This document shows, piece after piece, positions 1 through 51,631 of a DNA stretch of 51,631 nucleotides. Source of the stretch: Patescibacteria group bacterium (GTDB lineage Bacteria > Patescibacteriota > Patescibacteriia > UBA9934 > GWF2-40-263); NCBI GenBank assembly GCA_038065075.1, contig JBBTRQ010000014.1:1-51631 (forward strand). The letters run 5' to 3'. Position numbers and translations under genes: made by a program. Positions within the stretch are counted from its first letter, which is position 1; each line of letters begins with the position of its first letter. The notes under the pieces are model-generated. The model saw only the letters and a list, made by a program, of their open reading frames with translations. It did no database searches and was not told the origin of the DNA.

Positions 1-127
1 ACGTCCACTGTTTCAGCCACCGAGTTCCCAATCCTTTAGTCAACTCCTCAATCTCCGAGCCGATAACCTGAACCGAACCCAGGATGGGGTTCTTCAAGCT
101 TTCCTCGATGATGATCCCTTTGTACAT
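1..127 (-). CDS. Hypothetical protein, 5' part only (runs off the window)
   Basis: ATG at 127, 4 nt after the uvrB stop; reads MYKGIIIEESLKNPILGSVQVIGSEIEELTKGLGTRWLKQWT open to the window edge; resembles a CPR-conserved small family from memory. Confidence 0.65.
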   Translation of the reverse strand, partial: MYKGIIIEESLKNPILGSVQVIGSEIEELTKGLGTRWLKQWT

Positions 128-131
128 AACG

Positions 132-2240
132 TTATGAAATCTCTGCCGCAAGCATGGCAATTTCATCGCGCAGAATCGCGGCCGTTTCGAAGTCGAGTTT
201 CTTTGCGGCCTCCTTCATCTCGTACGTCTTCTCTTTGATGACGTGCTCAATCTCGTGCGGCTCGGCGGTCATCTCGAGTTTGAGGATCCCAGCCGTGGTT
301 TCCTCCCCGCCCAACATCGCCCGAATGTCTTTGATCTGCTTTTGAATTGACTTGGGTGTGATGCCGTGTTCTTTGTTGTGCGCGAGTTGTATCTTGCGAC
401 GACGTTCCGTCTCTTTCAGCGCCCGCGTGAGCGAACCGGTCATCTTGTCGGCGTAGACGATGACTTCCCCCTTCACATTTCGAGCCGCGCGTCCGATCGT
501 TTGAATGATCGACGTCTCACTACGCAAGAACCCTTCCTTGTCCGCGTCCAGGATCGCGACGAGTGTCACTTCCGGCAGGTCGAGACCTTCACGCAACAAG
601 TTCACGCCCACGACGACGTCATACGCTCCCTTGCGCAAGTCCGAGAGAATCGTGATGCGATCGAGCGTCTGCACGTCTGAGTGTAAGTACTGAACCTTGA
701 TTCCCTTCCCGACGAGAAACTCGGTAAGGTCCTCGGCCATTTTTTTTGTGAGCGTGGTCACGAGCGCCCGTTCTTTCTGCGCAACGCGTTTTTCAATCTC
801 GCCGATGAGATCCTCGACCTGACCCTCATATTTCACAGGGGCTTTCTTGCCCACCATAGCCTCGGCGACGGTGGGAGCCCCGTCCGAAACGCCCCTAAAG
901 GGGCTATGAATAGCGGGACTGACTGGCCGAACGGTCACGACCGGATCAACCAACCCGGTTGGTCGAATAATCTGTTCCACGACCTTGGTCGAATGTTGTG
1001 CCTCAAATTTCCCAGGCGTGGCGCTCACAAACACCACTTGCTTCATCCGCTCCTCAAATTCCTCAAACCGCAAAGGACGATTGTCCTTGGCACTTGGCAA
1101 GCGGAATCCATGTTCGATGAGCGTCTCCTTGCGAGCCTTGTCTCCGTTGTACATCCCGCCGATCTGCGAGACCGTCACATGAGACTCATCGATGATCGTC
1201 AGGAAGTCGTCTGGAAAATAGTCGATGAGGGTGTACGGCGGCTGGCCTGAAGTTCGACCATCAAAATGTCGCGAGTAGTTTTCGATGCCCGAGCAGTAGC
1301 CGATGTTCTGAATCATCTCGAGATCGAACCGCGTTCGACGTGAGAGACGCTCGGCCTCGAGCACCTTCCCTTCTTTGTCGAAGAGGGCAAGACGATCCTC
1401 GAGCTCTTGTCGAATCTCACGCAGAGCCTCTTTCTGTCGTGGCTGTGAAACGACGTAATGCTTGGCTGGGAAAATCCACACGTCGTTGAGCTTGTCGATG
1501 AACTTGCGCGTGACGGGGTCGAGCGACTGGATGTCCACGACCTTTTCCTCCTCGAAGACCACTCGATACACCACTTCCTCGTTCATCGGCATGACCTCCA
1601 CGATGTCGCCGCGCGCGCGAAAATGCCCACGCGTGATATCCGCGGTCGTACGTTCAAACTGCATCTCGGTTAATCGCCGCAACATCTCATTGCGGGAAAG
1701 GATTCCGGTTCCCCCCCTGCCCGAGGGGGGGCTAGGGGGGGTGGGAGGGAGGCCGCTGATTTCGATGTGCATCACCGTCTGTTTGTACTCATCAGGACTT
1801 CCCAGTGCATAGATACACGACACGCTCGCCACGATGATCACATCGCGCCGCGACAATAGCGCCTGCGTGGCCGAGTGACGAAGCCGATCGATCTCCTCGT
1901 TGATCTGTGATTCCTTTTCGATGTAGGTGTCCGTGCGCGGCATGTACGCCTCGGGCTGATAGTAGTCGTAGTAACTCACAAAATACTCGACCGCGTTGCC
2001 GGGGAAGAACTCGCGGAACTCGTTGCACAACTGTGCCGCGAGCGTCTTGTTGTGCGCGATAACCAAGGTCGGCTTCTGCGTGTTCTGGATCACATTGGCC
2101 ATCGTGAACGTCTTTCCCGAGCCCGTCACGCCCAAGAGTGTCTGGTACTTTTCGCCAGATTCAACACCGGCCGTGAGTTGCTTAATGGCACGCGGCTGGT
2201 CGCCTGCGGGTTTGTAGTCGGAGTGAAGTTTGAAATTCAT
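132..2240 (-). CDS. uvrB: Excinuclease ABC subunit B
   Basis: GVTGSGKT Walker [37 protein letters not shown]-terminal UVR motif; likely start MNFKLHS at 2240; two low-complexity in-frame inserts. Confidence 0.98.
850..910. repeat. Composite REP-like hairpins inserted in frame in uvrB (CCCACC-N14-GGTGGG and GCCCCTAAAGGGGCTATGAA)
   Basis: Two hairpins visible in the DNA; they translate as the extra segment [21 protein letters not shown]; AAGGGGCTATGAA recurs at 18255-18267. Confidence 0.7.
1709..1752. repeat. G/C-run hairpin inserted in frame in uvrB
   Basis: CCCCCCCTGCCCGAGGGGGGGCTAGGGGGGG; encodes [14 protein letters not shown], not part of the canonical UvrB sequence. Confidence 0.7.
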
Positions 2241-2242
2241 AG

Positions 2243-2269
2243 GATTGCTTCGCTCCGCTCGCAATGACG
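2243..2269 (-). repeat. CGTC-tagged REP-like half element just upstream of the uvrB start
   Basis: GATTGCTTCGCTCCGCTCGCAATGACG, near-identical to 13194-13221. Confidence 0.75.
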
Positions 2270-2476
2270 AGGAAATGCTCAAGTTCCCCCTAAAGCGCCA
2301 GCTCTAGGGGGTGGGATCTGAGCTTGTCCACCATAGCTCCATTGGAGCGACGGTGGATCTTCTCGCTCTCCAGAATAGCAAAGGAAACAAAAAAAGCAAC
2401 CGAAGAGATTGACAAAAACGAAGAAATCGGCTTAACTATGGTCTGTTTGGAAAATATCCAGCAGCCAGGAGGAGCC

Positions 2477-3103
2477 ATGGCCCGAAGAAGGGACACCAAT
2501 TACAGAAGCAAGTGGGAAGCCGCGTGCGTCACCATCGTCGAGCTCCAACAGCAGTTGGAAGACGAAAGGAAACGAAGAAGGGCAGCAGAGCGTCGAGGGA
2601 CGGTGGATGCACTCACCCGACTCTACACTCGTCGAGCCTTCGATCAAGACGGAAGGCCGCGGTTCCAACGCGCCAAACGCGGAAAGACCTCGGTGGCGAT
2701 GATCTTCATCGACGCCAACGGCTTCAAGTCAGTCAACGACTCGCTCGGCCATGCGGTGGGCGACAAGTTGCTCGTCGCGATCGCCACGGCGCTCAAGCGG
2801 AGCAAGCGCCCCGCAGACCTGGCCGCCCGAAAAGGCGGAGACGAGTTTGTCCTGTTCTTCGAGGGACTGATCGAGGCGAAAACCGCAAAGGTGATCGAGC
2901 GGATCCATGAAGCCGTCTCGGTCATCAGGCTCGAATCCGCTCCGGATCTGCGCGCAAGCGTCAGCATCGGCGTCGCGGTCGGCGTTCCGTCCGCAAGCCT
3001 CGAGTGGGCGGATCTGATCTCCCAGGCCGACAAGGCCATGTACGAGGCCAAGACGCTCAAAGGGACGGACCGACCCACGGTCTGCATCCGTCCCCTCACG
3101 TGA
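2477..3103 (+). CDS. Diguanylate cyclase (GGDEF) with N-terminal coiled coil
   Basis: DALTRLYTRR, D-x-N-x-FK-x-VNDSLGH-x-x-GD, RPAD I-site, GGDEF, ADKAMYEAK; AGGAGG RBS before ATG 2477. Confidence 0.93.
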   Translation: MARRRDTNYRSKWEAACVTIVELQQQLEDERKRRRAAERRGTVDALTRLYTRRAFDQDGRPRFQRAKRGKTSVAMIFIDANGFKSVNDSLGHAVGDKLLVAIATALKRSKRPADLAARKGGDEFVLFFEGLIEAKTAKVIERIHEAVSVIRLESAPDLRASVSIGVAVGVPSASLEWADLISQADKAMYEAKTLKGTDRPTVCIRPLT

Positions 3104-3131
3104 TCGCGAGCTTCTCGCGGTCTTTTCTTTT

Positions 3132-5255
3132 CTAGATTTTTGCCCGCTTGATCCTAAGCGAATTAAGCACCACTGAGACGCTCGAGAACGCCATGGCCGC
3201 GGAGGCGATGAGCGGGTTGAGGAGTCCGAGTGCCGCCAACGGGATCGCCGCGATGTTATAGAAGAATGCCCAGAAGAGATTTTGTCTGATGCCTCGATAC
3301 GTTGCCGCGGCCAGCTTGAGACCCGCCACGACTTTCTCGGGACCTCCACCGACCAACACAATTTGTCCCGCCTCGATCGCCACGTCGGTTCCACTGCCTA
3401 CCGCGATCCCGAGATCGGCCTGGGTGAGTGCGGGTGCATCGTTGATGCCATCGCCGACATAGGCCACCCGTTTGCCTTTCGCCTGCCACGCCTTCACGAC
3501 CTCAAGCTTGGTTCCAGGCAAGACTTCCGCCTCGATTTGCTCGATCCCCAACTCATGCGCGATTGCCTCAGCTGTACGACGGTTGTCTCCCGTAACCATC
3601 ACCACCTCGCGACCCATGCGTTTCAATTCCTCGATCGCGGCTTTCGCGGTTGGTTTTGCCGCGTCGGCGATAGCGAGGAGGCCAAGGAGTTTACCGTCAG
3701 CACAGGCGACGACGACCGTCTTCCCTTGCTTCTGCCAATCTTCAGCCAATGATCGATTTTGTCCGATCGGACATAATTGTTCCACGTACTCCACCGATCC
3801 AACAACGACCTTTTTCCCCGCAACCACGCCCTCAATCCCCTTTCCTACAAGTGCCCGAACCTGCTCAGCTGGCGGATACGATATTGTCCGATCGGACATA
3901 TAACGCACAATTGCCTGACCCAGCGGATGTTCGGAAGACGCCTCCAGCGACGCGACGAGAGCAAGGTGCTCATCGTTGAGAGTCGAATCTGTCACCGATG
4001 GTCGACCCTCGGTTAGCGTCCCGGTCTTGTCGAACAACACCACATCGATATGACGATTGCGCTCCAGCGCCTCGCCGCTCTTGATGAGAATCCCCTCGCG
4101 GGCGCCGCGGCCGGTGCCGACCAGGATCGCCGTGGGTGTCGCGAGTCCCAACGCGCAAGGACACGCAATCACCAACACCGCCACCGCCGGAATAAACGCG
4201 GTCGTCACCTCCCCCGTGAGGGCATACCAGATGCCAAACGTCACGGCGGCGATCACGATGACAATGGGAACAAAGACCCCGGAAATCTTGTCGACAAGTT
4301 TCTGGATCGGTGCCTTTTGCTGTTGCGCGTTCTCGACCAGTTTCACGATCTGCGCAAGGACAGTGTTGCCCGAGAGCGCGGTCACTTTCACGGTGAGCGC
4401 TCCTTGCTGGTTCACGGTCGCGCCAAACACGGTGTCTCCTTCTTTCTTTCCCACTGGCATACTCTCACCGGTAAGCATGGATTCGTCCAGCGACGACTCC
4501 CCTTTGATGATCGCTCCGTCCAGAGGAATCTTCTCGCCAGGTTTCACGAGGACGATGTCGCCCAGCTTTAACGATTCAACAGGAACGTCTTGAGCTTCAC
4601 CCAGGCTGAAGCCTGGGGCTACCAATTTGTGCGCCATCTTGGCGCCCAGCTCGAGTAATCGTGAGATGGCCTCGCTCGCTTTTCCTTTTGCTCGAGCTTC
4701 AAAGTAGCGTCCGAGCAGAATGAACCCGGTGATGAGCGCGGCAATCTCGAAGTACAAATCTCCACCCACGGACAACTGCCACCAACTGAATGCAAGCGCG
4801 ACCAGCGTTCCCATCGTAATGAGCGTGTCCATGTTGGCGTGTCCGCGCTTGAGTTGGCTCCATGTCGCTTTATGAAATTCCATTCCAGGACCCAGGACGA
4901 CGATACTTCCCAACATGGCCTGAACCCATGGCCAAAGCCCCAGCATCGCGATCACGACGCAGGGAATCGCAAGGCTCATGGAAATCGTCGCACGACGACC
5001 AGCAGATCCGCCCGACCCATGGTGGGCGTGCTCACCCATGTCCATCCCAGGTGCTTGCACACCATAGCCCATTCCCTGAATCGCCGTGTGAAGATCATGC
5101 TCGGCGACCGTGTCATCATGCTCGACCGCGGCGCTCGCAAGTGCATAGTTAACATTGGCCTTGTGCACACCCGGATATTTTTCGAGCTCACGCTCGATCG
5201 TCACGGCGCAGCTCGCACAGTGCATGCCCGTAATTTTGAATTGTGTATTCGACAT
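3132..5255 (-). CDS. copA: Copper-translocating P1B-type ATPase
   Basis: N-terminal GMHCASC HMA domain, TGES, CPC, DKTGT, SEHP, GDGIND, YN and MxxSS motifs. Confidence 0.96.
3759..3900. repeat. Two exact copies of TTGTCCGATCGGACATA (3759-3775, 3884-3900) inside copA
   Basis: 17-bp direct repeat containing the perfect 14-bp palindrome TGTCCGATCGGACA, read in two different codon frames. Confidence 0.75.
4598..4622 (-). repeat. GTAG-tagged REP inserted in frame in copA
   Basis: Minus strand GTAGCCCCAGGCTTCAGCCTGGGTG; 24/25 identical to 17732-17756. Confidence 0.85.
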
Positions 5256-5256
5256 A

Positions 5257-6378
5257 CTAATTTTTGCTAGGCGTTACCACCATCGTACCCCTCACCATCC
5301 CCATCGAACAGCTGAACGTGTACTTCCCAGGCGTGGTCGGTGTGAACGCGATGGTGTTGTCGCCTGGCTTGAGACGTGTGCTGATCCCGAGTCCGCGAGA
5401 GACAAGCGTGTCAGCACATCCCATGAATTGCGGCGCGTAAATCTGCCACTCGACGGGAATATCCTCGACGACTTGGAGGACATCGGGAGAATAGAACCCA
5501 CTCGCCAGCTCCATTTGAATAATCTGTTTCCCATCCGCGAGGATGAGGGAATCTTCTGCGACCGCGAGTTTTTCTTGTGTCACGGCTCCCGGCGAGGAGA
5601 TCCCCAAAAGCGCCACGCCATTACGCAACTGTGAAAGTCCAATCACCAAAACGAGAATCCCCGCGACCTGTGTGACACGCTTGAGAGTCTTTCCGTGGGC
5701 TACGGATGTGGCGGCTCCCAGGCCAAACAAGACCGGCGCGGTACCAAGCGCGAAAACGGCCATAATAATCGCGGCTGTCATTGGGTCGCCGACCGAGAGT
5801 GCATATAGCTGGACGGACTGCGTGAACCCACATGGAAGGAAGAACGTAAGCGCCCCAAGGACAAATGGAACAGCCGGATGCTTCGAATCTTGGAGGTCGT
5901 GAATGAACCGTGTCAGACGCTTGGGTGGCGTGATCTGGAACACCCCCTTTGGAAATAGCTTGAGGAGATTCGCGCCAATCGACAACATGAGAACAGCGAC
6001 TACGATTACGAATAGCGCATTGAGAGCCGGTGAGAGAACAAGTAGCGATCCCAGGTATCCGACAAGCGCGCCAAATCCGGCAAACCCGATGAGGCGGCCG
6101 AGATTAAAGAGGATGTGAGGACGCATGCGGTCGTGAGCGGACTCGGTGGCATGACGCTCGGCGTGTGTGGATGAGAGCGCGAGGATGAATCCGGCCAGGA
6201 TCGCCGTACAAGACGAGAGCGAGGCAACGACGCCGATGAAGAAGATCGAAACAAGTCCGACAGAGCCGTTGATGCTTGGTGAGATCGACAGCACACCAAA
6301 CCGGTCGAAGAGATACCACAGAGCGAACACGATGAGCGCCACCCCAAGCAGGCGGCGATAATTGAGAGATTCAGGCAT
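5257..6378 (-). CDS. DsbD_2/TauE-SafE-like membrane protein with C-terminal cupredoxin domain (copper homeostasis)
   Basis: [18 protein letters not shown] transmembrane motifs; C-terminal [20 protein letters not shown]; directly upstream of copA. Confidence 0.88.
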
Positions 6379-6383
6379 ACAAA

Positions 6384-6428
6384 AAACTCAAGACAAGAAT
6401 AAGAGGGACTTACCGAGGTCTTGAGTTT
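6384..6428 (-). promoter_or_regulatory. Stem-loop from the uORF stop codon to 5 nt before the next ATG (attenuator or initiation-occluding hairpin)
   Basis: Perfect 11-bp arms AAACTCAAGAC (6384-6394) / GTCTTGAGTTT (6418-6428), running into a T tract on the minus strand. Confidence 0.65.
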
Positions 6429-6727
6429 CATTCTCGCTTAATGGTTGTGAGGATCTGACTTGGGTCATGATGTGATTCGACGCTCGGCGCCCAAGAAAAA
6501 GCCCGATCCCGGACCTGACCCCATTGTTGGATCTCGGAGGCCGGAAACGTGACGGCGATCCCCGCAAGCGCTTCGTCGGCCGAGTCTGTATGCACCGAAC
6601 TTAAACAGTATTCCAAACAGGATTCTGCCGCCATGACATGATCGGAAGAGGGCATCGCAATCACTCCATGCAACCACATGGAGCCAAAGACGAGACACAG
6701 AGCCATGAGATGCGGGAGTCGTGTCAT
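6428..6727 (-). CDS. 99-aa secreted-type leader protein with CxxxC (putative copper-sensing uORF)
   Basis: ATG 6727 just after the nadM stop; hydrophobic N-terminus, H/M-rich segment, CLEYC, C-terminus HHDPSQILTTIKRE. Confidence 0.7.
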   Translation of the reverse strand: MTRLPHLMALCLVFGSMWLHGVIAMPSSDHVMAAESCLEYCLSSVHTDSADEALAGIAVTFPASEIQQWGQVRDRAFSWAPSVESHHDPSQILTTIKRE

Positions 6728-6728
6728 G

Positions 6729-7226
6729 TTATTTGAGACGATCGGTTCCAAGTTCTTGGATCGCGTAGACAATCGCGCCGGGGACTTTCGTTTTCCAGTC
6801 GAGATCACCTTTCTTGATCATCTGGCGGATGCTGGTCGAGCTGATCCCGGGTACTTCTTTGATCTCCTTGATCTCGAGCGTGCCTTCAAAACACTTTTTC
6901 GTCGCGTCGTTCCCCGTCCAGACGGTATCAATGTGTCCAACCTTCTCAAGGACGTGTTGCGTCCACTGGGAGTCATCACTCTCGTCTGGGAGATCCACAA
7001 ACTCCACGTCAAACATGGGGATGATATCTTCGTCCTGGAGTGCCTGCTGGATCATCTCTTTACGCTCGGCCGCGGAAAACGGATTCTCCGGTGTCTTCGA
7101 TTTGTCTGAGCTTCCGATCCCAATCACAATTTTCTTGCACAATTTCGTCATGCCCTTAATAACCATGTGATGGCCAATGTGATAGGGCTGAAAGCGACCA
7201 ACAAAAAGGCACGTGGGTTTTGACAT
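6729..7226 (-). CDS. nadM: Nicotinamide-nucleotide adenylyltransferase (NadM type)
   Basis: GRFQPYHIGH, GIGSS, ENPFSAAER, ISSTSIR. Confidence 0.88.
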   Translation of the reverse strand: MSKPTCLFVGRFQPYHIGHHMVIKGMTKLCKKIVIGIGSSDKSKTPENPFSAAERKEMIQQALQDEDIIPMFDVEFVDLPDESDDSQWTQHVLEKVGHIDTVWTGNDATKKCFEGTLEIKEIKEVPGISSTSIRQMIKKGDLDWKTKVPGAIVYAIQELGTDRLK

Positions 7227-7252
7227 ACACGATTATGATGCCACACTCTGCA

Positions 7253-9709
7253 TCACTTGCCAACGAGCTGTTTTTTAATAAGCCGTTGAAACTCCTCTCC
7301 TTTTTCTTCGAAGTTTTTCCACAACGAGTAGCTTGGGGACGCGGTTGAGAGAAGGCAGATTTCCCCGGGTCGCGTATGCGTCATGGCGAATCCAACAGCC
7401 TCTTCCATCCTCCGAGTTTCCAAAACAGTAAACCCCCGACGCGAACGCAGGATCCGTTTCCCGCTCTCGGGAAAGAGTACAACATTTCTGACGTGATACT
7501 TCCTCAACGCCTTCTCAAGGGAACGAAAATCATATCCTCGATCCTCTCCGCCCAGAAAAATCGTCCCGACCGGCGAAAGCGAGCGCAGAGCCATGATGGT
7601 AGATTCAGGCGTCGTCGAAATGGCGTCATCGTAGAAGTGGAAGCCCTGCACGGTGGCGACGAACTCGAGCCGGTGCGGAAGAGGCTTGAAACTCTTGATC
7701 GCCTTACGGATGGCCGATACGGAAACGCCGAAGGAACGCACGGCCTCGATGGCCGCCTGGATGTTGGTTCGGTTGTGCGGACCCAGGAGCGGAATCTCTT
7801 TCTCCTTCACAGGAATCCGCGCGTGGAATGGCGGACGGATCGCGACGTCTCCAGGACGCTGGAACGCAAAAATGTTTTTCTTCGCGCGATAGTAATTGGC
7901 CACTCCCCCATGGTAGTTCATGTGTTCCGGAAACAGATTGGTAAGAACGGCCACGTCAGGTGAGTATTCGATATCGTCGAGCATGTAACTTGAAAGCTCC
8001 ACGACGAAAATCTCCTCGGGATCGATCCGGCCAACCAGCACTCCCAACATGGGCTCCCCCACATTCCCGACAAGACGTACCTTTTTCTCGGCACACTTGA
8101 GCATGGCGTAGATCAAACTGGCTGTCGTGCTTTTCCCTTTACTGCCCGTCACCCCGATCACCGGATTTTGAATCCGGGAAAAAAACAGATTCGTCGCCGT
8201 GATGTAAGGAATCGTCACGACGGTTTTCGGAATCCCCGGCGTCTTCACGGCAAGCTCATAGCGGGATTGCTTGGCAAGGTAATTCTTGTCCCGGCTCTTA
8301 TCCAGAATCCCGATCGAAAGATGCGGGTAGGTCTTTTTGAGGTACGCATGCGTGACCTTCCCCTCCCGACCGTAGCCCAAGAGACACACCGAGTTCAGTC
8401 CAAGAAGTCGAAATCGCGTGGGCAAGGTCGGAGCTCGATTCAGGCTCATCACCGTTTCCACGAGATGCCGGCCATGCTTGATCTTTGGGAGGAATGTCCG
8501 AACGACGATATCCCGCTTGTCCTTCTTGGAAGCGAGAAACAACGCGGCGCGCGCTTCTTCAAATGTGCCCACGCAATCAAATGGCTTCTGCGTCCCAAAT
8601 CCGAGAATCTCTTTATACAAAGGAACCAACGAGGGGTCGGCGAAAAGATTCTTGCCAAAGATCGAACAGAGATCCTTCCGAGGGACAAATGGCGAGAGGA
8701 TTAAAAAGACAAATGCACACTTCGGACATGTCCCACACCACAATGTCTTCGGCCGCTCACGAGAAACAGTGAAGTTACGGTTGCAACTGGAGAACAGGGA
8801 AAAATACTGCTTGTGTTTCGCGAACATCTTGGCAATGCGGATCTCGAAAAATGGGCGCAGGAGCGAGACGTACGTGATGTCGGGTGTGATGAACTTCCTC
8901 GTGTACTCCTGGAGCATCGCCTCGAACTCCGCGGACTTGCTCCACTGATGGTTGATGGTCTCTCCTCGATACCGCAGGTTTCCGACATTGCTGCTGTGCT
9001 CGTTTCCAACAACCACATACCGATAACCGTACAGAGCGGATGTGAGGAGTCCCAAAAACGCAAACACGGCAGAGATGGGGATATGGCCGTTGTAGGCACC
9101 CTCGTGCGGCAAGAAAATCTGCGGGTCAAGCATTCGTTGGATGCGCAGGGCGGGGTAACCCATCTCTTTGGCCACGCGGTCGGCAATCGGATCCCGTCGT
9201 TGGGTCTCTACAAGAAACGACGTGGTTTCCAGAACGTCCCGAAGTAGTTCGCCCGCGACGATCGAGTCCTTCCCTCCGCCAATACCCAAAAGTGCCCGAT
9301 CCTCGACGTCCAGCCGGATCGGAGCCGTGCGAACGGAAGATGAGGGAAACGTCGCGAGACGTTTGGGATCGATTTTATTTCGATACAAAAATTCTCCGAG
9401 TCCCTTTTTGTAGACGGTGGTCCAGAATGTGGCCTGCTCCTTGGAAAGAAGAAACGGCAGAGCAATCTTTGGCGGGCAGTACAACTTGTAATAACTGATT
9501 CCGAGAATGAGATGAAGCGGCTCAAGAAATTTCTTTTGAAATGCCGTCGAGATTTTTTGGGGACTTCTCGGGAGTCGAATCGTTTCGGTAAACGTGAGCG
9601 GAGCACGGTCGGAAAAATCTATTCGGTAGGTAAAGTGAAACTCCTTTTTCTTCGGGAAAAAGCGATAGCCTTCAAAATGAAACGTTGTTGCGTGTGGAGT
9701 CATGGCCAT
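7253..9709 (-). CDS. Fused UDP-MurNAc-L-Ala-L-Glu epimerase (MurL) and MurD-like ligase (MurD2)
   Basis: N-terminal half GGGKDS, NGHIPISA, NHQWSKS, SSCNRNF, WCGTCPKC, KPFDCVG (MurL); C-terminal half GYGREG, GVTGSKGKSTT, ELSSY, PHRLE, LLSTASPSY (MurD family). Confidence 0.88.
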   Translation of the reverse strand: MAMTPHATTFHFEGYRFFPKKKEFHFTYRIDFSDRAPLTFTETIRLPRSPQKISTAFQKKFLEPLHLILGISYYKLYCPPKIALPFLLSKEQATFWTTVYKKGLGEFLYRNKIDPKRLATFPSSSVRTAPIRLDVEDRALLGIGGGKDSIVAGELLRDVLETTSFLVETQRRDPIADRVAKEMGYPALRIQRMLDPQIFLPHEGAYNGHIPISAVFAFLGLLTSALYGYRYVVVGNEHSSNVGNLRYRGETINHQWSKSAEFEAMLQEYTRKFITPDITYVSLLRPFFEIRIAKMFAKHKQYFSLFSSCNRNFTVSRERPKTLWCGTCPKCAFVFLILSPFVPRKDLCSIFGKNLFADPSLVPLYKEILGFGTQKPFDCVGTFEEARAALFLASKKDKRDIVVRTFLPKIKHGRHLVETVMSLNRAPTLPTRFRLLGLNSVCLLGYGREGKVTHAYLKKTYPHLSIGILDKSRDKNYLAKQSRYELAVKTPGIPKTVVTIPYITATNLFFSRIQNPVIGVTGSKGKSTTASLIYAMLKCAEKKVRLVGNVGEPMLGVLVGRIDPEEIFVVELSSYMLDDIEYSPDVAVLTNLFPEHMNYHGGVANYYRAKKNIFAFQRPGDVAIRPPFHARIPVKEKEIPLLGPHNRTNIQAAIEAVRSFGVSVSAIRKAIKSFKPLPHRLEFVATVQGFHFYDDAISTTPESTIMALRSLSPVGTIFLGGEDRGYDFRSLEKALRKYHVRNVVLFPESGKRILRSRRGFTVLETRRMEEAVGFAMTHTRPGEICLLSTASPSYSLWKNFEEKGEEFQRLIKKQLVGK

Positions 9710-9811
9710 AGTCCTTTGCGCACTGAAGCCTTAGGATAGCGAAAAAACCCATCCTTGTCCAAAGAGCCCCCTTGATCAAAACAAAAAAGACGAGTACGAT
9801 CTCGTCGACAT

Positions 9812-9885
9812 TCGGGGATCGTCTAACGGCAGGACAGCAGCCTTTGAAGCTGTGAATCTTGGTTCGATTCCAAGTCCCCGAACCA
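9812..9885 (+). tRNA. tRNA-Gln(TTG)
   Basis: Acceptor TCGGGGA/TCCCCGA, anticodon loop CT-TTG-AA, GGTTCGATTCC, CCA end. Confidence 0.95.
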
Positions 9886-9920
9886 ACAAAGTCTCAGCGA
9901 CACCGCTGGGATTTTGTTTT
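9886..9920 (+). terminator. Intrinsic terminator after tRNA-Gln
   Basis: ACAAAGTCTCAGCG/CGCTGGGATTTTGT hairpin plus T run. Confidence 0.7.
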
Positions 9921-9925
9921 TCCTT

Positions 9926-9942
9926 CAAGTGTACTACACTTG
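9926..9942. promoter_or_regulatory. Palindrome just upstream of the Dph6-like gene (possible operator)
   Basis: CAAGTGTA-C-TACACTTG, perfect 8-bp arms, ending 6 nt before ATG 9949. Confidence 0.4.
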
Positions 9943-9948
9943 TTATGT

Positions 9949-10653
9949 ATGTTAGAAAAAGCGGCGATCCTTTTCAGTGGAGGTAAAGACAGCATCTACT
10001 CGCTACAGGCGGCACAAAAATATGTGCCGATTGATCTTATTGTGAGTCTAACGTCCACACAGGGAGACACACAGTTTCATGCCGGACCCGAGGTTGAGAA
10101 GGCTCTACGGGAGTCTCAACTTCAACTGTTGGGGATCGAAAACGAGACGTTAATTCTGAGCGCGGGTCAGGGTTATTTGCGGGAATTTTTTCTTGGACTA
10201 GACGAGATGCTACGGAGTCGGGGAATAACACACTTGGTCACAGGAGATCTTTGGCATCCATACACCTCGGGCATTGGTGACATGCTCGGTGCGGCTCTGG
10301 ATGTCACGATTCTAAGACCCGCCCGCGATGCATGTCCCACAAGGGACGCATCCGTGAGCTACATGAATAAAGTGATCGAGTCCGGTATCCAATCGGTCGT
10401 CGCGAGTGTGCGAGAACGAGATCTACCCAAAACGTTTGTCGGGAGAACAATCGACAAAACCTTTGTTGCTGAACTCGAGTCGATGAACATCGACAGCGCC
10501 GCCGAGGGAGGCGAATACCAGTCATTTGTCTTGTCCTGTCCGCTGATGAAAGGAAGGATCGTCATCGACGAGTTCGACGTGGCGATCGTGGACGGCAAAA
10601 ATGACAAGGAACGATTTGAAAAAATGTGTGTGAAACGATTCCACATTGAGTAA
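9949..10653 (+). CDS. PP-loop ATP pyrophosphatase, DUF71/diphthine-ammonia ligase (Dph6) family
   Basis: FSGGKDS PP-loop, VTGDL, FVGRTID, AEGGEYQSFV. Confidence 0.88.
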   Translation: MLEKAAILFSGGKDSIYSLQAAQKYVPIDLIVSLTSTQGDTQFHAGPEVEKALRESQLQLLGIENETLILSAGQGYLREFFLGLDEMLRSRGITHLVTGDLWHPYTSGIGDMLGAALDVTILRPARDACPTRDASVSYMNKVIESGIQSVVASVRERDLPKTFVGRTIDKTFVAELESMNIDSAAEGGEYQSFVLSCPLMKGRIVIDEFDVAIVDGKNDKERFEKMCVKRFHIE

Positions 10654-10656
10654 GCT

Positions 10657-11655
10657 ATGATCGATCTATCGGTGCTCCAAACAAAACTTCGAACCTTCCA
10701 CAAACCGCTGAGCGATTCGATACTCGAGGAGTTCTCACCCATTGCTGGGAACCAGTTCCCTGGCGAATTCAACGTGAGCGGATTCCACGATAAGGTTTTG
10801 AACCTGCCGGATCAGCCTTCAAGTTTTTGGGGAGTAGACCGGTGTCTACGCATTCAGGAAACATTCGACAGAACTCACTCGGCCATTTTTCACATGGGCA
10901 TCTTCGCCAAGGCCGTTCAGCTGAACGAAAACTTCTCTGATCCCTTCAAGGATCCTCGTTTCCATAAACTCCAATCTGAGATGATCCTCCAGTTTCTCGA
11001 GCTGACAAAAAGTTTGGGAATAAAAGATTCAGATCTCGAAACAACGTACTTTGGTGGTTGTGATGTGGGTGGCCATCCGGAAGGCCGGGATTATCTGGTC
11101 AAACGACGCTACCCATTTCCGGCAGACAAAATTTCACAAGGACTCTTAAGAATTCGCCGGATAAAAACCTACGCCGTAAAATCTCTTGCGAATGTAGACG
11201 TCCAGCAACACGACCTGGCGCTGGTCGGTCCGAGAATGGAGGTAGCCGCTAAGGGCATTGAGATTGGAACCATCGTGTTCGATTGTTTTCGGATAAAAAA
11301 AGACAAGCTCTTCCCTATCAACTACGTCGCCGGTTACGCCATCGGGCTTGAAAGGATCACGACCGTCTTGCGTGGAGAACAAAATTTCTTGAGAGCCGTT
11401 CCAAGATACATACGGGCATTGAACGTGCTCGCCACCGCTATGCCCAGCGCAAAATCAACCCTCATCGAAACGGAAGTAATGAAACTTATCTTCGGTATCG
11501 AGGCAATTGCCAACATCCCCAAAACTCTCTCTGTACATCAACGGATGAGACTGAAACAGCTAACAAAAACAGTCGAGGCAACGGCCAGAGACATAGCGGT
11601 AAGTCCTAGAGTGGTTCAAAGACTCCTCATGTTCTTCAAAAAAGGACATACATAA
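10657..11655 (+). CDS. Stand-alone, divergent alanyl-tRNA-synthetase-like catalytic domain
   Basis: Colinear with AlaRS motifs: RCLR (KCIR), HSAIFHMG (HHTFFEMLG), VGPRMEV (CGPCSEI), IEIGTIVF (LEIWNLVF), GLERITTVLRG (GLERLAAVLQG); no editing or C-Ala domain. Confidence 0.75.
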   Translation: MIDLSVLQTKLRTFHKPLSDSILEEFSPIAGNQFPGEFNVSGFHDKVLNLPDQPSSFWGVDRCLRIQETFDRTHSAIFHMGIFAKAVQLNENFSDPFKDPRFHKLQSEMILQFLELTKSLGIKDSDLETTYFGGCDVGGHPEGRDYLVKRRYPFPADKISQGLLRIRRIKTYAVKSLANVDVQQHDLALVGPRMEVAAKGIEIGTIVFDCFRIKKDKLFPINYVAGYAIGLERITTVLRGEQNFLRAVPRYIRALNVLATAMPSAKSTLIETEVMKLIFGIEAIANIPKTLSVHQRMRLKQLTKTVEATARDIAVSPRVVQRLLMFFKKGHT

Positions 11656-11706
11656 CAGACGTATTCATCCCGTTCTGATCACGCCGTCCACAAAGGAGAC
11701 GGGTCA

Positions 11707-11743
11707 CAAAAGCCACCCTGAGTTTATCGTAGGGTGGCTTTTG
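11707..11743. terminator. Bidirectional intrinsic terminator
   Basis: CAAAAGCCACCCT/AGGGTGGCTTTTG between convergent genes. Confidence 0.8.
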
Positions 11744-11745
11744 AA

Positions 11746-11994
11746 TTAGAGATCATTGTAGGTCGTATCTGTCCGTCGCTCGATGGCAATGATCCTATTT
11801 TTTGAATCCGGAACTCGACGGAAGATGATTCTAAAGTCCCCTCGTCTTACCCGAAATATATCGTCTCGACTTTGAAGTTTCTTTACATCAAGCCCAAACA
11901 ATTGATTTGTCTGGACAAGTCGGATCGTCTCGGTAAGCTGTTTCAGTTCTTTTGGTTGGAGTTTTTTCAAAACCTTCTTGATCCGATCAACCAT
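11746..11994 (-). CDS. RelE/ParE-family toxin
   Basis: 82 aa, basic; DVKKL, FRVRRGDFRIIF; downstream of an antitoxin. Confidence 0.85.
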   Translation of the reverse strand: MVDRIKKVLKKLQPKELKQLTETIRLVQTNQLFGLDVKKLQSRDDIFRVRRGDFRIIFRRVPDSKNRIIAIERRTDTTYNDL

Positions 11995-11998
11995 ATCG

Positions 11999-12220
11999 CT
12001 AGACGGACTTCAACATCTTCAAAAGATCACTGGCCAAAATACCGCCTTTTCGAAACTGGGTAAAATCAATAACGGTTTCCCATCCCTCTTCTTCAACCGG
12101 CTCGGCTCGGAAAAGCGGACGGGATCGCTTTGTGATGATGAACGTCTCACCTTTCGCGATGCGGCCAGCGTATTTCGCCACGTCCTCGCGAAACTCCTTG
12201 AGTGGTACAAAATTTTTCAT
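11999..12220 (-). CDS. Phd/YefM-family antitoxin
   Basis: LKEFRE...GETFIITKRSRPLF N-terminal fold; paired with the toxin. Confidence 0.82.
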   Translation of the reverse strand: MKNFVPLKEFREDVAKYAGRIAKGETFIITKRSRPLFRAEPVEEEGWETVIDFTQFRKGGILASDLLKMLKSV

Positions 12221-12251
12221 AGATAAACTTTAAATCACCTTTAGTTTATCT
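12221..12251. promoter_or_regulatory. Inverted repeat, likely TA autoregulatory operator
   Basis: AGATAAACT-N13-AGTTTATCT immediately upstream of the antitoxin ATG. Confidence 0.55.
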
Positions 12252-12277
12252 TCAATCGTGAGAGCCGTCAAACAAAG

Positions 12278-13192
12278 TTAGACCTTCAAATACTTCCGCA
12301 TGGCCAATCCCGTTGAGAACAACGTCACCAGAACCAGCGCGAGGAATTGGCCGCCGAAGATGAGGAGACCATTTTGGACAAAGTAGTCGACGAGTCCTGC
12401 GGACTCGGCACCGAAGTAAACGCTGAGTTGAGGTTCGATCACGGCCACGGTTGGAAACACGATCAGCGCAGTGAGACCGACCGCCATGAGCGAGAGCAGG
12501 ATCATTTCAAGCAAGAACGGCGCTTTGATGAACCAGTTACTTGCCCCCACCAGGCGCATGATGCCGATCTCCTCGCGGTGGATGAAGATGCCGATGCGCA
12601 CGGTGTTGAAAACAATCAAGATCGCGATAAGCAAGAATACGACCGCCAACGCGATCCCGAACGCACGGATGCGGTCGGTCGTCGAGCGGATACGTTCCAC
12701 AATATTTTGGTAGTCGGAAAAATCTTTTTCGCGGATGAAGTCACGGAACTGCGGGTTATCCAGAGCGTCGATGATCTGCGTGAAGTCCTCCGGTGTATGT
12801 GCTTTGACGATCAGGCTGGGCCCAAATGGATTTTGCCCGAGCTCCTCCAGACTCGCCATGATCTGCTCATCGTTTTGGTGGCGCGCCACAAATTGGTCGT
12901 AGGCTTCCGTGGCCGAGACCGTGGCAACATCACGAACCTCACTCAAGCCACGCAAATAGGCAACAGCCGCCGAGACAGTTGTGTCTTCTGTGTAATCGTA
13001 GAAGTAAACCGATACCTCGATCCGATCTTCGACCAGCGCGATCGCTCGATCTGTGATGACATTCAAGACCAGCAAGATGTTGATCGTCACGAGTGTCAAC
13101 AAGAGCATGCTCACAGTGATGAGGGACAACCAGAAATTTCTCCAAAAGTTCTGGAAGGCGAATTGTGTCACTCGATAGGAACTCACGAACAT
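12278..13192 (-). CDS. ftsX: Cell division permease FtsX
   Basis: QNFWRN, four TM segments, FNTVRIGI, EEIGIMRLVGASNWFIKAPF; follows ftsE. Confidence 0.95.
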   Translation of the reverse strand: MFVSSYRVTQFAFQNFWRNFWLSLITVSMLLLTLVTINILLVLNVITDRAIALVEDRIEVSVYFYDYTEDTTVSAAVAYLRGLSEVRDVATVSATEAYDQFVARHQNDEQIMASLEELGQNPFGPSLIVKAHTPEDFTQIIDALDNPQFRDFIREKDFSDYQNIVERIRSTTDRIRAFGIALAVVFLLIAILIVFNTVRIGIFIHREEIGIMRLVGASNWFIKAPFLLEMILLSLMAVGLTALIVFPTVAVIEPQLSVYFGAESAGLVDYFVQNGLLIFGGQFLALVLVTLFSTGLAMRKYLKV

Positions 13193-13193
13193 A

Positions 13194-13221
13194 GATTGCT
13201 TCGCTAGCGCTCGCAATGACG
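13194..13221 (-). repeat. CGTC-tagged REP-like half element between ftsE and ftsX
   Basis: GATTGCTTCGCTAGCGCTCGCAATGACG, near-identical to 2243-2269. Confidence 0.75.
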
Positions 13222-13225
13222 GGAG

Positions 13226-13906
13226 CTAAAGTTTATACCTGCCTTCTTCAACGTCAGAGACGATCTTCCCGTCTTCGAGCGTAATGACACGACGGCGCAA
13301 ACGATTCACCATGTCCCGGTCATGCGTTACCAGAACGATCGTTGTCCCGAATTCGTTAATCTTTGAAAGCAGATCCATGATCTCGCGCGAGTTGAGCGTG
13401 TCGAGGTTCCCTGTTGGTTCATCGGCAATCAAAATCTTTGGGGAGTGAACAAGCGCCCGCCCGATCGCCACGCGCTGCTGTTCCCCACCAGAAAGTTGGC
13501 GTGGATAGCGGTCGAGTTTGTTATCGAGGTTCACGATCTCGAGTACTTTTGGAACCACCTCTCGGATGCGGTGTGGCCTTTCGCCAGCAACCTGAAGCGC
13601 GAATGCCACGTTCTCGTAGACGGTTTTCTTCTGCAACAATTTAAAATCCTGGAACACGACGCCGATCTGTCGACGCAGGAGCGGCACATCGGAATCGTTG
13701 ATATTGGTTATGTCCCAGCCTCCAATTTCAATCACCCCGCGCGTCGGACGCTCCTCGGCGAATAAGAGTTTCGCCAATGTCGACTTCCCTGTTCCACTCT
13801 TCCCGACAATGGAAACAAACTCTCCAGGTTTTACGTGGAGACTGACACCCTGCACCCCAACCACATTTGGTGGGTACAACTTTGTGACGTTTTTGAAACG
13901 AATCAT
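13226..13906 (-). CDS. ftsE: Cell division ATP-binding protein FtsE
   Basis: GKSGTGKST, IGVVFQDFKLL, LSGGEQQRV, ADEPTGNLD; start MIRFKNV. Confidence 0.96.
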   Translation of the reverse strand: MIRFKNVTKLYPPNVVGVQGVSLHVKPGEFVSIVGKSGTGKSTLAKLLFAEERPTRGVIEIGGWDITNINDSDVPLLRRQIGVVFQDFKLLQKKTVYENVAFALQVAGERPHRIREVVPKVLEIVNLDNKLDRYPRQLSGGEQQRVAIGRALVHSPKILIADEPTGNLDTLNSREIMDLLSKINEFGTTIVLVTHDRDMVNRLRRRVITLEDGKIVSDVEEGRYKL

Positions 13907-13910
13907 AGTT

Positions 13911-13994
13911 TGTGTCATCCCGAGCGACCAACGGGAGCCGAGGGATCTCGAATTCGAGATTTCTCGACTCGCTGCGCTCGCTCGAAATGACACA
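13911..13994. repeat. Full-length ~84-bp palindromic element (TGTGTCAT...ATGACACA)
   Basis: Terminal arms TGTGTCATCCCGAGCG / CGCTCGAAATGACACA, inner ATCTCGAATTCGAGAT; right half resembles the two CGTC half elements. Confidence 0.75.
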
Positions 13995-13998
13995 GTGC

Positions 13999-14367
13999 TT
14001 AATCAAGCAGCTGTACTCTGACATCGATGAGGCCTGCCCCCAACGATACGAGCTTAGCGAAGGCAACTTTATCTAAGTCGATAATGCGATCTGGATGAAT
14101 CGATCGATCCGGACCGTAATCGACTTCGGGAATCTCTTCCTCAAAAATCGCGAGACGGGCGTACGGGAGATGGATGAGCGCTCGAACCGAGTTCGTCTCT
14201 GGGTTGTCTGTTGACGGCAGTTCCTGTGCGAGCGTGTACCCTTTTACGATCGTCGCGGCATCAAACGATGTGGAAACGATCACCTCCAACTCAGAGGCAT
14301 GGACAGGAAGAAAAACTGAGAAGAAAAAAAGAATCGATACGAGTGATACGGTTCTTGTGCATCGCAT
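13999..14367 (-). pseudogene. Shortened RlpA-like (DPBB) secreted protein, probably internally deleted
   Basis: Signal peptide plus only the C-terminal part of the RlpA domain (DYGP...RIIDLDKVAF...GLIDV); the ASWY-containing N-terminal half is absent. Confidence 0.55.
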
Positions 14368-14393
14368 AGTTCTCGGTTATTATACCGTCCGAC

Positions 14394-14467
14394 GCGGGGT
14401 TAGTACAATGGTAGTATACTTGCTTCCCAAGCAAGAGACGCGGGTTCGATTCCCGTACTCCGCTCCA
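14394..14467 (+). tRNA. tRNA-Gly(CCC)
   Basis: Acceptor GCGGGGT/ACTCCGC, anticodon arm CTTGC-TT-CCC-AA-GCAAG, GGTTCGATTCC, CCA. Confidence 0.96.
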
Positions 14468-14475
14468 ACAGACAT

Positions 14476-14505
14476 AAAAAGAGTCCCCTCGCGGGGGCTC
14501 TTTTT
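14476..14505 (+). terminator. Intrinsic terminator
   Basis: AAAAAGAGTCCCC-TCGC-GGGGGCTCTTTTT. Confidence 0.75.
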
Positions 14506-14519
14506 GGTTTCTCGACCAA

Positions 14520-14548
14520 TTGACAAAGCAGGCTTTTCCGACTAGGTT
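14520..14548 (+). promoter_or_regulatory. Sigma70-like promoter
   Basis: TTGACA-N17-TAGGTT upstream of the 14685 ORF. Confidence 0.55.
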
Positions 14549-14684
14549 GGTAACCTGGCTTCAAGCGCGGAGTGTCAGATGAGCGACACTGCCCGTAGCA
14601 CGCGACACCGTCTGATTCGTTCAACGAGATCCTCTTCGATCTCTGGCGCGATCTGGCCCTGGAGCACGCACCAAAGGAGATGTC

Positions 14685-15236
14685 ATGACAAACAGCCCTC
14701 TCGTCGCAGACCTCGCCTTCACCCTGGCCGCGCTCATCGCGACCGTCAGTCCACAGCCCGTGGCGGCGCCAACGCCCGAGCTCGCGCAGGGCGAGCCGTT
14801 GAACAGCCATCTACTTCTCCTCCTCCAGCCCGAGCCCTCGCTCGAGGAGCCGCGCACAACGGGCGTGTGCTACAACTTGCGCCCGCAGGAGACCCTGCGG
14901 ATGCTCGTCAAGGGCGCACCAGCCATCCCGCAGGGTGGCGACATCCTGATCTCCGGCTCTCTGGGCGCTGGCGTGGAAGCCGGTTTTGCGAGCAACCAAA
15001 CCGTCTACACCGGCGACGGATGGAATCTGCTCTTCCAGATCCCGGCCACCGCACCCCAGGAGGAGCTCATCCTCATCCGCAACATAGGCGAGTCGGAAGC
15101 GCCGGCGTGCTTCCGACTCGCCTACCAGATCCCGCCCGAGCTCGAGCCGTTGCCCGAGTTCAAGGGCGGCAACGAGCCGCCAACGCACTGGATTCCACCG
15201 GCGCAGCCAAACGCGTCCGAACCGCGGTCGCTGTAG
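14685..15236 (+). CDS. Hypothetical secreted protein (GC-rich orphan)
   Basis: AAGGAG RBS, hydrophobic signal-like N-terminus, own promoter and a terminator at ~15248-15270. Confidence 0.65.
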   Translation: MTNSPLVADLAFTLAALIATVSPQPVAAPTPELAQGEPLNSHLLLLLQPEPSLEEPRTTGVCYNLRPQETLRMLVKGAPAIPQGGDILISGSLGAGVEAGFASNQTVYTGDGWNLLFQIPATAPQEELILIRNIGESEAPACFRLAYQIPPELEPLPEFKGGNEPPTHWIPPAQPNASEPRSL

Positions 15237-15301
15237 CTACGCACACGAGAGACTCTCCGGAGTCTCTTTTTAATTATGGTAAACTAGATTCAGACATTTC
15301 T

Positions 15302-16137
15302 ATGAACAAACCAAATATTTTTTCACTTTGTGTTCTCTCTTTGCTTCTCATTCCCCAAGCCGTTGATGCTCTTATCATCTCCGCCTACACCAATTCGATC
15401 CCCACGGTCGGGAAGATCACTCCTTCAACCGCTATTACCGACGAGTCTGTAACCTACTCTTCCCTGGTGACGGACAACGATGTATTAGACAGCTGTAGCC
15501 TCTACGTCGATGGCGAACGTGAAAAATCCAGACCGTGAAGCGTGATGTGGTATACACCTCTCTTGATCTCGAGAAAGGAACGTATCAACTCTACGCCCGC
15601 TGTGCAGACACGGATGGAAACATCGTTCAAGGAAGGACCACCAGCGTCGTCGTCTCGGATGCCTCCAGCTACATCGAACCAGGCGCCCTCATCAAGCTTG
15701 GGTGTGAAGGGGACGTCTATCCAAATGATCCTTGCACGTCAGTGTACTACTACGGCGTTGACGGAAAGCGACACGCCTTCCCGACGGAGTCCGTCTTTTC
15801 CTCGTGGTTCTCGGACTTCGACGATCTGGTCATCATCTCCGACACGGCGATGTCCGATATCCCATTAGGCAAGAACGTGACCTTCCGTCCAGGGGAACGG
15901 ATGGTAAAATTCTCGACCAACAGCGTGTATGCCGTTTCGTTTGCGGGCGTCTTGCGCCCTATTGCGAACGCGGAAATCGCCGAGGCTCTCTTTGGAGAGG
16001 ACTGGGTTTCACTCATTGAAATCGTCGATGATGTCTTCTACGGAAACTACCGCATGGGGGCAACGATTGAGAGTAGCAGTAGTTTTTCCTGGTCATCCGC
16101 CAAAAGTTCCACGACCAGAATTGACCACACCTTCTAG
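15302..16137 (+). pseudogene. Secreted surface protein split by a 1-nt frameshift at ~15530
   Basis: MNKPNIF signal peptide and Ig-like segment stop at 15538; the overlapping frame continues into a YYYGVDGKRHAFP-type domain; one T inserted after 15530 restores K-S-M-T-V-K-R. Confidence 0.7.
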
Positions 16138-16199
16138 ACCCTTGCCCGCGACCGGCTTTTCTTGCTATCCTGTGGCCGTTGTCTGACCGTTCTGGTTTC

Positions 16200-16275
16200 G
16201 CCACTGTAGCTCAGTCGGTAGAGCAATGCTTTCGTAAAGCAGAGGTCGGCGGTTCGAATCCGCCCAGTGGCTCCA
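16200..16275 (+). tRNA. tRNA-Thr(CGT)
   Basis: GCCACTG/CAGTGGC acceptor, TT-CGT-AA loop, GGTTCGAATCC, CCA. Confidence 0.96.
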
Positions 16276-16314
16276 CAAAAAAGCACCCCCGATGGGATGC
16301 TTTTTTGTTTTCAC

Positions 16315-17259
16315 TTATTCCTCCCCCACGTATCGTTTCACTTCGACCGTCGTAAGATATTCGTCGACGACTTCCTCCAGCGATACCTTCGGAACGGTAA
16401 TCGAGAGTAGGTGGAGTTGGGTGTCCTCGCCAGCCACAATCTTTTCTTCGAGCTTGAATATCACGTATCCCTCTGGCAGTTCGATGATCTGTGTTGTTTG
16501 GCCTTCCTCCAGGGCATTCACCTGACTGCCCCACGATTCGGGAAGAGCCGACGCCTTCACGTACCCAAGATCCCCCTCAATCCCCTCAAACCCCGCGTGA
16601 ACATCCTTGGAGACAGTGGCAAAGTCCTCGCCCGCTTGAACTCGAGCCGTGGCCGTATCGATAAGGTCACGACGCGGCTGCTGAGTTTGGGTATCTGCAA
16701 GCACTGTGTCTGTCATCTGAAGCGCCAAGACAATCGACTCCACAATACGTGCCTTAAACTCCTCCACCGTCCACCCAAATGTCTGGCTCAAACTCTCCTC
16801 AAACGCTCCTTCGCTTTCCTGCGCCGAGAGCACGTCTTGGTAGTACTGCTCTACCCGCTCCTCATCAAGCTCCACTCCATACTGGTCGGCAAGTTTCTGG
16901 ATCGCGATCTTGTTGACCAGCGTGTCAGCGATGGCGATCTCAAGTTGGTCAGAGGGTGGGGCCTCTTGTCCCGCATCCTCGAAATAACTCCCCAAGGCGT
17001 CGTATTCCGTCAGAAACTCATTGATCGTGACAGTTCTGCCGTCGACCGAAAGAGCGGGGAACGGAAGAAGGCTCGCCATGGCTCGCACCAACGGATCCGT
17101 GACCGGACGCGCGTACACCTGACCCGCGAGCAAACCCAGGACTACCACCACAACGACGATCCCGATCGTCAACTTGCCCTTGGGTGTTTTCACGAATGTC
17201 TTAAAAGCGGACGGCTGTTCGGAGACAGATGTTTCAGGAGCCTGCATGTCATCATTCAT
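16315..17259 (-). CDS. SurA/PrsA-like foldase (peptidylprolyl isomerase)
   Basis: N-terminal TM anchor, SurA_N-like helices, GEDFATVS...GDLGY parvulin segment. Confidence 0.8.
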   Translation of the reverse strand: MNDDMQAPETSVSEQPSAFKTFVKTPKGKLTIGIVVVVVVLGLLAGQVYARPVTDPLVRAMASLLPFPALSVDGRTVTINEFLTEYDALGSYFEDAGQEAPPSDQLEIAIADTLVNKIAIQKLADQYGVELDEERVEQYYQDVLSAQESEGAFEESLSQTFGWTVEEFKARIVESIVLALQMTDTVLADTQTQQPRRDLIDTATARVQAGEDFATVSKDVHAGFEGIEGDLGYVKASALPESWGSQVNALEEGQTTQIIELPEGYVIFKLEEKIVAGEDTQLHLLSITVPKVSLEEVVDEYLTTVEVKRYVGEE

Positions 17260-17707
17260 AGTCGGACAGAGCGTTAAACAAATTTTTGTCGAAGAAGTAA
17301 TACCACCATTTTGTCGGATTCGCAACGACGGTTACAGACGCGTCACCCAGAATAAGACCCAGTGGATCGTTGGCAGAGACGATCTCCCCATCCACAAGCT
17401 CAGCGGCATCATCTTGAACCACCACCACCGTCTCCCCTGGTTTTTTCATGCCAAGTTTCAAACGGGCCTCGCGTTCAATGTAGGACTCCGTCTGCATGGC
17501 CGTGCGCAGTTCAGACAGATCGATATTCTGAGCGGCAAGTTCGTCGGCTTGTGCCTGAAGTTGCGCGATTTCCGAGCCGATCGCGCGAGAGCGGACGATT
17601 TCACGCGAGAGGGAAAGCCCCAAGAACACAATCACCAAAAGATTGACGACGAGCAGAAGCCGCCAACGCATGAGACGTTCTCCTATTGTGCCTCTAGGTG
17701 ATGGCAT
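17252..17707 (-). CDS. Septum formation initiator (FtsB/DivIC family)
   Basis: TM plus coiled coil plus YIEREARLKLGMKKPGETVV. Confidence 0.88.
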   Translation of the reverse strand: MPSPRGTIGERLMRWRLLLVVNLLVIVFLGLSLSREIVRSRAIGSEIAQLQAQADELAAQNIDLSELRTAMQTESYIEREARLKLGMKKPGETVVVVQDDAAELVDGEIVSANDPLGLILGDASVTVVANPTKWWYYFFDKNLFNALSDYE

Positions 17708-17731
17708 GAGAATTTATGTGCGCTATGCGCG

Positions 17732-17756
17732 GTAGCCCCAGGCTTTAGCCTGGGTG
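17732..17756 (+). repeat. GTAG-tagged REP overlapping the stop of the upstream CDS
   Basis: GTAGCCCCAGGCTTTAGCCTGGGTG; supplies the final HPG codons and TAA of the 17745-18254 gene. Confidence 0.85.
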
Positions 17757-18254
17757 AGATTGCGTACGCAAATCATTTATGAGATCCGCGAGATGCTCAG
17801 GATGCTGAACGCGTTCGACCTCGATGTCGGCGGCGGCGCCCTGAAGTTTGAGCCGAAGAGTTCCGAAACGAAAAAGCGTGGCAATAATCCCCTTCACCTG
17901 CACGCTCACTTCGTCCATCTGATCGAACCGTGCCTGTGTGACAACCCGATAAAAAAATCCGCGCTGATCATAATCAACCACGCGCATGTCGGTCACCAGA
18001 AACACGGTGCGCTCCCACATCAGATACAGCCTCAGAAGGATCACGAGTCCCGAAACGACCCACACGAAAAAGAGCACGACGCCCCAGGTCCCCTGTCGCC
18101 AGAGTGGAAACAGCAAGAAGAACGGGAGGACCGTCCAAATCGTGGCAAGCGTGAACGTCCAAAGCTTTGGGAGGAGGCTTGCGTGCACGACCTCCAGGAC
18201 TTCCTCGCGGGGTTTGAGTTCAATGTAACGTGGGATTTGCATAGATAAATTCAT
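17745..18254 (-). CDS. Bacterial PH-domain membrane protein (bPH_2-like)
   Basis: Two TM helices then FLVTDMRVV...QRGFF...V..KG...FRFGTL. Confidence 0.75.
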   Translation of the reverse strand: MNLSMQIPRYIELKPREEVLEVVHASLLPKLWTFTLATIWTVLPFFLLFPLWRQGTWGVVLFFVWVVSGLVILLRLYLMWERTVFLVTDMRVVDYDQRGFFYRVVTQARFDQMDEVSVQVKGIIATLFRFGTLRLKLQGAAADIEVERVQHPEHLADLINDLRTQSHPG

Positions 18255-19594
18255 AAGGGGCTATGAAATCTTTGAAGCGCGCGGCGAGCCGCGTCGCGAT
18301 CATCCCAGGGAATCTTTTTTCCATTCGCCACGGCCATGACAGGTTCACTCCCCTTGCCGGTGATAAGCACCAAGTCCTCTGGCTCAGCGATCTTGATGGC
18401 AAAGTCGATGGCCTCCTGCCGGTCGAGGATGCGATAGAGGTCTACGCCGTCCATCTTTCCGTTGCTTCCTGCCGCGTCGGCCACGTCGTTCACGATCTGC
18501 ATGGGCTCTTCGTCATACGGATCTTCGTTGGCGACGATCACGATGTCATCATGCACAGCGGCCATCTCTCCCAAAACCGTCCGTCGAGCGACATCGCGAC
18601 CTCCGCCAGCAGAACCAACAATATGAATGATCCGCCTGTGATCGATAAGCTCGAGTGTCTCGTAGACAGCCGTCAGTGCCGCGGGCTCGTAGGCGTAGTC
18701 GACAATGATCGTAAACGGCTGGCCTTCATCGATTTTCTCTAGTCGGCCTGGAACGGGTACGAGTTCCTCGACTCCCCTACGCACAAGCGCCTCATCGACC
18801 CCGAGCATGGACAAAACAGACATCGCCACAAGGGTGTTCTCGAGATAGAACCGACCGATGGGTTTGAGATGAACGCCCTTTCCCTGCCAGGTGAACGTCG
18901 TACAGATCCCTTCGAAAGCGACCTCATTGGAGAGCACGGGCGTTGTGTTGAGTCGCGTCTGAAGCTCAGGTTGTGCGCCTTTCCATGAGCATCCACCATA
19001 GCGGTCGGCTTCAAACGACAGGAAGTACTCCGCATGAGCGTCATCGAGGTTCACGACGATCGACTTGTCGATTTCTTGACCGTCGATGCTCTTTCGAGGA
19101 AGTCGATGCAACTGATCGAACAGCTGTCCTTTTGCCGCCTTATAATTTTCAAACCCGCCGTGCGCTTCGATATGCTCGGGCGTGAGATTCGTGAATGCCA
19201 CGACGTCGTAGTTGATGCCGATGTGGCGTGACTGCGTGATGCCCTGTGACGACGTTTCAATAACGGCATAGCGACACCCGGCCTCGACCATCTCGCGCAG
19301 CATCTTCTGTGTCTGGAACCGGCCAAGCATGGTCATCTTCTTGTCGTTCACCCACTCGCGATCGGCGACTTTGAAACTCGCGGTCGTCGTCCATCCAACG
19401 CGCTCCCCCGCGGACTCGAGGAGTCGGCCGATGAACTGTACGGTCGTCGACTTCCCGTTCGTTCCCGTCACGCCGATCACGATGAGCTTCTCGCTTGGAT
19501 GTCCATACAAAAACGCCGCGAGCCGAGCAAGCACGTAATGATAGGCGCCGATAAGCGGCTCTGGGATCAGTGAATGCAAAACAGCCTTCAACAT
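18251..19594 (-). CDS. murE: UDP-MurNAc-tripeptide synthetase
   Basis: GVTGTNGKSTT, ETSSQG, TNLTPEH, PGRLE, VDYAY, ITGKGSE, WDDR. Confidence 0.92.
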   Translation of the reverse strand: MLKAVLHSLIPEPLIGAYHYVLARLAAFLYGHPSEKLIVIGVTGTNGKSTTVQFIGRLLESAGERVGWTTTASFKVADREWVNDKKMTMLGRFQTQKMLREMVEAGCRYAVIETSSQGITQSRHIGINYDVVAFTNLTPEHIEAHGGFENYKAAKGQLFDQLHRLPRKSIDGQEIDKSIVVNLDDAHAEYFLSFEADRYGGCSWKGAQPELQTRLNTTPVLSNEVAFEGICTTFTWQGKGVHLKPIGRFYLENTLVAMSVLSMLGVDEALVRRGVEELVPVPGRLEKIDEGQPFTIIVDYAYEPAALTAVYETLELIDHRRIIHIVGSAGGGRDVARRTVLGEMAAVHDDIVIVANEDPYDEEPMQIVNDVADAAGSNGKMDGVDLYRILDRQEAIDFAIKIAEPEDLVLITGKGSEPVMAVANGKKIPWDDRDAARRALQRFHSPL

Positions 19595-19798
19595 AGCTAC
19601 AACTATTTTAGCACAAACGCAACCTCGATTTCGTTCGAACACGCATTTCTTCTAAGTGGGTCATACGCTTAGTTGATATCCAGAAAGAAAAAACTCCCCC
19701 GCGAAGGGAGAGAGACCGGCGTCTGTGAATCTTGAAAGGTCGGCCATTGGACACGCGTCGTACACGCGCGCCAACGGCCAGGGCTCACGAAGAGCCGG

Positions 19799-20533
19799 TC
19801 ATGGTGGAAGAGGCCAGCCGAGCGTGGGCTCGTAGAGCCAGTACGTGGAGCGCAGACTCCATTCGAGTCCGCCGTAGAGCTCGGCACAGGCTGTGTCCTG
19901 CCCGTTGGTGATGCGGAGCAACTTGTACATTGCATCAACCACCACCGTGACGTGGTCGCGCTTGGCCTCGAACCGCGCCGCTTCCTCGAAGAAGCGGGTG
20001 ACGACGGTCGACCGGAAGAGCCGACGATCGCGTCCCCACAGCGCGCCTTCTGTGCGAGCGAACTCCAGGAGCTCTGCCTGGTCGGCCATGCGGATCGCGA
20101 GGTTCAAGAGCTCGTCCATGAGCTCGCGAACGGTCGAGTCCGCCGCGTCCTGGTTCAGGCAGAAGCCGGCAAGGATTGCGTCCTGCCGCTCCTGGGTGAG
20201 CGTTCGCAACTCACGCAGAGCCGGCCGCAGGGCGAGGATGTACTCGACTCGCGCGCGGTCGTTACGGAAGCTCTCGCGACGGCGGCTGATGACCGCCTGC
20301 CACAGCTCCTCGCTGCGCGGGCGCGCGAACTCGTGCTCCCAGCGCTCGAGCTGGGCGTAGTGGTCCATGTGGACCTGCCGCGGGTCGGGCTCGGGCGGCT
20401 CACCGGCCTGCGCGACTCTGGCGCACGCAAGCACCAGCACCACGGCCAGCGCGAGGCCGCCGTAGATGCTGGCGACCCAGCCGAAGGCGAGACGGTCATC
20501 ATGACGATTCCAAACGGGAGTGGTCGTGGGCAT
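19799..20533 (-). CDS. Hypothetical protein with N-terminal TM/signal segment (GC-rich orphan)
   Basis: GAGAGGG RBS before ATG 20533, strong GC3 bias, helical character. Confidence 0.65.
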   Translation of the reverse strand: MPTTTPVWNRHDDRLAFGWVASIYGGLALAVVLVLACARVAQAGEPPEPDPRQVHMDHYAQLERWEHEFARPRSEELWQAVISRRRESFRNDRARVEYILALRPALRELRTLTQERQDAILAGFCLNQDAADSTVRELMDELLNLAIRMADQAELLEFARTEGALWGRDRRLFRSTVVTRFFEEAARFEAKRDHVTVVVDAMYKLLRITNGQDTACAELYGGLEWSLRSTYWLYEPTLGWPLPP

Positions 20534-20769
20534 GTCGTTCCCTCTCATCCGCCGCGAGTGGGTTCTCACAGGGGAAGTTGAAGGGGGGACCGCATGTGCG
20601 TACCACACACGGTCCCCCTCGTTGTTGGTGCCACCACTGCGAATCAAGGTCCCCACCGCGACTTGTGCGTTGGTGGAGGATGCCTAGATCAGGTCACCCC
20701 TCCTTGTCCTTGTCGCTGACGACGACCCTCATCATCTCCCCGTACGCCACGTGAGCGGCGTGGGGTGGG

Positions 20770-21408
20770 TCAGAGGCGGAAGCCGTCGAGCTCGTGCTCC
20801 GCCTCCGGGTTGCCACCTCGAATCGTCCCGACGAACGCCCAGACGATCCATCCGAGAACCTCCTCGCGGTCCGGAGAGCCCAAAGGCGGCAGTGCGCCCC
20901 AGGCCTGCACGAAGCGGAAGCCCAGGGTCGAAAGCGTCTCCTTGGTCTTGCCTCTGACCGGCCCGTCCAGCACGGCCGCGTCCGCGTCCATGTGTGGGTA
21001 GGTGATCCCGACCGCCTTGATGGCGGCCATGACCCCGCCCTGATCGTCGGGGGCGACGATGATGGCGTCATTGAACTCGCCGACGTTGACGAGCTGGGCG
21101 GAAGCCGGAGACTCGGCGCGCGTCTTGATGACCGCCTGCTCCTCCAGCAAGGCGCGGACGGACGCGACGATCTTGCCGTCGGGGTCACTGCCGGCGTTGT
21201 GGTCGCGCAGGAAGACCGTCGCGCCACGCTCTTTCAACCCCTTGATGAGGTAGATGAGACCCTCGGTCGGCGGGTGGCCGATGATCACGACCTGGCGACC
21301 CGCCAGGCTACTGACCCTGGCGAGATCCACGACGGCGGACTCGCCCTCCAGGGGGGTAACAACCAAGCCGAACGACACATCGCCAGGCATCAAGATCAAG
21401 TGAAGCAT
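20770..21408 (-). CDS. Hypothetical protein, possibly degenerate DHH-like fold (GC-rich orphan)
   Basis: AAGGAGG RBS; VFLRDHN resembles a DHH motif; family assignment uncertain. Confidence 0.6.
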   Translation of the reverse strand: MLHLILMPGDVSFGLVVTPLEGESAVVDLARVSSLAGRQVVIIGHPPTEGLIYLIKGLKERGATVFLRDHNAGSDPDGKIVASVRALLEEQAVIKTRAESPASAQLVNVGEFNDAIIVAPDDQGGVMAAIKAVGITYPHMDADAAVLDGPVRGKTKETLSTLGFRFVQAWGALPPLGSPDREEVLGWIVWAFVGTIRGGNPEAEHELDGFRL

Positions 21409-21685
21409 GAGACCTCCTTGTGGTTGGTCCCGGTGCCCCGGACGTACTCAAAAAAACGAGCACGATTGGGTGGACGCTCGGATGATTCTCACGCCACCTT
21501 GCCTGTGGGCCTGCAAACCGACAAACAAGATGAAACAAGAAAAAGCCCATCCATCCAACCAAAAACGACCGCTTCAAACATCCAAGAAAAGAGATGGTCG
21601 AAACAGCCGTTTCTTCGCCTTTTGGTCTATGTTAGGCCAGGGTCGTTGGCGACCTCACGTCTCTCTCCCCAGATTTGAAGTGGCC

Positions 21686-21715
21686 ATTAAACCACTTTTG
21701 GGCTTGTTTTGTCAA
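21686..21715 (-). promoter_or_regulatory. Sigma70-like promoter for the 21408 gene
   Basis: Minus strand TTGACA-N18-TTTAAT. Confidence 0.5.
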
Positions 21716-21741
21716 GGTAATGACTATTCATCAGGTAACGA

Positions 21742-23220
21742 CTATGGATTTTCTTTCACTCCCCCGAGTTTTTCAAACGCCGCCTTGAATTGATCACCGC
21801 GGTCGAATTCATTTTTGAACATCCCGAAACTCGACGTACCTGGCGAGAGCAAAATCACGTCGCCAAGTTTCGCGTTCTCATACGCCACTTTCACGGCCTG
21901 CTCCATCGACTTCACCCGCACGCTTGGCGCGCCGTCGCCGATCGCTGACTCGATATCGTTCGCCGCATCGCCATCAAAAATCACAACGTACTTGGATTGT
22001 TCACCGATCATCTTTCCCATCTCCGCAAACCCCAAACCTTTGGACGAGCCTCCACAGATGAGCACGATGTTCCCGCCCTTGCCGAATCGCTTGAGCGCGG
22101 CCATGACGCCTTCCGGTGACGTACCTGTCGTGTCATTGACGAACAGCACCCCCTCGACTTCGCCGAGAATCTCTTGTCGGCCAGGTAATCCCGCGAACGT
22201 TTTGAGCGTTTCGTGGATGTCCTCGTCGCTCACCCCGGCGAGGTGCGCGGCGAGCGAAGCAGACAGAGCATTCATGATGTTGTGATCACCCTCGAGCTTG
22301 AGATCATGGACATGAGCATAGTTGGTCGTCTGGCCATCGATACGGCGTACCAAATTATCGCCGTCGCGATACACGCCATCGAGCCCATCCGTAAGCACCA
22401 TGCTGGAAAACCAATGAACGTGCTTGGATGGGATGCGACCTGCGATCTCACGCATGATCTCCTGGTCGGCATTGAGAACGGCAAGCTGTTCCGGTTTCTG
22501 TTCTTGGAAGATCAGCTCTTTCGCGGCGACGTACGCCTCAAACGATGGATAGCGATCCAGGTGATCCTTGTAGGCGTTCGTAAGAATGGCGATCTGGGGA
22601 CCAAGTCCCAACCCTTCGATCGACTCCAACAGCCACGACGAGAGTTCCAACACAATCGGCACGGGAGCCTTTTCTTCCAAAATCCAATCGAGATCTTCCA
22701 GCGGCGAGCGGGTGATGTTGCCAGCAACAACCGTCTTGGGGTATTTGTGCTTGAGCATCTCGCCCAACAGCGCGGTCGTGGTCGATTTCCCTCGTGTGCC
22801 GGTGATCGAAATAATCGGAAACGGACAGTAGCGGAAGAACAAGGAAATATCCGACTCGATCGGGACGCCTTGCTCTTTGGCCAGCATCACGAATTCTGAC
22901 TCTTTTGCCACTCCGGGGTTTTGCACAACCAAATCCACGTCCGTGAAGTTATCGGCGTCGTGTTTCACCAGCACAAACACCGGCTGGTAAATATCCCGGC
23001 CTGCGTACGAAGCGCGATACTCGGAGTACCAATGCATGATCTCATCGACAGACTCATGGAGTTCTTCCTCATCCTTGAGATCTGTGATCACAAGCTGTGC
23101 GCCGTGACGCAGGAGCCACTTGGCCGCGCCGATGCCGCTCCCCTTCTTGTATCGCCCCAATCCCATAACGGTAACCGTGGCGTCCTGGAAGTTTTCGATC
23201 TTGGATAAATCAATGGACAT
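21742..23220 (-). CDS. murD: UDP-MurNAc-L-Ala-D-Glu ligase
   Basis: VMGLG, NPGV, TGTRGKSTT, ELSSW, DHLDRY, NDTTGT, LLSPGTSSFGMFKNEFDRG. Confidence 0.93.
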   Translation of the reverse strand: MSIDLSKIENFQDATVTVMGLGRYKKGSGIGAAKWLLRHGAQLVITDLKDEEELHESVDEIMHWYSEYRASYAGRDIYQPVFVLVKHDADNFTDVDLVVQNPGVAKESEFVMLAKEQGVPIESDISLFFRYCPFPIISITGTRGKSTTTALLGEMLKHKYPKTVVAGNITRSPLEDLDWILEEKAPVPIVLELSSWLLESIEGLGLGPQIAILTNAYKDHLDRYPSFEAYVAAKELIFQEQKPEQLAVLNADQEIMREIAGRIPSKHVHWFSSMVLTDGLDGVYRDGDNLVRRIDGQTTNYAHVHDLKLEGDHNIMNALSASLAAHLAGVSDEDIHETLKTFAGLPGRQEILGEVEGVLFVNDTTGTSPEGVMAALKRFGKGGNIVLICGGSSKGLGFAEMGKMIGEQSKYVVIFDGDAANDIESAIGDGAPSVRVKSMEQAVKVAYENAKLGDVILLSPGTSSFGMFKNEFDRGDQFKAAFEKLGGVKENP

Positions 23221-23226
23221 ACAGAA

Positions 23227-23889
23227 TCAAAATTTTCCGCGCAAATGCGCGATACGGACGATCACCATCGCTGACGCGACTTGGTAAAACATCTGCCCAT
23301 ATTGTAGCACAGCCCTGGCGTAACCGACCTTCTCATATTTTCGACGCATCGACAGACCCTTGAGCTTCACAGCTCCATACGCAAACCCATGGGCACGGCA
23401 GTAGTAGTTGAGCGCCGCCTCAACCATGAAGCCGCGCAGATATTCTGCTGGCACGTTCTCGACTACGTTGCGCCGCAATGCGCGCTCCCCGGCAATGAGA
23501 GGCAAATGCCGTGTGAGGGCGGTCATCAGGAGGCCTCGATCCCGCAGGCCGACATTCATCACGCGCGAGCCGTTGAGAACCGGCAAAACCAACTGCTCAA
23601 CGTGCTCCACGGTCAGTCCACGAAGATCGGCATCAAAAAACGCCACCACCGGTGCGTCTGTGTGCGTGAGAGCATGCAAGAGAGCCTCGCCCTTTCCTCC
23701 CTGGCGCGGAATTTCATGCACACGTGCTCCCGCCTCTCGCGCGACCTGTGCCGTGCGGTCGACGGAACCATCCGAGATGACGAACACCTCGCTAAGGTAG
23801 GGGGACTGCTTCAATATCCGCACGACCGAGCCGATCGTGGCTGACTCGTTATACGCGGGAACAATGGCCACGAGTTTTGTCTGTGTCAT
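23227..23889 (-). CDS. Glycosyltransferase family 2
   Basis: VPAYNE, DGSVDRT, GKGEA, FFDADL. Confidence 0.9.
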   Translation of the reverse strand: MTQTKLVAIVPAYNESATIGSVVRILKQSPYLSEVFVISDGSVDRTAQVAREAGARVHEIPRQGGKGEALLHALTHTDAPVVAFFDADLRGLTVEHVEQLVLPVLNGSRVMNVGLRDRGLLMTALTRHLPLIAGERALRRNVVENVPAEYLRGFMVEAALNYYCRAHGFAYGAVKLKGLSMRRKYEKVGYARAVLQYGQMFYQVASAMVIVRIAHLRGKF

Positions 23890-24557
23890 ACAGGCGGTGT
23901 TGGGCGTGGAAGATTGGCAAGGGTGGCCTTCACCGCGTCTCGTAACGTTCGTGCCCCTTCGCGGCTGAACTCCATCCACGAGGAAAGCTCCAGGGTAAAA
24001 ATCATCAGACTCATCGACTCGAGAATCCGATCGATGTACATCAATGCCAAGTGGTATTCTTCCCGCGCGATTTCGTAGCCGACCTCATCCTCATGCAGTT
24101 CTTCGCACAGGGCGGTAAAAATCTTGAGCGGTACGAGGTTCACGTTGGCGTAGATCCGAAACAATTCCCCGGCATAGGCGCCACCCTGTTCGTACCCGCG
24201 TTTGGCCGTGGGCTTCACCACCGTTGCCCATTTTTTTGCCTGTTGGTAGAGCGGATGAGAACGGACATGGACAAGTTCCTCCTGCCAGGCACTCCAGGTG
24301 TCTGAGGGGACATCAGAATCTCGTGAAGATACGACCTCTTCCGGCGGAGGCTCAAGCACGTCAAACCCTAGCCGCTGGGACAGTTCTTGATCTGAACGCT
24401 CCTCGGTGTCTAGTTGTTCACGCAGAACCGAAGACTCAAACGAGGGCACATCACCGGGGCGATGATACTTCTCATAAAGATCCTCAAGTTCGTCTTCGAG
24501 GATATCAATCTCGTCGCGGCGAAACACCCAAGGGAAATCTGAATCTTGGGGACTCAT
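23886..24557 (-). CDS. Hypothetical protein
   Basis: 223-aa ORF packed between operonic neighbours; overlaps the GT2 start by 4 nt. Confidence 0.75.
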   Translation of the reverse strand: MSPQDSDFPWVFRRDEIDILEDELEDLYEKYHRPGDVPSFESSVLREQLDTEERSDQELSQRLGFDVLEPPPEEVVSSRDSDVPSDTWSAWQEELVHVRSHPLYQQAKKWATVVKPTAKRGYEQGGAYAGELFRIYANVNLVPLKIFTALCEELHEDEVGYEIAREEYHLALMYIDRILESMSLMIFTLELSSWMEFSREGARTLRDAVKATLANLPRPTPPV

Positions 24558-24560
24558 AGC

Positions 24561-25139
24561 TTACCCACGTCCACGCACCGCCAGGTCATACGTTATCTGT
24601 TCCAACCGACTCAAATTTTTCTTAGCTTGATCAAATTTGGTGCGCAAGTATCCGGTAAGATCGAGGTCGAGCATGTACTCGATGACCATGGCGACGACTT
24701 CTTGCACCTCTTTCACCGTCGCGTCGTTGCCGAGCGTCACCTGGCGTGTGGCCCAACGAACCATCTCACCGGTCGCGTCCGCGAGCCCCGCGAGGTAGAT
24801 CGATGGCGCATTGGCACGTGGTTCAAGTTTCACAATCTTGCCTGACTCCACATACCCGGCAAAAATCCGCGCCTCGGCATATTCCTCCAACGCCGCTCGA
24901 TACGAGCCTTCTTCCTTGAGCTCTGGCAGAGCACGAAACGTTTTCTCAATCGCTACAAACTGGGACGCGGCGTGGGAAAGCAATTCCTCCGCCGCTTTTG
25001 CGTCGTCGCGATGCAAGGCGAAGATCGCTCGCTTGGACGTGGAGAGGGCATCGTTTGAACGAGCCATGAGCTCCCGACGCGCTTTGCTTTGGGCCTGATA
25101 CGACTTCTGAACCTGGGCGAACACGCTAGGACGTTTCAT
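24561..25139 (-). CDS. Translin/TRAX-family protein
   Basis: SKRAIFALHR, ALEEYAEA, YLAGLADATGEMVR, LRTKFD. Confidence 0.88.
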   Translation of the reverse strand: MKRPSVFAQVQKSYQAQSKARRELMARSNDALSTSKRAIFALHRDDAKAAEELLSHAASQFVAIEKTFRALPELKEEGSYRAALEEYAEARIFAGYVESGKIVKLEPRANAPSIYLAGLADATGEMVRWATRQVTLGNDATVKEVQEVVAMVIEYMLDLDLTGYLRTKFDQAKKNLSRLEQITYDLAVRGRG

Positions 25140-27789
25140 ACAACAATTTCGATGGATTACGTTTTCTCAAAAGGAAGAATTCTTTTGCGAGTTCAATTGC
25201 CACGAGTTTAATCACTCCTATCATAAGGAGAAGTCCCCAGTCGGGCAAGGTGAGCGGCACGATCTCAAAAATCGTCTGAAAGAATGGGTGGAGGAGAGCC
25301 AAGAGCAGAAGACCAAATCCGATTCCCACGCCGGCAATGAGCCAGAGGTTCGAAAACGGGTTAATGCGGAAAATCGTGCGGCGGAAACTTTTCACGGCAA
25401 AGATGTACAGGAGCGAATCGATCCCCACGGCCGCAAACATGATCGAGCGGATCTCGCCCACATCCGGAACCGTGCGCAAGAGCCACAGGTACAGGGCAAA
25501 TAGGAGAAGATCCGTCACCGCTCCGATGAAGAAAATAATGAGGAGCATTTCGCGATTGAGAACCGCCTCTTTGCGAGGTCTGGGCGGGAGCTTCATCACA
25601 TCTTTCTCGGCGGGCTCCATGGTGAGCCCCACATTGGGGAAACTGTCCGCCACCAAGTTGATCCAAAGAATCTGCGCGGGCAAAAGCGGAATCGGCAGAC
25701 CCATGAGGATCGACCCACCGATCAGAATCATCTCAGTAAAACTATCAGCGAGCAGGTACACGGTCGTCTTGCGGATGTTATCGAAGATGACACGCCCTTC
25801 TTCGATCGCGGCGGTGATGGTCCCGAGGTTATTATCCAAAATGACAAGGTCAGATGCCTGCTTGGCGACCTCCGTGCCAGAACCCACGGCCACGCCGATG
25901 TCAGCGGCCTTGAGCGCCGGGGCATCGTTGACGCCATCGCCCGTCATGGCCACGACTTCCCCACGCGCCTGCCACGCGTTCACAATCCGAATCTTGTGGC
26001 GCGGTTCGACACGGGCGTAAATCGAAATATCCGTCACACGCCGCTGAAGCTCTTCGTCGCTCCATCCATCCAGCTCGCTCCCGATAACCACGGAGTCGGG
26101 CCCCACGACGAGCCCCGCTTCCAGCCCAATCGCCCGCGCTGTTTGCGGGTGATCCCCAGTAACGATAACCGTACGGATGCCCGCGGCGAGAGCTTGAGCG
26201 ATCTGCTCCCGCGCCTGCGGGCGCAGCGGATCACGGAGTCCCACGAAGCCGAAAAACGTAAATCCCTCGAGCGTGGCGCGAGAGAGCGGTGGTTGAGTCG
26301 CATCCATCGTGCGTGCCGCCACGGCGATAAGGCGCAGGCCCTTGCGTGTGAGCGTGAGGACCTGTTCTGCGAGTTCCTCTTGCTGAGCGGCCGTCAGTCT
26401 TCCCGCCTTCCCATCCACTTGGATGTGCGAACAAAACGGGAGAACGACATCGGGCGCGCCTTTGAGGAAGACCTCTGTGTTCTTGCCTGCCGCGTGGGCG
26501 GTGACCATGTACTTGAACACGCTGTCAAACGGGATCTCCCACACGCGAGGGAGCTTGAACGACAGCGTCTTGAGGTCGAGTTTCTGTTCCAAGACCGCTT
26601 CCATAAGGGCGCGCTCCGTGGGACTCCCACGCAACGGGTCCGGGTCGTGTTCGACGATAACCGTGTCATTACACAGGGCCATGACCTCGAACATCTTGCG
26701 CATCGCAGAGCTTGGTTCCTCACCCAGGGGGAACGGATACGTCCATGTTTGTTTCGGGGTGATGAGGTGGGTGACGCGCATCTCTCCTTGCGTGATCGTG
26801 CCAGTTTTGTCCGAGCAGATAATGGATACGCTCCCGAGCGTCTCGGCGGCGACGAGGCGACGCACGAGCGCCTTACGCGATAAAATGCGTTGCGTCCCGA
26901 TCGCCAAGACGATGGTGACGGAGACAATCAACCCTTCCGGGATGGCGGCGACGGAAAGCGCGACGGACATCTCGAACATCTCCACAAGCGTGCGCCCGGA
27001 AAAAATTCCGATGAGAAACAGGACACCCACAAGGCAGACCACGAGCGTGGCAAGCCAACGCGCCAACCGACCGAGCTGTTCTTGCAAGGGGGTTCGTGTT
27101 TCTTGTGTCTCCTCCACCAATGTGGCAATGCGTCCCAGTTCCGTCTCCCCACCCGTCGCCACCACGATGGCCTGGCCGCGACCGCCCACCACACTTGTCC
27201 CGGCGTACAGCATGTTGGTTCGCTCCGCCAAAGATGTCTCTTCTGCAAGAATGGAAAGGGCCTTACGCACAGGAAACGATTCTCCCGTGAGAGCCGCCTC
27301 ATTGATCACGAGATCAACCCCTTCAAGAAATCGTGCGTCCGCTGTTACGCGATCCCCCGTATGCAAAATCAAAAGATCACCCGGGACAAGTGCCTGAGCG
27401 AACACCGACACTTCTTTCCCGTCGCGCAGGACGATCGACTTGGGTTGTACCAGCGACCGCAGTTCCTCAAGCGCTTTGTTGGCTTTGTACTCTTGGACGA
27501 ACCCGATAAGCGTGTTGACGATGATCGCGGCGGCAATCACACTCGCGTCCACCAGATCGCCCAGCATGAGACTGATCGCGCCCGCAACCAACAGCACAAG
27601 AATCAGCGGGCTCATGAACTGTCGCACCAACACCTTCCACCACGGATCGGATGCGTGCGTGGAAAGGATGTTCTTGCCAAATCGATTCAGACGAAGGTCC
27701 GCTTGCGCCGAGGAAAGACCACGTGCATCGGCGTCCAGAGTCTTCAGGATTTCTTCGAGGCTTTGTGTATGCCACAGAGGGAAAGTCAT
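25126..27789 (-). CDS. P2A-type (Ca2+-like) cation-transporting ATPase
   Basis: TGES, IPEGL, CSDKTGT, KGAPD, TGDH, MTGDGVND, QILWINL. Confidence 0.95.
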   Translation of the reverse strand: MTFPLWHTQSLEEILKTLDADARGLSSAQADLRLNRFGKNILSTHASDPWWKVLVRQFMSPLILVLLVAGAISLMLGDLVDASVIAAAIIVNTLIGFVQEYKANKALEELRSLVQPKSIVLRDGKEVSVFAQALVPGDLLILHTGDRVTADARFLEGVDLVINEAALTGESFPVRKALSILAEETSLAERTNMLYAGTSVVGGRGQAIVVATGGETELGRIATLVEETQETRTPLQEQLGRLARWLATLVVCLVGVLFLIGIFSGRTLVEMFEMSVALSVAAIPEGLIVSVTIVLAIGTQRILSRKALVRRLVAAETLGSVSIICSDKTGTITQGEMRVTHLITPKQTWTYPFPLGEEPSSAMRKMFEVMALCNDTVIVEHDPDPLRGSPTERALMEAVLEQKLDLKTLSFKLPRVWEIPFDSVFKYMVTAHAAGKNTEVFLKGAPDVVLPFCSHIQVDGKAGRLTAAQQEELAEQVLTLTRKGLRLIAVAARTMDATQPPLSRATLEGFTFFGFVGLRDPLRPQAREQIAQALAAGIRTVIVTGDHPQTARAIGLEAGLVVGPDSVVIGSELDGWSDEELQRRVTDISIYARVEPRHKIRIVNAWQARGEVVAMTGDGVNDAPALKAADIGVAVGSGTEVAKQASDLVILDNNLGTITAAIEEGRVIFDNIRKTTVYLLADSFTEMILIGGSILMGLPIPLLPAQILWINLVADSFPNVGLTMEPAEKDVMKLPPRPRKEAVLNREMLLIIFFIGAVTDLLLFALYLWLLRTVPDVGEIRSIMFAAVGIDSLLYIFAVKSFRRTIFRINPFSNLWLIAGVGIGFGLLLLALLHPFFQTIFEIVPLTLPDWGLLLMIGVIKLVAIELAKEFFLLRKRNPSKLLYETS

Positions 27790-27891
27790 AATCCTTTTTG
27801 CCTATTCATCGCAATGCGCATAGTGCTCTAAGTGTAGCAGAAATGGCGATGTTTGGGTCTTTTAAAACCAACCTGATACACCGATCTCACT

Positions 27892-28473
27892 ATGATTGAC
27901 TACAAACACTATCTCGAGCTCCTCGCGTATGTCGCCGACGCGCACCAAAAAAAAGTGCTTCCCACCGCCAAAGCACTACGCACATTTCCCAGCGGCGAAA
28001 AAAATCCGTACATCACTCATCCGTTGTGGTGCTCGATGATGTTGCTTCTGGAAACACAGCTCCCCGAAAGTATCCGCGAACCAGGTGCACTCGCCCTGTT
28101 GTACCACGACATCCTCGAAGACACGTCTTCCCCACTTCCTGAAGGACTTCCACCCAAGACGGTTGAACTGATCAATGACATGACCTACGAGAACTTCAAA
28201 CAGGAGGTCGATGCGGTACTGTTGAAGGGACCAGAAGTACAGCTCCTTAAGCTTTACGATAAGGTCGCTACCCTCTATGACGGCGCGCTACGCTCATTTC
28301 GTTATCCTGAATGGCTCGACTTTACAGAAAAATTGATCGAACGGGTCGAGGAGGCATACGGAGAGTTGAACATCGTTCTTCTCGGAAAGGAACTCTGTAA
28401 AAAGTACCGTCGATTGGTGGCGGAGGGAACCGTTTTAAAACTTCCATCCGAACAGTCCCCTCTAGCTGTTTAG
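27892..28473 (+). CDS. HD-domain hydrolase, Mesh1/small alarmone hydrolase-like
   Basis: AH, R...PYITHP, HDILEDT, LKLYDK. Confidence 0.75.
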   Translation: MIDYKHYLELLAYVADAHQKKVLPTAKALRTFPSGEKNPYITHPLWCSMMLLLETQLPESIREPGALALLYHDILEDTSSPLPEGLPPKTVELINDMTYENFKQEVDAVLLKGPEVQLLKLYDKVATLYDGALRSFRYPEWLDFTEKLIERVEEAYGELNIVLLGKELCKKYRRLVAEGTVLKLPSEQSPLAV

Positions 28474-28495
28474 GTATCAAACCCCAGAATAAAAG

Positions 28496-28535
28496 ATGCG
28501 GACAATTTTTCGTATATACGAATTTTTGTCCGCAT
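28496..28535. repeat. Palindromic repeat, copy 1 (touching the stop of the PaaX/Cas2-like gene)
   Basis: ATGCGGACAA-TTT-TTCGTATATACGAA-TTT-TTGTCCGCAT. Confidence 0.9.
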
Positions 28536-29068
28536 TACTGTTTTCGCGCAAGATAAACCTCAACCCACTTGGTAATCTTCGTTGATCGAATGAACCCTAT
28601 CACCTCTTTGACCACGTCTCTATCTGTAGACCACACACTGCGCTGAACCTGCTTGAAACCGCAACGCTTCAAGAAATACCTCAACGCATCCCGACCGAGA
28701 TTCCCTTCGTTGGGTACATCGTAGACAACCAGACAGACCTGACTACCTGGGAGTTTCGGTCGTTCACGAATGAGGCGCTTCATTAACTCGACGCGGCCTT
28801 CGTCAGACAATTCGTAGAGCAAACCGGCCTCTGTTTTCTTCACGTGAATCAATTTCTTACGCTGGAGGTATCGCGCTCGCTCCGTAAATTTTCGATGTTC
28901 CTGATATCGTTCCTCAGCAAGTTTGTGCTCGCCTTCGTATCGATACGGGCGGTGGCGGGCCCATTGTTCAAACATCTCTCCCGCGTCACGCGCTTCATCC
29001 TCCAACCAAACCAAAAACTGCGTAACAGCCTCTCTTCCAGACTTCACCACTTTTTCCTTCGTTTCCAT
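28535..29068 (-). CDS. PaaX-like regulator (winged helix plus Cas2-like fold), CPR type
   Basis: YLQRKKLI...YELSDEG wHTH; LVVYDVP...RDALRYFLKRCGFKQVQRSVW. Confidence 0.82.
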   Translation of the reverse strand: METKEKVVKSGREAVTQFLVWLEDEARDAGEMFEQWARHRPYRYEGEHKLAEERYQEHRKFTERARYLQRKKLIHVKKTEAGLLYELSDEGRVELMKRLIRERPKLPGSQVCLVVYDVPNEGNLGRDALRYFLKRCGFKQVQRSVWSTDRDVVKEVIGFIRSTKITKWVEVYLARKQ

Positions 29069-29069
29069 C

Positions 29070-29103
29070 TGCGGACATTTTTTCGTATATACGAACTTTT
29101 GTC
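29070..29103. repeat. Palindromic repeat, copy 2 (1 nt upstream of the ATG)
   Basis: TGCGGACATTTTTTCGTATATACGAACTTTTGTC; 32/34 identical to 28497-28530. Confidence 0.9.
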
Positions 29104-29188
29104 ACCAACATGCTTGTGGATACTCTTCAAGAAAGCGAAACCCATTGCCAGGCTGGCTGAAACTTGATATATTCGTCGCGTCATTTTT

Positions 29189-29263
29189 GCGCTGGTAGCT
29201 CAGGGGTAGAGCAAGAGCCTTTTAAGCTCGTGGTCGTGGGTTCAAATCCCACCCAGCGCACCA
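29189..29263 (+). tRNA. tRNA-Lys(TTT)
   Basis: GCGCTGG/CCAGCGC acceptor, CT-TTT-AA loop, GGTTCAAATCC, CCA. Confidence 0.96.
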
Positions 29264-29312
29264 AAAACATCCAAACGAAGGTTTGGATGTTTTTTCGTTT
29301 ACATCGCAAGGG

Positions 29313-29341
29313 TTGCGCGATGTCACACGATCCATTATACT
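29313..29341 (+). promoter_or_regulatory. Sigma70-like promoter
   Basis: TTGCGC-N17-TATACT, 30 nt before ATG 29372. Confidence 0.6.
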
Positions 29342-29371
29342 GCCGGGGCTAATTCGTAACCGCAAATCACT

Positions 29372-29524
29372 ATGGAAGGATCAGGTGTTTGCGTCGCTTG
29401 CGGAGCAAGTGGCGTTGAGCTCAACCCCGAGCAGAAGTGTGCACATTGCGCTTCCGCTCAAGCTCCAGAAGCGGCTCCTGCCGCCGAGGCACCAGCAGAA
29501 GGCGACATGCCAGCTGCTGAGTAG
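29372..29524 (+). CDS. 50-aa CxxC/CxxC zinc-ribbon-like protein with acidic Ala/Pro tail (not in the ORF track)
   Basis: MEGSGVCVACGASGVELNPEQKCAHCASAQAPEAAPAAEAPAEGDMPAAE; own promoter and terminator. Confidence 0.75.
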   Translation: MEGSGVCVACGASGVELNPEQKCAHCASAQAPEAAPAAEAPAEGDMPAAE

Positions 29525-29534
29525 TCACGAAAGT

Positions 29535-29570
29535 AACAAAAACAGGCTTCACAGGAAGTCTGTTTTTGTT
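29535..29570. terminator. Bidirectional intrinsic terminator
   Basis: AACAAAAACAGGCTTC/GAAGTCTGTTTTTGTT. Confidence 0.75.
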
Positions 29571-30613
29571 TAGAGCGTCTTGAGCATTTCAACTAGTTCA
29601 TCGGCGATGTTCGTGCGAAGCTTGCTGTGCATTCGCGCGCCCAGATCTCGACGTGTCGGTTCATCACATAGAAGCGCGGTGATCGCGTCGAACAGTTGTT
29701 GCGACGTTGTTTGTCGCTGATCGAGCACGACACAGGCGTCCGCGACCATGTCCGCATTCGCCTCCTGCGGCGATTTCGGGAGCGGAATCATGACCGCCGT
29801 CTTGGAGAGCGCGGCAAGTTCAGTGATAGTCGAAAGTCCCGCTCGACACACAACAACATCGGCCACGGCCAGAGCGTCGGCCATCTCGTCGTCGATGAAC
29901 TCGCGGACGTGATGGTCGGGGTGACGCGACTCGATCGGTTTGTTTCGTCCCGTGAGGTGAATGACATTCGCTTGTTGTATGAGTCGGGATGCGATCTCAT
30001 CGATCGACTCATTGATCCACACGGATCCGGTTCCCCCACCAACGACGAGCACGGTGGGTTTGAGTTTCGAAATCTTAAACTCCTCGTAGGCTCGCTCGCG
30101 AGATCCTCGCAGGAGACTCGGACGCACTGGATTCCCCACAAGCTTCACGCGATCCCCAAGGTCATTTCGATTCCGCTCCCACGCGACTGTCACGAGATCC
30201 GCAAACGGAACCGTGAGTTTTGTCGTCTTAGTGAGTTCGACATCTTGTTTATGCACCCACACGTTCACTCCAAGAAGTTTTGCGGCGTAGACAACGGGCA
30301 CAGCCGTGTACCCACCAGCCGAAGCGACGAGATCGGGTTTTTGCGCGCTGAGAATCCTGATCGCCTTACAGAGGGCAACAAAAAACACCATCGGCGACGT
30401 AAACCATTCAAGACTAAAATATCTGGGAGCGCGAGCTGCCGGCAGGGTCAAGAACGAAATCCCCTGCTGTTCGACGACCATCCGCTCAGGCCCTCGAGAG
30501 GTGCCAACCCAAACAGCCGTGACACTTGGGTCATTCGCCCTCCACGCCTCCCACACCGCCAACAGCGGCGTGACAGGTCCCATCGTTCCTCCGCCGGTAA
30601 AGAGAATTTTCAT
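29570..30613 (-). CDS. murG: Undecaprenyl-PP-MurNAc-pentapeptide GlcNAc transferase
   Basis: TGGGTMGP, GGYTAVP, GNPVR, GGGTGS, CRAG, IPL...QEANA. Confidence 0.95.
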   Translation of the reverse strand: MKILFTGGGTMGPVTPLLAVWEAWRANDPSVTAVWVGTSRGPERMVVEQQGISFLTLPAARAPRYFSLEWFTSPMVFFVALCKAIRILSAQKPDLVASAGGYTAVPVVYAAKLLGVNVWVHKQDVELTKTTKLTVPFADLVTVAWERNRNDLGDRVKLVGNPVRPSLLRGSRERAYEEFKISKLKPTVLVVGGGTGSVWINESIDEIASRLIQQANVIHLTGRNKPIESRHPDHHVREFIDDEMADALAVADVVVCRAGLSTITELAALSKTAVMIPLPKSPQEANADMVADACVVLDQRQTTSQQLFDAITALLCDEPTRRDLGARMHSKLRTNIADELVEMLKTL

Positions 30614-30617
30614 AATG

Positions 30618-31130
30618 TTAATACTTGAAGCCTATTTCCTTCTCACCACCGAGGGGCTTCTCGTCAATTAATCGACGAATGGCATCAAACACCATACCGA
30701 ACTTCTCGTCATATTGTTTCTCGAGAAGCTCAATCTTTCTACGCAAGCCCTCATTCTCACTCAACATCTCGCGCATCTTTGTAAAGGTTCGCATGATTTG
30801 GATATTAACCTGAATAGCGCGGTCGCTATTGAGAACACTCGACAACATCGCGACCCCTTGTTCAGTGAAAACCCGGGGTGCTTTCCGAATCCCCATCTTC
30901 TCCTTTTTGGAAGTCACAATTTGTGACTTCCAAATCATCATCTCCTTCGTATCAAGTTGGAACATAAAATCCTCGGGAAATCTTGCCAGATTTCGACGAA
31001 CCGCTTGATTTAGAACTTTTGTCTTAACCCCATAAAGACTTGCCAAGTCTCGATCAACCATCACCTTCGTCCCACGAAACACAAAAATTTTGGACTCGAT
31101 CAATTCGTTTGGAATGAGATCTGCAGGCAT
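30618..31130 (-). CDS. ORF6N-domain DNA-binding protein
   Basis: RGTKVMVDRDLASLYGV.TK.LNQAVRRN..RFPEDFMFQL, SQIVTS, FTEQGVAMLSSVLNSDRAIQVNIQIMRTF, IGF tail. Confidence 0.93.
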   Translation of the reverse strand: MPADLIPNELIESKIFVFRGTKVMVDRDLASLYGVKTKVLNQAVRRNLARFPEDFMFQLDTKEMMIWKSQIVTSKKEKMGIRKAPRVFTEQGVAMLSSVLNSDRAIQVNIQIMRTFTKMREMLSENEGLRRKIELLEKQYDEKFGMVFDAIRRLIDEKPLGGEKEIGFKY

Positions 31131-31223
31131 ATGTTTTGTCTATTACTTGAGGTCACAAATTGTGACCTCAAGTTTTGCGACTCTCTCGATAACTGGATAT
31201 CACAATTTGTGATATCCAGTTAT
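30906..31223. repeat. Three perfect palindromes sharing the core TCACAA-W-TTGTGA (30906-30934, 31145-31173, 31189-31223)
   Basis: Arms of 14, 14 and 17 bp with a 1-nt centre; flanks differ between copies but each copy is perfectly self-complementary. Confidence 0.92.
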
Positions 31224-32335
31224 GCTTTTGTGCTCTTAGAGACATTCAACACCACTCCGATCGCGGCCAACGAGATTGCGAGCGAGGTGCCTCCGTAACT
31301 GATAAACGGCAGTGGCACGCCGGTGATGGGCATGAGTGCCAGCATGGAGCCGATATTCACGAACGCCTGGATCACGATCCACGCGGCAATGCCCACGACT
31401 ACGTACTTCCCGAACTGATCTGGTGCATGCTTGGCGACCCTCAGCATGCGCCAGAGGAACAGCAGAAACAACCCGATCGTCAGCGCGGCGATGAAGAAGC
31501 CCATCTCCTCGCTGATAATCGCGAAGATCGAATCGCCGGCGACTTCGGGGAGATACTGAAACTTTTGGCGTGAGTGTCCATATCCGAGTCCAAAAAATCC
31601 ACCCGATCCGATCGCCAAGAGCGCTTGGTTAATATGGTACCCAATCCCCTGTGGATCCAGTTCCGGGTGGAGAAATGTCGTGAGACGCTCGGCACGATAC
31701 GGTGAAGAGGCAATAAGGAGCCCTAGCCCTCCCAAGCCGGCAGCCATCAACCCAACGATGTACGCCACGGGAGCTCCGGCGACAAAGTACACGATGAGGG
31801 ACATGGCCGCGATGATCGCCATGGATCCTGTATCAGGCTGGAGAATGAGCAGAAGGATGATCGTTCCCAAAACGCCGACGAACGGAAGAAACCCTCCGTG
31901 GACATCGCGCACACTCTGCTTGTCTCGCACCGCAAGCCACGCCGCAAGATAAAACAAAAATGTCAGCTTCACGATTTCCGATGGCTGAAGAGAGAAGACT
32001 CCGCCGATCGAAATCCATGAGTGCGCGGTACCGATGCCCGCAGAAAGTCCTGGGATGAACACGAGCACCAAAAGGACAATCGAGAGGATCAATAAATTCC
32101 ACGCGTGCTTGCGCCAAAAGGTGTACGGGATTTTCGAAAATGCAATGAGGGCTCCAATACCCGGCAGGAGACCGAAAATGATTTGGTGTTTTACAAAGTA
32201 GTATGAGTCGGCAAACTCCGCGTACCCACTGGGAGCGGACGCGGAAAGCAGCATGACCAGCCCAAAGAGGACGATCGTGCCGACGATCAGTAGGAGAAGA
32301 TAATCGACGGAGCCTGATGTTGAGGTGCGTCCCAT
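31220..32335 (-). CDS. ftsW: SEDS-family peptidoglycan polymerase FtsW
   Basis: LQPSEIVK, QPDTG, GYH...AIGSGG, LPEVAGDSIF, TGVPLPFISYGG; between mraY and murG. Confidence 0.94.
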   Translation of the reverse strand: MGRTSTSGSVDYLLLLIVGTIVLFGLVMLLSASAPSGYAEFADSYYFVKHQIIFGLLPGIGALIAFSKIPYTFWRKHAWNLLILSIVLLVLVFIPGLSAGIGTAHSWISIGGVFSLQPSEIVKLTFLFYLAAWLAVRDKQSVRDVHGGFLPFVGVLGTIILLLILQPDTGSMAIIAAMSLIVYFVAGAPVAYIVGLMAAGLGGLGLLIASSPYRAERLTTFLHPELDPQGIGYHINQALLAIGSGGFFGLGYGHSRQKFQYLPEVAGDSIFAIISEEMGFFIAALTIGLFLLFLWRMLRVAKHAPDQFGKYVVVGIAAWIVIQAFVNIGSMLALMPITGVPLPFISYGGTSLAISLAAIGVVLNVSKSTKA

Positions 32336-32336
32336 G

Positions 32337-33392
32337 TTAGGCAAGCGCATCAAAGAGCACGAGCGATACGCCAACGGCGGCGGCGACCATGGAGATGACC
32401 CAGAACCGCATCACGATCTGGGGCTCCGGCCAGCCGATCGCCTCAAGATGGTGATGAATCGGCGAGGATTTGAAGAGCCGCCTGTGGAAGAGTTTGCGTG
32501 CGCCGATTTGAACGATGACAGAAAGAGACTCAATGACAAACACAAATCCGATGATCGGCAAGAAGATAGCCGAGTTCGTGAGCATGGCGACGATGCCCAG
32601 CGTCACCCCCAGAGACATCGCCCCCGTGTCGCCCATAAAAAAACGCGCTGGGTGGATGTTGAACCAAAGGAACGCGAGAAGGGCTCCCAGGATCACTCCG
32701 CAAAACACCGCGAGATCGTAGCGACCCTGCGCAAAGGCAATGACCGCGTAGGCACCAAACGACGTGAGGAGCGTGCCGCCGGCAAGGCCGTCGAGTCCGT
32801 CAGATTCGTTCACCGAAAAGGCAGTTGCCACGATCACCAAGATAAAAACCGGGACATACCACAGGCCAAGATTGAAGTCGCCGATAAATGGAATGTGCAA
32901 AAGATCCCAATCCAACTTCACCCGGAACCACCACGCGCCCACGACGGCGATCGCGGTATAGATGAGAAGTCGATGGCGCATGCGCAGTCCCCCGCCCTTT
33001 GGACCAATGCCGCGAACATTGAAGTAGTCATCGACGAAGCCCACAATAGCCGAGGCGATCAGCGCCCCCAAAGGCAAGAGCGTTTCAGACCGACTCAAAA
33101 AGTTTAATCGCGCCCAGACAGACCCTTCCGCAAGGAACGGCGTGACGTGATAGAACACAACAGCCAACACAAGAACCGTTCCCCAAATCAGAATCCCTCC
33201 CATCGTCGGCGTTCCTCGTTTTTTCTCGTGAAGCTTGGCGAAGATGGGGGCGTCTCCCTCTGTCCGGATCACTTTTCCCATCTTCCACTCTTGCAAGAGA
33301 CGGATAAGGAGTGGCGCCCAGGCAAACGCCACAACGAACGCGATGGCGGAAAGGAGCAAGACCCGGACGATTTCGAATGATTCGAGGGTCAT
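32337..33392 (-). CDS. mraY: Phospho-MurNAc-pentapeptide transferase
   Basis: GTPTMGG, DDY, NESDGLDGL, FMGDTG, PIHHH. Confidence 0.96.
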   Translation of the reverse strand: MTLESFEIVRVLLLSAIAFVVAFAWAPLLIRLLQEWKMGKVIRTEGDAPIFAKLHEKKRGTPTMGGILIWGTVLVLAVVFYHVTPFLAEGSVWARLNFLSRSETLLPLGALIASAIVGFVDDYFNVRGIGPKGGGLRMRHRLLIYTAIAVVGAWWFRVKLDWDLLHIPFIGDFNLGLWYVPVFILVIVATAFSVNESDGLDGLAGGTLLTSFGAYAVIAFAQGRYDLAVFCGVILGALLAFLWFNIHPARFFMGDTGAMSLGVTLGIVAMLTNSAIFLPIIGFVFVIESLSVIVQIGARKLFHRRLFKSSPIHHHLEAIGWPEPQIVMRFWVISMVAAAVGVSLVLFDALA

Positions 33393-33799
33393 ACGTTGAT
33401 GAGAACAATCAAGACCATAGCCGCAAAAAGTACCAACTGGAGCACGGGGGTCGCGGCCGCAAAAAAGAATGAGAGGGTTTTCTGTGTTCGGTACGCCCAC
33501 GCTTCAATCGCCAGATTCAACACCAGGAACAGGAGACCCAGCGCGGGAAGGAAAAAAATATGCCAGATCGGTCCGAACCGGTCGACCCCCAAGTAGATGT
33601 TGTAGTGCAGGGCGATGAACGGGGACTCCGCTCCCAAAGGGAGAATGCGCCACACAGGGAGGACCATCGTCCCGATCAACAAAAAAAGAGAGAGACCGGT
33701 CGTCCAGACGATGAGGCGTTCCTTTTGAAACATCCTCAAAAACGATTTCCAGATTTCTTGAAGATCTTTTTTGTAGGGATGCACTGCCACACTATTCAA
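33389..33799 (-). CDS. Hypothetical membrane protein
   Basis: Three TM segments, LHYNIYLGVD; translationally coupled to mraY. Confidence 0.75.
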   Translation of the reverse strand: MNSVAVHPYKKDLQEIWKSFLRMFQKERLIVWTTGLSLFLLIGTMVLPVWRILPLGAESPFIALHYNIYLGVDRFGPIWHIFFLPALGLLFLVLNLAIEAWAYRTQKTLSFFFAAATPVLQLVLFAAMVLIVLINV

Positions 33800-34028
33800 C
33801 CGCTATGACTTCCTTCACTTGTGGGAGGGCGTCCTTCAGCGCCGCTTCAATTCCCATCTTCAGAGTAATTTCTGACATGGGACATCCGACACAGGCCCCA
33901 CGCATACGGACATGAACAGCCCCTGTTGATTCATCGAATTTCACAAGCTCAATCCCTCCCCCGTCCATGCGCAGAGCCGGTCGAACCTGTTCAAGAACCT
34001 TCTCGATTTGCTGTTCAATCTCATTCAT
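33792..34028 (-). CDS. NifU C-terminal domain protein
   Basis: VRPALRMDGGGIEL, GACVGCP, TLKMGIE. Confidence 0.93.
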   Translation of the reverse strand: MNEIEQQIEKVLEQVRPALRMDGGGIELVKFDESTGAVHVRMRGACVGCPMSEITLKMGIEAALKDALPQVKEVIAVE

Positions 34029-34104
34029 AGTTCGATGTTACTCACTACAGGTAGATTTCTACATGATACCAAAAAACACCCGCACTAGGCGAGGTGTTTT
34101 TTGT

Positions 34105-34386
34105 TTACTTGCTTTCTTCAACGTTCGCGAACACGCGAGCCTTCAAGGCTCCGTGGAAGTTCGCGGCCTTCTTCTGGGTGAACTTCACGAACCCTGCGAC
34201 AGCCGCGTACAGCGTATCGTCTCCGCCACGCTTCACGTTTTTTCCAGGGTGGATCTTGGTTCCGCGCTGTCGAACAAGAATTTCGCCAGCCGCGGCATGG
34301 GTTCCGTCCGCCACTTTCACGCCAAGGCGCTGTCCGTGGGAGTCTCGACCCAAACTTGTACTTCCACCCGCTTTCTTATGTGCCAT
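34105..34386 (-). CDS. rpmA: 50S ribosomal protein L27
   Basis: [26 protein letters not shown]. Confidence 0.98.
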
Positions 34387-34475
34387 ACAAAAAGGAAGAC
34401 TAAGAATGAATTTCGTCCAAGAGTGTATGGGACAGAAGGAAAAATGTCAATTCACGCCTAGAGGCCCCGAATTCT

Positions 34476-36104
34476 TTACTTCTTACGTTTTAGTGCCGCC
34501 GCGATAAACGCTTTGAACAACGGGTGCGGCCGCAGGGGACGTGTGTGAAATTCGGGATGGAACTGCACGCCCACAAAGAACGGGTGATTCTTAAGTTCGA
34601 CAATCTCGACCAGTCCTGTCTGCGGGTTCACTCCCGAGATCACCATCCCCTTCTTTTCCAGAGCCGCGGCGTAGTCGTTATTGAATTCGTATCGATGGCG
34701 GTGGCGCTCCGACACGCTTGCTTTCCCATACGCCTTGCGCGCGATCGAGCCGGGCTTGAGATCGCAATCATACGCCCCAAGTCGCATGGTGCCGCCGTAG
34801 CGATTCTCGCGAATGTTCTTGAGTTGGATGGGATTCACGTGGATGATTGGATCCTTGGTCGCTTCGTCGACTTCGACGGTGTGTGCGCCAACCTTCCCCA
34901 AAACATTACGAGCGAACTCAACAGTCGCCAACTGCATGCCATAGCACAGGCCAAAGTACGGAATCTTTTTCTCTCGACAATGCTTCACCGTCGAGATCAC
35001 CCCCTCAATCCCGCGCGTCCCAAATCCTCCTGGCACGAGGACTCCATCAAACGCATCCAGGTGAGACAGCTTCTTGGTTCCATCTTCAAAGTGCTCTGAG
35101 TTAATCCACTCCAATTCGATCTTCGCCTGGTTTGCCCACGCCGCATGCTTGAGCGACTCAATGACCGAGATGTAGGAATCTGAAAGCGTGTACTCCCCTG
35201 TTGAAAAATACTTGCCGACCACACCGATCTTCACGGTCTTCTTGGCGTTCTCCTGCACACTCGCCATGGCTTTCCACTTGCGCAAGTCAGACGTTCGAGG
35301 TCGGAGATGAAATTTTTTGAGGATCGTCGAGGACAATCCCTGCTCTTCAAAGATCGCTGGAATGTGGTAGATCGACGAAACGTCTGGAGCCGTAATGACC
35401 GCCTCCGGCTTCACGTTACAAAAAACGGAGAGCTTCTCGCGGCGTGGCTTATCCATGTACTGCTCACCACGACAGACGATGAAGTCCGGGTGGATCCCGG
35501 CGCTATTGAGCGTGCGAGTGGCGTATTGCGTCGGCTTGGTCTTCATCTCGCCCAAATGTTTGGGGACAGGCAAATAACTCACCAACACAAACAGGACGTT
35601 CTCTGGATCTTCCAAATGCATCATGCGCGCGGCTTCGAGGAACAAAATGTTCTGGTACTCGCCCACCGTCCCGCCGATCTCCACCATCGTGATATCCGCC
35701 TTGGCCTGCGAGGTCGCGTGTTTAATACGGCGGATGACTTCCAACGGAATATGTGGAACGACCTCGACGCACTTCCCCTTGTACTCCAAGTTACGCTCTT
35801 TCTGGATGACGGTTTGGTACACGCGACCCGTTGTCATGTAGTTGATGCTGGTGAGGTCGGTATCCAGGAAGCGCTCGTAATTGCCCATGTCCTGGTCGGT
35901 CTCATCCCCGTCGTCGGTGACAAACACCTCGCCGTGCTCCACTGGATTCATGGTTCCAGCATCGACGTTCACATACGGATCGATCTTGATCGCGGTAACG
36001 TGAAAGCCGCGCGACTGAAGAATCTTTCCAATGCTAGCGGTCGTGACGCCTTTCCCGACACCCGACATCACTCCACCAACAACGAAGATATAACGATGGG
36101 TCAT
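34476..36104 (-). CDS. pyrG: CTP synthase
   Basis: GGVMSGVGKG, DAGTMNP, KTKPTQ, GLCYGMQ, ERHRHRYE, QFHPE. Confidence 0.98.
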   Translation of the reverse strand: MTHRYIFVVGGVMSGVGKGVTTASIGKILQSRGFHVTAIKIDPYVNVDAGTMNPVEHGEVFVTDDGDETDQDMGNYERFLDTDLTSINYMTTGRVYQTVIQKERNLEYKGKCVEVVPHIPLEVIRRIKHATSQAKADITMVEIGGTVGEYQNILFLEAARMMHLEDPENVLFVLVSYLPVPKHLGEMKTKPTQYATRTLNSAGIHPDFIVCRGEQYMDKPRREKLSVFCNVKPEAVITAPDVSSIYHIPAIFEEQGLSSTILKKFHLRPRTSDLRKWKAMASVQENAKKTVKIGVVGKYFSTGEYTLSDSYISVIESLKHAAWANQAKIELEWINSEHFEDGTKKLSHLDAFDGVLVPGGFGTRGIEGVISTVKHCREKKIPYFGLCYGMQLATVEFARNVLGKVGAHTVEVDEATKDPIIHVNPIQLKNIRENRYGGTMRLGAYDCDLKPGSIARKAYGKASVSERHRHRYEFNNDYAAALEKKGMVISGVNPQTGLVEIVELKNHPFFVGVQFHPEFHTRPLRPHPLFKAFIAAALKRKK

Positions 36105-36137
36105 AGAATAGTTAAAACGGGCACGAAGCCCGCTTTG

Positions 36138-36581
36138 TTATTTTTCTTCAATGATGACTTTTATCTCGGCTTCAAAACCGTGAGGGAGCGAGAGGTTCAC
36201 GGTGTAGTCGCCCGGTTCCTTGAGAGGATGCTCCAGCTCAACCCACTCGGGATCGACTTTAAAGCCTCCTTTCTTAAGCCCGTCGGCAATCGCTTTGCCG
36301 GTGACGGCCGCATAGAGGACGCCTCCATCACTCACCTTTTCCTGCAGGATCAACTCAAACCCATCCAACTCGGCGGCTAAGTCCCCGGTCATGGACAGCT
36401 CGCGATGCTCCTTGCGTGACAAGGAGGCTTCCTTATCCGCTTTCTTCTTGAGCGAATCGGCCGTTGCGGCGACCCCTAAATTCTGCGGGAACAAAAAATT
36501 CCGCGCGTGCCCATCTGACACCTCGACGATCTCCCCCTCCTTCCCAAGCTCTTTCACGTCTTTTAAGAGGATGACTTTCAT
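36138..36581 (-). CDS. rplI: 50S ribosomal protein L9
   Basis: [30 protein letters not shown]. Confidence 0.97.
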
Positions 36582-36670
36582 ATAGCCGAAATTATACCAT
36601 AGGCGTTTTGAGGGTGAAGGATAACAAAAAACCGGAGGGCATTCCCATGCTCCCTCCGGTTTCCTCCGGA

Positions 36671-36883
36671 CTACTTACACTTGGTACACTTCTTCTCGAG
36701 CAACATCATGATGGCCGAGAGACCAACAAGGATGTACACGAGTTTCACGAGCCATGGCCATCCACTAAACAGAGTCTCGACGAGGTTCCAACCAAGGAGC
36801 CCGAAGAGTCCCCAGTTGATGCCTCCTACCCATAGGAGCCACCACGCGACACAATGCATGCCGCACTTACCTTGGTGCATCAT
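36671..36883 (-). CDS. DUF378-family small membrane protein
   Basis: [21 protein letters not shown]. Confidence 0.85.
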
Positions 36884-36956
36884 AGAAAACACGTTAGAAT
36901 TAGTATGTCCATCGTAGCACTTGCACGTTTCTCTATCGATTTTGTTATCCACACCT

Positions 36957-38237
36957 ATGAAATTCACCTCCACGCACGCTTTGGTCCACGCATCCGATGT
37001 CTCGGCTCACGCTCAGAAACTCGAGCCGTATCGCCAGCGTCTGGCGGCCATCGCTAAAGAAACGGACTACAAAGATCCTGAGTCCTCCCTCCAACTTCCG
37101 GGAGATGCCAAACAGCTGAAAGAAATCCAAAAAACGGTAAAACGCCTCCACTCGCCAACCTTGCAATACGTCATCATCATTGGCATCGGTGGATCAAACC
37201 TTGGGACGCAGGCCGTCTACGAGGCGATCGCCGGATCGATGAACCTCCTCGTCGACCGGCTTCCCAAACTTTTATTCCTGGACACCGTCACGGATGAAAA
37301 GATGACCGCGGTCACGCGCGTCTTGGAACACCTCATCAGTAAAGAGGACTTCTTGGCGATTGTGATCAGTAAATCAGGTACCACCACGGAAACCATCGCC
37401 AACATGGAAGTGCTCTGGGCGTTCGCAGATGAACACTTCGGCGGTGCGAGCGATCGGTTTGTTTTTCTTACAGATGAGGGCTCCAAATTCGGGGAAGCCA
37501 TTAAGCAACGCCCCATTGAAACGCTCCCTATTCCGCCGCAGGTCGGTGGACGATTCAGCGTGTTCTCTGCCGTGGGACTTCTGCCACTGGCGCTCGCGGG
37601 CATCAACATCGAGGAACTCCTCGACGGCGCGCGCAGGGCGGTCGTCGATGGAACGTCCAAGAACCCTTCCAAAAACCACTCGCTCATGAGCGCCTGCCTG
37701 ACGTATCAGAACCTCCAGGCTGGCCGCCCCATCCACAACACATTCCTCTTCTCACCCAAACTGGAAGGGCTTGGAAAATGGTATCGCCAGCTCATGGCCG
37801 AAAGTTTGGGCAAGGACGGCAAAGGAATGACACCCATCGTCTCGATCGGCTCGACTGACCTTCACTCCCAGGCTCAACTCTACTTCGCCGGTCCCGACGA
37901 CAAATTCACGAATCTTGTTTTCTCGTTCACGGGAGCGGTTCACCGTATTCCCGCACATCTGGCTATTCCTGGTCTTGTCGCAGACATCCAAGGCACATCG
38001 CTAGAGCACATCATGCAAGCCATCTACGGCGGGGTGAAAGCGGCGTATGAAAGGTTGAAGCGCCCCTATGTCGAGATCGATCTGGAGACGGCCGATGCCC
38101 GCGAGCTAGGATATTATCTTCAGTTCCGAATGCTCGAAATGATGTACCTGGGCAAGCTGTTAGAAGTAAACACGTTCGACCAACCGTCCGTGGAGATGTA
38201 CAAGTCGGTCACGCGTGAACTTCTCAAGAAGCACTAG
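36957..38237 (+). CDS. pgi: Glucose-6-phosphate isomerase
   Basis: GIGGSNLG, SKSGTTTET, VGGRFSV, QLMAESLGK, DLHS, FDQPSVE. Confidence 0.95.
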   Translation: MKFTSTHALVHASDVSAHAQKLEPYRQRLAAIAKETDYKDPESSLQLPGDAKQLKEIQKTVKRLHSPTLQYVIIIGIGGSNLGTQAVYEAIAGSMNLLVDRLPKLLFLDTVTDEKMTAVTRVLEHLISKEDFLAIVISKSGTTTETIANMEVLWAFADEHFGGASDRFVFLTDEGSKFGEAIKQRPIETLPIPPQVGGRFSVFSAVGLLPLALAGINIEELLDGARRAVVDGTSKNPSKNHSLMSACLTYQNLQAGRPIHNTFLFSPKLEGLGKWYRQLMAESLGKDGKGMTPIVSIGSTDLHSQAQLYFAGPDDKFTNLVFSFTGAVHRIPAHLAIPGLVADIQGTSLEHIMQAIYGGVKAAYERLKRPYVEIDLETADARELGYYLQFRMLEMMYLGKLLEVNTFDQPSVEMYKSVTRELLKKH

Positions 38238-38761
38238 AGGAGGGAAAACGAATCGATGAGTGACTCAAACAAGACCGTATCTTGCTCGTAAGAAATAATG
38301 ATCAGCTTCCCCTCAGAAGAAAGGACAACCAATCTGGCGGGAGAGACCGCCGTTCCCGTCCCCTGTAAGAAAATCGCTTGCGTCCCGACAAATTCACCGA
38401 CCCGTTGCGCCGCGTCTCCCGTCGGATAAAAGAAGGAAAGATTTTGCGTGAGCCATTCGTGGGGGGTGCGACTGTCCTCAACACCCCGCACCGTAAAAAA
38501 GTTTGTCTCGCCATCGACCAGGAACACAACATCCGAATCCTCATCAGCCGCCACGGCCGTCTGCTCGGAAGTGAGGCCATAGAGTGTTGTCCCCTCGGGA
38601 ACCTGGAGCGTGTAGCCAAAACGGGTGTTCCGGTACCCGTTTTCTTGTACCTCAAAAGAACCGGAAGAGTCTGGATCGACGACTTGTTCGACCGCCGAAG
38701 GAGCCACTCCACATCCGGAAACGAGGAGGAAACCAGCTAAAAAAATCAAAGCACGTTTCAT
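38234..38761 (-). CDS. Hypothetical lipoprotein
   Basis: Lipobox-like LLVSGC after the signal peptide. Confidence 0.75.
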   Translation of the reverse strand: MKRALIFLAGFLLVSGCGVAPSAVEQVVDPDSSGSFEVQENGYRNTRFGYTLQVPEGTTLYGLTSEQTAVAADEDSDVVFLVDGETNFFTVRGVEDSRTPHEWLTQNLSFFYPTGDAAQRVGEFVGTQAIFLQGTGTAVSPARLVVLSSEGKLIIISYEQDTVLFESLIDSFSLL

Positions 38762-38789
38762 ACAAACAGGGATATCCCCTATTCTATCA

Positions 38790-38818
38790 TTGACAGATTC
38801 ACGAAACTATGGGACAAT
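38790..38818 (+). promoter_or_regulatory. Sigma70-like promoter
   Basis: TTGACA-N17-GACAAT with an upstream TG. Confidence 0.6.
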
Positions 38819-38901
38819 CGAGGCGGTTCTCTTGTTAGGTTATAATAAGAGGTACCGCTCTTAAGTCACCGAGCCAAACGGCTCACTTGTCACTTCTTAT
38901 T

Positions 38902-39156
38902 GTGAACAACAAGTTATTTGTCGGCTCCCTGCCATGGGGTGTCGACGATGCCCAGCTCTCCGAGATGTTCTCGGCGCACGGCAGCGTCGTCTCCGCTCGC
39001 GTCATCACTGACCGCGAGACAGGTCGCTCACGCGGATTCGGCTTCGTCGAATACGCAGATGAAGCGACGGCACAGGCCGCCATGGAAGCCCTTGATGGCA
39101 CCATGATCGAGGGTCGCGCGATCAGCGTCTCCTTCGCACGTCCAAAGGCTGAGTAA
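38902..39156 (+). CDS. RRM RNA-binding protein
   Basis: RNP2 LFVGSL, RNP1 RGFGFVEY; likely GTG start. Confidence 0.95.
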   Translation: MNNKLFVGSLPWGVDDAQLSEMFSAHGSVVSARVITDRETGRSRGFGFVEYADEATAQAAMEALDGTMIEGRAISVSFARPKAE

Positions 39157-39226
39157 TCAGTTTACGGATACAAAAACCGCCTCGGTTCGCCGGGACGGTT
39201 TTTGTATTAGCGATGTCTATAATCCA

Positions 39227-40051
39227 TCACCCGAGCGCTTCGTCCATTCCCAGAATACCTACGATGGCAAAAATGAGTCCGGTCAGGATGATCACTATGG
39301 CGATTGCGCGAGCCGGCCAGCCGTAGACTTCGACGGTCTCGACATCAAAACCCGAAACCTTTTTGTTGATCCAACCGATCACGCCTTCGAGCAAGAACCA
39401 GAGCGACCCGAACGTCCATCCCAGCCAAACGAAGAACATCCCTTTGGTAAACAACGCCAGAACGATGACGAGCATTCCCCAGGCACTCCAGCGCTGTACG
39501 CGAGAAAGAACGTCGACGAGACGCTGGTGTGAGGATGGCAGGCGCGTCATGGCCTCGAGTTTAGCCGCGTGGCGATCCTCTGGCGCGAGAATGGCGAACC
39601 GCGGATCCTGCGGATCGATCTGTGCCTGGCGGATCGCCTCCCATTGCGCGGGCGTGAGACGCTTCATGTACTTGAGAGAAAAGCTGTTGAGCAAACCCAG
39701 CGCGAGGAAACCGCGTGACTGGTTGTCGGGATTGTTGGTGTACGGCAATCGCCAGCCCTCTTGATACTTGAGCGCGCCAACGCCGATCGCCAGTCCCAAA
39801 AGCGCGGCAATGAGACCGACGACAAAAGCGGAAACATCGGGAATATCCAATGCCGCCAAATACCCCAGCGCGAAAAAGACAACGACGAATATGGCCGTGA
39901 TCGCCATACCGGCACGGCGAGCCTGCGCGCGCTGGCGAGCGTACATGTACAAGACATACTTCTCCGGCTCGATGCGCTGCTCCTCCAAGAGCTTGCGCAC
40001 ACCGGCCGTATCGAGCAAAACGGGAGTGAATTGATCTGCGATGGTTGGCAT
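39227..40051 (-). CDS. Hypothetical membrane protein
   Basis: About five hydrophobic segments; TATAAT-like -10 upstream (40094-40099, minus strand). Confidence 0.7.
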   Translation of the reverse strand: MPTIADQFTPVLLDTAGVRKLLEEQRIEPEKYVLYMYARQRAQARRAGMAITAIFVVVFFALGYLAALDIPDVSAFVVGLIAALLGLAIGVGALKYQEGWRLPYTNNPDNQSRGFLALGLLNSFSLKYMKRLTPAQWEAIRQAQIDPQDPRFAILAPEDRHAAKLEAMTRLPSSHQRLVDVLSRVQRWSAWGMLVIVLALFTKGMFFVWLGWTFGSLWFLLEGVIGWINKKVSGFDVETVEVYGWPARAIAIVIILTGLIFAIVGILGMDEALG

Positions 40052-40106
40052 ATATTGGTATACACGCTGCACTTTAACAGTTGCACGAGATTCATTATAC
40101 CCCATT

Positions 40107-40131
40107 CGGACGGACATCGAATGTCCGTCCG
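40107..40131. repeat. Perfect palindrome CGGACGGACAT-CGA-ATGTCCGTCCG
   Basis: 11-bp arms, intergenic, overlapping the expected -35 position of the 40051 gene. Confidence 0.65.
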
Positions 40132-40219
40132 GCTTGGCGTTTGTGCACCTACCACCGCGCTCTCACATAAGAAAAACCAGCGGGCGTGCCGCTGGGCGTG
40201 GGATGATGTCGACCTCTGT

Positions 40220-41221
40220 CTAATCGGCGAAGAACTCTCTGATCGCTTCCTCGATCGGACGGTACGGCCGGCCGGCCAAAAGCTCTTGCTGCGCCCGCTG
40301 TGCGCGAAACTCAATCCCCTGCAGCAGGGTGCGAATTTGGTCGCGCGTGAGTCCCCAAGGCGGCTCGATCTTGAACGCACGGCCTACGGGCTCGATGACC
40401 GAGGCAACGGCCATGAGCAGCCAGTCAAACGGGAAGTTCCACTTGTGATGCGTCTGCCTCCCCAGGCGCGCTCGGGCGACCATGTCGTGGATCTCGCCCA
40501 AGTCGTGAATGCCTCCGCCGACCAGGTAGTCGCGACCGACCGCCTCCGACAGGCACAGAGCACCCCAGATCGCATCGACGACATCGAGCACATGCACCCA
40601 CGTCATTCGTCGGTGCGCGAGTGGTAGCATGGGCATACCGGTTCCGCCGCGCCACCACGTCGGTTCGGCAACCGCCTGAAGATATCGGCCTGATGCCTTG
40701 TCGTCCCCGGCGCCCAGCACAGAGGCCGGATACAGGATGCTCGCGCGCAGACCGCTGTCGCGCAGCGCGCGCACGCGCTCGTCGCCAAGCGCCTTGCTGT
40801 AGCCATAGTCGCTCAATGCGGGTCCCGGAGGCGCGAGCTCATCGAACTCTCCCGCTTGCCGACCAAAGGCCGTGCAAGAACTGACGTGCACCGCGCGCAG
40901 GCCGCAAATCAGAGCCGCGTCCATCACGCCCTGCGCGCCCAGCACATTGATCGCGTAGAACGCGGCAAACGGCGCGAAGAAGCTATACAAGCCGGCGAGA
41001 TGAACCAGATGCGTGCACCCGCGCATGAGCTCTGCGAGGCGTTCCCTCTCCCAAAGGATATCGCCATCCACGATTGTCACGCGCTGACTCTTCAGATGCG
41101 CGCGCGCCGCTTGGGACTCGTCCGGCCGCACAAGGCAGACCAGCTCCACGTCCTCCAGCAACAGCCGCGCGACAAGGTGCCGGCCAATGAAACCCGTCGC
41201 GCCCGTCACGAAAATGCGCAT
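40220..41221 (-). CDS. NAD-dependent epimerase/dehydratase (extended SDR)
   Basis: TGATGFIG, HLAG, HVSS, YGYSK. Confidence 0.92.
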   Translation of the reverse strand: MRIFVTGATGFIGRHLVARLLLEDVELVCLVRPDESQAARAHLKSQRVTIVDGDILWERERLAELMRGCTHLVHLAGLYSFFAPFAAFYAINVLGAQGVMDAALICGLRAVHVSSCTAFGRQAGEFDELAPPGPALSDYGYSKALGDERVRALRDSGLRASILYPASVLGAGDDKASGRYLQAVAEPTWWRGGTGMPMLPLAHRRMTWVHVLDVVDAIWGALCLSEAVGRDYLVGGGIHDLGEIHDMVARARLGRQTHHKWNFPFDWLLMAVASVIEPVGRAFKIEPPWGLTRDQIRTLLQGIEFRAQRAQQELLAGRPYRPIEEAIREFFAD

Positions 41222-41325
41222 GAGCAACTCCCTCAGATTGGTGCGAGGTGGAGGATACCAACGTTGCAAAGACGATGCAAGAAAAGCCACCCGCTGAATA
41301 CGGGTGGCGAATGAACAATGAGTGG

Positions 41326-41726
41326 CTAAGTCGCGAGGGTTACCCCCTCGAGCTTCGCCAGAGTGCGGAAGATCTCCGAGCGAGCGAAGAGCTCCGGGAC
41401 AGAATGAGCGATCGTCTCGATCTGGCTTTCACCGGGAGCGAGAGAATCGACCGGCTTAAGGACGACGAACGTGTCACAGCCCAGGACCGTTGAGAGGCGA
41501 TGCGCGATGATGATCGCACTGGCTTCCTGCGCGACAAGGAGCTGGTCGATGCCAGCTTGGACAGCCGCTTGATTCTCGGCGTCCAGAGAAGACGTCGCCT
41601 CGTCGATGATCATGAACCGAGGACGCTTGATGGCCGCGGCACCAATCATGACGCGTTGTGCCTCGCCTCCGGAGAGCTTCATGCCGTTGCGACCAACACG
41701 CGTGTCGAGTCCGTGGGTGAGGCGCT
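41326..41726 (-). pseudogene. C-terminal fragment of an ABC exporter ATPase domain
   Basis: GLDTRVG..G.KLSGGEAQR, DEATSSLD, IAHRLSTV present; no Walker A, TM domain or start; abuts the sodB stop. Confidence 0.8.
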
Positions 41727-42308
41727 TTACACAAATTGACTCGCAACGAACTCCCAGTTCACGTGATCCCAGAAGCCGTTGATGAACGCCCCGCGGTCGT
41801 TGCGATGGTCGATGTAGTAGGCGTGCTCCCAGACGTCCAGCGTGAGAAGAGGCGTCTCGCTTGTCTGAGCGGGAGTCTGCGCGTCGTGGAATCCTTTCAC
41901 CGCGAGCTTGCCATCTGCCGTGCGCACAAGCCATGCCCAGCCAGAGCCGAAGTGCGTCGCGGCCACGTCGGTAAATTGATTCTTGAATTGCTCGAAGGAA
42001 CCAAAGTCTCGGTCGATGGCCGACGCGAGCTCTCCGGTTGGTAACGGCGACTCTGGCGACAGACAATTCCAGAAGTAACTATGATTGAAGTGCTGTGCCG
42101 CGAGGTTGAAAATTTTTTGGTTCTGACCTCGCGAGCCGGCAATCACTTCCTCGAGGCTTCGTCCTTCAAAATTGTTCCCGAGTACGGCGGCGTTCAACTT
42201 CTGTACATACCCGGCGTGATGTTTGCCATGGTGAAAATCAAACGTCTGCGCGCTCGTCCATGAACCGAAGGCGTTTTTGTCGAATGGAAGTTCTGGGAGG
42301 TCGAACAT
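41727..42308 (-). CDS. sodB: Superoxide dismutase [Fe]
   Basis: HHGKHH, AAQHFNH, FGSGWAW, DVWEHAYY. Confidence 0.93.
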   Translation of the reverse strand: MFDLPELPFDKNAFGSWTSAQTFDFHHGKHHAGYVQKLNAAVLGNNFEGRSLEEVIAGSRGQNQKIFNLAAQHFNHSYFWNCLSPESPLPTGELASAIDRDFGSFEQFKNQFTDVAATHFGSGWAWLVRTADGKLAVKGFHDAQTPAQTSETPLLTLDVWEHAYYIDHRNDRGAFINGFWDHVNWEFVASQFV

Positions 42309-42318
42309 AGGGTGAAGG

Positions 42319-43512
42319 TTAATCGAGTCCATTGTTAGTGATGATTGAACGGTACACGGCAACGGATGACCGAGCAACGCGACGACACGTGGCAAAATCG
42401 ACTTCAAAAAGTCCGAAGCGAGGAAAGAATCCATCTGACCATTCGAAGTTGTCCAAAAGCGACCAGTGGAAATAGCCGCGCAGATCGGTCCCTTCATTCA
42501 TGGCCCGATGCGCAAATCGGAGAGACTCGGTGAGATACCACGCTCGATGTCGATCGTCTTTATCCGCCAGTCCGTGCTCGGTGATATAGATCGGCTTGCC
42601 ATATCGCTTGAGACCTTTCAAGACTCGATACAGTCCTTCTGGATAGAGTTCCCATCCTAAATCTGAAACGATCTTCTCCTGCTTCCCGAGTTTGAAATCG
42701 ACTGAATTGTGGAAGTAATAATTGAGTCCGATGAAATCCTGATGACGGCACACACGATTGAGGAACCACTCGTTCCAGAAGTACGTCGAGGCTCTCGCGA
42801 TGAGCCGGTTCACAATCCACGGCTGCTTGGCCGAGAAATGAATGTTGTGCTTGGCAAGGCCCACCTGCAGATTCGAATTGATCTTTTTGATGGCTTCATA
42901 CGCCTGCTTGTGCGCCTGGACGAGATGCCGAGCCACACGAATCGTCTTTCCTAAACTCCGTTCCTGCGGCGGCCACTTCCCCGAGTAGTAGGCGTTTGAG
43001 GCGTAGACGAGCGGCTCGTTGATCGTAATCCAAAACTTCACCTCCGAGCCAAGCACTCGAACAACGCTCTGCGAGAACGTCACAAAATCTTGGATCGTCT
43101 GTTTGTTGAGCCAGCCGCCCTGATCACGTACCCACAGCGGGAGCGGCCAGTGCCATAAGGTCACAAACGGCTCGATCCCCTCTTCTTTCAGTCGACGTAC
43201 AAAGAACGCATACCGCTTGATCACCGCTTCATCGAATTGCCCGCGCTCAGGCTCAATGCGAGACCACTCGAGAGAAAACCGATAACTATTTACTCCCAGC
43301 TCCTTGAGACACTTCACGTCTTCCTCAAACTGATTCCATGAGTCACACGCCGCGCCCGAAACAAATTCCTCAGGATTCTTTCCTTCCTGTCGCAAGGACG
43401 CCTGTCGGTCTATCGATGTCTCCCACTGCGACCAATCGTTCACGGTGTTCCCCTCAATCTGGTGCGCGGATGTCGAACAGCCCCAATGAAACCCTTTTGG
43501 AAAATGATTCAT
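42319..43512 (-). CDS. Glycoside hydrolase family 1 (beta-glucosidase-like)
   Basis: FPKGFHWG..TSAHQIEG, TINEP, ITEHG, WSLLDNFEW. Confidence 0.95.
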   Translation of the reverse strand: MNHFPKGFHWGCSTSAHQIEGNTVNDWSQWETSIDRQASLRQEGKNPEEFVSGAACDSWNQFEEDVKCLKELGVNSYRFSLEWSRIEPERGQFDEAVIKRYAFFVRRLKEEGIEPFVTLWHWPLPLWVRDQGGWLNKQTIQDFVTFSQSVVRVLGSEVKFWITINEPLVYASNAYYSGKWPPQERSLGKTIRVARHLVQAHKQAYEAIKKINSNLQVGLAKHNIHFSAKQPWIVNRLIARASTYFWNEWFLNRVCRHQDFIGLNYYFHNSVDFKLGKQEKIVSDLGWELYPEGLYRVLKGLKRYGKPIYITEHGLADKDDRHRAWYLTESLRFAHRAMNEGTDLRGYFHWSLLDNFEWSDGFFPRFGLFEVDFATCRRVARSSVAVYRSIITNNGLD

Positions 43513-43514
43513 AT

Positions 43515-44267
43515 CTAGACGTCGATGGTTGCCGAAAGGGCGAGGTGGTCAGAGACACCCTCGTCGTATTGCCTATGTTCAAGCACCCTCAATAAGGAAC
43601 TCACAAACAGCATATCAACAACGGCCGTAGCAAACCCAGGGTTGGTCTTGTGCCTCATGTTGAACGAGGTGATGCGGTTGTCTGGCTTGAAGACGTTCAC
43701 GAGATGCTCCTCGATAAGACTAATCGTTTTTGTTTTCTCCTGAACGTTTAAATCTCCAGCGAGGACGACCTCTTGAAACGGCGCGACGGCATCGACGATC
43801 GTCTGCGCCATCATCAATCGTCGCTCGTTGTCGTCGCCATCTTTTCCCCACACACCCTGCGTGTTGAATACCTGGAGCACCCGGCCACCAACCTCGACAG
43901 CGGCGCGTTGTAAATTGCGCGGCGTTGTCTCGAAGTACTCAGGCTTGTCCTCCCGCTCCCCATACGGCTGGTCGTAGAAATACACCTGGCTGTCGACGAT
44001 CGGAAACTTCGACAAAATCGCATTCCCCTGCTCAACCTTCCCAAAGTCCGTGCGCTCAAGGAACGCCGGCGCGAAATGCTCATGGGGATACCCGAGCTTC
44101 TCGCGTAGCACATCCATCGATCGGAACTTCCGCTCCCAAGTTCCGTGTCCGTCGTAGACTTCTTGCAACAACACGACGTCGGCATCCTCACGCTTGAGAA
44201 ACGCCAAAATTTCGTCCATCAGATTTCCTCCTTGCCAGAGATTCAAGCAGATAATTTTCAGCTTCAT
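43515..44267 (-). CDS. Endonuclease/exonuclease/phosphatase (EEP) family protein
   Basis: LN, LQEV, GNAILSKFP, AGDLN, VSDH. Confidence 0.9.
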   Translation of the reverse strand: MKLKIICLNLWQGGNLMDEILAFLKREDADVVLLQEVYDGHGTWERKFRSMDVLREKLGYPHEHFAPAFLERTDFGKVEQGNAILSKFPIVDSQVYFYDQPYGEREDKPEYFETTPRNLQRAAVEVGGRVLQVFNTQGVWGKDGDDNERRLMMAQTIVDAVAPFQEVVLAGDLNVQEKTKTISLIEEHLVNVFKPDNRITSFNMRHKTNPGFATAVVDMLFVSSLLRVLEHRQYDEGVSDHLALSATIDV

Positions 44268-44280
44268 AGGCCAGTCTAGT

Positions 44281-44448
44281 TTATTTCTTTAGTCCTGCTA
44301 GAATTTCTTCATTTTCTTGGTTGAACTCGCCCTTTCTTACGATGTACGGCAGGTGGTACCTCAACCATGGAACCGAACGTCCCTTCATCAAAATATTGGA
44401 AATGATGCTTTTCCCTGTGCGAGGCGCACCACCAACGAGATAGATCAC
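44281..44448 (-). pseudogene. 55-aa P-loop kinase remnant (not in the ORF track)
   Basis: GTG start; MIYLVGGAPRTGKSIISNILMKGRSVPWLRYHLPYIVRKGEFNQENEEILAGLKK; intact Walker A but too short for the fold. Confidence 0.6.
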
Positions 44449-44468
44449 AGAGCAGTATTATGCCACAC

Positions 44469-45917
44469 TTACATCAATAAGAAATACGAAAACGGGATCA
44501 ACAAAACTTTTTCATCCTTGGAAAGCGAAAGCTCGCGCGAGGAGATGACGACACCACGACTGATGCCGCGATCTTTCATTGATTGTGCTACTTGTGCCGT
44601 ACCCTTTTCTCCATTCCCAACCTCGATAGCGACCTCCTGTCCATTCAGTAACTGCAAAATGAAATCAGCTCCCCCTTGAGAGGGATCGTAAAGGAGTGTT
44701 CCTGCGCGTTTGGAAGCAAATTCCCGATAAAGGTGCAGAGCAACGAGATCCTCCCAGTACTTACCGCGCCGAGTGGCCATCGTGCCATCTGAACCAGCGA
44801 TGCTCAAAAGCGAAGCTCGCAACGCCGGGCTCATGAAGCAATACTTGGTTGGCTTCTTGATCGAACTTGTGGCAGAGCCATACGGAGGAATTTTGATTAA
44901 ACACTCTGCATCTTTCAAAACTTCAAGAGCACCCGCAAGGGTTGTTCCATTCGCTCCGATCAAGGCCGCGAGTTTGGAAACCGCCAGCGTGTCATTTGCA
45001 TCAGCGAGCAAATACAGAAGCCGACGCATCATCGCAATCGTTTCGATTTTCAAACTCCCGATACGAGGAACATCCGTGTTGATGATTTTGTCGATCAAGG
45101 TGTTGAGTGCTTCGTACACCTGATTCTTGTCTGGATAGTTGAGAGCAAAAGGAAACGTACCGACTTCAAGATAGTGGTTAATGTCCAATTCATCGACCTT
45201 CGACCAATACTGGGCAATCTTACTTTCAATGGACTTGAGGAAGGCAAACGATTCGACAACAGGTGCAGGGCCATAAACTGCACTTCGGATTTCTTCCTTC
45301 AATCCTTTAACTGGGGCGATGCCGTGATGAATCATCTCGTACTCCGTGAAGTTCATCGGGTAAAGACGTTCGAGCGTCGAACGGCGGGTCACATCGGGAT
45401 TTGATCGCAACTCCAAGGCGGACGAACCAGTACAAAAAATAAACACCTGCTTGGACTTATCAAAGAGTGCTTTAAGAACAACACCCCACTTCGGGTCATA
45501 TTGCGCCTCGTCAATGAAAAGGAGGATCGGCTTTTGTTGTTTCTCAAAAGACACACCCAGCACAACCTCGTATGCTTCGATAATTTCTCTAAGCGAAAGA
45601 TCAAGGTTCTCAATCGCATCGTCGAGCGAAACGAATAAGGCGTGGCTTTTCGGCAAGCCCATTTTTTTGAACTCAGCCAGAACCTCAAAGTAGGTTTGAG
45701 CCATGATCGTTGTTTTTCCGACACCACGCAGACCCGGCATGATCACCCAGCGCTGATCAGATTTTTTGCCGAGAAACCCATTGTAGTATTGTCGGATCTT
45801 TACGATGATGTTGCGAGTATTGTTTCTCATCCCTTTGGGATTCTTAATATAGCCCTCTAGACGGGCTTCGGTTCGAACAAGTTGATTTTGGACGTAATTT
45901 AACGCTTCTTGGCGCAT
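44469..45917 (-). CDS. AAA_14 plus DUF4143 ATPase with C-terminal PD-(D/E)xK-like segment
   Basis: GLRGVGKTT, IDEAQY, TGSSAL, LYPMNF.EY, G.FP, ADF...IEVG. Confidence 0.88.
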   Translation of the reverse strand: MRQEALNYVQNQLVRTEARLEGYIKNPKGMRNNTRNIIVKIRQYYNGFLGKKSDQRWVIMPGLRGVGKTTIMAQTYFEVLAEFKKMGLPKSHALFVSLDDAIENLDLSLREIIEAYEVVLGVSFEKQQKPILLFIDEAQYDPKWGVVLKALFDKSKQVFIFCTGSSALELRSNPDVTRRSTLERLYPMNFTEYEMIHHGIAPVKGLKEEIRSAVYGPAPVVESFAFLKSIESKIAQYWSKVDELDINHYLEVGTFPFALNYPDKNQVYEALNTLIDKIINTDVPRIGSLKIETIAMMRRLLYLLADANDTLAVSKLAALIGANGTTLAGALEVLKDAECLIKIPPYGSATSSIKKPTKYCFMSPALRASLLSIAGSDGTMATRRGKYWEDLVALHLYREFASKRAGTLLYDPSQGGADFILQLLNGQEVAIEVGNGEKGTAQVAQSMKDRGISRGVVISSRELSLSKDEKVLLIPFSYFLLM

Positions 45918-45921
45918 ATCC

Positions 45922-45961
45922 AGTGTGGTATAAACAAACAACGGTTTATTTATACCACACT
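45922..45961. promoter_or_regulatory. Inverted repeat just upstream of the AAA gene start
   Basis: AGTGTGGTATAAA / TTTATACCACACT 13-bp arms plus inner AAAC/GTTT. Confidence 0.6.
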
Positions 45962-46091
45962 TGGAATAGAGTGGTAAGGGATAAAACTTACCCTATTTAA
46001 GGGGAATCTCCAGTCGATTTGTTTTTGTCTTCAAACACATGTAGATGGTGTGAAAACAAAAATCCTCCACAAAAAACTCGTGGAGGAAATT

Positions 46092-46165
46092 TGGCAGGGG
46101 CGCAGGGGCTCGAACCCTGAATAAAGGTTTTGGAGACCTTCGTGATACCATTTCACTACACCCCT
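46092..46165 (-). tRNA. tRNA-Trp(CCA)
   Basis: Minus strand AGGGGTG...AAGGT-CT-CCA-AA-ACCTT...GGTTCGAGCC...CGCCCCTGCCA. Confidence 0.96.
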
Positions 46166-46249
46166 ATGCGCCGGAATTATACAGGAACTTCCTCATTTGA
46201 AAAGGTACGGAACGCAAAAACCCGTAGCCCGACCTGACCCCAGAACTCG

Positions 46250-46375
46250 CTATTTCTTTCCAATGTATTTCACCAACGCGACAATTCCTAACACGACAAG
46301 GATCCAAAGCAGAAGAATCGTTACCGAACCGAACCCGGATCCAAAACCCATCATGCTTGAATAATAACCCATCAT
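46250..46375 (-). CDS. 41-aa single-TM small protein (not in the ORF track)
   Basis: MMGYYSSMMGFGSGFGSVTILLLWILVVLGIVALVKYIGKK. Confidence 0.7.
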   Translation of the reverse strand: MMGYYSSMMGFGSGFGSVTILLLWILVVLGIVALVKYIGKK

Positions 46376-46435
46376 AGAGACGCAAAAAAAATAAATTAGG
46401 AGTAATATGGAATTATTATACTCTTAATTATTTTT

Positions 46436-46639
46436 ATGCCTAAGCAAAACCTCGGAAAGCTCGACCGGATCCTTCGCTTCGCTCTCGCGTTTTGGTGGCT
46501 CGGTCCCTGGGCACCGATCTACTCCTCAGAGACTGTGAACTGGGTCATCTTCGTTGTCACATGGATTGCGCTCATCGAAAGTTTCACCGCTTGGTGCTGG
46601 CTCCATACCGCCTTCCACATCGACAACAAGAACCAATAG
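46436..46639 (+). CDS. DUF2892-family small membrane protein
   Basis: NLGKLDRILR, two TM segments, WC..H tail. Confidence 0.8.
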   Translation: MPKQNLGKLDRILRFALAFWWLGPWAPIYSSETVNWVIFVVTWIALIESFTAWCWLHTAFHIDNKNQ

Positions 46640-46746
46640 TCTCAACAGAAAAATAACCGGAGACGTCCGATTATTTTTTTATTTGTCTTTCACTTCAATC
46701 ACCCAGAGGTCTCGTCTATAGATTCCATGATAAACTGACATGGCTT

Positions 46747-48033
46747 ATGTCCAACAAAATCACCATCACCAAGGAATTCAAGTCAGCCTACAAGGCAATG
46801 AACGAAACAGCGGATCTGATTTTTCTCACCGGTCGGGCAGGAACCGGAAAATCCACTCTCCTGAACTACTTTCGCAAAGAAACAAAAAAGAAACATGTTG
46901 TGCTGGCCCCCACAGGCGTTGCGGCACTGAACGTCAAAGGGCAAACGATTCACTCGTTCTTTGGATTTCATCCAGCGATCACACCCTCCCTCGTGCGAAA
47001 AGCCTTTCCTCATTCCCTCCCGCTCTTCAAGGCACTGGATACGATCGTCATCGACGAGATCTCCATGGTTCGAGCGGATCTCTTGGATTGCATCGACAAA
47101 GCCTTGCGCTTAAATCGAGAGCGCCAAAAAGAACCATTCGGCGGCGTCCAGATGATTTTTATTGGCGACCTCTACCAACTCCCTCCGGTCGTCACAACGG
47201 AGGAAGCCTATAGATTTCAATCCGAATACAGCTCTCCCTATTTTTTCTCGGCCTACGTCATGGACGGCCTCGACCCAAAAATCATCGAACTCCAAAAGGT
47301 TCACCGACAAAAAGAATCCTCGTTCATCGAACTGCTTGATCGTCTGCGCACAGATCGCGTGACCCCAAAAGATGTTCAGGTGTGGAACAGCCGGCATGAC
47401 CCGCATTTTGATCCGACATTCGAGCCTGATGTGATCCACCTCACGACCACCAACAAAAGTGCCCAGGCTCGAAACGACTACGAGCTTAAACAGCTACCAG
47501 GCAAAATTTGGAAACTCAAGGCGCACACCATCGGAGAACTCCCCGATCGACGTATGCCCTCAGAGGAACTCCTCACCCTCAAGGAAGGGGCACGCATTAT
47601 GTTCACCCTCAACGACCCCGATCGACGCTGGGTCAACGGAACATTGGGGACGATCTCACGCATCCACAAAAAGGGCCTTTCAAAATTACCCGCCCTTGAG
47701 GTAGAGCTCGTGGATGGAAAAGAAGTCATCGTGACACCGTTCAAATGGGAAATGTTTGAGTACCAACATGACGGAACATCGATAGAAGAATCGGTCGTAG
47801 GTTCGTACACGCAATATCCCATCACGCTTGCGTGGGCGGTCACCATTCACAAGGCTCAGGGGAAAACGTTTGATCGAGTGCTGGTCGATATCGGCTGGGG
47901 GACGTTCGCCCACGGCCAGCTCTATGTGGCGCTGAGTCGTTGCACGACGTTCAACGGTCTGGTTCTCCTCAAGCCGTTTAGAACCAAGGACGTCATCCTG
48001 GATCAGGCGGTCGTGGAATTCATGAACCGTTAA
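46747..48033 (+). CDS. PIF1-like SF1B helicase
   Basis: TGRAGTGKST, APTGVAA, TIHSFF, IDEISMV, GDLYQLPP, HRQ, TIHKAQG, YVALSR. Confidence 0.93.
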   Translation: MSNKITITKEFKSAYKAMNETADLIFLTGRAGTGKSTLLNYFRKETKKKHVVLAPTGVAALNVKGQTIHSFFGFHPAITPSLVRKAFPHSLPLFKALDTIVIDEISMVRADLLDCIDKALRLNRERQKEPFGGVQMIFIGDLYQLPPVVTTEEAYRFQSEYSSPYFFSAYVMDGLDPKIIELQKVHRQKESSFIELLDRLRTDRVTPKDVQVWNSRHDPHFDPTFEPDVIHLTTTNKSAQARNDYELKQLPGKIWKLKAHTIGELPDRRMPSEELLTLKEGARIMFTLNDPDRRWVNGTLGTISRIHKKGLSKLPALEVELVDGKEVIVTPFKWEMFEYQHDGTSIEESVVGSYTQYPITLAWAVTIHKAQGKTFDRVLVDIGWGTFAHGQLYVALSRCTTFNGLVLLKPFRTKDVILDQAVVEFMNR

Positions 48034-48730
48034 GGGCGGCGACGAAGTTCATGTCAAACGTCAGAGTAAACTCGTCCTCGATCAAGCCATCGCCCAAGTT
48101 GTCGAAAAACTTATCTGATCCAAAGCGTACGTCCCAGAGCGTGCGATCAAGTGTTGCGGTGCCGGTCACCTGAAGTCCTGTCTCTGTCTGGACAAGCACG
48201 GCTGGGAATGAAATCTCATTCTCGATTCCCTTGATGGTCATCGACCCGGTAACTCGGTGTGTTGCGCCTTCCACTCCCTCAAGCGGGGCGACTTCCGAAA
48301 TGGCAAAGGTGGCTGTTGGATAGACCTCGACGGAAAAGAAGTCCTCGCTCTTGAGATGGGTGACGAGCATCGTGTTGAACTTCTCGTCGGTCAGGTCGAG
48401 ATCCATAATCGTCGTCATGTCCGCAACCATCGTGCCTCCGATAATTTGACCTTGCTCAACGATAAACGCTCCCTCCTGTGCCTGGATGGTTCCGTTGTGT
48501 TTGGCACCGACCCGCTTGTGCGCATTCCAGGCAATAGAGCTCTCCCGCACATTCAACGTGTACGAGCCATCTTCAAGAACGATCGCGGTCGGTTGCTCTT
48601 GCGGTTGGGTCTCCTCCCGCGTGTCCTGCGTGACAGGCTCCACATCAATCTGAGCAGACTGCGTACAGCCGGCTCCAAGGAGAATCACGGGAACCAGGAG
48701 CGTGGGGAACAGTTGTTTGAACATGGTCAT
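48020..48730 (-). CDS. YceI-family lipoprotein
   Basis: LGAGC lipobox, HLKSEDFF.VE.YP.ATF, TIKG, LDRT.W. Confidence 0.9.
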   Translation of the reverse strand: MTMFKQLFPTLLVPVILLGAGCTQSAQIDVEPVTQDTREETQPQEQPTAIVLEDGSYTLNVRESSIAWNAHKRVGAKHNGTIQAQEGAFIVEQGQIIGGTMVADMTTIMDLDLTDEKFNTMLVTHLKSEDFFSVEVYPTATFAISEVAPLEGVEGATHRVTGSMTIKGIENEISFPAVLVQTETGLQVTGTATLDRTLWDVRFGSDKFFDNLGDGLIEDEFTLTFDMNFVAALNGS

Positions 48731-48732
48731 AG

Positions 48733-49923
48733 TTATAATTCACTTACATTCCTGCCCTGGAATAATCCTAGCGTCCAGCTAAACGCCACACGCAGTTTGT
48801 TCCACAAGCCAGGAGTTTTAAATAAGTAGACGGTCCGCCAAAGATACCAGGCGAGCACTCCCTTGACCATCACCTTCCCAATCGTGCCCACGCCGTCGCC
48901 GTATCCCAGCGAGAACAGCGTGCCGATGACCTTGGGACGATACCCTCGAAGATTCGCGTGTGGGTTGTGACACAGCGCGGCGACATTTTGCGCGACGACC
49001 TGTGCCTCCCGCACGGCAAGCTGGGCGAGCTTGGGAACGGGCTGATCGTCAATCGCGATCACGTCACCCAGGGCAAAGACGTGCGGATCCTCGAGGCTCT
49101 GCAAGGTCCCTGCCACGGGAACGTGCCCCTGAGGGTCAAGATTCATGGTTTCCTTCAAGAAGTCTGTATTGGGTCGCACACCGGCGCACAAGATCGTCAC
49201 GTCGGAATGGAATGTCCCCGCGGACGTTTCGACGGAGTTGGGCGTGATCGCCGACGCCGTGGCTCCGCAGATGACTTCGATCTTTGTCCGCTTGAGCGCA
49301 TCAGAAATGTAGCCTTGGATTTGATCTCCTCCGCCCCTACAAAACGTCTCCGTGGCGTGGACAAGGCGGAGATCATAGTCCGCTGTGCGACTTTTGCGCT
49401 TGAGATCCCCCAAGAGTTGGTGAATGTCGAAGATGAGTTCCAGACCCGTCGGGCCACCACCAACCACCGTCACGGCCACATGACGATCGGCATCCTGTGC
49501 TCTAGAGAGGATGGCGCGCTTGAGCTTCACCGCATCCTCAATCGACTTGAGTGTGTAGGCATGCTCGGTCCCTTTGATCGAGTAGAAGTTGGTCGTGGAG
49601 CCAGGCGCAAGCACGAGAAAACGATACGGGATCCGCTCGTCTTTGACTTCCACCTGCTTGGTCGCACGATCAATCCCCGTGACCCGTCCGCGCACAAACC
49701 GAAAATGCTTGGAATGGAAGAAACCCTCATACTCGAACATCGCGTCGTAGGCGATGAGAGACCCTGTTGCGACCTCGTGCAAAAGCGGCGTGAAGGTGAA
49801 GTGGTTGGTCTCGCTCACGAGCGTGACAGGGATATTTCGCTTGAGAAGACCCTGAGCCGTGTAAACTCCAGCGAATCCTCCTCCAATAATGACGACGGGA
49901 TGGTGAGACATATCGGTGGTCAT
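48733..49923 (-). CDS. ndh: Type II NADH dehydrogenase family flavoprotein
   Basis: GGGFAG, FTPLLHEVATG, GGGPTGLE, ALGD, PKLAQ.A. Confidence 0.88.
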   Translation of the reverse strand: MTTDMSHHPVVIIGGGFAGVYTAQGLLKRNIPVTLVSETNHFTFTPLLHEVATGSLIAYDAMFEYEGFFHSKHFRFVRGRVTGIDRATKQVEVKDERIPYRFLVLAPGSTTNFYSIKGTEHAYTLKSIEDAVKLKRAILSRAQDADRHVAVTVVGGGPTGLELIFDIHQLLGDLKRKSRTADYDLRLVHATETFCRGGGDQIQGYISDALKRTKIEVICGATASAITPNSVETSAGTFHSDVTILCAGVRPNTDFLKETMNLDPQGHVPVAGTLQSLEDPHVFALGDVIAIDDQPVPKLAQLAVREAQVVAQNVAALCHNPHANLRGYRPKVIGTLFSLGYGDGVGTIGKVMVKGVLAWYLWRTVYLFKTPGLWNKLRVAFSWTLGLFQGRNVSEL

Positions 49924-49972
49924 TTTATCATATGAGGGAATTCGGCCGTCCACACCGTGCAACGATGAGCCG

Positions 49973-50001
49973 TTGACGGAATCCTGCCGCCGAGGTAGAC
50001 T
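49973..50001 (+). promoter_or_regulatory. Sigma70-like promoter
   Basis: TTGACG-N17-TAGACT. Confidence 0.55.
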
Positions 50002-50078
50002 CTCGCTCGTGTTTTCGCTCCAGCTCCCGCTGATGTTGAAGCACGCTGTCCCAACCCAGAACCGGAGAGTCCTTCCTC

Positions 50079-50648
50079 ATGTCCGAAACGTCCGCTCCCC
50101 TCGCCCCCGACACGGGTGCTCACCCACACTCGCCCCCGCCCTCCCCGGGCACCAGCCTGCTCAACTTCCCGCCTGACGCGACCTTCCAGATCTACCGCAA
50201 GCCCAACGGGAAGGATGCGGTCGAGCCGGTCGACGGTGGCTCCCTCCACGTGTCCGAGTTCATCAACAGCGACGGGAATCACGTCTTGGTCTGCTTCGCC
50301 ACGATGGCGCCCGACGACTGGGGGCTCATGAGGGAGCACCTGCGGATCGGCAAGGATCTGGGGATCAACCCGATCGTAGTCGGTTCGGTCGACCGTGCCC
50401 ACATCGCCAGCGGTCTGTGGGGCGCGGACTCCCTCGCGGGGAATCATGGCCTCACCAAGGAGCCCGGACGCCCCACGGTCTTCGTCCCCAGCGCCACGCT
50501 CATGCGGATCCTCAAGATCGAGCGCGGAACCCGCGCCCGCAACGCCCTCATCCTCGTCCGCAACGGCTGTGTCGTGGCGGAGTGGATCTCCGGAGGCGAC
50601 GGCGATCAGCCCCACGACTGGACCACGATCCTGTCGATGGTCAGCTAG
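50079..50648 (+). CDS. Hypothetical protein, possibly degenerate peroxiredoxin/thioredoxin fold
   Basis: GSVD and ARNALILVRNGCVVAEWIS resemble the AhpC/TSA C-terminus; no PxxxTxxC. Confidence 0.6.
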   Translation: MSETSAPLAPDTGAHPHSPPPSPGTSLLNFPPDATFQIYRKPNGKDAVEPVDGGSLHVSEFINSDGNHVLVCFATMAPDDWGLMREHLRIGKDLGINPIVVGSVDRAHIASGLWGADSLAGNHGLTKEPGRPTVFVPSATLMRILKIERGTRARNALILVRNGCVVAEWISGGDGDQPHDWTTILSMVS

Positions 50649-50766
50649 CCCGACCTCAGCCAGCTCAGCTGGCCACGCTCCCGACACCACAAGGTCGTCG
50701 GGATTTTACATACCAGACTTCGGCAAAAGTCTCTACAACAAAACCGCCCTTATGAGGCGGCCTTGC

Positions 50767-50922
50767 TTACTTTGTTTCCTTGTGGGGCGTGTGCTTCTTG
50801 CAATGATTGCAGAACTTGTTGAGCTCAAGACGTTCCTTAAGCTTCTTCTTGTTCTTGTGCGAGTGGTTGTTCACCTTCTTGCACACGGTGCACTCGAGAT
50901 TGATGAGGTTGTCTTGAGACAT
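50767..50922 (-). CDS. rpmG: 50S ribosomal protein L33 (zinc-binding type; not in the ORF track)
   Basis: [51 protein letters not shown]. Confidence 0.95.
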
Positions 50923-51043
50923 AGATCGACCATTCAATTACTTCATGGTCGCCCTGAGTTATATCGAAGGGCGACGTTGCTCACTACAGGTAGATTCGAT
51001 TACGGGAGCCTATCAAAAGGGGGCAAAAGAGTCAATTCTTGGC

Positions 51044-51119
51044 TGGAGCCGCCTCCCGGACTCGAACCGGGGACCTTCACTTTACAAAAGTGTTGCTCTA
51101 CCAACTGAGCTAAGGCGGC
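51044..51119 (-). tRNA. tRNA-Thr(TGT)
   Basis: GCCGCCT/AGGCGGC acceptor, TT-TGT-AA loop, CCA. Confidence 0.96.
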
Positions 51120-51121
51120 GG

Positions 51122-51207
51122 TGGTGGGCAGAGAAGGATTCGAACCTTCGAAGGCGTGAGCCAAGAGATTTACAGTCTCTCCTCGTTGACCGCTTGAGTA
51201 TCTGCCC
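51122..51207 (-). tRNA. tRNA-Tyr(GTA)
   Basis: Long variable arm, CT-GTA-AA loop, CCA. Confidence 0.96.
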
Positions 51208-51208
51208 G

Positions 51209-51284
51209 TGGAGCCACAGTCGGGAATCGAACCCGAGACCTCATCCTTACCATGGATGCGCTCTACCATCTGAGCTACTGCGGC
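51209..51284 (-). tRNA. tRNA-Thr(GGT)
   Basis: GCCGCAG/CTGTGGC acceptor, AT-GGT-AA loop, CCA. Confidence 0.95.
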
Positions 51285-51520
51285 GTGTTGATTTCTTTTT
51301 TTAGGTATCCTCTTCCAAATCCCGTTTTGAAATACCTTTCTCGTTGCTGGGCTTTTTGCTTTGACAATCGCGCCTCAAAGTAGACAAGTTGAACGGGAAG
51401 TCTCCTTGAGGTTGTCGTGACACCACCACTCTTGTGCTCTTCCAGCCGACGATCGAGATCACCGGTACTACCTACATACAGTCTTCCGTCAGCACACTCA
51501 AGAACATAGGTATACCACAT
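51275..51520 (-). CDS. Small GIY-YIG nuclease (UPF0213-like)
   Basis: YTYVL..ADGRLYVGST.DL.RRL.EH, RE.YFK; stop codon lies inside tRNA-Thr(GGT). Confidence 0.92.
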   Translation of the reverse strand: MWYTYVLECADGRLYVGSTGDLDRRLEEHKSGGVTTTSRRLPVQLVYFEARLSKQKAQQRERYFKTGFGRGYLKKEINTPQ

Positions 51521-51531
51521 ATATGATGTCA

Positions 51532-51631
51532 GCGCTCCCCGCCGCCGAGCAGCTCCGCTGCACGGCAGGCGGGCCCGCCAGTCCTGCCGCTTGCGGCTGG
51601 ACGGCGGGTACCATCTGAGCTACTGCGGCGT
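51532..51631 (-). repeat. Duplicate of the tRNA-Thr(GGT) 5' end interrupted by two CCCGCC...GGCGGG hairpins
   Basis: 51609-51631 equals 51264-51286 exactly; the next tRNA bases GAGCGC resume at 51537-51532 after a 71-bp insert. Confidence 0.85.

Follow-up and report, generated by a model that had tools for sequence, protein, structure and literature searches.

The nearest precedent to ORF2, the AlaRS-like protein described here, is AcmF, which acts as an AlaRS-like aminoacyl transferase in the biosynthesis of ascamycin (PMC12945691) and was not mentioned in the original prediction. As presented in that review, AcmF resembles ORF2 in being a truncated AlaRS that comprises the aminoacylation domain and part of the tRNA-recognition domain, without the Asn and Asp that read G3:U70, and it works outside translation, as is proposed for ORF2. 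AcmF carries Glu at the position of Asp235 (essential), Trp at that of His86 and Gln at that of Asn212, whereas the ORF2 family carries Gly, His and Thr, the AcmF positions being matched from the residue list of the review and not by sequence alignment. The partners differ as well, AcmD and AcmE in the review's account against a Dph6-like protein and an SDR in the present cassette family.

EpmA/PoxA and the amino acid:carrier protein ligases are described as class II aaRS catalytic cores that adenylate their substrate and transfer it to a non-tRNA acceptor (PMC9437257); their parents are LysRS and SerRS, whereas that of ORF2 is AlaRS, and ORF2 has no linked EF-P, EpmB or carrier-protein gene. 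For agrocin 84, an aaRS-like domain has been suggested to couple a nucleotide with a non-amino acyl amide, within an agn cluster of 17 genes that includes an exporter and a resistant LeuRS (PMC8323819), and its likeness to the present cassette is one of analogy only. Among DUF71 proteins, the signature position 188 is reported as Glu in Dph6 and His in the DUF71-B12 group (PMC3541065). No description of a pairing between AlaRS-like and Dph6-like genes was found in the literature searched.

Organization of the locus

The window, a stretch of 51,631 nucleotides of a Patescibacteria group bacterium, contains an insert of about 2.4 kb (9919..12277, ends approximate) placed between the terminator of tRNA-Gln(TTG) (9812..9885, forward strand) and the stop codon of ftsX. 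The tRNA is a host gene that lies beside ftsX at the same position in relatives without the insert, and in the same-genus genome G404, also without insert, its terminator abuts the ftsX stop codon. A terminator-like hairpin with a T run (9885..9925, forward strand), similar to the one of the tRNA-Gln terminator in G404, separates the tRNA from the cassette. The GC and GC3 of the insert are lower than those of the flanks. Neither a duplicated tRNA 3' end nor an integrase-type att duplication was found at the insert. A putative excision across 9886-12542, whose joint appeared in two runs with only 31 letters on one side, was not accepted. The locus sequence was found identical in contigs from two further studies.

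The original prediction of two genes 3 nt apart behind a palindrome agrees with the coordinates: ORF1 (9949..10653, 234 aa), a Dph6/DUF71-like PP-loop ATP pyrophosphatase, and ORF2 (10657..11655, 332 aa), a stand-alone AlaRS catalytic-core paralog, both on the forward strand and preceded by a palindrome with 7-bp arms (9926..9942) just 5' of ORF1. This palindrome was not seen 5' of 12 homologous cassettes whose upstream sequences were inspected by eye. An alternative ORF1 start, the TTG at 9859, was discarded because it lies inside the tRNA and the homologs begin at the ATG (9949). Downstream, a perfect 13-bp inverted repeat (11707..11743), likely a terminator, is placed between the cassette and a convergent pair of candidate RelE/ParE-like type II toxin (11746..11994) and Phd/YefM-like antitoxin (11999..12220) genes on the reverse strand. 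The inverted repeat and both candidate genes of the predicted TA pair are present, with Pfam scores for the pair below cut-off (PF05016, E 0.016; PF02604, E 2e-4). In the neighbour lists the toxin candidate was not seen at other cassette loci; here it is co-inserted.

The tRNA, which had been tied to the module, has its own terminator and is carried by none of the 33 other loci scanned, so a role as substrate or operon member was rejected. Since the insert is missing in a same-genus genome and tRNA-Gln is found at no other locus, the tRNA marks the insertion site only.

ORF2 and the AlaRS catalytic core

By sequence, ORF2 has no AlaRS match in Pfam, NCBIfam or the PDB, and no Pfam match at all; the family profile reaches only E 0.34 as its best score against the PDB. 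The AlphaFold model (pLDDT 95.3) has AlaRS catalytic fragments as its top matches (Foldseek TM 0.75), with a Z of 29.5, an rmsd of 2.4 Å and 298 aligned residues for an AlaRS catalytic fragment, the next family being GlyRS-alpha (Z 16.5). On this model ORF2 is predicted to fold as an AlaRS catalytic core, as had been proposed. What it shares with the AlaRS catalytic fragment (5knn, 4xeo, 3hxu) is the fold over 332 residues (Z 27-29.5), motifs 2 and 3 and the ATP residues; it differs in lacking the editing and C-Ala domains and the tRNA identity readers, and in its rebuilt amino-acid pocket, at 13-17% identity. The protein ends near residue 345 of E. coli AlaRS and partly retains the helical tRNA-binding domain. 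A profile-profile comparison of its family with 21 AlaRS gave a probability of 99.6.

In a quick, unrooted tree (SH-aLRT only, and a long branch for one AlaRS of archaeal type) the ORF2 family forms a single long-branch clade, separate from all 21 canonical alaS including that of the host, and a derivation of ORF2 from the host's own alaS was rejected on this placement. A full alaS is present elsewhere in the genome, as the original prediction required, and a PF01411 match was found in 10/10 carrier genomes tested. Distant sister proteins (P0193-P0208) also exist. No family member was found in viral contigs, phages or plasmids; a match on a S. cattleya plasmid is a truncated AlaRS of another type, with canonical pocket residues.

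The low identity to AlaRS structures (14-18%) and the missing Pfam match would suit a decaying alaS fragment beside an unrelated DUF71 gene. This explanation is refuted, its probability being practically nil, by a family of 51 proteins of near-constant length (homologs of 249-353 aa) with invariant active-site residues, by its position as one clade outside the canonical alaS, and by dN/dS values well under 1. These are 0.05-0.27 for the paired genes where dS is unsaturated, which indicates purifying selection, and 0.17-0.28 for AlaRS-like genes without a Dph6-like partner. None of the three outcomes named beforehand as fatal to the original prediction, no AlaRS fold, a pair never conserved or a dN/dS near 1, was observed.

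A rebuilt active site

The alignment agrees with the predicted motifs: R65 of RCLR corresponds to the motif-2 R69 of E. coli AlaRS, GLER is motif 3 and the DTG of AlaRS reads GYA. Residues R65, H74, F78, E202, G230 and R233 are invariant in the 50 aligned family members and E232 is retained in 49 of them (R69, H86, F90, E209, G239, R242 and E241 in E. coli AlaRS, respectively); all ATP/adenylate residues examined are retained, from which adenylation by ORF2 would be expected. The NFW segment, first thought unrecognisable, could be aligned to N179-V180-D181, where the Asn is kept and the Trp is replaced by a conserved Asp. This Trp170, a residue of the alanine pocket, is present in 21/21 canonical AlaRS and is Asp in 13/13 Dph6-paired members, D181 being kept in only 3/12 of the unpaired ones. 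Gly237 (21/21 canonical) is Ala in 13/13 paired members. Asp235, described as binding the alpha-amino group of alanine (PMC12143591), is likewise constant in 21/21 canonical AlaRS and is Gly in 13/13 paired members (Gly226 in ORF2); over the 50 aligned members the position is occupied by Gly (46), Met (3) or Ala (1), never by Asp or Glu. With respect to the G3:U70 readers, Asn303 is replaced by Ser in 11/13 paired members (Ser292 in ORF2) and the position of Asp400 falls past the C-terminus. As judged from the alignment, therefore, the alanine pocket and the G3:U70 readers are replaced or absent and the ATP residues are kept, in line with the altered substrate pocket first proposed.

The retained adenine-binding residues are, by analogy with AcmF, also compatible with an adenosine-like acceptor. 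An AcmF-type transferase that works without ATP, moving an aminoacyl group from charged tRNA to an adenosine-like acceptor in the old ATP site, would accommodate them: AcmF is itself a truncated AlaRS-like protein without G3:U70 readers, reported to keep the nucleoside-binding Arg, Phe and Glu (PMC12945691). This is nevertheless improbable, since AcmF requires Glu232 at the position of Asp235, where the present family has mostly Gly and never an acidic residue, and the cassette lacks genes for a dedicated AlaRS, for a hydrolase or for a nucleoside pathway.

ORF1, a distinct DUF71 subfamily

ORF1 matches PF01902 (E 4.7e-21, 75.8 bits against a cut-off of 23.2) and falls short of the Dph6 family TIGR03679 (80.8 bits, cut-off 197.3). 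It carries SGGKDS, H44, EGGEYQ191 and C129, and shares with Dph6 (PF01902; 3rjz) the fold (Z 24.4), the SGGKDS loop, the equivalent of His48 and the EGGE motif. In contrast to Dph6, position 188 is Gln in 58/58 proteins of the cassette subfamily, an insertion carries an invariant Cys129, and the proposed EF-2 contacts S44, Y45, Q104 and E188 read T41, Q42, T106 and Q191 in ORF1. The EGGEYQ of the subfamily fits neither the EGGE/DxE188 signature of Dph6 nor the ENGEF/YH188 of DUF71-B12, which has His in place of this Gln. No btu or cbiB genes were found near the cassettes (38/169 neighbour ORFs chosen, the others read by eye) and no cobalamin riboswitch in 8 cassette loci; a role in B12 salvage was rejected on motif and gene context. 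Archaeal carriers possess a separate, ordinary Dph6/DUF71 copy. From its sequence features, ORF1 is assigned to a distinct, cassette-specific subfamily of DUF71 PP-loop enzymes.

Gene partners and distribution

The survey bore out the pair, the AlaRS-like and Dph6-like genes being adjacent in 17/32 judgeable loci, in Patescibacteria and archaea, with overlapping stop and start codons at most paired loci. The strict two-enzyme module did not hold. The AlaRS-like gene occurs without the Dph6-like one at the other 15 loci, and therefore is regarded as the core of the cassette, and an SDR reductase gene, overlooked in the original prediction, accompanies 14/15 judgeable paired loci. The SDR is missing from this window and from one other locus (L005), and the Dph6-like gene from 15 loci that are still under selection, so that the enzymes do not form an obligate unit. 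In some Verrucomicrobia the partner is a SAM methyltransferase, and other AlaRS-like genes have no partner. Protein distances of the two enzymes correlate (r 0.88, 13 loci), as expected for any co-inherited cassette, and a prediction of the ORF1-ORF2 complex scored 0.00, which argues neither for nor against binding. Neither protein was matched by PADLOC (2023 library).

Most of the SDRs are of a cassette-specific RmlD-like type, present in 2/371 archaeal genomes, precisely the two carrying the pair, and in 0/241 phylum genomes. A CsgA-like type accounts for 5 of the 14 SDR-bearing paired loci and gives weak support for a link with the cassette because it is common in genomes without one (14/72 family genomes). 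Contig C27 of the host genome encodes such an SDR (51-57% identical to the type of L002/L016-L018); its service to this cassette in trans is possible but, given the same 14/72 genomes, unsupported.

The RmlD-like SDR, as the commonest third gene with GxxGxxG and YxxxK intact, and a few loci near cell-envelope genes (L003, L023 and murL-murD in this window) would suit nucleotide-sugar or surface-glycan tailoring, with reduction of an NDP-keto-sugar by the SDR, amidation of a uronate by the Dph6-like enzyme and N-acylation of an amino sugar by the AlaRS-like one. The RmlD substrate motif STDYVF, however, reads SSPAVFD, the substrate domain is shortened, the SDR type is exchangeable, and genes for an aminotransferase, a glycosyltransferase or a flippase do not recur in the cassette, all of which make this explanation a poor candidate.

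The co-occurrence of Dph6-like and SDR genes admits another order of events. A hydroxy acid formed by the SDR would be turned into its carboxamide by the Dph6-like enzyme, and the AlaRS-like one would adenylylate the amide nitrogen to give a stable N-acyl-phosphoramidate, as in agrocin 84's toxic moiety. The three activities are those required, the missing alpha-amine Asp suits a hydroxy-acyl substrate, D181 follows the paired members (13/13 against 3/12), and an aaRS-like protein, AgnA, is proposed to form this bond in agrocin 84 (PMC8323819). That role of AgnA is, however, itself a proposal, AgnB1 is described in the same source as SAM-dependent and not as asparagine-synthetase-like (PMC8323819), the loci have neither an exporter nor a resistant second aaRS, and lone AlaRS-like copies have no amide-forming partner. 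Such an amide-first route seems rather unlikely.

The AlaRS-like family was found in 0/72 other family genomes, gave 0 strong matches in 400 phylum genomes and is present in 4/371 archaeal genomes. No acceptor gene (efp, carrier protein) recurs among ORFs of at least 60 aa at 34 loci. No exporter, immunity, carrier-protein or precursor-supply gene recurring at cassette loci was found either, an uncommon situation for a pathway to a secreted metabolite.

Acylation of a host protein or tRNA base in the manner of EpmA/PoxA, the Dph6-like enzyme and the SDR maturing the adduct as Dph6 does in diphthamide, draws on the PoxA precedent (PMC9437257), on ancestors (AlaRS and Dph6) that both work on translation components and on the partly retained helical tRNA-binding domain. 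Selection of lone copies without pathway genes is also as expected if the acceptor were a common host molecule. Against it stand the very patchy distribution across bacteria and archaea, the altered EF-2-contact residues of ORF1 and a neighbourhood in which no target gene or specific tRNA recurs, and it is considered unlikely, with some appreciable weight left to it.

Proposed function

The reading favoured here, tentatively and at somewhat less than an even chance, is that of an ATP-dependent ligase for an acid other than alanine, working with amidating and reducing tailoring enzymes to produce a small molecule. The AlaRS-like enzyme would activate a carboxylic acid to the acyl-adenylate and pass the acyl group to a small-molecule acceptor instead of tRNA-Ala. 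The changes of Asp235 to Gly and Gly237 to Ala suggest a substrate without the standard alpha-amino group, and the Asp that replaces Trp170 could bind an amine or hydroxyl located farther away. The Dph6-like enzyme would amidate a carboxylate and the SDR, found in most related cassettes and absent here, would reduce a carbonyl of the same product; amidation, and the action of all the enzymes on one molecule, we infer. The AlaRS-like gene would be the core, and the Dph6-like enzyme plus SDR, or a SAM methyltransferase, exchangeable tailoring enzymes.

A bolder and quite doubtful extension is a mobile two- to three-gene pathway in which the Dph6 subfamily makes a carboxamide and the rewired AlaRS core adenylylates it, yielding a stable mimic of an aminoacyl-adenylate that would serve ultra-small symbiotic bacteria and archaea as an aaRS inhibitor or as a signal directed at their hosts or competitors. 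It would then belong, as one branch, to a broader and so far undescribed radiation in which AlaRS cores are redeployed as plug-in ligases.

Implications

AcmF is the only AlaRS-derived enzyme outside translation found in the literature searched, and the ORF2 family departs from it at AcmF's essential residue. Bacterial DUF71 proteins had been divided between a Dph6 and a B12 group, which left some unexplained, and Gln188 provides a third signature that comes with a partner of its own. Since the cassette is made up of no more than two or three soluble enzymes of small size, it is open to direct assay. From it one would learn how the pocket of a synthetase is remodelled to take an acid other than alanine, a matter of relevance to the lactyl-transfer chemistry of AlaRS, and it would provide Patescibacteria and small archaea, groups with few biosynthetic pathways, with a specialised chemistry common to both domains.

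Organization of the locus

The window corresponds to contig C14 of a 1.09-Mb genome. A tRNA call places tRNA-Gln(TTG) at 9812–9885 (+), followed by two called ORFs, the Dph6/DUF71-like PP-loop gene ORF1 (9949–10653, +; 234 aa) and the AlaRS-like catalytic-core gene ORF2 (10657–11655, +; 332 aa), which starts 3 nt past ORF1. The contig of a second study is identical over 10151–11597 (0 differences) and that of a third spans 9831–10204. In the same-genus genome G404 the tRNA-Gln terminator abuts the ftsX stop codon directly, so that the region at ~9919–12277 of the window is an insert, with a GC content of 0.42–0.50 as compared with 0.54, and it also carries the TA pair. The tRNA-Gln, which has a terminator-like hairpin of its own and is absent from all of the 33 other loci scanned (a few lie near other tRNAs), is the landing site.

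One paired cassette (L002) is flanked by two tRNA-Ala genes (272–345 and 9871–9944, −), an arrangement seen at no other locus. At locus L006, ARAGORN calls a tRNA with a TCA anticodon ('tRNA-SeC', 3750–3837, −) 33 nt past an unpaired archaeal AlaRS-like gene; the call may reflect a tRNA with an intron or an error. Within 9935–9951 of the window a TACACT hexamer, not reported by the promoter scan, lies 8 nt upstream of the ORF1 ATG and overlaps the palindrome; with no obvious Shine-Dalgarno there, the sequence is compatible with a leaderless transcript. At 7253–9709 (−) the window encodes a protein of 818 aa in which a MurL-like UDP-MurNAc-Ala-Glu epimerase (NF041275, E 8e-107, below cut-off) is fused to MurD. 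The gene occupying this slot in G404, which from its sequence we take to be glutamate-racemase-like, has no tblastn match in the window's genome; the D-Glu route appears to have been replaced non-orthologously.

ORF2 has an AlaRS fold and probably a rebuilt pocket

The ORF2 sequence gave no AlaRS match in Pfam, NCBIfam or PDB. Its AlphaFold model (pLDDT 95.3) retrieved AlaRS structures at ranks 1–18 (Z 29.5 to 21.0), the first other fold being GlyRS-alpha (Z 16.5); ESM Atlas is in accord, and a profile comparison with the AlaRS of E. coli and 20 Patescibacteria gave 99.6%. The full-length alaS expected elsewhere is present as an ordinary 588-aa gene on contig C32 of the same genome, and PF01411 was above cut-off in 10/10 other carrier genomes tested, in pieces in two of them.

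Residues were compared in a 63-sequence alignment and a 50-member family alignment, numbered as in E. coli minus the first Met. R65 (R69), H74 (H86), F78 (F90), E202 (E209), G230 (G239) and R233 (R242) are invariant in 50/50 family rows, and E232 is present in 49. In class II/AlaRS enzymes these residues bind ATP and the adenylate. At the position of Gly237, where a change to Ala narrows the AlaRS pocket, all 50 rows have Ala; E. coli AlaRS G237A structures exist in the PDB. Tyr replaces Thr236 (50/50), Thr replaces Asn212 (47/50) and Asp replaces Trp170 (45/50), and S41, H44 and R193 are conserved polar residues new to the family. Asp235, which binds the alpha-amino group in AlaRS according to PMC12143591, is Asp in 21/21 canonical rows versus Gly in 46/50 family rows. 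The NFW segment, described as not recognisable in the original prediction, is in fact placed by the alignment at N179-V180-D181. As for the G3:U70 readers Asn303 and Asp400 (PMC6055181), the former is replaced by S292 and the latter falls past the C-terminus. Judged from the alignments, the nucleotide site of ORF2 would thus be intact, its pocket remodelled to accept a compound that is not a standard alpha-amino acid, and specificity for tRNA-Ala absent.

Reuse of aaRS cores outside translation is already known (PMC9437257), AcmF being an AlaRS-derived example. An EpmA-like modification of a protein or tRNA is unlikely here, although it merits consideration. Transfer from a charged tRNA as in AcmF is improbable, since the acid essential in that enzyme (PMC12945691) is missing from the ORF2 family.

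Other AlaRS types were seen alongside. A distant sister group (P0193–P0208; AlaRS-core proteins of 349–408 aa, some annotated as alanyl-tRNA synthetase) shares the Asp235-to-Gly change and GPRxE with the ORF2 family and has Thr/Leu/Val at the Trp170 position. Unlike the ORF2 family, the truncated AlaRS (~400 aa) of the Streptantibioticus cattleyicolor megaplasmid (L063, 7827–9095, +) is a different type that keeps a canonical pocket (NWW, EVWN, VDTG). Some housekeeping AlaRS of small-genome lineages (L051, L056, L073) have EIGN for EIWN and DFG for DTG.

ORF1 belongs to a separate subfamily

ORF1 matches PF01902 above cut-off, and its fold resembles P. furiosus 3rjz (Z 24.4, rmsd 2.3 Å, 200 aligned; next Z 10.7). 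Among the best 120 of 607 matches, 58 have E values of at most 2e-39 and the following one stands at 2e-13, a gap that sets this group apart as a separate subfamily. SGGKDS, H44 and EGGE are retained, and an invariant Cys129 sits in an insertion of the subfamily. The defining signature of Dph6 is EGGE/DxE188 and that of the B12 subgroup ENGEF/YH188 (PMC3541065), whereas the ORF1 subfamily has Gln at signature position 188 (58/58 aligned rows). Two archaeal carriers have an ordinary DUF71 copy in addition to the cassette copy. The cassette neighbours showed no B12 genes, and 8 loci scanned contained no riboswitch. An amide-first synthesis of an N-acyl-phosphoramidate, by analogy with that proposed for agrocin 84 (PMC8323819), has a low probability; an asparagine-synthetase role for AgnB1 finds no support in that paper's account.

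Pairing and third genes

ORF2 has 51 close homologs (35–54% identity); 32 representatives at the 50% level include distant 349–369-aa proteins with the same Asp235-to-Gly change. Among 34 fetched loci (13 from genomes, 21 from metagenomes; at least 3 duplicates, L021, L022 and L028), the proposed pairing recurs, with a Dph6-like gene adjacent upstream in 17; it is absent in 15 and two begin at the contig end. The 12 paired junctions examined comprise 10 overlaps, one 1-nt gap and one locus (L029) with the short-chain reductase gene (SDR) between the two genes. As an indirect sign of pairing, the longest contig is identical in size for 26 of the 51 ORF2 clusters and an ORF1-subfamily cluster. 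Named carriers are Patescibacteria, uncultured archaea and Verrucomicrobia. A divergent Lrp/AsnC regulator occurs at four distinct archaeal paired loci (L004, L007, L019/L026, L020).

Downstream sequence is available for 15 of the 17 paired loci, and 14 have an SDR (8 RmlD-like, 5 CsgA-like, 1 other), which is lacking in L005 and in the window. The CsgA-like type counts for little because it is common without the cassette (14/72 genomes). The RmlD-like proteins share 44–84% identity, but only ~30% with rmlD of the window's own genome; they were found in 2/371 archaeal genomes, the same two as the pair, and in 0/241 genomes of the window's phylum, a sample without a positive control. Nucleotide-sugar tailoring is improbable as the function.

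Unpaired AlaRS-like copies follow a SAM methyltransferase, precede a Nudix gene (L011) or stand by themselves. The methyltransferase (~400 aa, conserved in Verrucomicrobia) lies where the Dph6-like gene would be (L008, 6621–7727; L009, 6517–7749; L010, 6284–7738; L033, 4776–6002); PF01902 was found in 0/4 Verrucomicrobia genomes.

Selection and distribution

In the closest homolog pairs with unsaturated dS, dN/dS is 0.05–0.27 for both genes, and 0.17–0.28 for unpaired copies; dS against the window is saturated, so the ratio does not extend to its own lineage. Decay of an alaS fragment, the alternative raised with the original prediction, deserves practically no credence. In a quick unrooted IQ-TREE analysis (SH-aLRT supports), the 30 family rows cluster together on a long branch that excludes 21/21 canonical alaS, the host's included; most of the unpaired sequences from soil branch from among paired ones. 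A deep-branching member, P0185 (509 aa with an extra N-terminal region; L104, 6348–7883, +; contig C50 of the archaeal genome G504), is also unpaired; its flanking genes, named from sequence, are presumably glycyl- and tryptophanyl-tRNA synthetase.

The family is rare: it was found in 4/371 archaeal genomes, in 0/72 other genomes of the window's taxonomic family and in no viral, phage or plasmid collection, and 400 phylum genomes gave no strong match (21 of the 25 weak matches were inspected, all of them ordinary alaS).

Proposed role of the cassette

In the literature covered, mostly outside subscription journals and including passages of PMC2922099, no description of the ORF2 family or of the Dph6-like/AlaRS-like pairing was found. 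We tentatively favour a ligase forming a non-alanine acyl-adenylate for a small-molecule acceptor, accompanied by an amidating ORF1 and a reducing SDR, although no exporter or precursor genes recur at the loci and the window has no SDR. ORF2 would probably convert a non-alanine acid to its acyl-adenylate and acylate the acceptor; for ORF1 the prediction is amidation of a carboxylate via an adenylate that it forms itself, with ammonia or an amine as nitrogen source since no glutaminase is linked, and for the SDR it is reduction of a carbonyl. The remaining weight falls on further readings, dinucleoside polyphosphate synthesis and the detoxification of adenylate mimics among them. ORF2 is what the cassettes have in common; the partners vary.

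What the first reader, a model, noticed from the sequence alone, without database searches (positions are those of the whole stretch)
30618..31223. ORF6N gene whose conserved motif is a DNA palindrome, with two variant palindromes upstream
Seen: codons for WKSQIVTSK form a perfect palindrome (30906-30934). Two more perfect palindromes with the same TCACAA-W-TTGTGA core lie in the ~90-bp gap upstream (31145-31173, 31189-31223). Their flanks differ, yet each is fully self-complementary, which implies compensatory change or strand-templated copying. Read in the motif frame they give LRSQFVTSS and WISQIVISS, plausible alternative versions of the same protein motif. Neither is in frame with the gene. 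Inverting the coding palindrome changes only I to F. The unit interrupts the normally adjacent ftsW-murG pair, and the third palindrome overlaps the ftsW stop. Inference: either an autoregulator whose binding site is also written into its own coding sequence, or silent donor cassettes that diversify the motif by gene conversion, or the ends of a minimal mobile unit.
Basis: partly seen in the sequence, partly recalled or inferred. Interest (0 to 1): 0.82.

Follow-up and report, generated by a model that had tools for sequence, protein, structure and literature searches.

The report
Regulator gene containing its own operator
A small DNA-binding protein gene wedged between two cell-wall genes carries, inside its own coding sequence and twice upstream, the palindromic DNA site that the protein itself most likely binds, and across hundreds of relatives this site and the protein's reading helix change together in a simple code.

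Summary
In detail: there are three perfect odd palindromes with the core TCACAAWTTGTGA. One lies in the ORF6N gene and two lie in the 89-nt gap upstream. These are the only exact copies in the 1.09-Mb genome.

The palindrome is a family-wide DNA feature. In 88 genes from 80 loci, 12.45 of 14 arm pairs are complementary, against 5.83 expected from the same proteins with resampled codons. It persists when it is read in another frame.

Mismatches show no G:T preference over A:C, so the constraint is on DNA, not RNA.

Base 4 of each half-site tracks residue 42 of a predicted helix. A goes with Gln in 62 of 64 genes, C with Arg/Lys in 23 of 23, and G with Glu in 29 of 32. This holds in independent lineages and in the frame-shifted subfamily.

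Most likely the palindrome is the protein's own binding site. I read the window's three cognate copies as an autoregulatory operator set, but that is inferred. Binding and repression are untested.

The donor-cassette and mobile-end readings are not supported. Sister genomes carry the same insertion without upstream palindromes.

I found no published description.

The parts
30618..31130 (-). ORF6N gene, 170 aa. The model has a winged-helix-like N-terminal domain (about residues 13-99) followed by long C-terminal helices (103-155).
   Evidence: ORF. Pfam PF10543 at E 5.7e-32. PADLOC PDC-S05 at 4e-58. AF2 model with pLDDT 73.6.
30906..30934 (.). Internal operator-like palindrome, 14+1+14, core TCACAA-A-TTGTGA on the coding strand. 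It encodes W67-K75 (WKSQIVTSK).
   Evidence: The same position is palindromic in 85 of 88 genes (at least 11 of 14 pairs) in the first set and in 37 of 39 in the second set.
31145..31173 (.). Upstream palindrome 2, 14+1+14, with its near edge 14 nt and its far edge 43 nt upstream of the ATG (minus strand). It has the cognate core TCACAA and G at arm position 7. It is letter for letter the internal palindrome of 'LRSQFVTSS-type' ORF6N genes of other organisms.
   Evidence: Identical stretch in L190 and L183. Contig depth of 157-818 at 31151-31181 against about 10 elsewhere, in four metagenome runs.
31189..31223 (.). Upstream palindrome 3, 17+1+17, with the cognate core TCACAA but A at arm position 7. 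It overlaps the ftsW stop codon (31220-31222).
30993..31022 (-). Codons for the predicted recognition helix, residues 37-46. K38 is at 31017-31019, V39 at 31014-31016 and Q42 at 31005-31007.
   Evidence: Helix H37-46 in the model. These residues carry the highest mutual information with half-site bases 4, 5 and 7.
31220..32374 (-). ftsW, the upstream neighbour on the same strand.
   Evidence: PF01098 at 7.3e-95.
29570..30613 (-). murG, the downstream neighbour on the same strand. Its ATG lies 4 nt after the ORF6N stop codon.
   Evidence: PF03033 and PF04101; sequence.

Best explanation
The palindrome is the cognate DNA-binding site of the ORF6N protein, placed inside the gene that encodes it.

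The protein has a winged-helix-like domain followed by long helices. It most likely binds as a symmetric dimer, with helix 37-46 reading each half-site (T6 N5 N4 C3 A2 A1 around a W centre). Residue 42 reads base pair 4, residue 39 reads base pairs 4/5, and residue 38 reads base pair 7. The site sits in codons for a structurally permissive stretch (the end of helix 61-70 plus a low-confidence loop), so the DNA constraint can override the protein sequence there.

In this window the protein is K38/V39/Q42, the 'TCACAA' type. All three palindromes carry that core, and no other exact copy exists in the genome. I therefore read the three sites as one self-contained, negatively autoregulated module: two operators in front of the gene and one inside it, possibly looped or acting as roadblocks. 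An operator inside the ORF travels with a gene that is inserted, without a promoter of its own, into foreign operons.

What is shown: palindrome conservation beyond coding needs, a DNA-level rather than RNA-level constraint, and residue-base covariation. What is inferred: physical binding, the dimer, and repression.
For: 1. Conservation beyond coding. In 88 genes, arm positions 2-13 are Watson-Crick in 66-88 of 88. The mean is 12.45 of 14 pairs, against 5.83 when the same proteins are re-coded with the family's codon usage; a fraction of 0.0017 of resamples reach the observed value. This was replicated in 39 genes of a second sample, of which 37 have at least 11 of 14 pairs, and in 8 distant plasmid genes.

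2. The same DNA palindrome is read one base out of register in a subfamily (ELVTNCDRF instead of LRSQFVTSS).

3. Code. In 121 distinct genes, base 4 = A goes with Gln42 in 62 of 64, C with Arg/Lys in 23 of 23, and G with Glu in 29 of 32. The mutual information is 1.25 bits, the top of all base-by-residue pairs outside residues 62-82; the next pairs involve residues 39, 38 and 43 of the same helix. The pairings match classical preferences (Gln-A, Arg/Lys-G, Glu-C; recalled).

4. Tree-aware test. The core class changes 24 times, residue 42 changes 21 times, and the joint state changes 24 times. Independent pairs for CG/Glu go 7 the same way, 0 opposite, 2 unchanged (p 0.016); for GC/Arg 6/0/1 (p 0.03); for CA/Gln 5/0/2 (p 0.06).

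5. The code holds in frame-shifted genes, where the encoded residues differ (L053 and L066 TCACAA with V/Q; L026 and L214 TCGCAA with R/E; L158 TCGAAA with R/E). The link is therefore to bases, not to an intramolecular contact.

6. The two Gln42 genes whose internal core is TCGCAA (L039, L081) each have an upstream TCACAA site. L186, whose internal palindrome has decayed (8 of 14 pairs), has a cognate site at -140.

7. Core-pattern sites in the 200 nt upstream: 21, in 17 of 123 genes, against about 0.4 expected (my arithmetic); 8 of the 21 lie at -50 to -63.

8. The fold is nearest to DNA-binding winged helices (Dachshund Z 6.4, Ski 5.7, pSK1 Par DNA-binding domain 4.5, Mbp1 4.4, RacA 3.7), and no nuclease fold is listed.

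9. The genome holds one ORF6N gene and only these three exact sites.
Against: No binding, dimerisation or repression was tested. The homodimer prediction could not be run.

The three window palindromes differ at arm positions 7-13, yet each is perfectly self-complementary. A dimer reading only the shared core does not require that (one search shows the window's upstream arms match its internal arm no better than they match other genes' arms).

Of the 21 upstream sites, 10 have a non-cognate base 4. For three such genes (in L045, L073 and L078) no paralogue of matching type was found in the assemblies.

Most genes (106 of 123) have only the internal site, which is an unusual place for a sole operator. 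Bound there, the protein could also impede transcription of the essential murG downstream.

No sigma-70-like promoter was found in the gap.

Fold-match Z scores are all under 8, a range the tool calls common.
Confidence: 0.6

Rival explanations
1. The protein does bind the palindrome, but the purpose is not autoregulation. The in-gene site would be a nucleation or centromere-like site for a one-gene DNA-handling module (partition, anchoring or plasmid maintenance), or part of an anti-phage function. The site is kept inside the ORF so that site and protein are inherited together.
For: Two Segatella copri plasmids of 2,955 and 4,140 bp carry only a replication gene and an ORF6N gene, with a palindrome at the same gene position. 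The fold list includes the pSK1 Par DNA-binding domain on centromere DNA (Z 4.5, rmsd 2.2 over 53 residues) and RacA (Z 3.7), both N-terminal DNA binders with coiled coils (their architecture is recalled). The PADLOC candidate defence family PDC-S05 matches at 4e-58. A preprint reports about 1000-fold lower plating of T7 and T5 for one PDC-S05 representative (passages read). Tandem arrays of paralogues have different core types (L010 with 4, L026 with 5, L037 with 3).
Against: Chromosomal copies sit singly between unrelated housekeeping genes, where a centromere has no obvious role. The tested PDC-S05 gene is described as having a RhuM domain; 5 longer ORF6N relatives scanned here have none, so it may not be a close relative, and the preprint's supplement was not seen. 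The family is rare in phage records (4 of 50,697). Upstream sites cluster at -50 to -63, which looks like operators.
Confidence: 0.2
2. The functional form is a DNA hairpin or cruciform, not the linear duplex. The arms must pair with each other, and the protein (or a host enzyme) recognises the extruded stem-loop, for recombination, replication or mobility of the gene.
For: Arm positions that vary between sites stay complementary within each site, including the three sites of this one genome. Hairpin free energies as single-stranded DNA are -13.3, -13.9 and -14.7 kcal/mol, with z from -6 to -9. Innermost pair 1 is relaxed (62 of 88), as expected of a loop. G:T and A:C mismatches are about equal (21 against 26), as expected if both strands must pair. 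L081 and L039 changed base 4 on both arms while the protein kept Gln42. Partial duplications break at the palindrome (L069, L079, L042). Residue-base covariation would also arise if a monomer read a stem.
Against: Arm bases 2, 3, 6, 9, 10 and 12 are conserved as sequence, also in non-coding upstream copies, which fits readout of a duplex. The centre is A or T in 87 of 88, and CAAWTTG is kept. No nuclease or recombinase fold or family was found. Perfect symmetry can also come from template-switch correction between arms (recalled mechanism). 29-35-nt palindromes extrude poorly (recalled).
Confidence: 0.12
3. The palindrome acts as an RNA hairpin in the mRNA (processing, stability or translation control).
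For: A 13-15-bp stem would form in the transcript. The four frame-shifted genes of the first set keep a G:T (G:U) pair at arm position 9.
Against: Among 73 mismatches at arm positions 2-13, G:T (21) is no commoner than A:C (26), whereas an RNA stem tolerates G:U. There is no Rfam match (the only row is mir-498, 24.3 bits against a gathering score of 85). Non-coding copies upstream and the covariation with a DNA-binding helix are not expected for an RNA element.
Confidence: 0.03
4. The upstream palindromes are silent donor cassettes that diversify the SQxVTS motif by gene conversion, or they are the inverted-repeat ends of a minimal transposable unit.
For: Their in-frame readings (LRSQFVTSS, WISQIVISS) are real variants in homologues. 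The locus is mosaic among sister species: G005 carries an 'LRSQSVTSS...GGRRY' middle between flanks like those of G000. The gene is a clean insertion into ftsW-murG.
Against: Upstream copies occur at 17 of 123 genes only. G001, G002 and G005 have the same insertion without them, and in G002 the insert is the ORF plus 6 nt. There is no palindrome at the gene's 3' end. No variant or joint with adequate flank was seen at 30906-30934 in contigs of four runs, which is weak evidence because contigs hide minor alleles. The code explains the sites as binding sites.
Confidence: 0.05

Closest known systems
Autoregulators and initiators whose binding sites lie in their own coding sequence (E. coli purR intragenic operator; phage lambda O protein with the ori-lambda iterons inside gene O; parS inside parB/spo0J). 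All are recalled, not retrieved here.
   Same: A sequence-specific DNA-binding protein whose cis site sits inside the ORF that encodes it. In lambdoid phages the site and the N-terminal domain co-vary between phages (recalled).
   Different: Here the arrangement is universal for a family of thousands of stand-alone genes and sits at one fixed codon position. The site is a single 27-31-bp perfect palindrome, and it is kept through compensatory changes that alter the protein and even the reading frame. No replication or purine role is implied.
MerR-like winged-helix plus coiled-coil DNA binders (pSK1 Par, RacA, BldC, MerR family)
   Same: An N-terminal winged HTH followed by a long helix, binding palindromic or repeated sites. 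These appear in the fold list at Z 3.2-4.5 with rmsd 2.2-3.0 over 51-56 residues.
   Different: There is no sequence-family match (Pfam gives only ORF6N; no PDB sequence match). The Z scores are low. Their sites lie outside the coding sequence (recalled).
KilA-N / APSES / Rha / phage anti-repressor superfamily
   Same: PF10543 ORF6N belongs with these. PHROGs labels relatives 'anti-repressor' (phrog_4792, 1.3e-29). The Mbp1 DNA-binding domain matches at Z 4.4.
   Different: This 170-aa form is chromosomal and solitary and is almost absent from phage records (4 of 50,697). No anti-repressor partner is evident. In the papers I searched, none describes a DNA target for ORF6N.
PADLOC candidate defence gene PDC-S05
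   Same: Full-length HMM match (PDLC04856, residues 4-168 on profile 5-175 of 177, E 4e-58).
   Different: The defence activity reported is for one representative described with a RhuM domain (passages only). Nothing is said there about a palindrome or DNA binding. It is not tested for this gene.
Controller (C) proteins of restriction-modification systems with palindromic C-boxes (recalled)
   Same: Small dimeric DNA binders with co-evolving palindromic operators that travel with a mobile gene module. Specificity classes avoid cross-talk.
   Different: C-boxes lie upstream of the gene, not inside it, and the fold is different (HTH of the Xre type, recalled).

Membership tests
Pfam PF10543 ORF6N | Profile match above the gathering score | tested here: met
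   110.3 bits against a cut-off of 27.8, E 5.7e-32, residues 13-99 on profile 1-86 of 86.
PADLOC PDC-S05 (candidate defence) | Match to the family's HMMs | tested here: met
   PDLC04856 at 4e-58, PDLC04869 at 1.4e-56, PDLC04849 at 7.4e-38.
PADLOC PDC-S05 (candidate defence) | Protects against phage | not testable with these tools
   There is only a preprint's assay of another representative (passages). Its supplement on domains was not seen.
Autoregulator with operator in its own gene | A cognate site for the protein lies in or next to its gene | tested here: met
   Met by comparison only. Residue 42 against base 4: 62 of 64, 23 of 23, 29 of 32. The pattern is tree-aware and frame-independent. 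All 3 window sites are of the type predicted for Q42.
Autoregulator with operator in its own gene | The protein binds the site and lowers its own expression | not testable with these tools
   Needs EMSA or ChIP and reporter assays.
Symmetric homodimeric DNA binder | Forms a dimer | not tested
The model has long helices at 103-155 with low confidence after residue 139.
MerR-like winged HTH (Par/RacA/MerR) | Fold match clearly above background and a sequence-family match | tested here: inconclusive
   Z 3.2-4.5, under the tool's caution line of 8. There is no Pfam MerR hit at E 0.01 or below.
KilA-N / APSES fold | Structural similarity to the APSES DNA-binding domain | tested here: inconclusive
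   Mbp1 (1bm8) at Z 4.4, rmsd 3.3 over 77 residues.
Inverted-repeat-bounded mobile element | Related repeats at both ends of the inserted unit | tested here: not met
   Palindromes lie only 5' of the gene, and 4 nt separate the stop codon from the murG ATG. Sister genomes have the insertion without them.
Gene-conversion cassette system | The expressed copy varies by copying from silent copies | tested here: inconclusive
   No variant at 30906-30934 in contigs of 4 runs. Only contigs were available, no raw reads. Upstream copies are absent at 106 of 123 genes.
Known structured RNA (Rfam 15) | Covariance-model match at the gathering score | tested here: not met
   The only row is mir-498 at 24.3 bits against a gathering score of 85.

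The most novel reading that the evidence does not exclude
ORF6N stand-alone genes are one-ORF modules in which a DNA-binding protein and its operator co-evolve inside the same reading frame under a near one-to-one code: residue 42 is Gln, Glu, Arg/Lys or Leu for base pair 4 being A, G, C or T, with residues 39 and 38 reading neighbouring bases.

Specificity switches would start in the DNA. A change in one arm is copied to the other arm (the L081 and L039 states), and the protein follows. This would generate families of mutually orthogonal binders, seen as tandem arrays of different types. An in-frame operator would let a promoter-less gene regulate itself wherever it lands. It would also make the family a natural, programmable set of orthogonal repressor/operator pairs, and possibly the working principle of the PDC-S05 candidate defence gene.
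Probability: 0.35. Interest if true: 0.9.

Novelty: new variant of a known kind. Interest (0 to 1): 0.8.

Why it matters
This is a clear natural case in which a DNA-level constraint dominates a coding sequence. The palindrome is better conserved than the peptide it encodes, and it survives a change of reading frame.

The residue-base code is simple enough to be tested by three point mutations. It gives a function (sequence-specific DNA binding, with a named recognition helix and target) to a very large, uncharacterised family that defence-system finders already flag.

It also suggests how a promoter-less gene can carry its own control element into any operon. And it offers a set of orthogonal protein/operator pairs for engineering.

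Tried and rejected
- The search of earlier findings was not open.
Five of these hand-ins met a full queue; the others fell inside the tool's waiting time. The dimer is therefore inferred from site symmetry only.
- Sequence search of the PDB with the family profile gave 0 matches at E up to 1. Foldseek against the PDB gave nothing at E 0.001 or below.
- NCBIfam: no family.
- Rfam: nothing credible.
- sigma-70 promoter scan of 30400-31500: 0 sites. One terminator-like call sits on the plus strand at palindrome 3, opposite to the genes, and was ignored.
- Read-level test of inversion or allele exchange: only Logan contigs were available. No variant was listed at the palindromes. The two 'joints' have sides of 25-31 nt at 85% likeness and look like other organisms' ORF6N genes. 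This cannot exclude minor variants.
- Scan of viral contigs for AGGTCACAAWTTGTGACCT: 42 loci. 13 sites lie inside ORF6N genes. The other 29 are intergenic, next to unrelated genes (gp32, sigma factors, Hsp20, HNH), and many are flanked by A- and T-runs. I take them for ordinary terminators, not phage targets.
- Cross-regulation by paralogues as an explanation for non-cognate upstream sites: a matching paralogue exists for L069 (same locus) and L039 (L054, same assembly). None was found for L045, L073 or L078, whose assemblies may be incomplete.
- Outer arms of upstream sites match their own gene's internal arm only slightly better than other genes' arms (5.14 against 4.48 of 7), and not in the window.
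- Centre A/T flips 27 times on an 88-tip tree, which is comparable with conservative K/R or D/E columns. This is no evidence for active inversion.
- Neighbour orientation is mixed (25 of 65 loci are co-directional on both sides), so 'always inside operons' is not a rule.
- Literature: 'ORF6N' is in 12 papers (10 listed; I read passages of two). 'KilA-N' + 'palindrome' + 'coding sequence' gave 0 papers. 'own coding sequence' / 'palindrome' / 'autoregulation' listed 15 papers, none relevant by title or abstract start.
Full report
**What is in the window.** The minus strand carries mraY, ftsW (31220-32374), a 170-aa ORF (30618-31130) and murG (29570-30613). The 170-aa ORF is PF10543 ORF6N (E 5.7e-32) and is the only such gene in the 1.09-Mb genome.

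Three perfect odd palindromes are present exactly as described: 30906-30934 (14+1+14, inside the ORF), 31145-31173 (14+1+14) and 31189-31223 (17+1+17, overlapping the ftsW stop codon). Their shared core TCACAAWTTGTGA occurs 3 times against 0.07 expected, and 0 of 100 shuffles reach 3. It occurs nowhere else exactly in the genome.

**The palindrome is a property of the family, at the DNA level.** A scan of one genome per species found at least 602 encoding stretches, and the best 80 loci were kept.

I located 88 full genes in these loci plus the window with a profile and centred on the aligned Gln codon. The results are:
- Arm positions 2-13 are Watson-Crick in 66-88 of 88 genes.
- Positions 14-15 pair in 51-54 of 88.
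- Positions 16-18 pair in 12-17 of 88, and positions 19-20 in 24-27 of 88.
- 85 of 88 genes have at least 11 of 14 pairs, and 21 are perfect.

Re-coding the same proteins with the family's own codon usage gives a mean of 5.83 of 14 pairs, against 12.45 observed. A fraction of 0.0017 of resamples reach the observed value.

The core varies by paired changes that alter the protein: TCACAA/TTGTGA (S..V), TCGCAA/TTGCGA (S..A), TGCCAA/TTGGCA (C..G) and TTCCAA/TTGGAA (F..G). In a sister species the palindrome is 18+1+18 and forces Pro where Ser is otherwise nearly invariant (WVSQIVIPN).

In four genes of the first set, three of the second, and three plasmid genes, the same DNA palindrome is read one base out of register, giving ELVTNCDRF-like peptides.

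A second, independent sample (mostly Bacteroidota, where PF10543 is present in 62 of 201 genomes) gave 37 of 39 genes with at least 11 of 14 pairs. Eight plasmid genes at 36-48% identity have 8-12 of 12 pairs at the same place, some with a different inner core (TCGAAA, ATCAAA).

**DNA, not RNA.** Among 73 mismatches at arm positions 2-13, G:T (21) is no commoner than A:C (26), whereas an RNA stem would favour G:U. Rfam gives nothing credible.

**The decisive result is a residue-base code.** I computed mutual information between each half-site base and each protein column, leaving out residues 62-82, which the palindrome encodes or adjoins. The top pairs are base 4 with residue 42 (1.25 bits), base 4 with residue 39 (1.11), base 5 with residues 42 and 39, and base 7 with residue 38 (0.62). 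All of these residues lie in one predicted helix, 37-46.

In 121 distinct genes:
- Base 4 = A goes with Gln42 in 62 of 64.
- Base 4 = C goes with Arg or Lys in 23 of 23.
- Base 4 = G goes with Glu42 in 29 of 32, usually with Arg39.
- Base 7 = G goes with Lys38 in 61 of 74.
- Base 7 = A goes with Arg38 in 28 of 46.

One paralogue with TTTCAA has Leu42.

On a tree built without the palindrome columns, the core class changes 24 times, residue 42 changes 21 times, and the joint state changes only 24 times. Phylogenetically independent pairs go the same way 5-7 times and never the opposite way (p 0.016-0.06).

The new genes of the second sample repeat the code: CA with Gln in 12 of 12 scored (one gap), CG with Arg/Glu in 12 of 12, and AC or GC with Arg in 4 of 4. 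All 8 distant plasmid genes fit.

The frame-shifted genes obey the same code although they encode different residues there. The correlation is therefore with the bases, not with an intramolecular contact to residues 69/72.

The exceptions are informative. L039 and L081 have Gln42 but an internal TCGCAA, and each has an upstream TCACAA site. L186 has a decayed internal palindrome and a cognate site at -140.

**Upstream copies.** Core-pattern sites occur 21 times in the 200 nt upstream of 17 of 123 genes, against about 0.4 expected by my arithmetic. There are 6 in the 210 nt downstream. Eight of the 21 upstream sites lie at -50 to -63. Eleven have the cognate base 4 and ten do not. For two of the non-cognate cases a paralogue of the matching type is present (L069, L039/L054); for three, none was found.

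The window's protein is K38/V39/Q42, and all three of its sites are TCACAA. Base 7 is the expected G in two of the three sites.

**Structure.** The AF2 model (pLDDT 73.6) has strands and helices typical of a winged helix up to residue 100, then long helices at 103-155. The palindrome encodes the end of helix 61-70 and a low-confidence stretch (block 71-80, mean pLDDT 59).

The nearest folds are DNA-binding winged helices: Dachshund Z 6.4, Ski 5.7, pSK1 Par DNA-binding domain on DNA 4.5, Mbp1 4.4, and RacA and MerR-type 3.2-3.7. All are below the tool's caution line of Z 8, and no nuclease appears among the rows.

**Genomic context.** Within the genus, ftsW and murG are 1-18 nt apart in G003, G004 and G007. 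They hold an ORF6N gene in G000, G001, G002 and G005.
- In G002 the insert is the ORF plus 6 nt.
- G001 has a further ORF with a Nudix-box-like motif (seen by eye, not scanned).
- G005's gene has a different middle segment.
- Only G000 has the upstream palindromes.

Elsewhere the gene sits between unrelated housekeeping genes, for example parE-parC, sdhA-sdhB and dnaK. It sometimes lies in type I restriction loci or next to integrases or IS200 transposases (144 flanking ORFs scanned). Neighbour orientation is mixed. Tandem arrays of 2-5 paralogues carry different core types.

The family matches the PADLOC candidate PDC-S05 (4e-58). PHROGs labels relatives as anti-repressors. The family is rare in phage records (4 of 50,697) and present on 25 plasmids, including two that consist of a replication gene and ORF6N alone.

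A preprint reports phage protection by one PDC-S05 representative said to carry a RhuM domain (passages read; supplement not seen). Five longer ORF6N relatives here have no such domain, so the relevance of that assay is uncertain.

**Interpretation.** The evidence supports the palindrome being the protein's cognate site, read by helix 37-46, most simply by a symmetric dimer on duplex DNA. Placing the site in a permissive loop-coding stretch keeps protein and operator together in a gene that is repeatedly inserted with almost no flanking DNA.

In this window, two extra cognate sites directly upstream and no other target in the genome point to autoregulation. Binding, the oligomeric state and the regulatory outcome are all inferred.

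**What remains unexplained.** The window's three sites differ at arm positions 7-13, yet each is perfectly self-complementary. Palindrome 2 is identical to the internal site of LRSQFVTSS-type genes of other organisms: L190 and L183, and a depth of 157-818 over 31151-31181 against about 10 elsewhere in four metagenome runs.

Three explanations would account for this, and the third keeps the cruciform rival alive:
- borrowing from other alleles;
- template-switch homogenisation of the arms (a recalled mechanism);
- a requirement for the hairpin form.

L081 and L039 look like intermediates in which the DNA changed on both arms before the protein did.

**Literature.** I found no description of this arrangement. 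'ORF6N' appears in 12 papers, none on a DNA target (listing; passages of two papers). 'KilA-N' + 'palindrome' + 'coding sequence' gave 0 papers. A broader search listed nothing relevant by title or abstract start. The comparisons to purR, lambda O/ori, parS and C-proteins are from recall.

One locus (L082) lies in a genome flagged as unpublished. It is 1 of the 88 genes in the counts, and no claim depends on it.

Noticed in passing
L158 (NZ_CP152354.1, 2,955 bp) and L159 (NZ_CP152486.1, 4,140 bp): Two Segatella copri plasmids are annotated with only a replication initiation gene and an ORF6N gene. Each ORF6N gene has a palindrome at the family position but with a different inner core (TCGAAA, ATCAAA), read in the shifted frame.
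   Followed up: partly
L010 1152-3522; L026 1068-4383; L037 944-2669; L072 2000-3507: Tandem arrays of 2-5 ORF6N paralogues, each with its own palindrome and often a different core type (for example L010: TCGCAT, TGCCAA, TGCCAA, TCGCAA).
   Followed up: partly
L081 and L039 (internal site and upstream site): The internal palindrome has G at base 4 on both arms, while the protein keeps Gln42 and an upstream site keeps TCACAA with the same outer arms. This looks like an intermediate of a specificity switch.
   Followed up: partly
L202 (G247:C2), gene on the minus strand: A 305-aa paralogue with core TTTCAA and Leu at residue 42. This may be a fourth letter of the code (T with Leu), but it rests on a single case.
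   Followed up: no
L087 (G001), between ftsW and ORF6N: A further ORF of about 165 aa with a Nudix-box-like motif (seen by eye) sits in the same ftsW-murG gap upstream of the ORF6N gene. It was not scanned against Pfam.
   Followed up: no
window 28535-29068 (minus strand): A 177-aa protein with a PaaX central Cas2-like domain (PF20803, 2.2e-10) and a weak Cas2 match below the cut-off, two genes downstream of murG.
   Followed up: no
L116-L157 (viral contigs): 29 of 42 exact copies of the 19-mer AGGTCACAAWTTGTGACCT in IMG/VR lie outside ORF6N genes. They are intergenic, next to unrelated genes, and many sit between A- and T-runs like bidirectional terminators. L138 is a full LRSQFVTSS-type palindrome with no ORF6N gene within 700 nt.
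   Followed up: partly
Bacteroidota genomes: Many PF10543 matches are fragments or carry in-frame stops (for example profile ranges 2-46, 39-86, 62-86). Decayed copies of this gene seem common.
   Followed up: no
window 31120-31181 in runs X1, X3, X4, X6: Assemblies break at palindrome 2: X1 contigs end at 31174 and start at 31146. The site is shared with many other organisms in the same groundwater samples, so it acts as an assembly-graph repeat.
   Followed up: no
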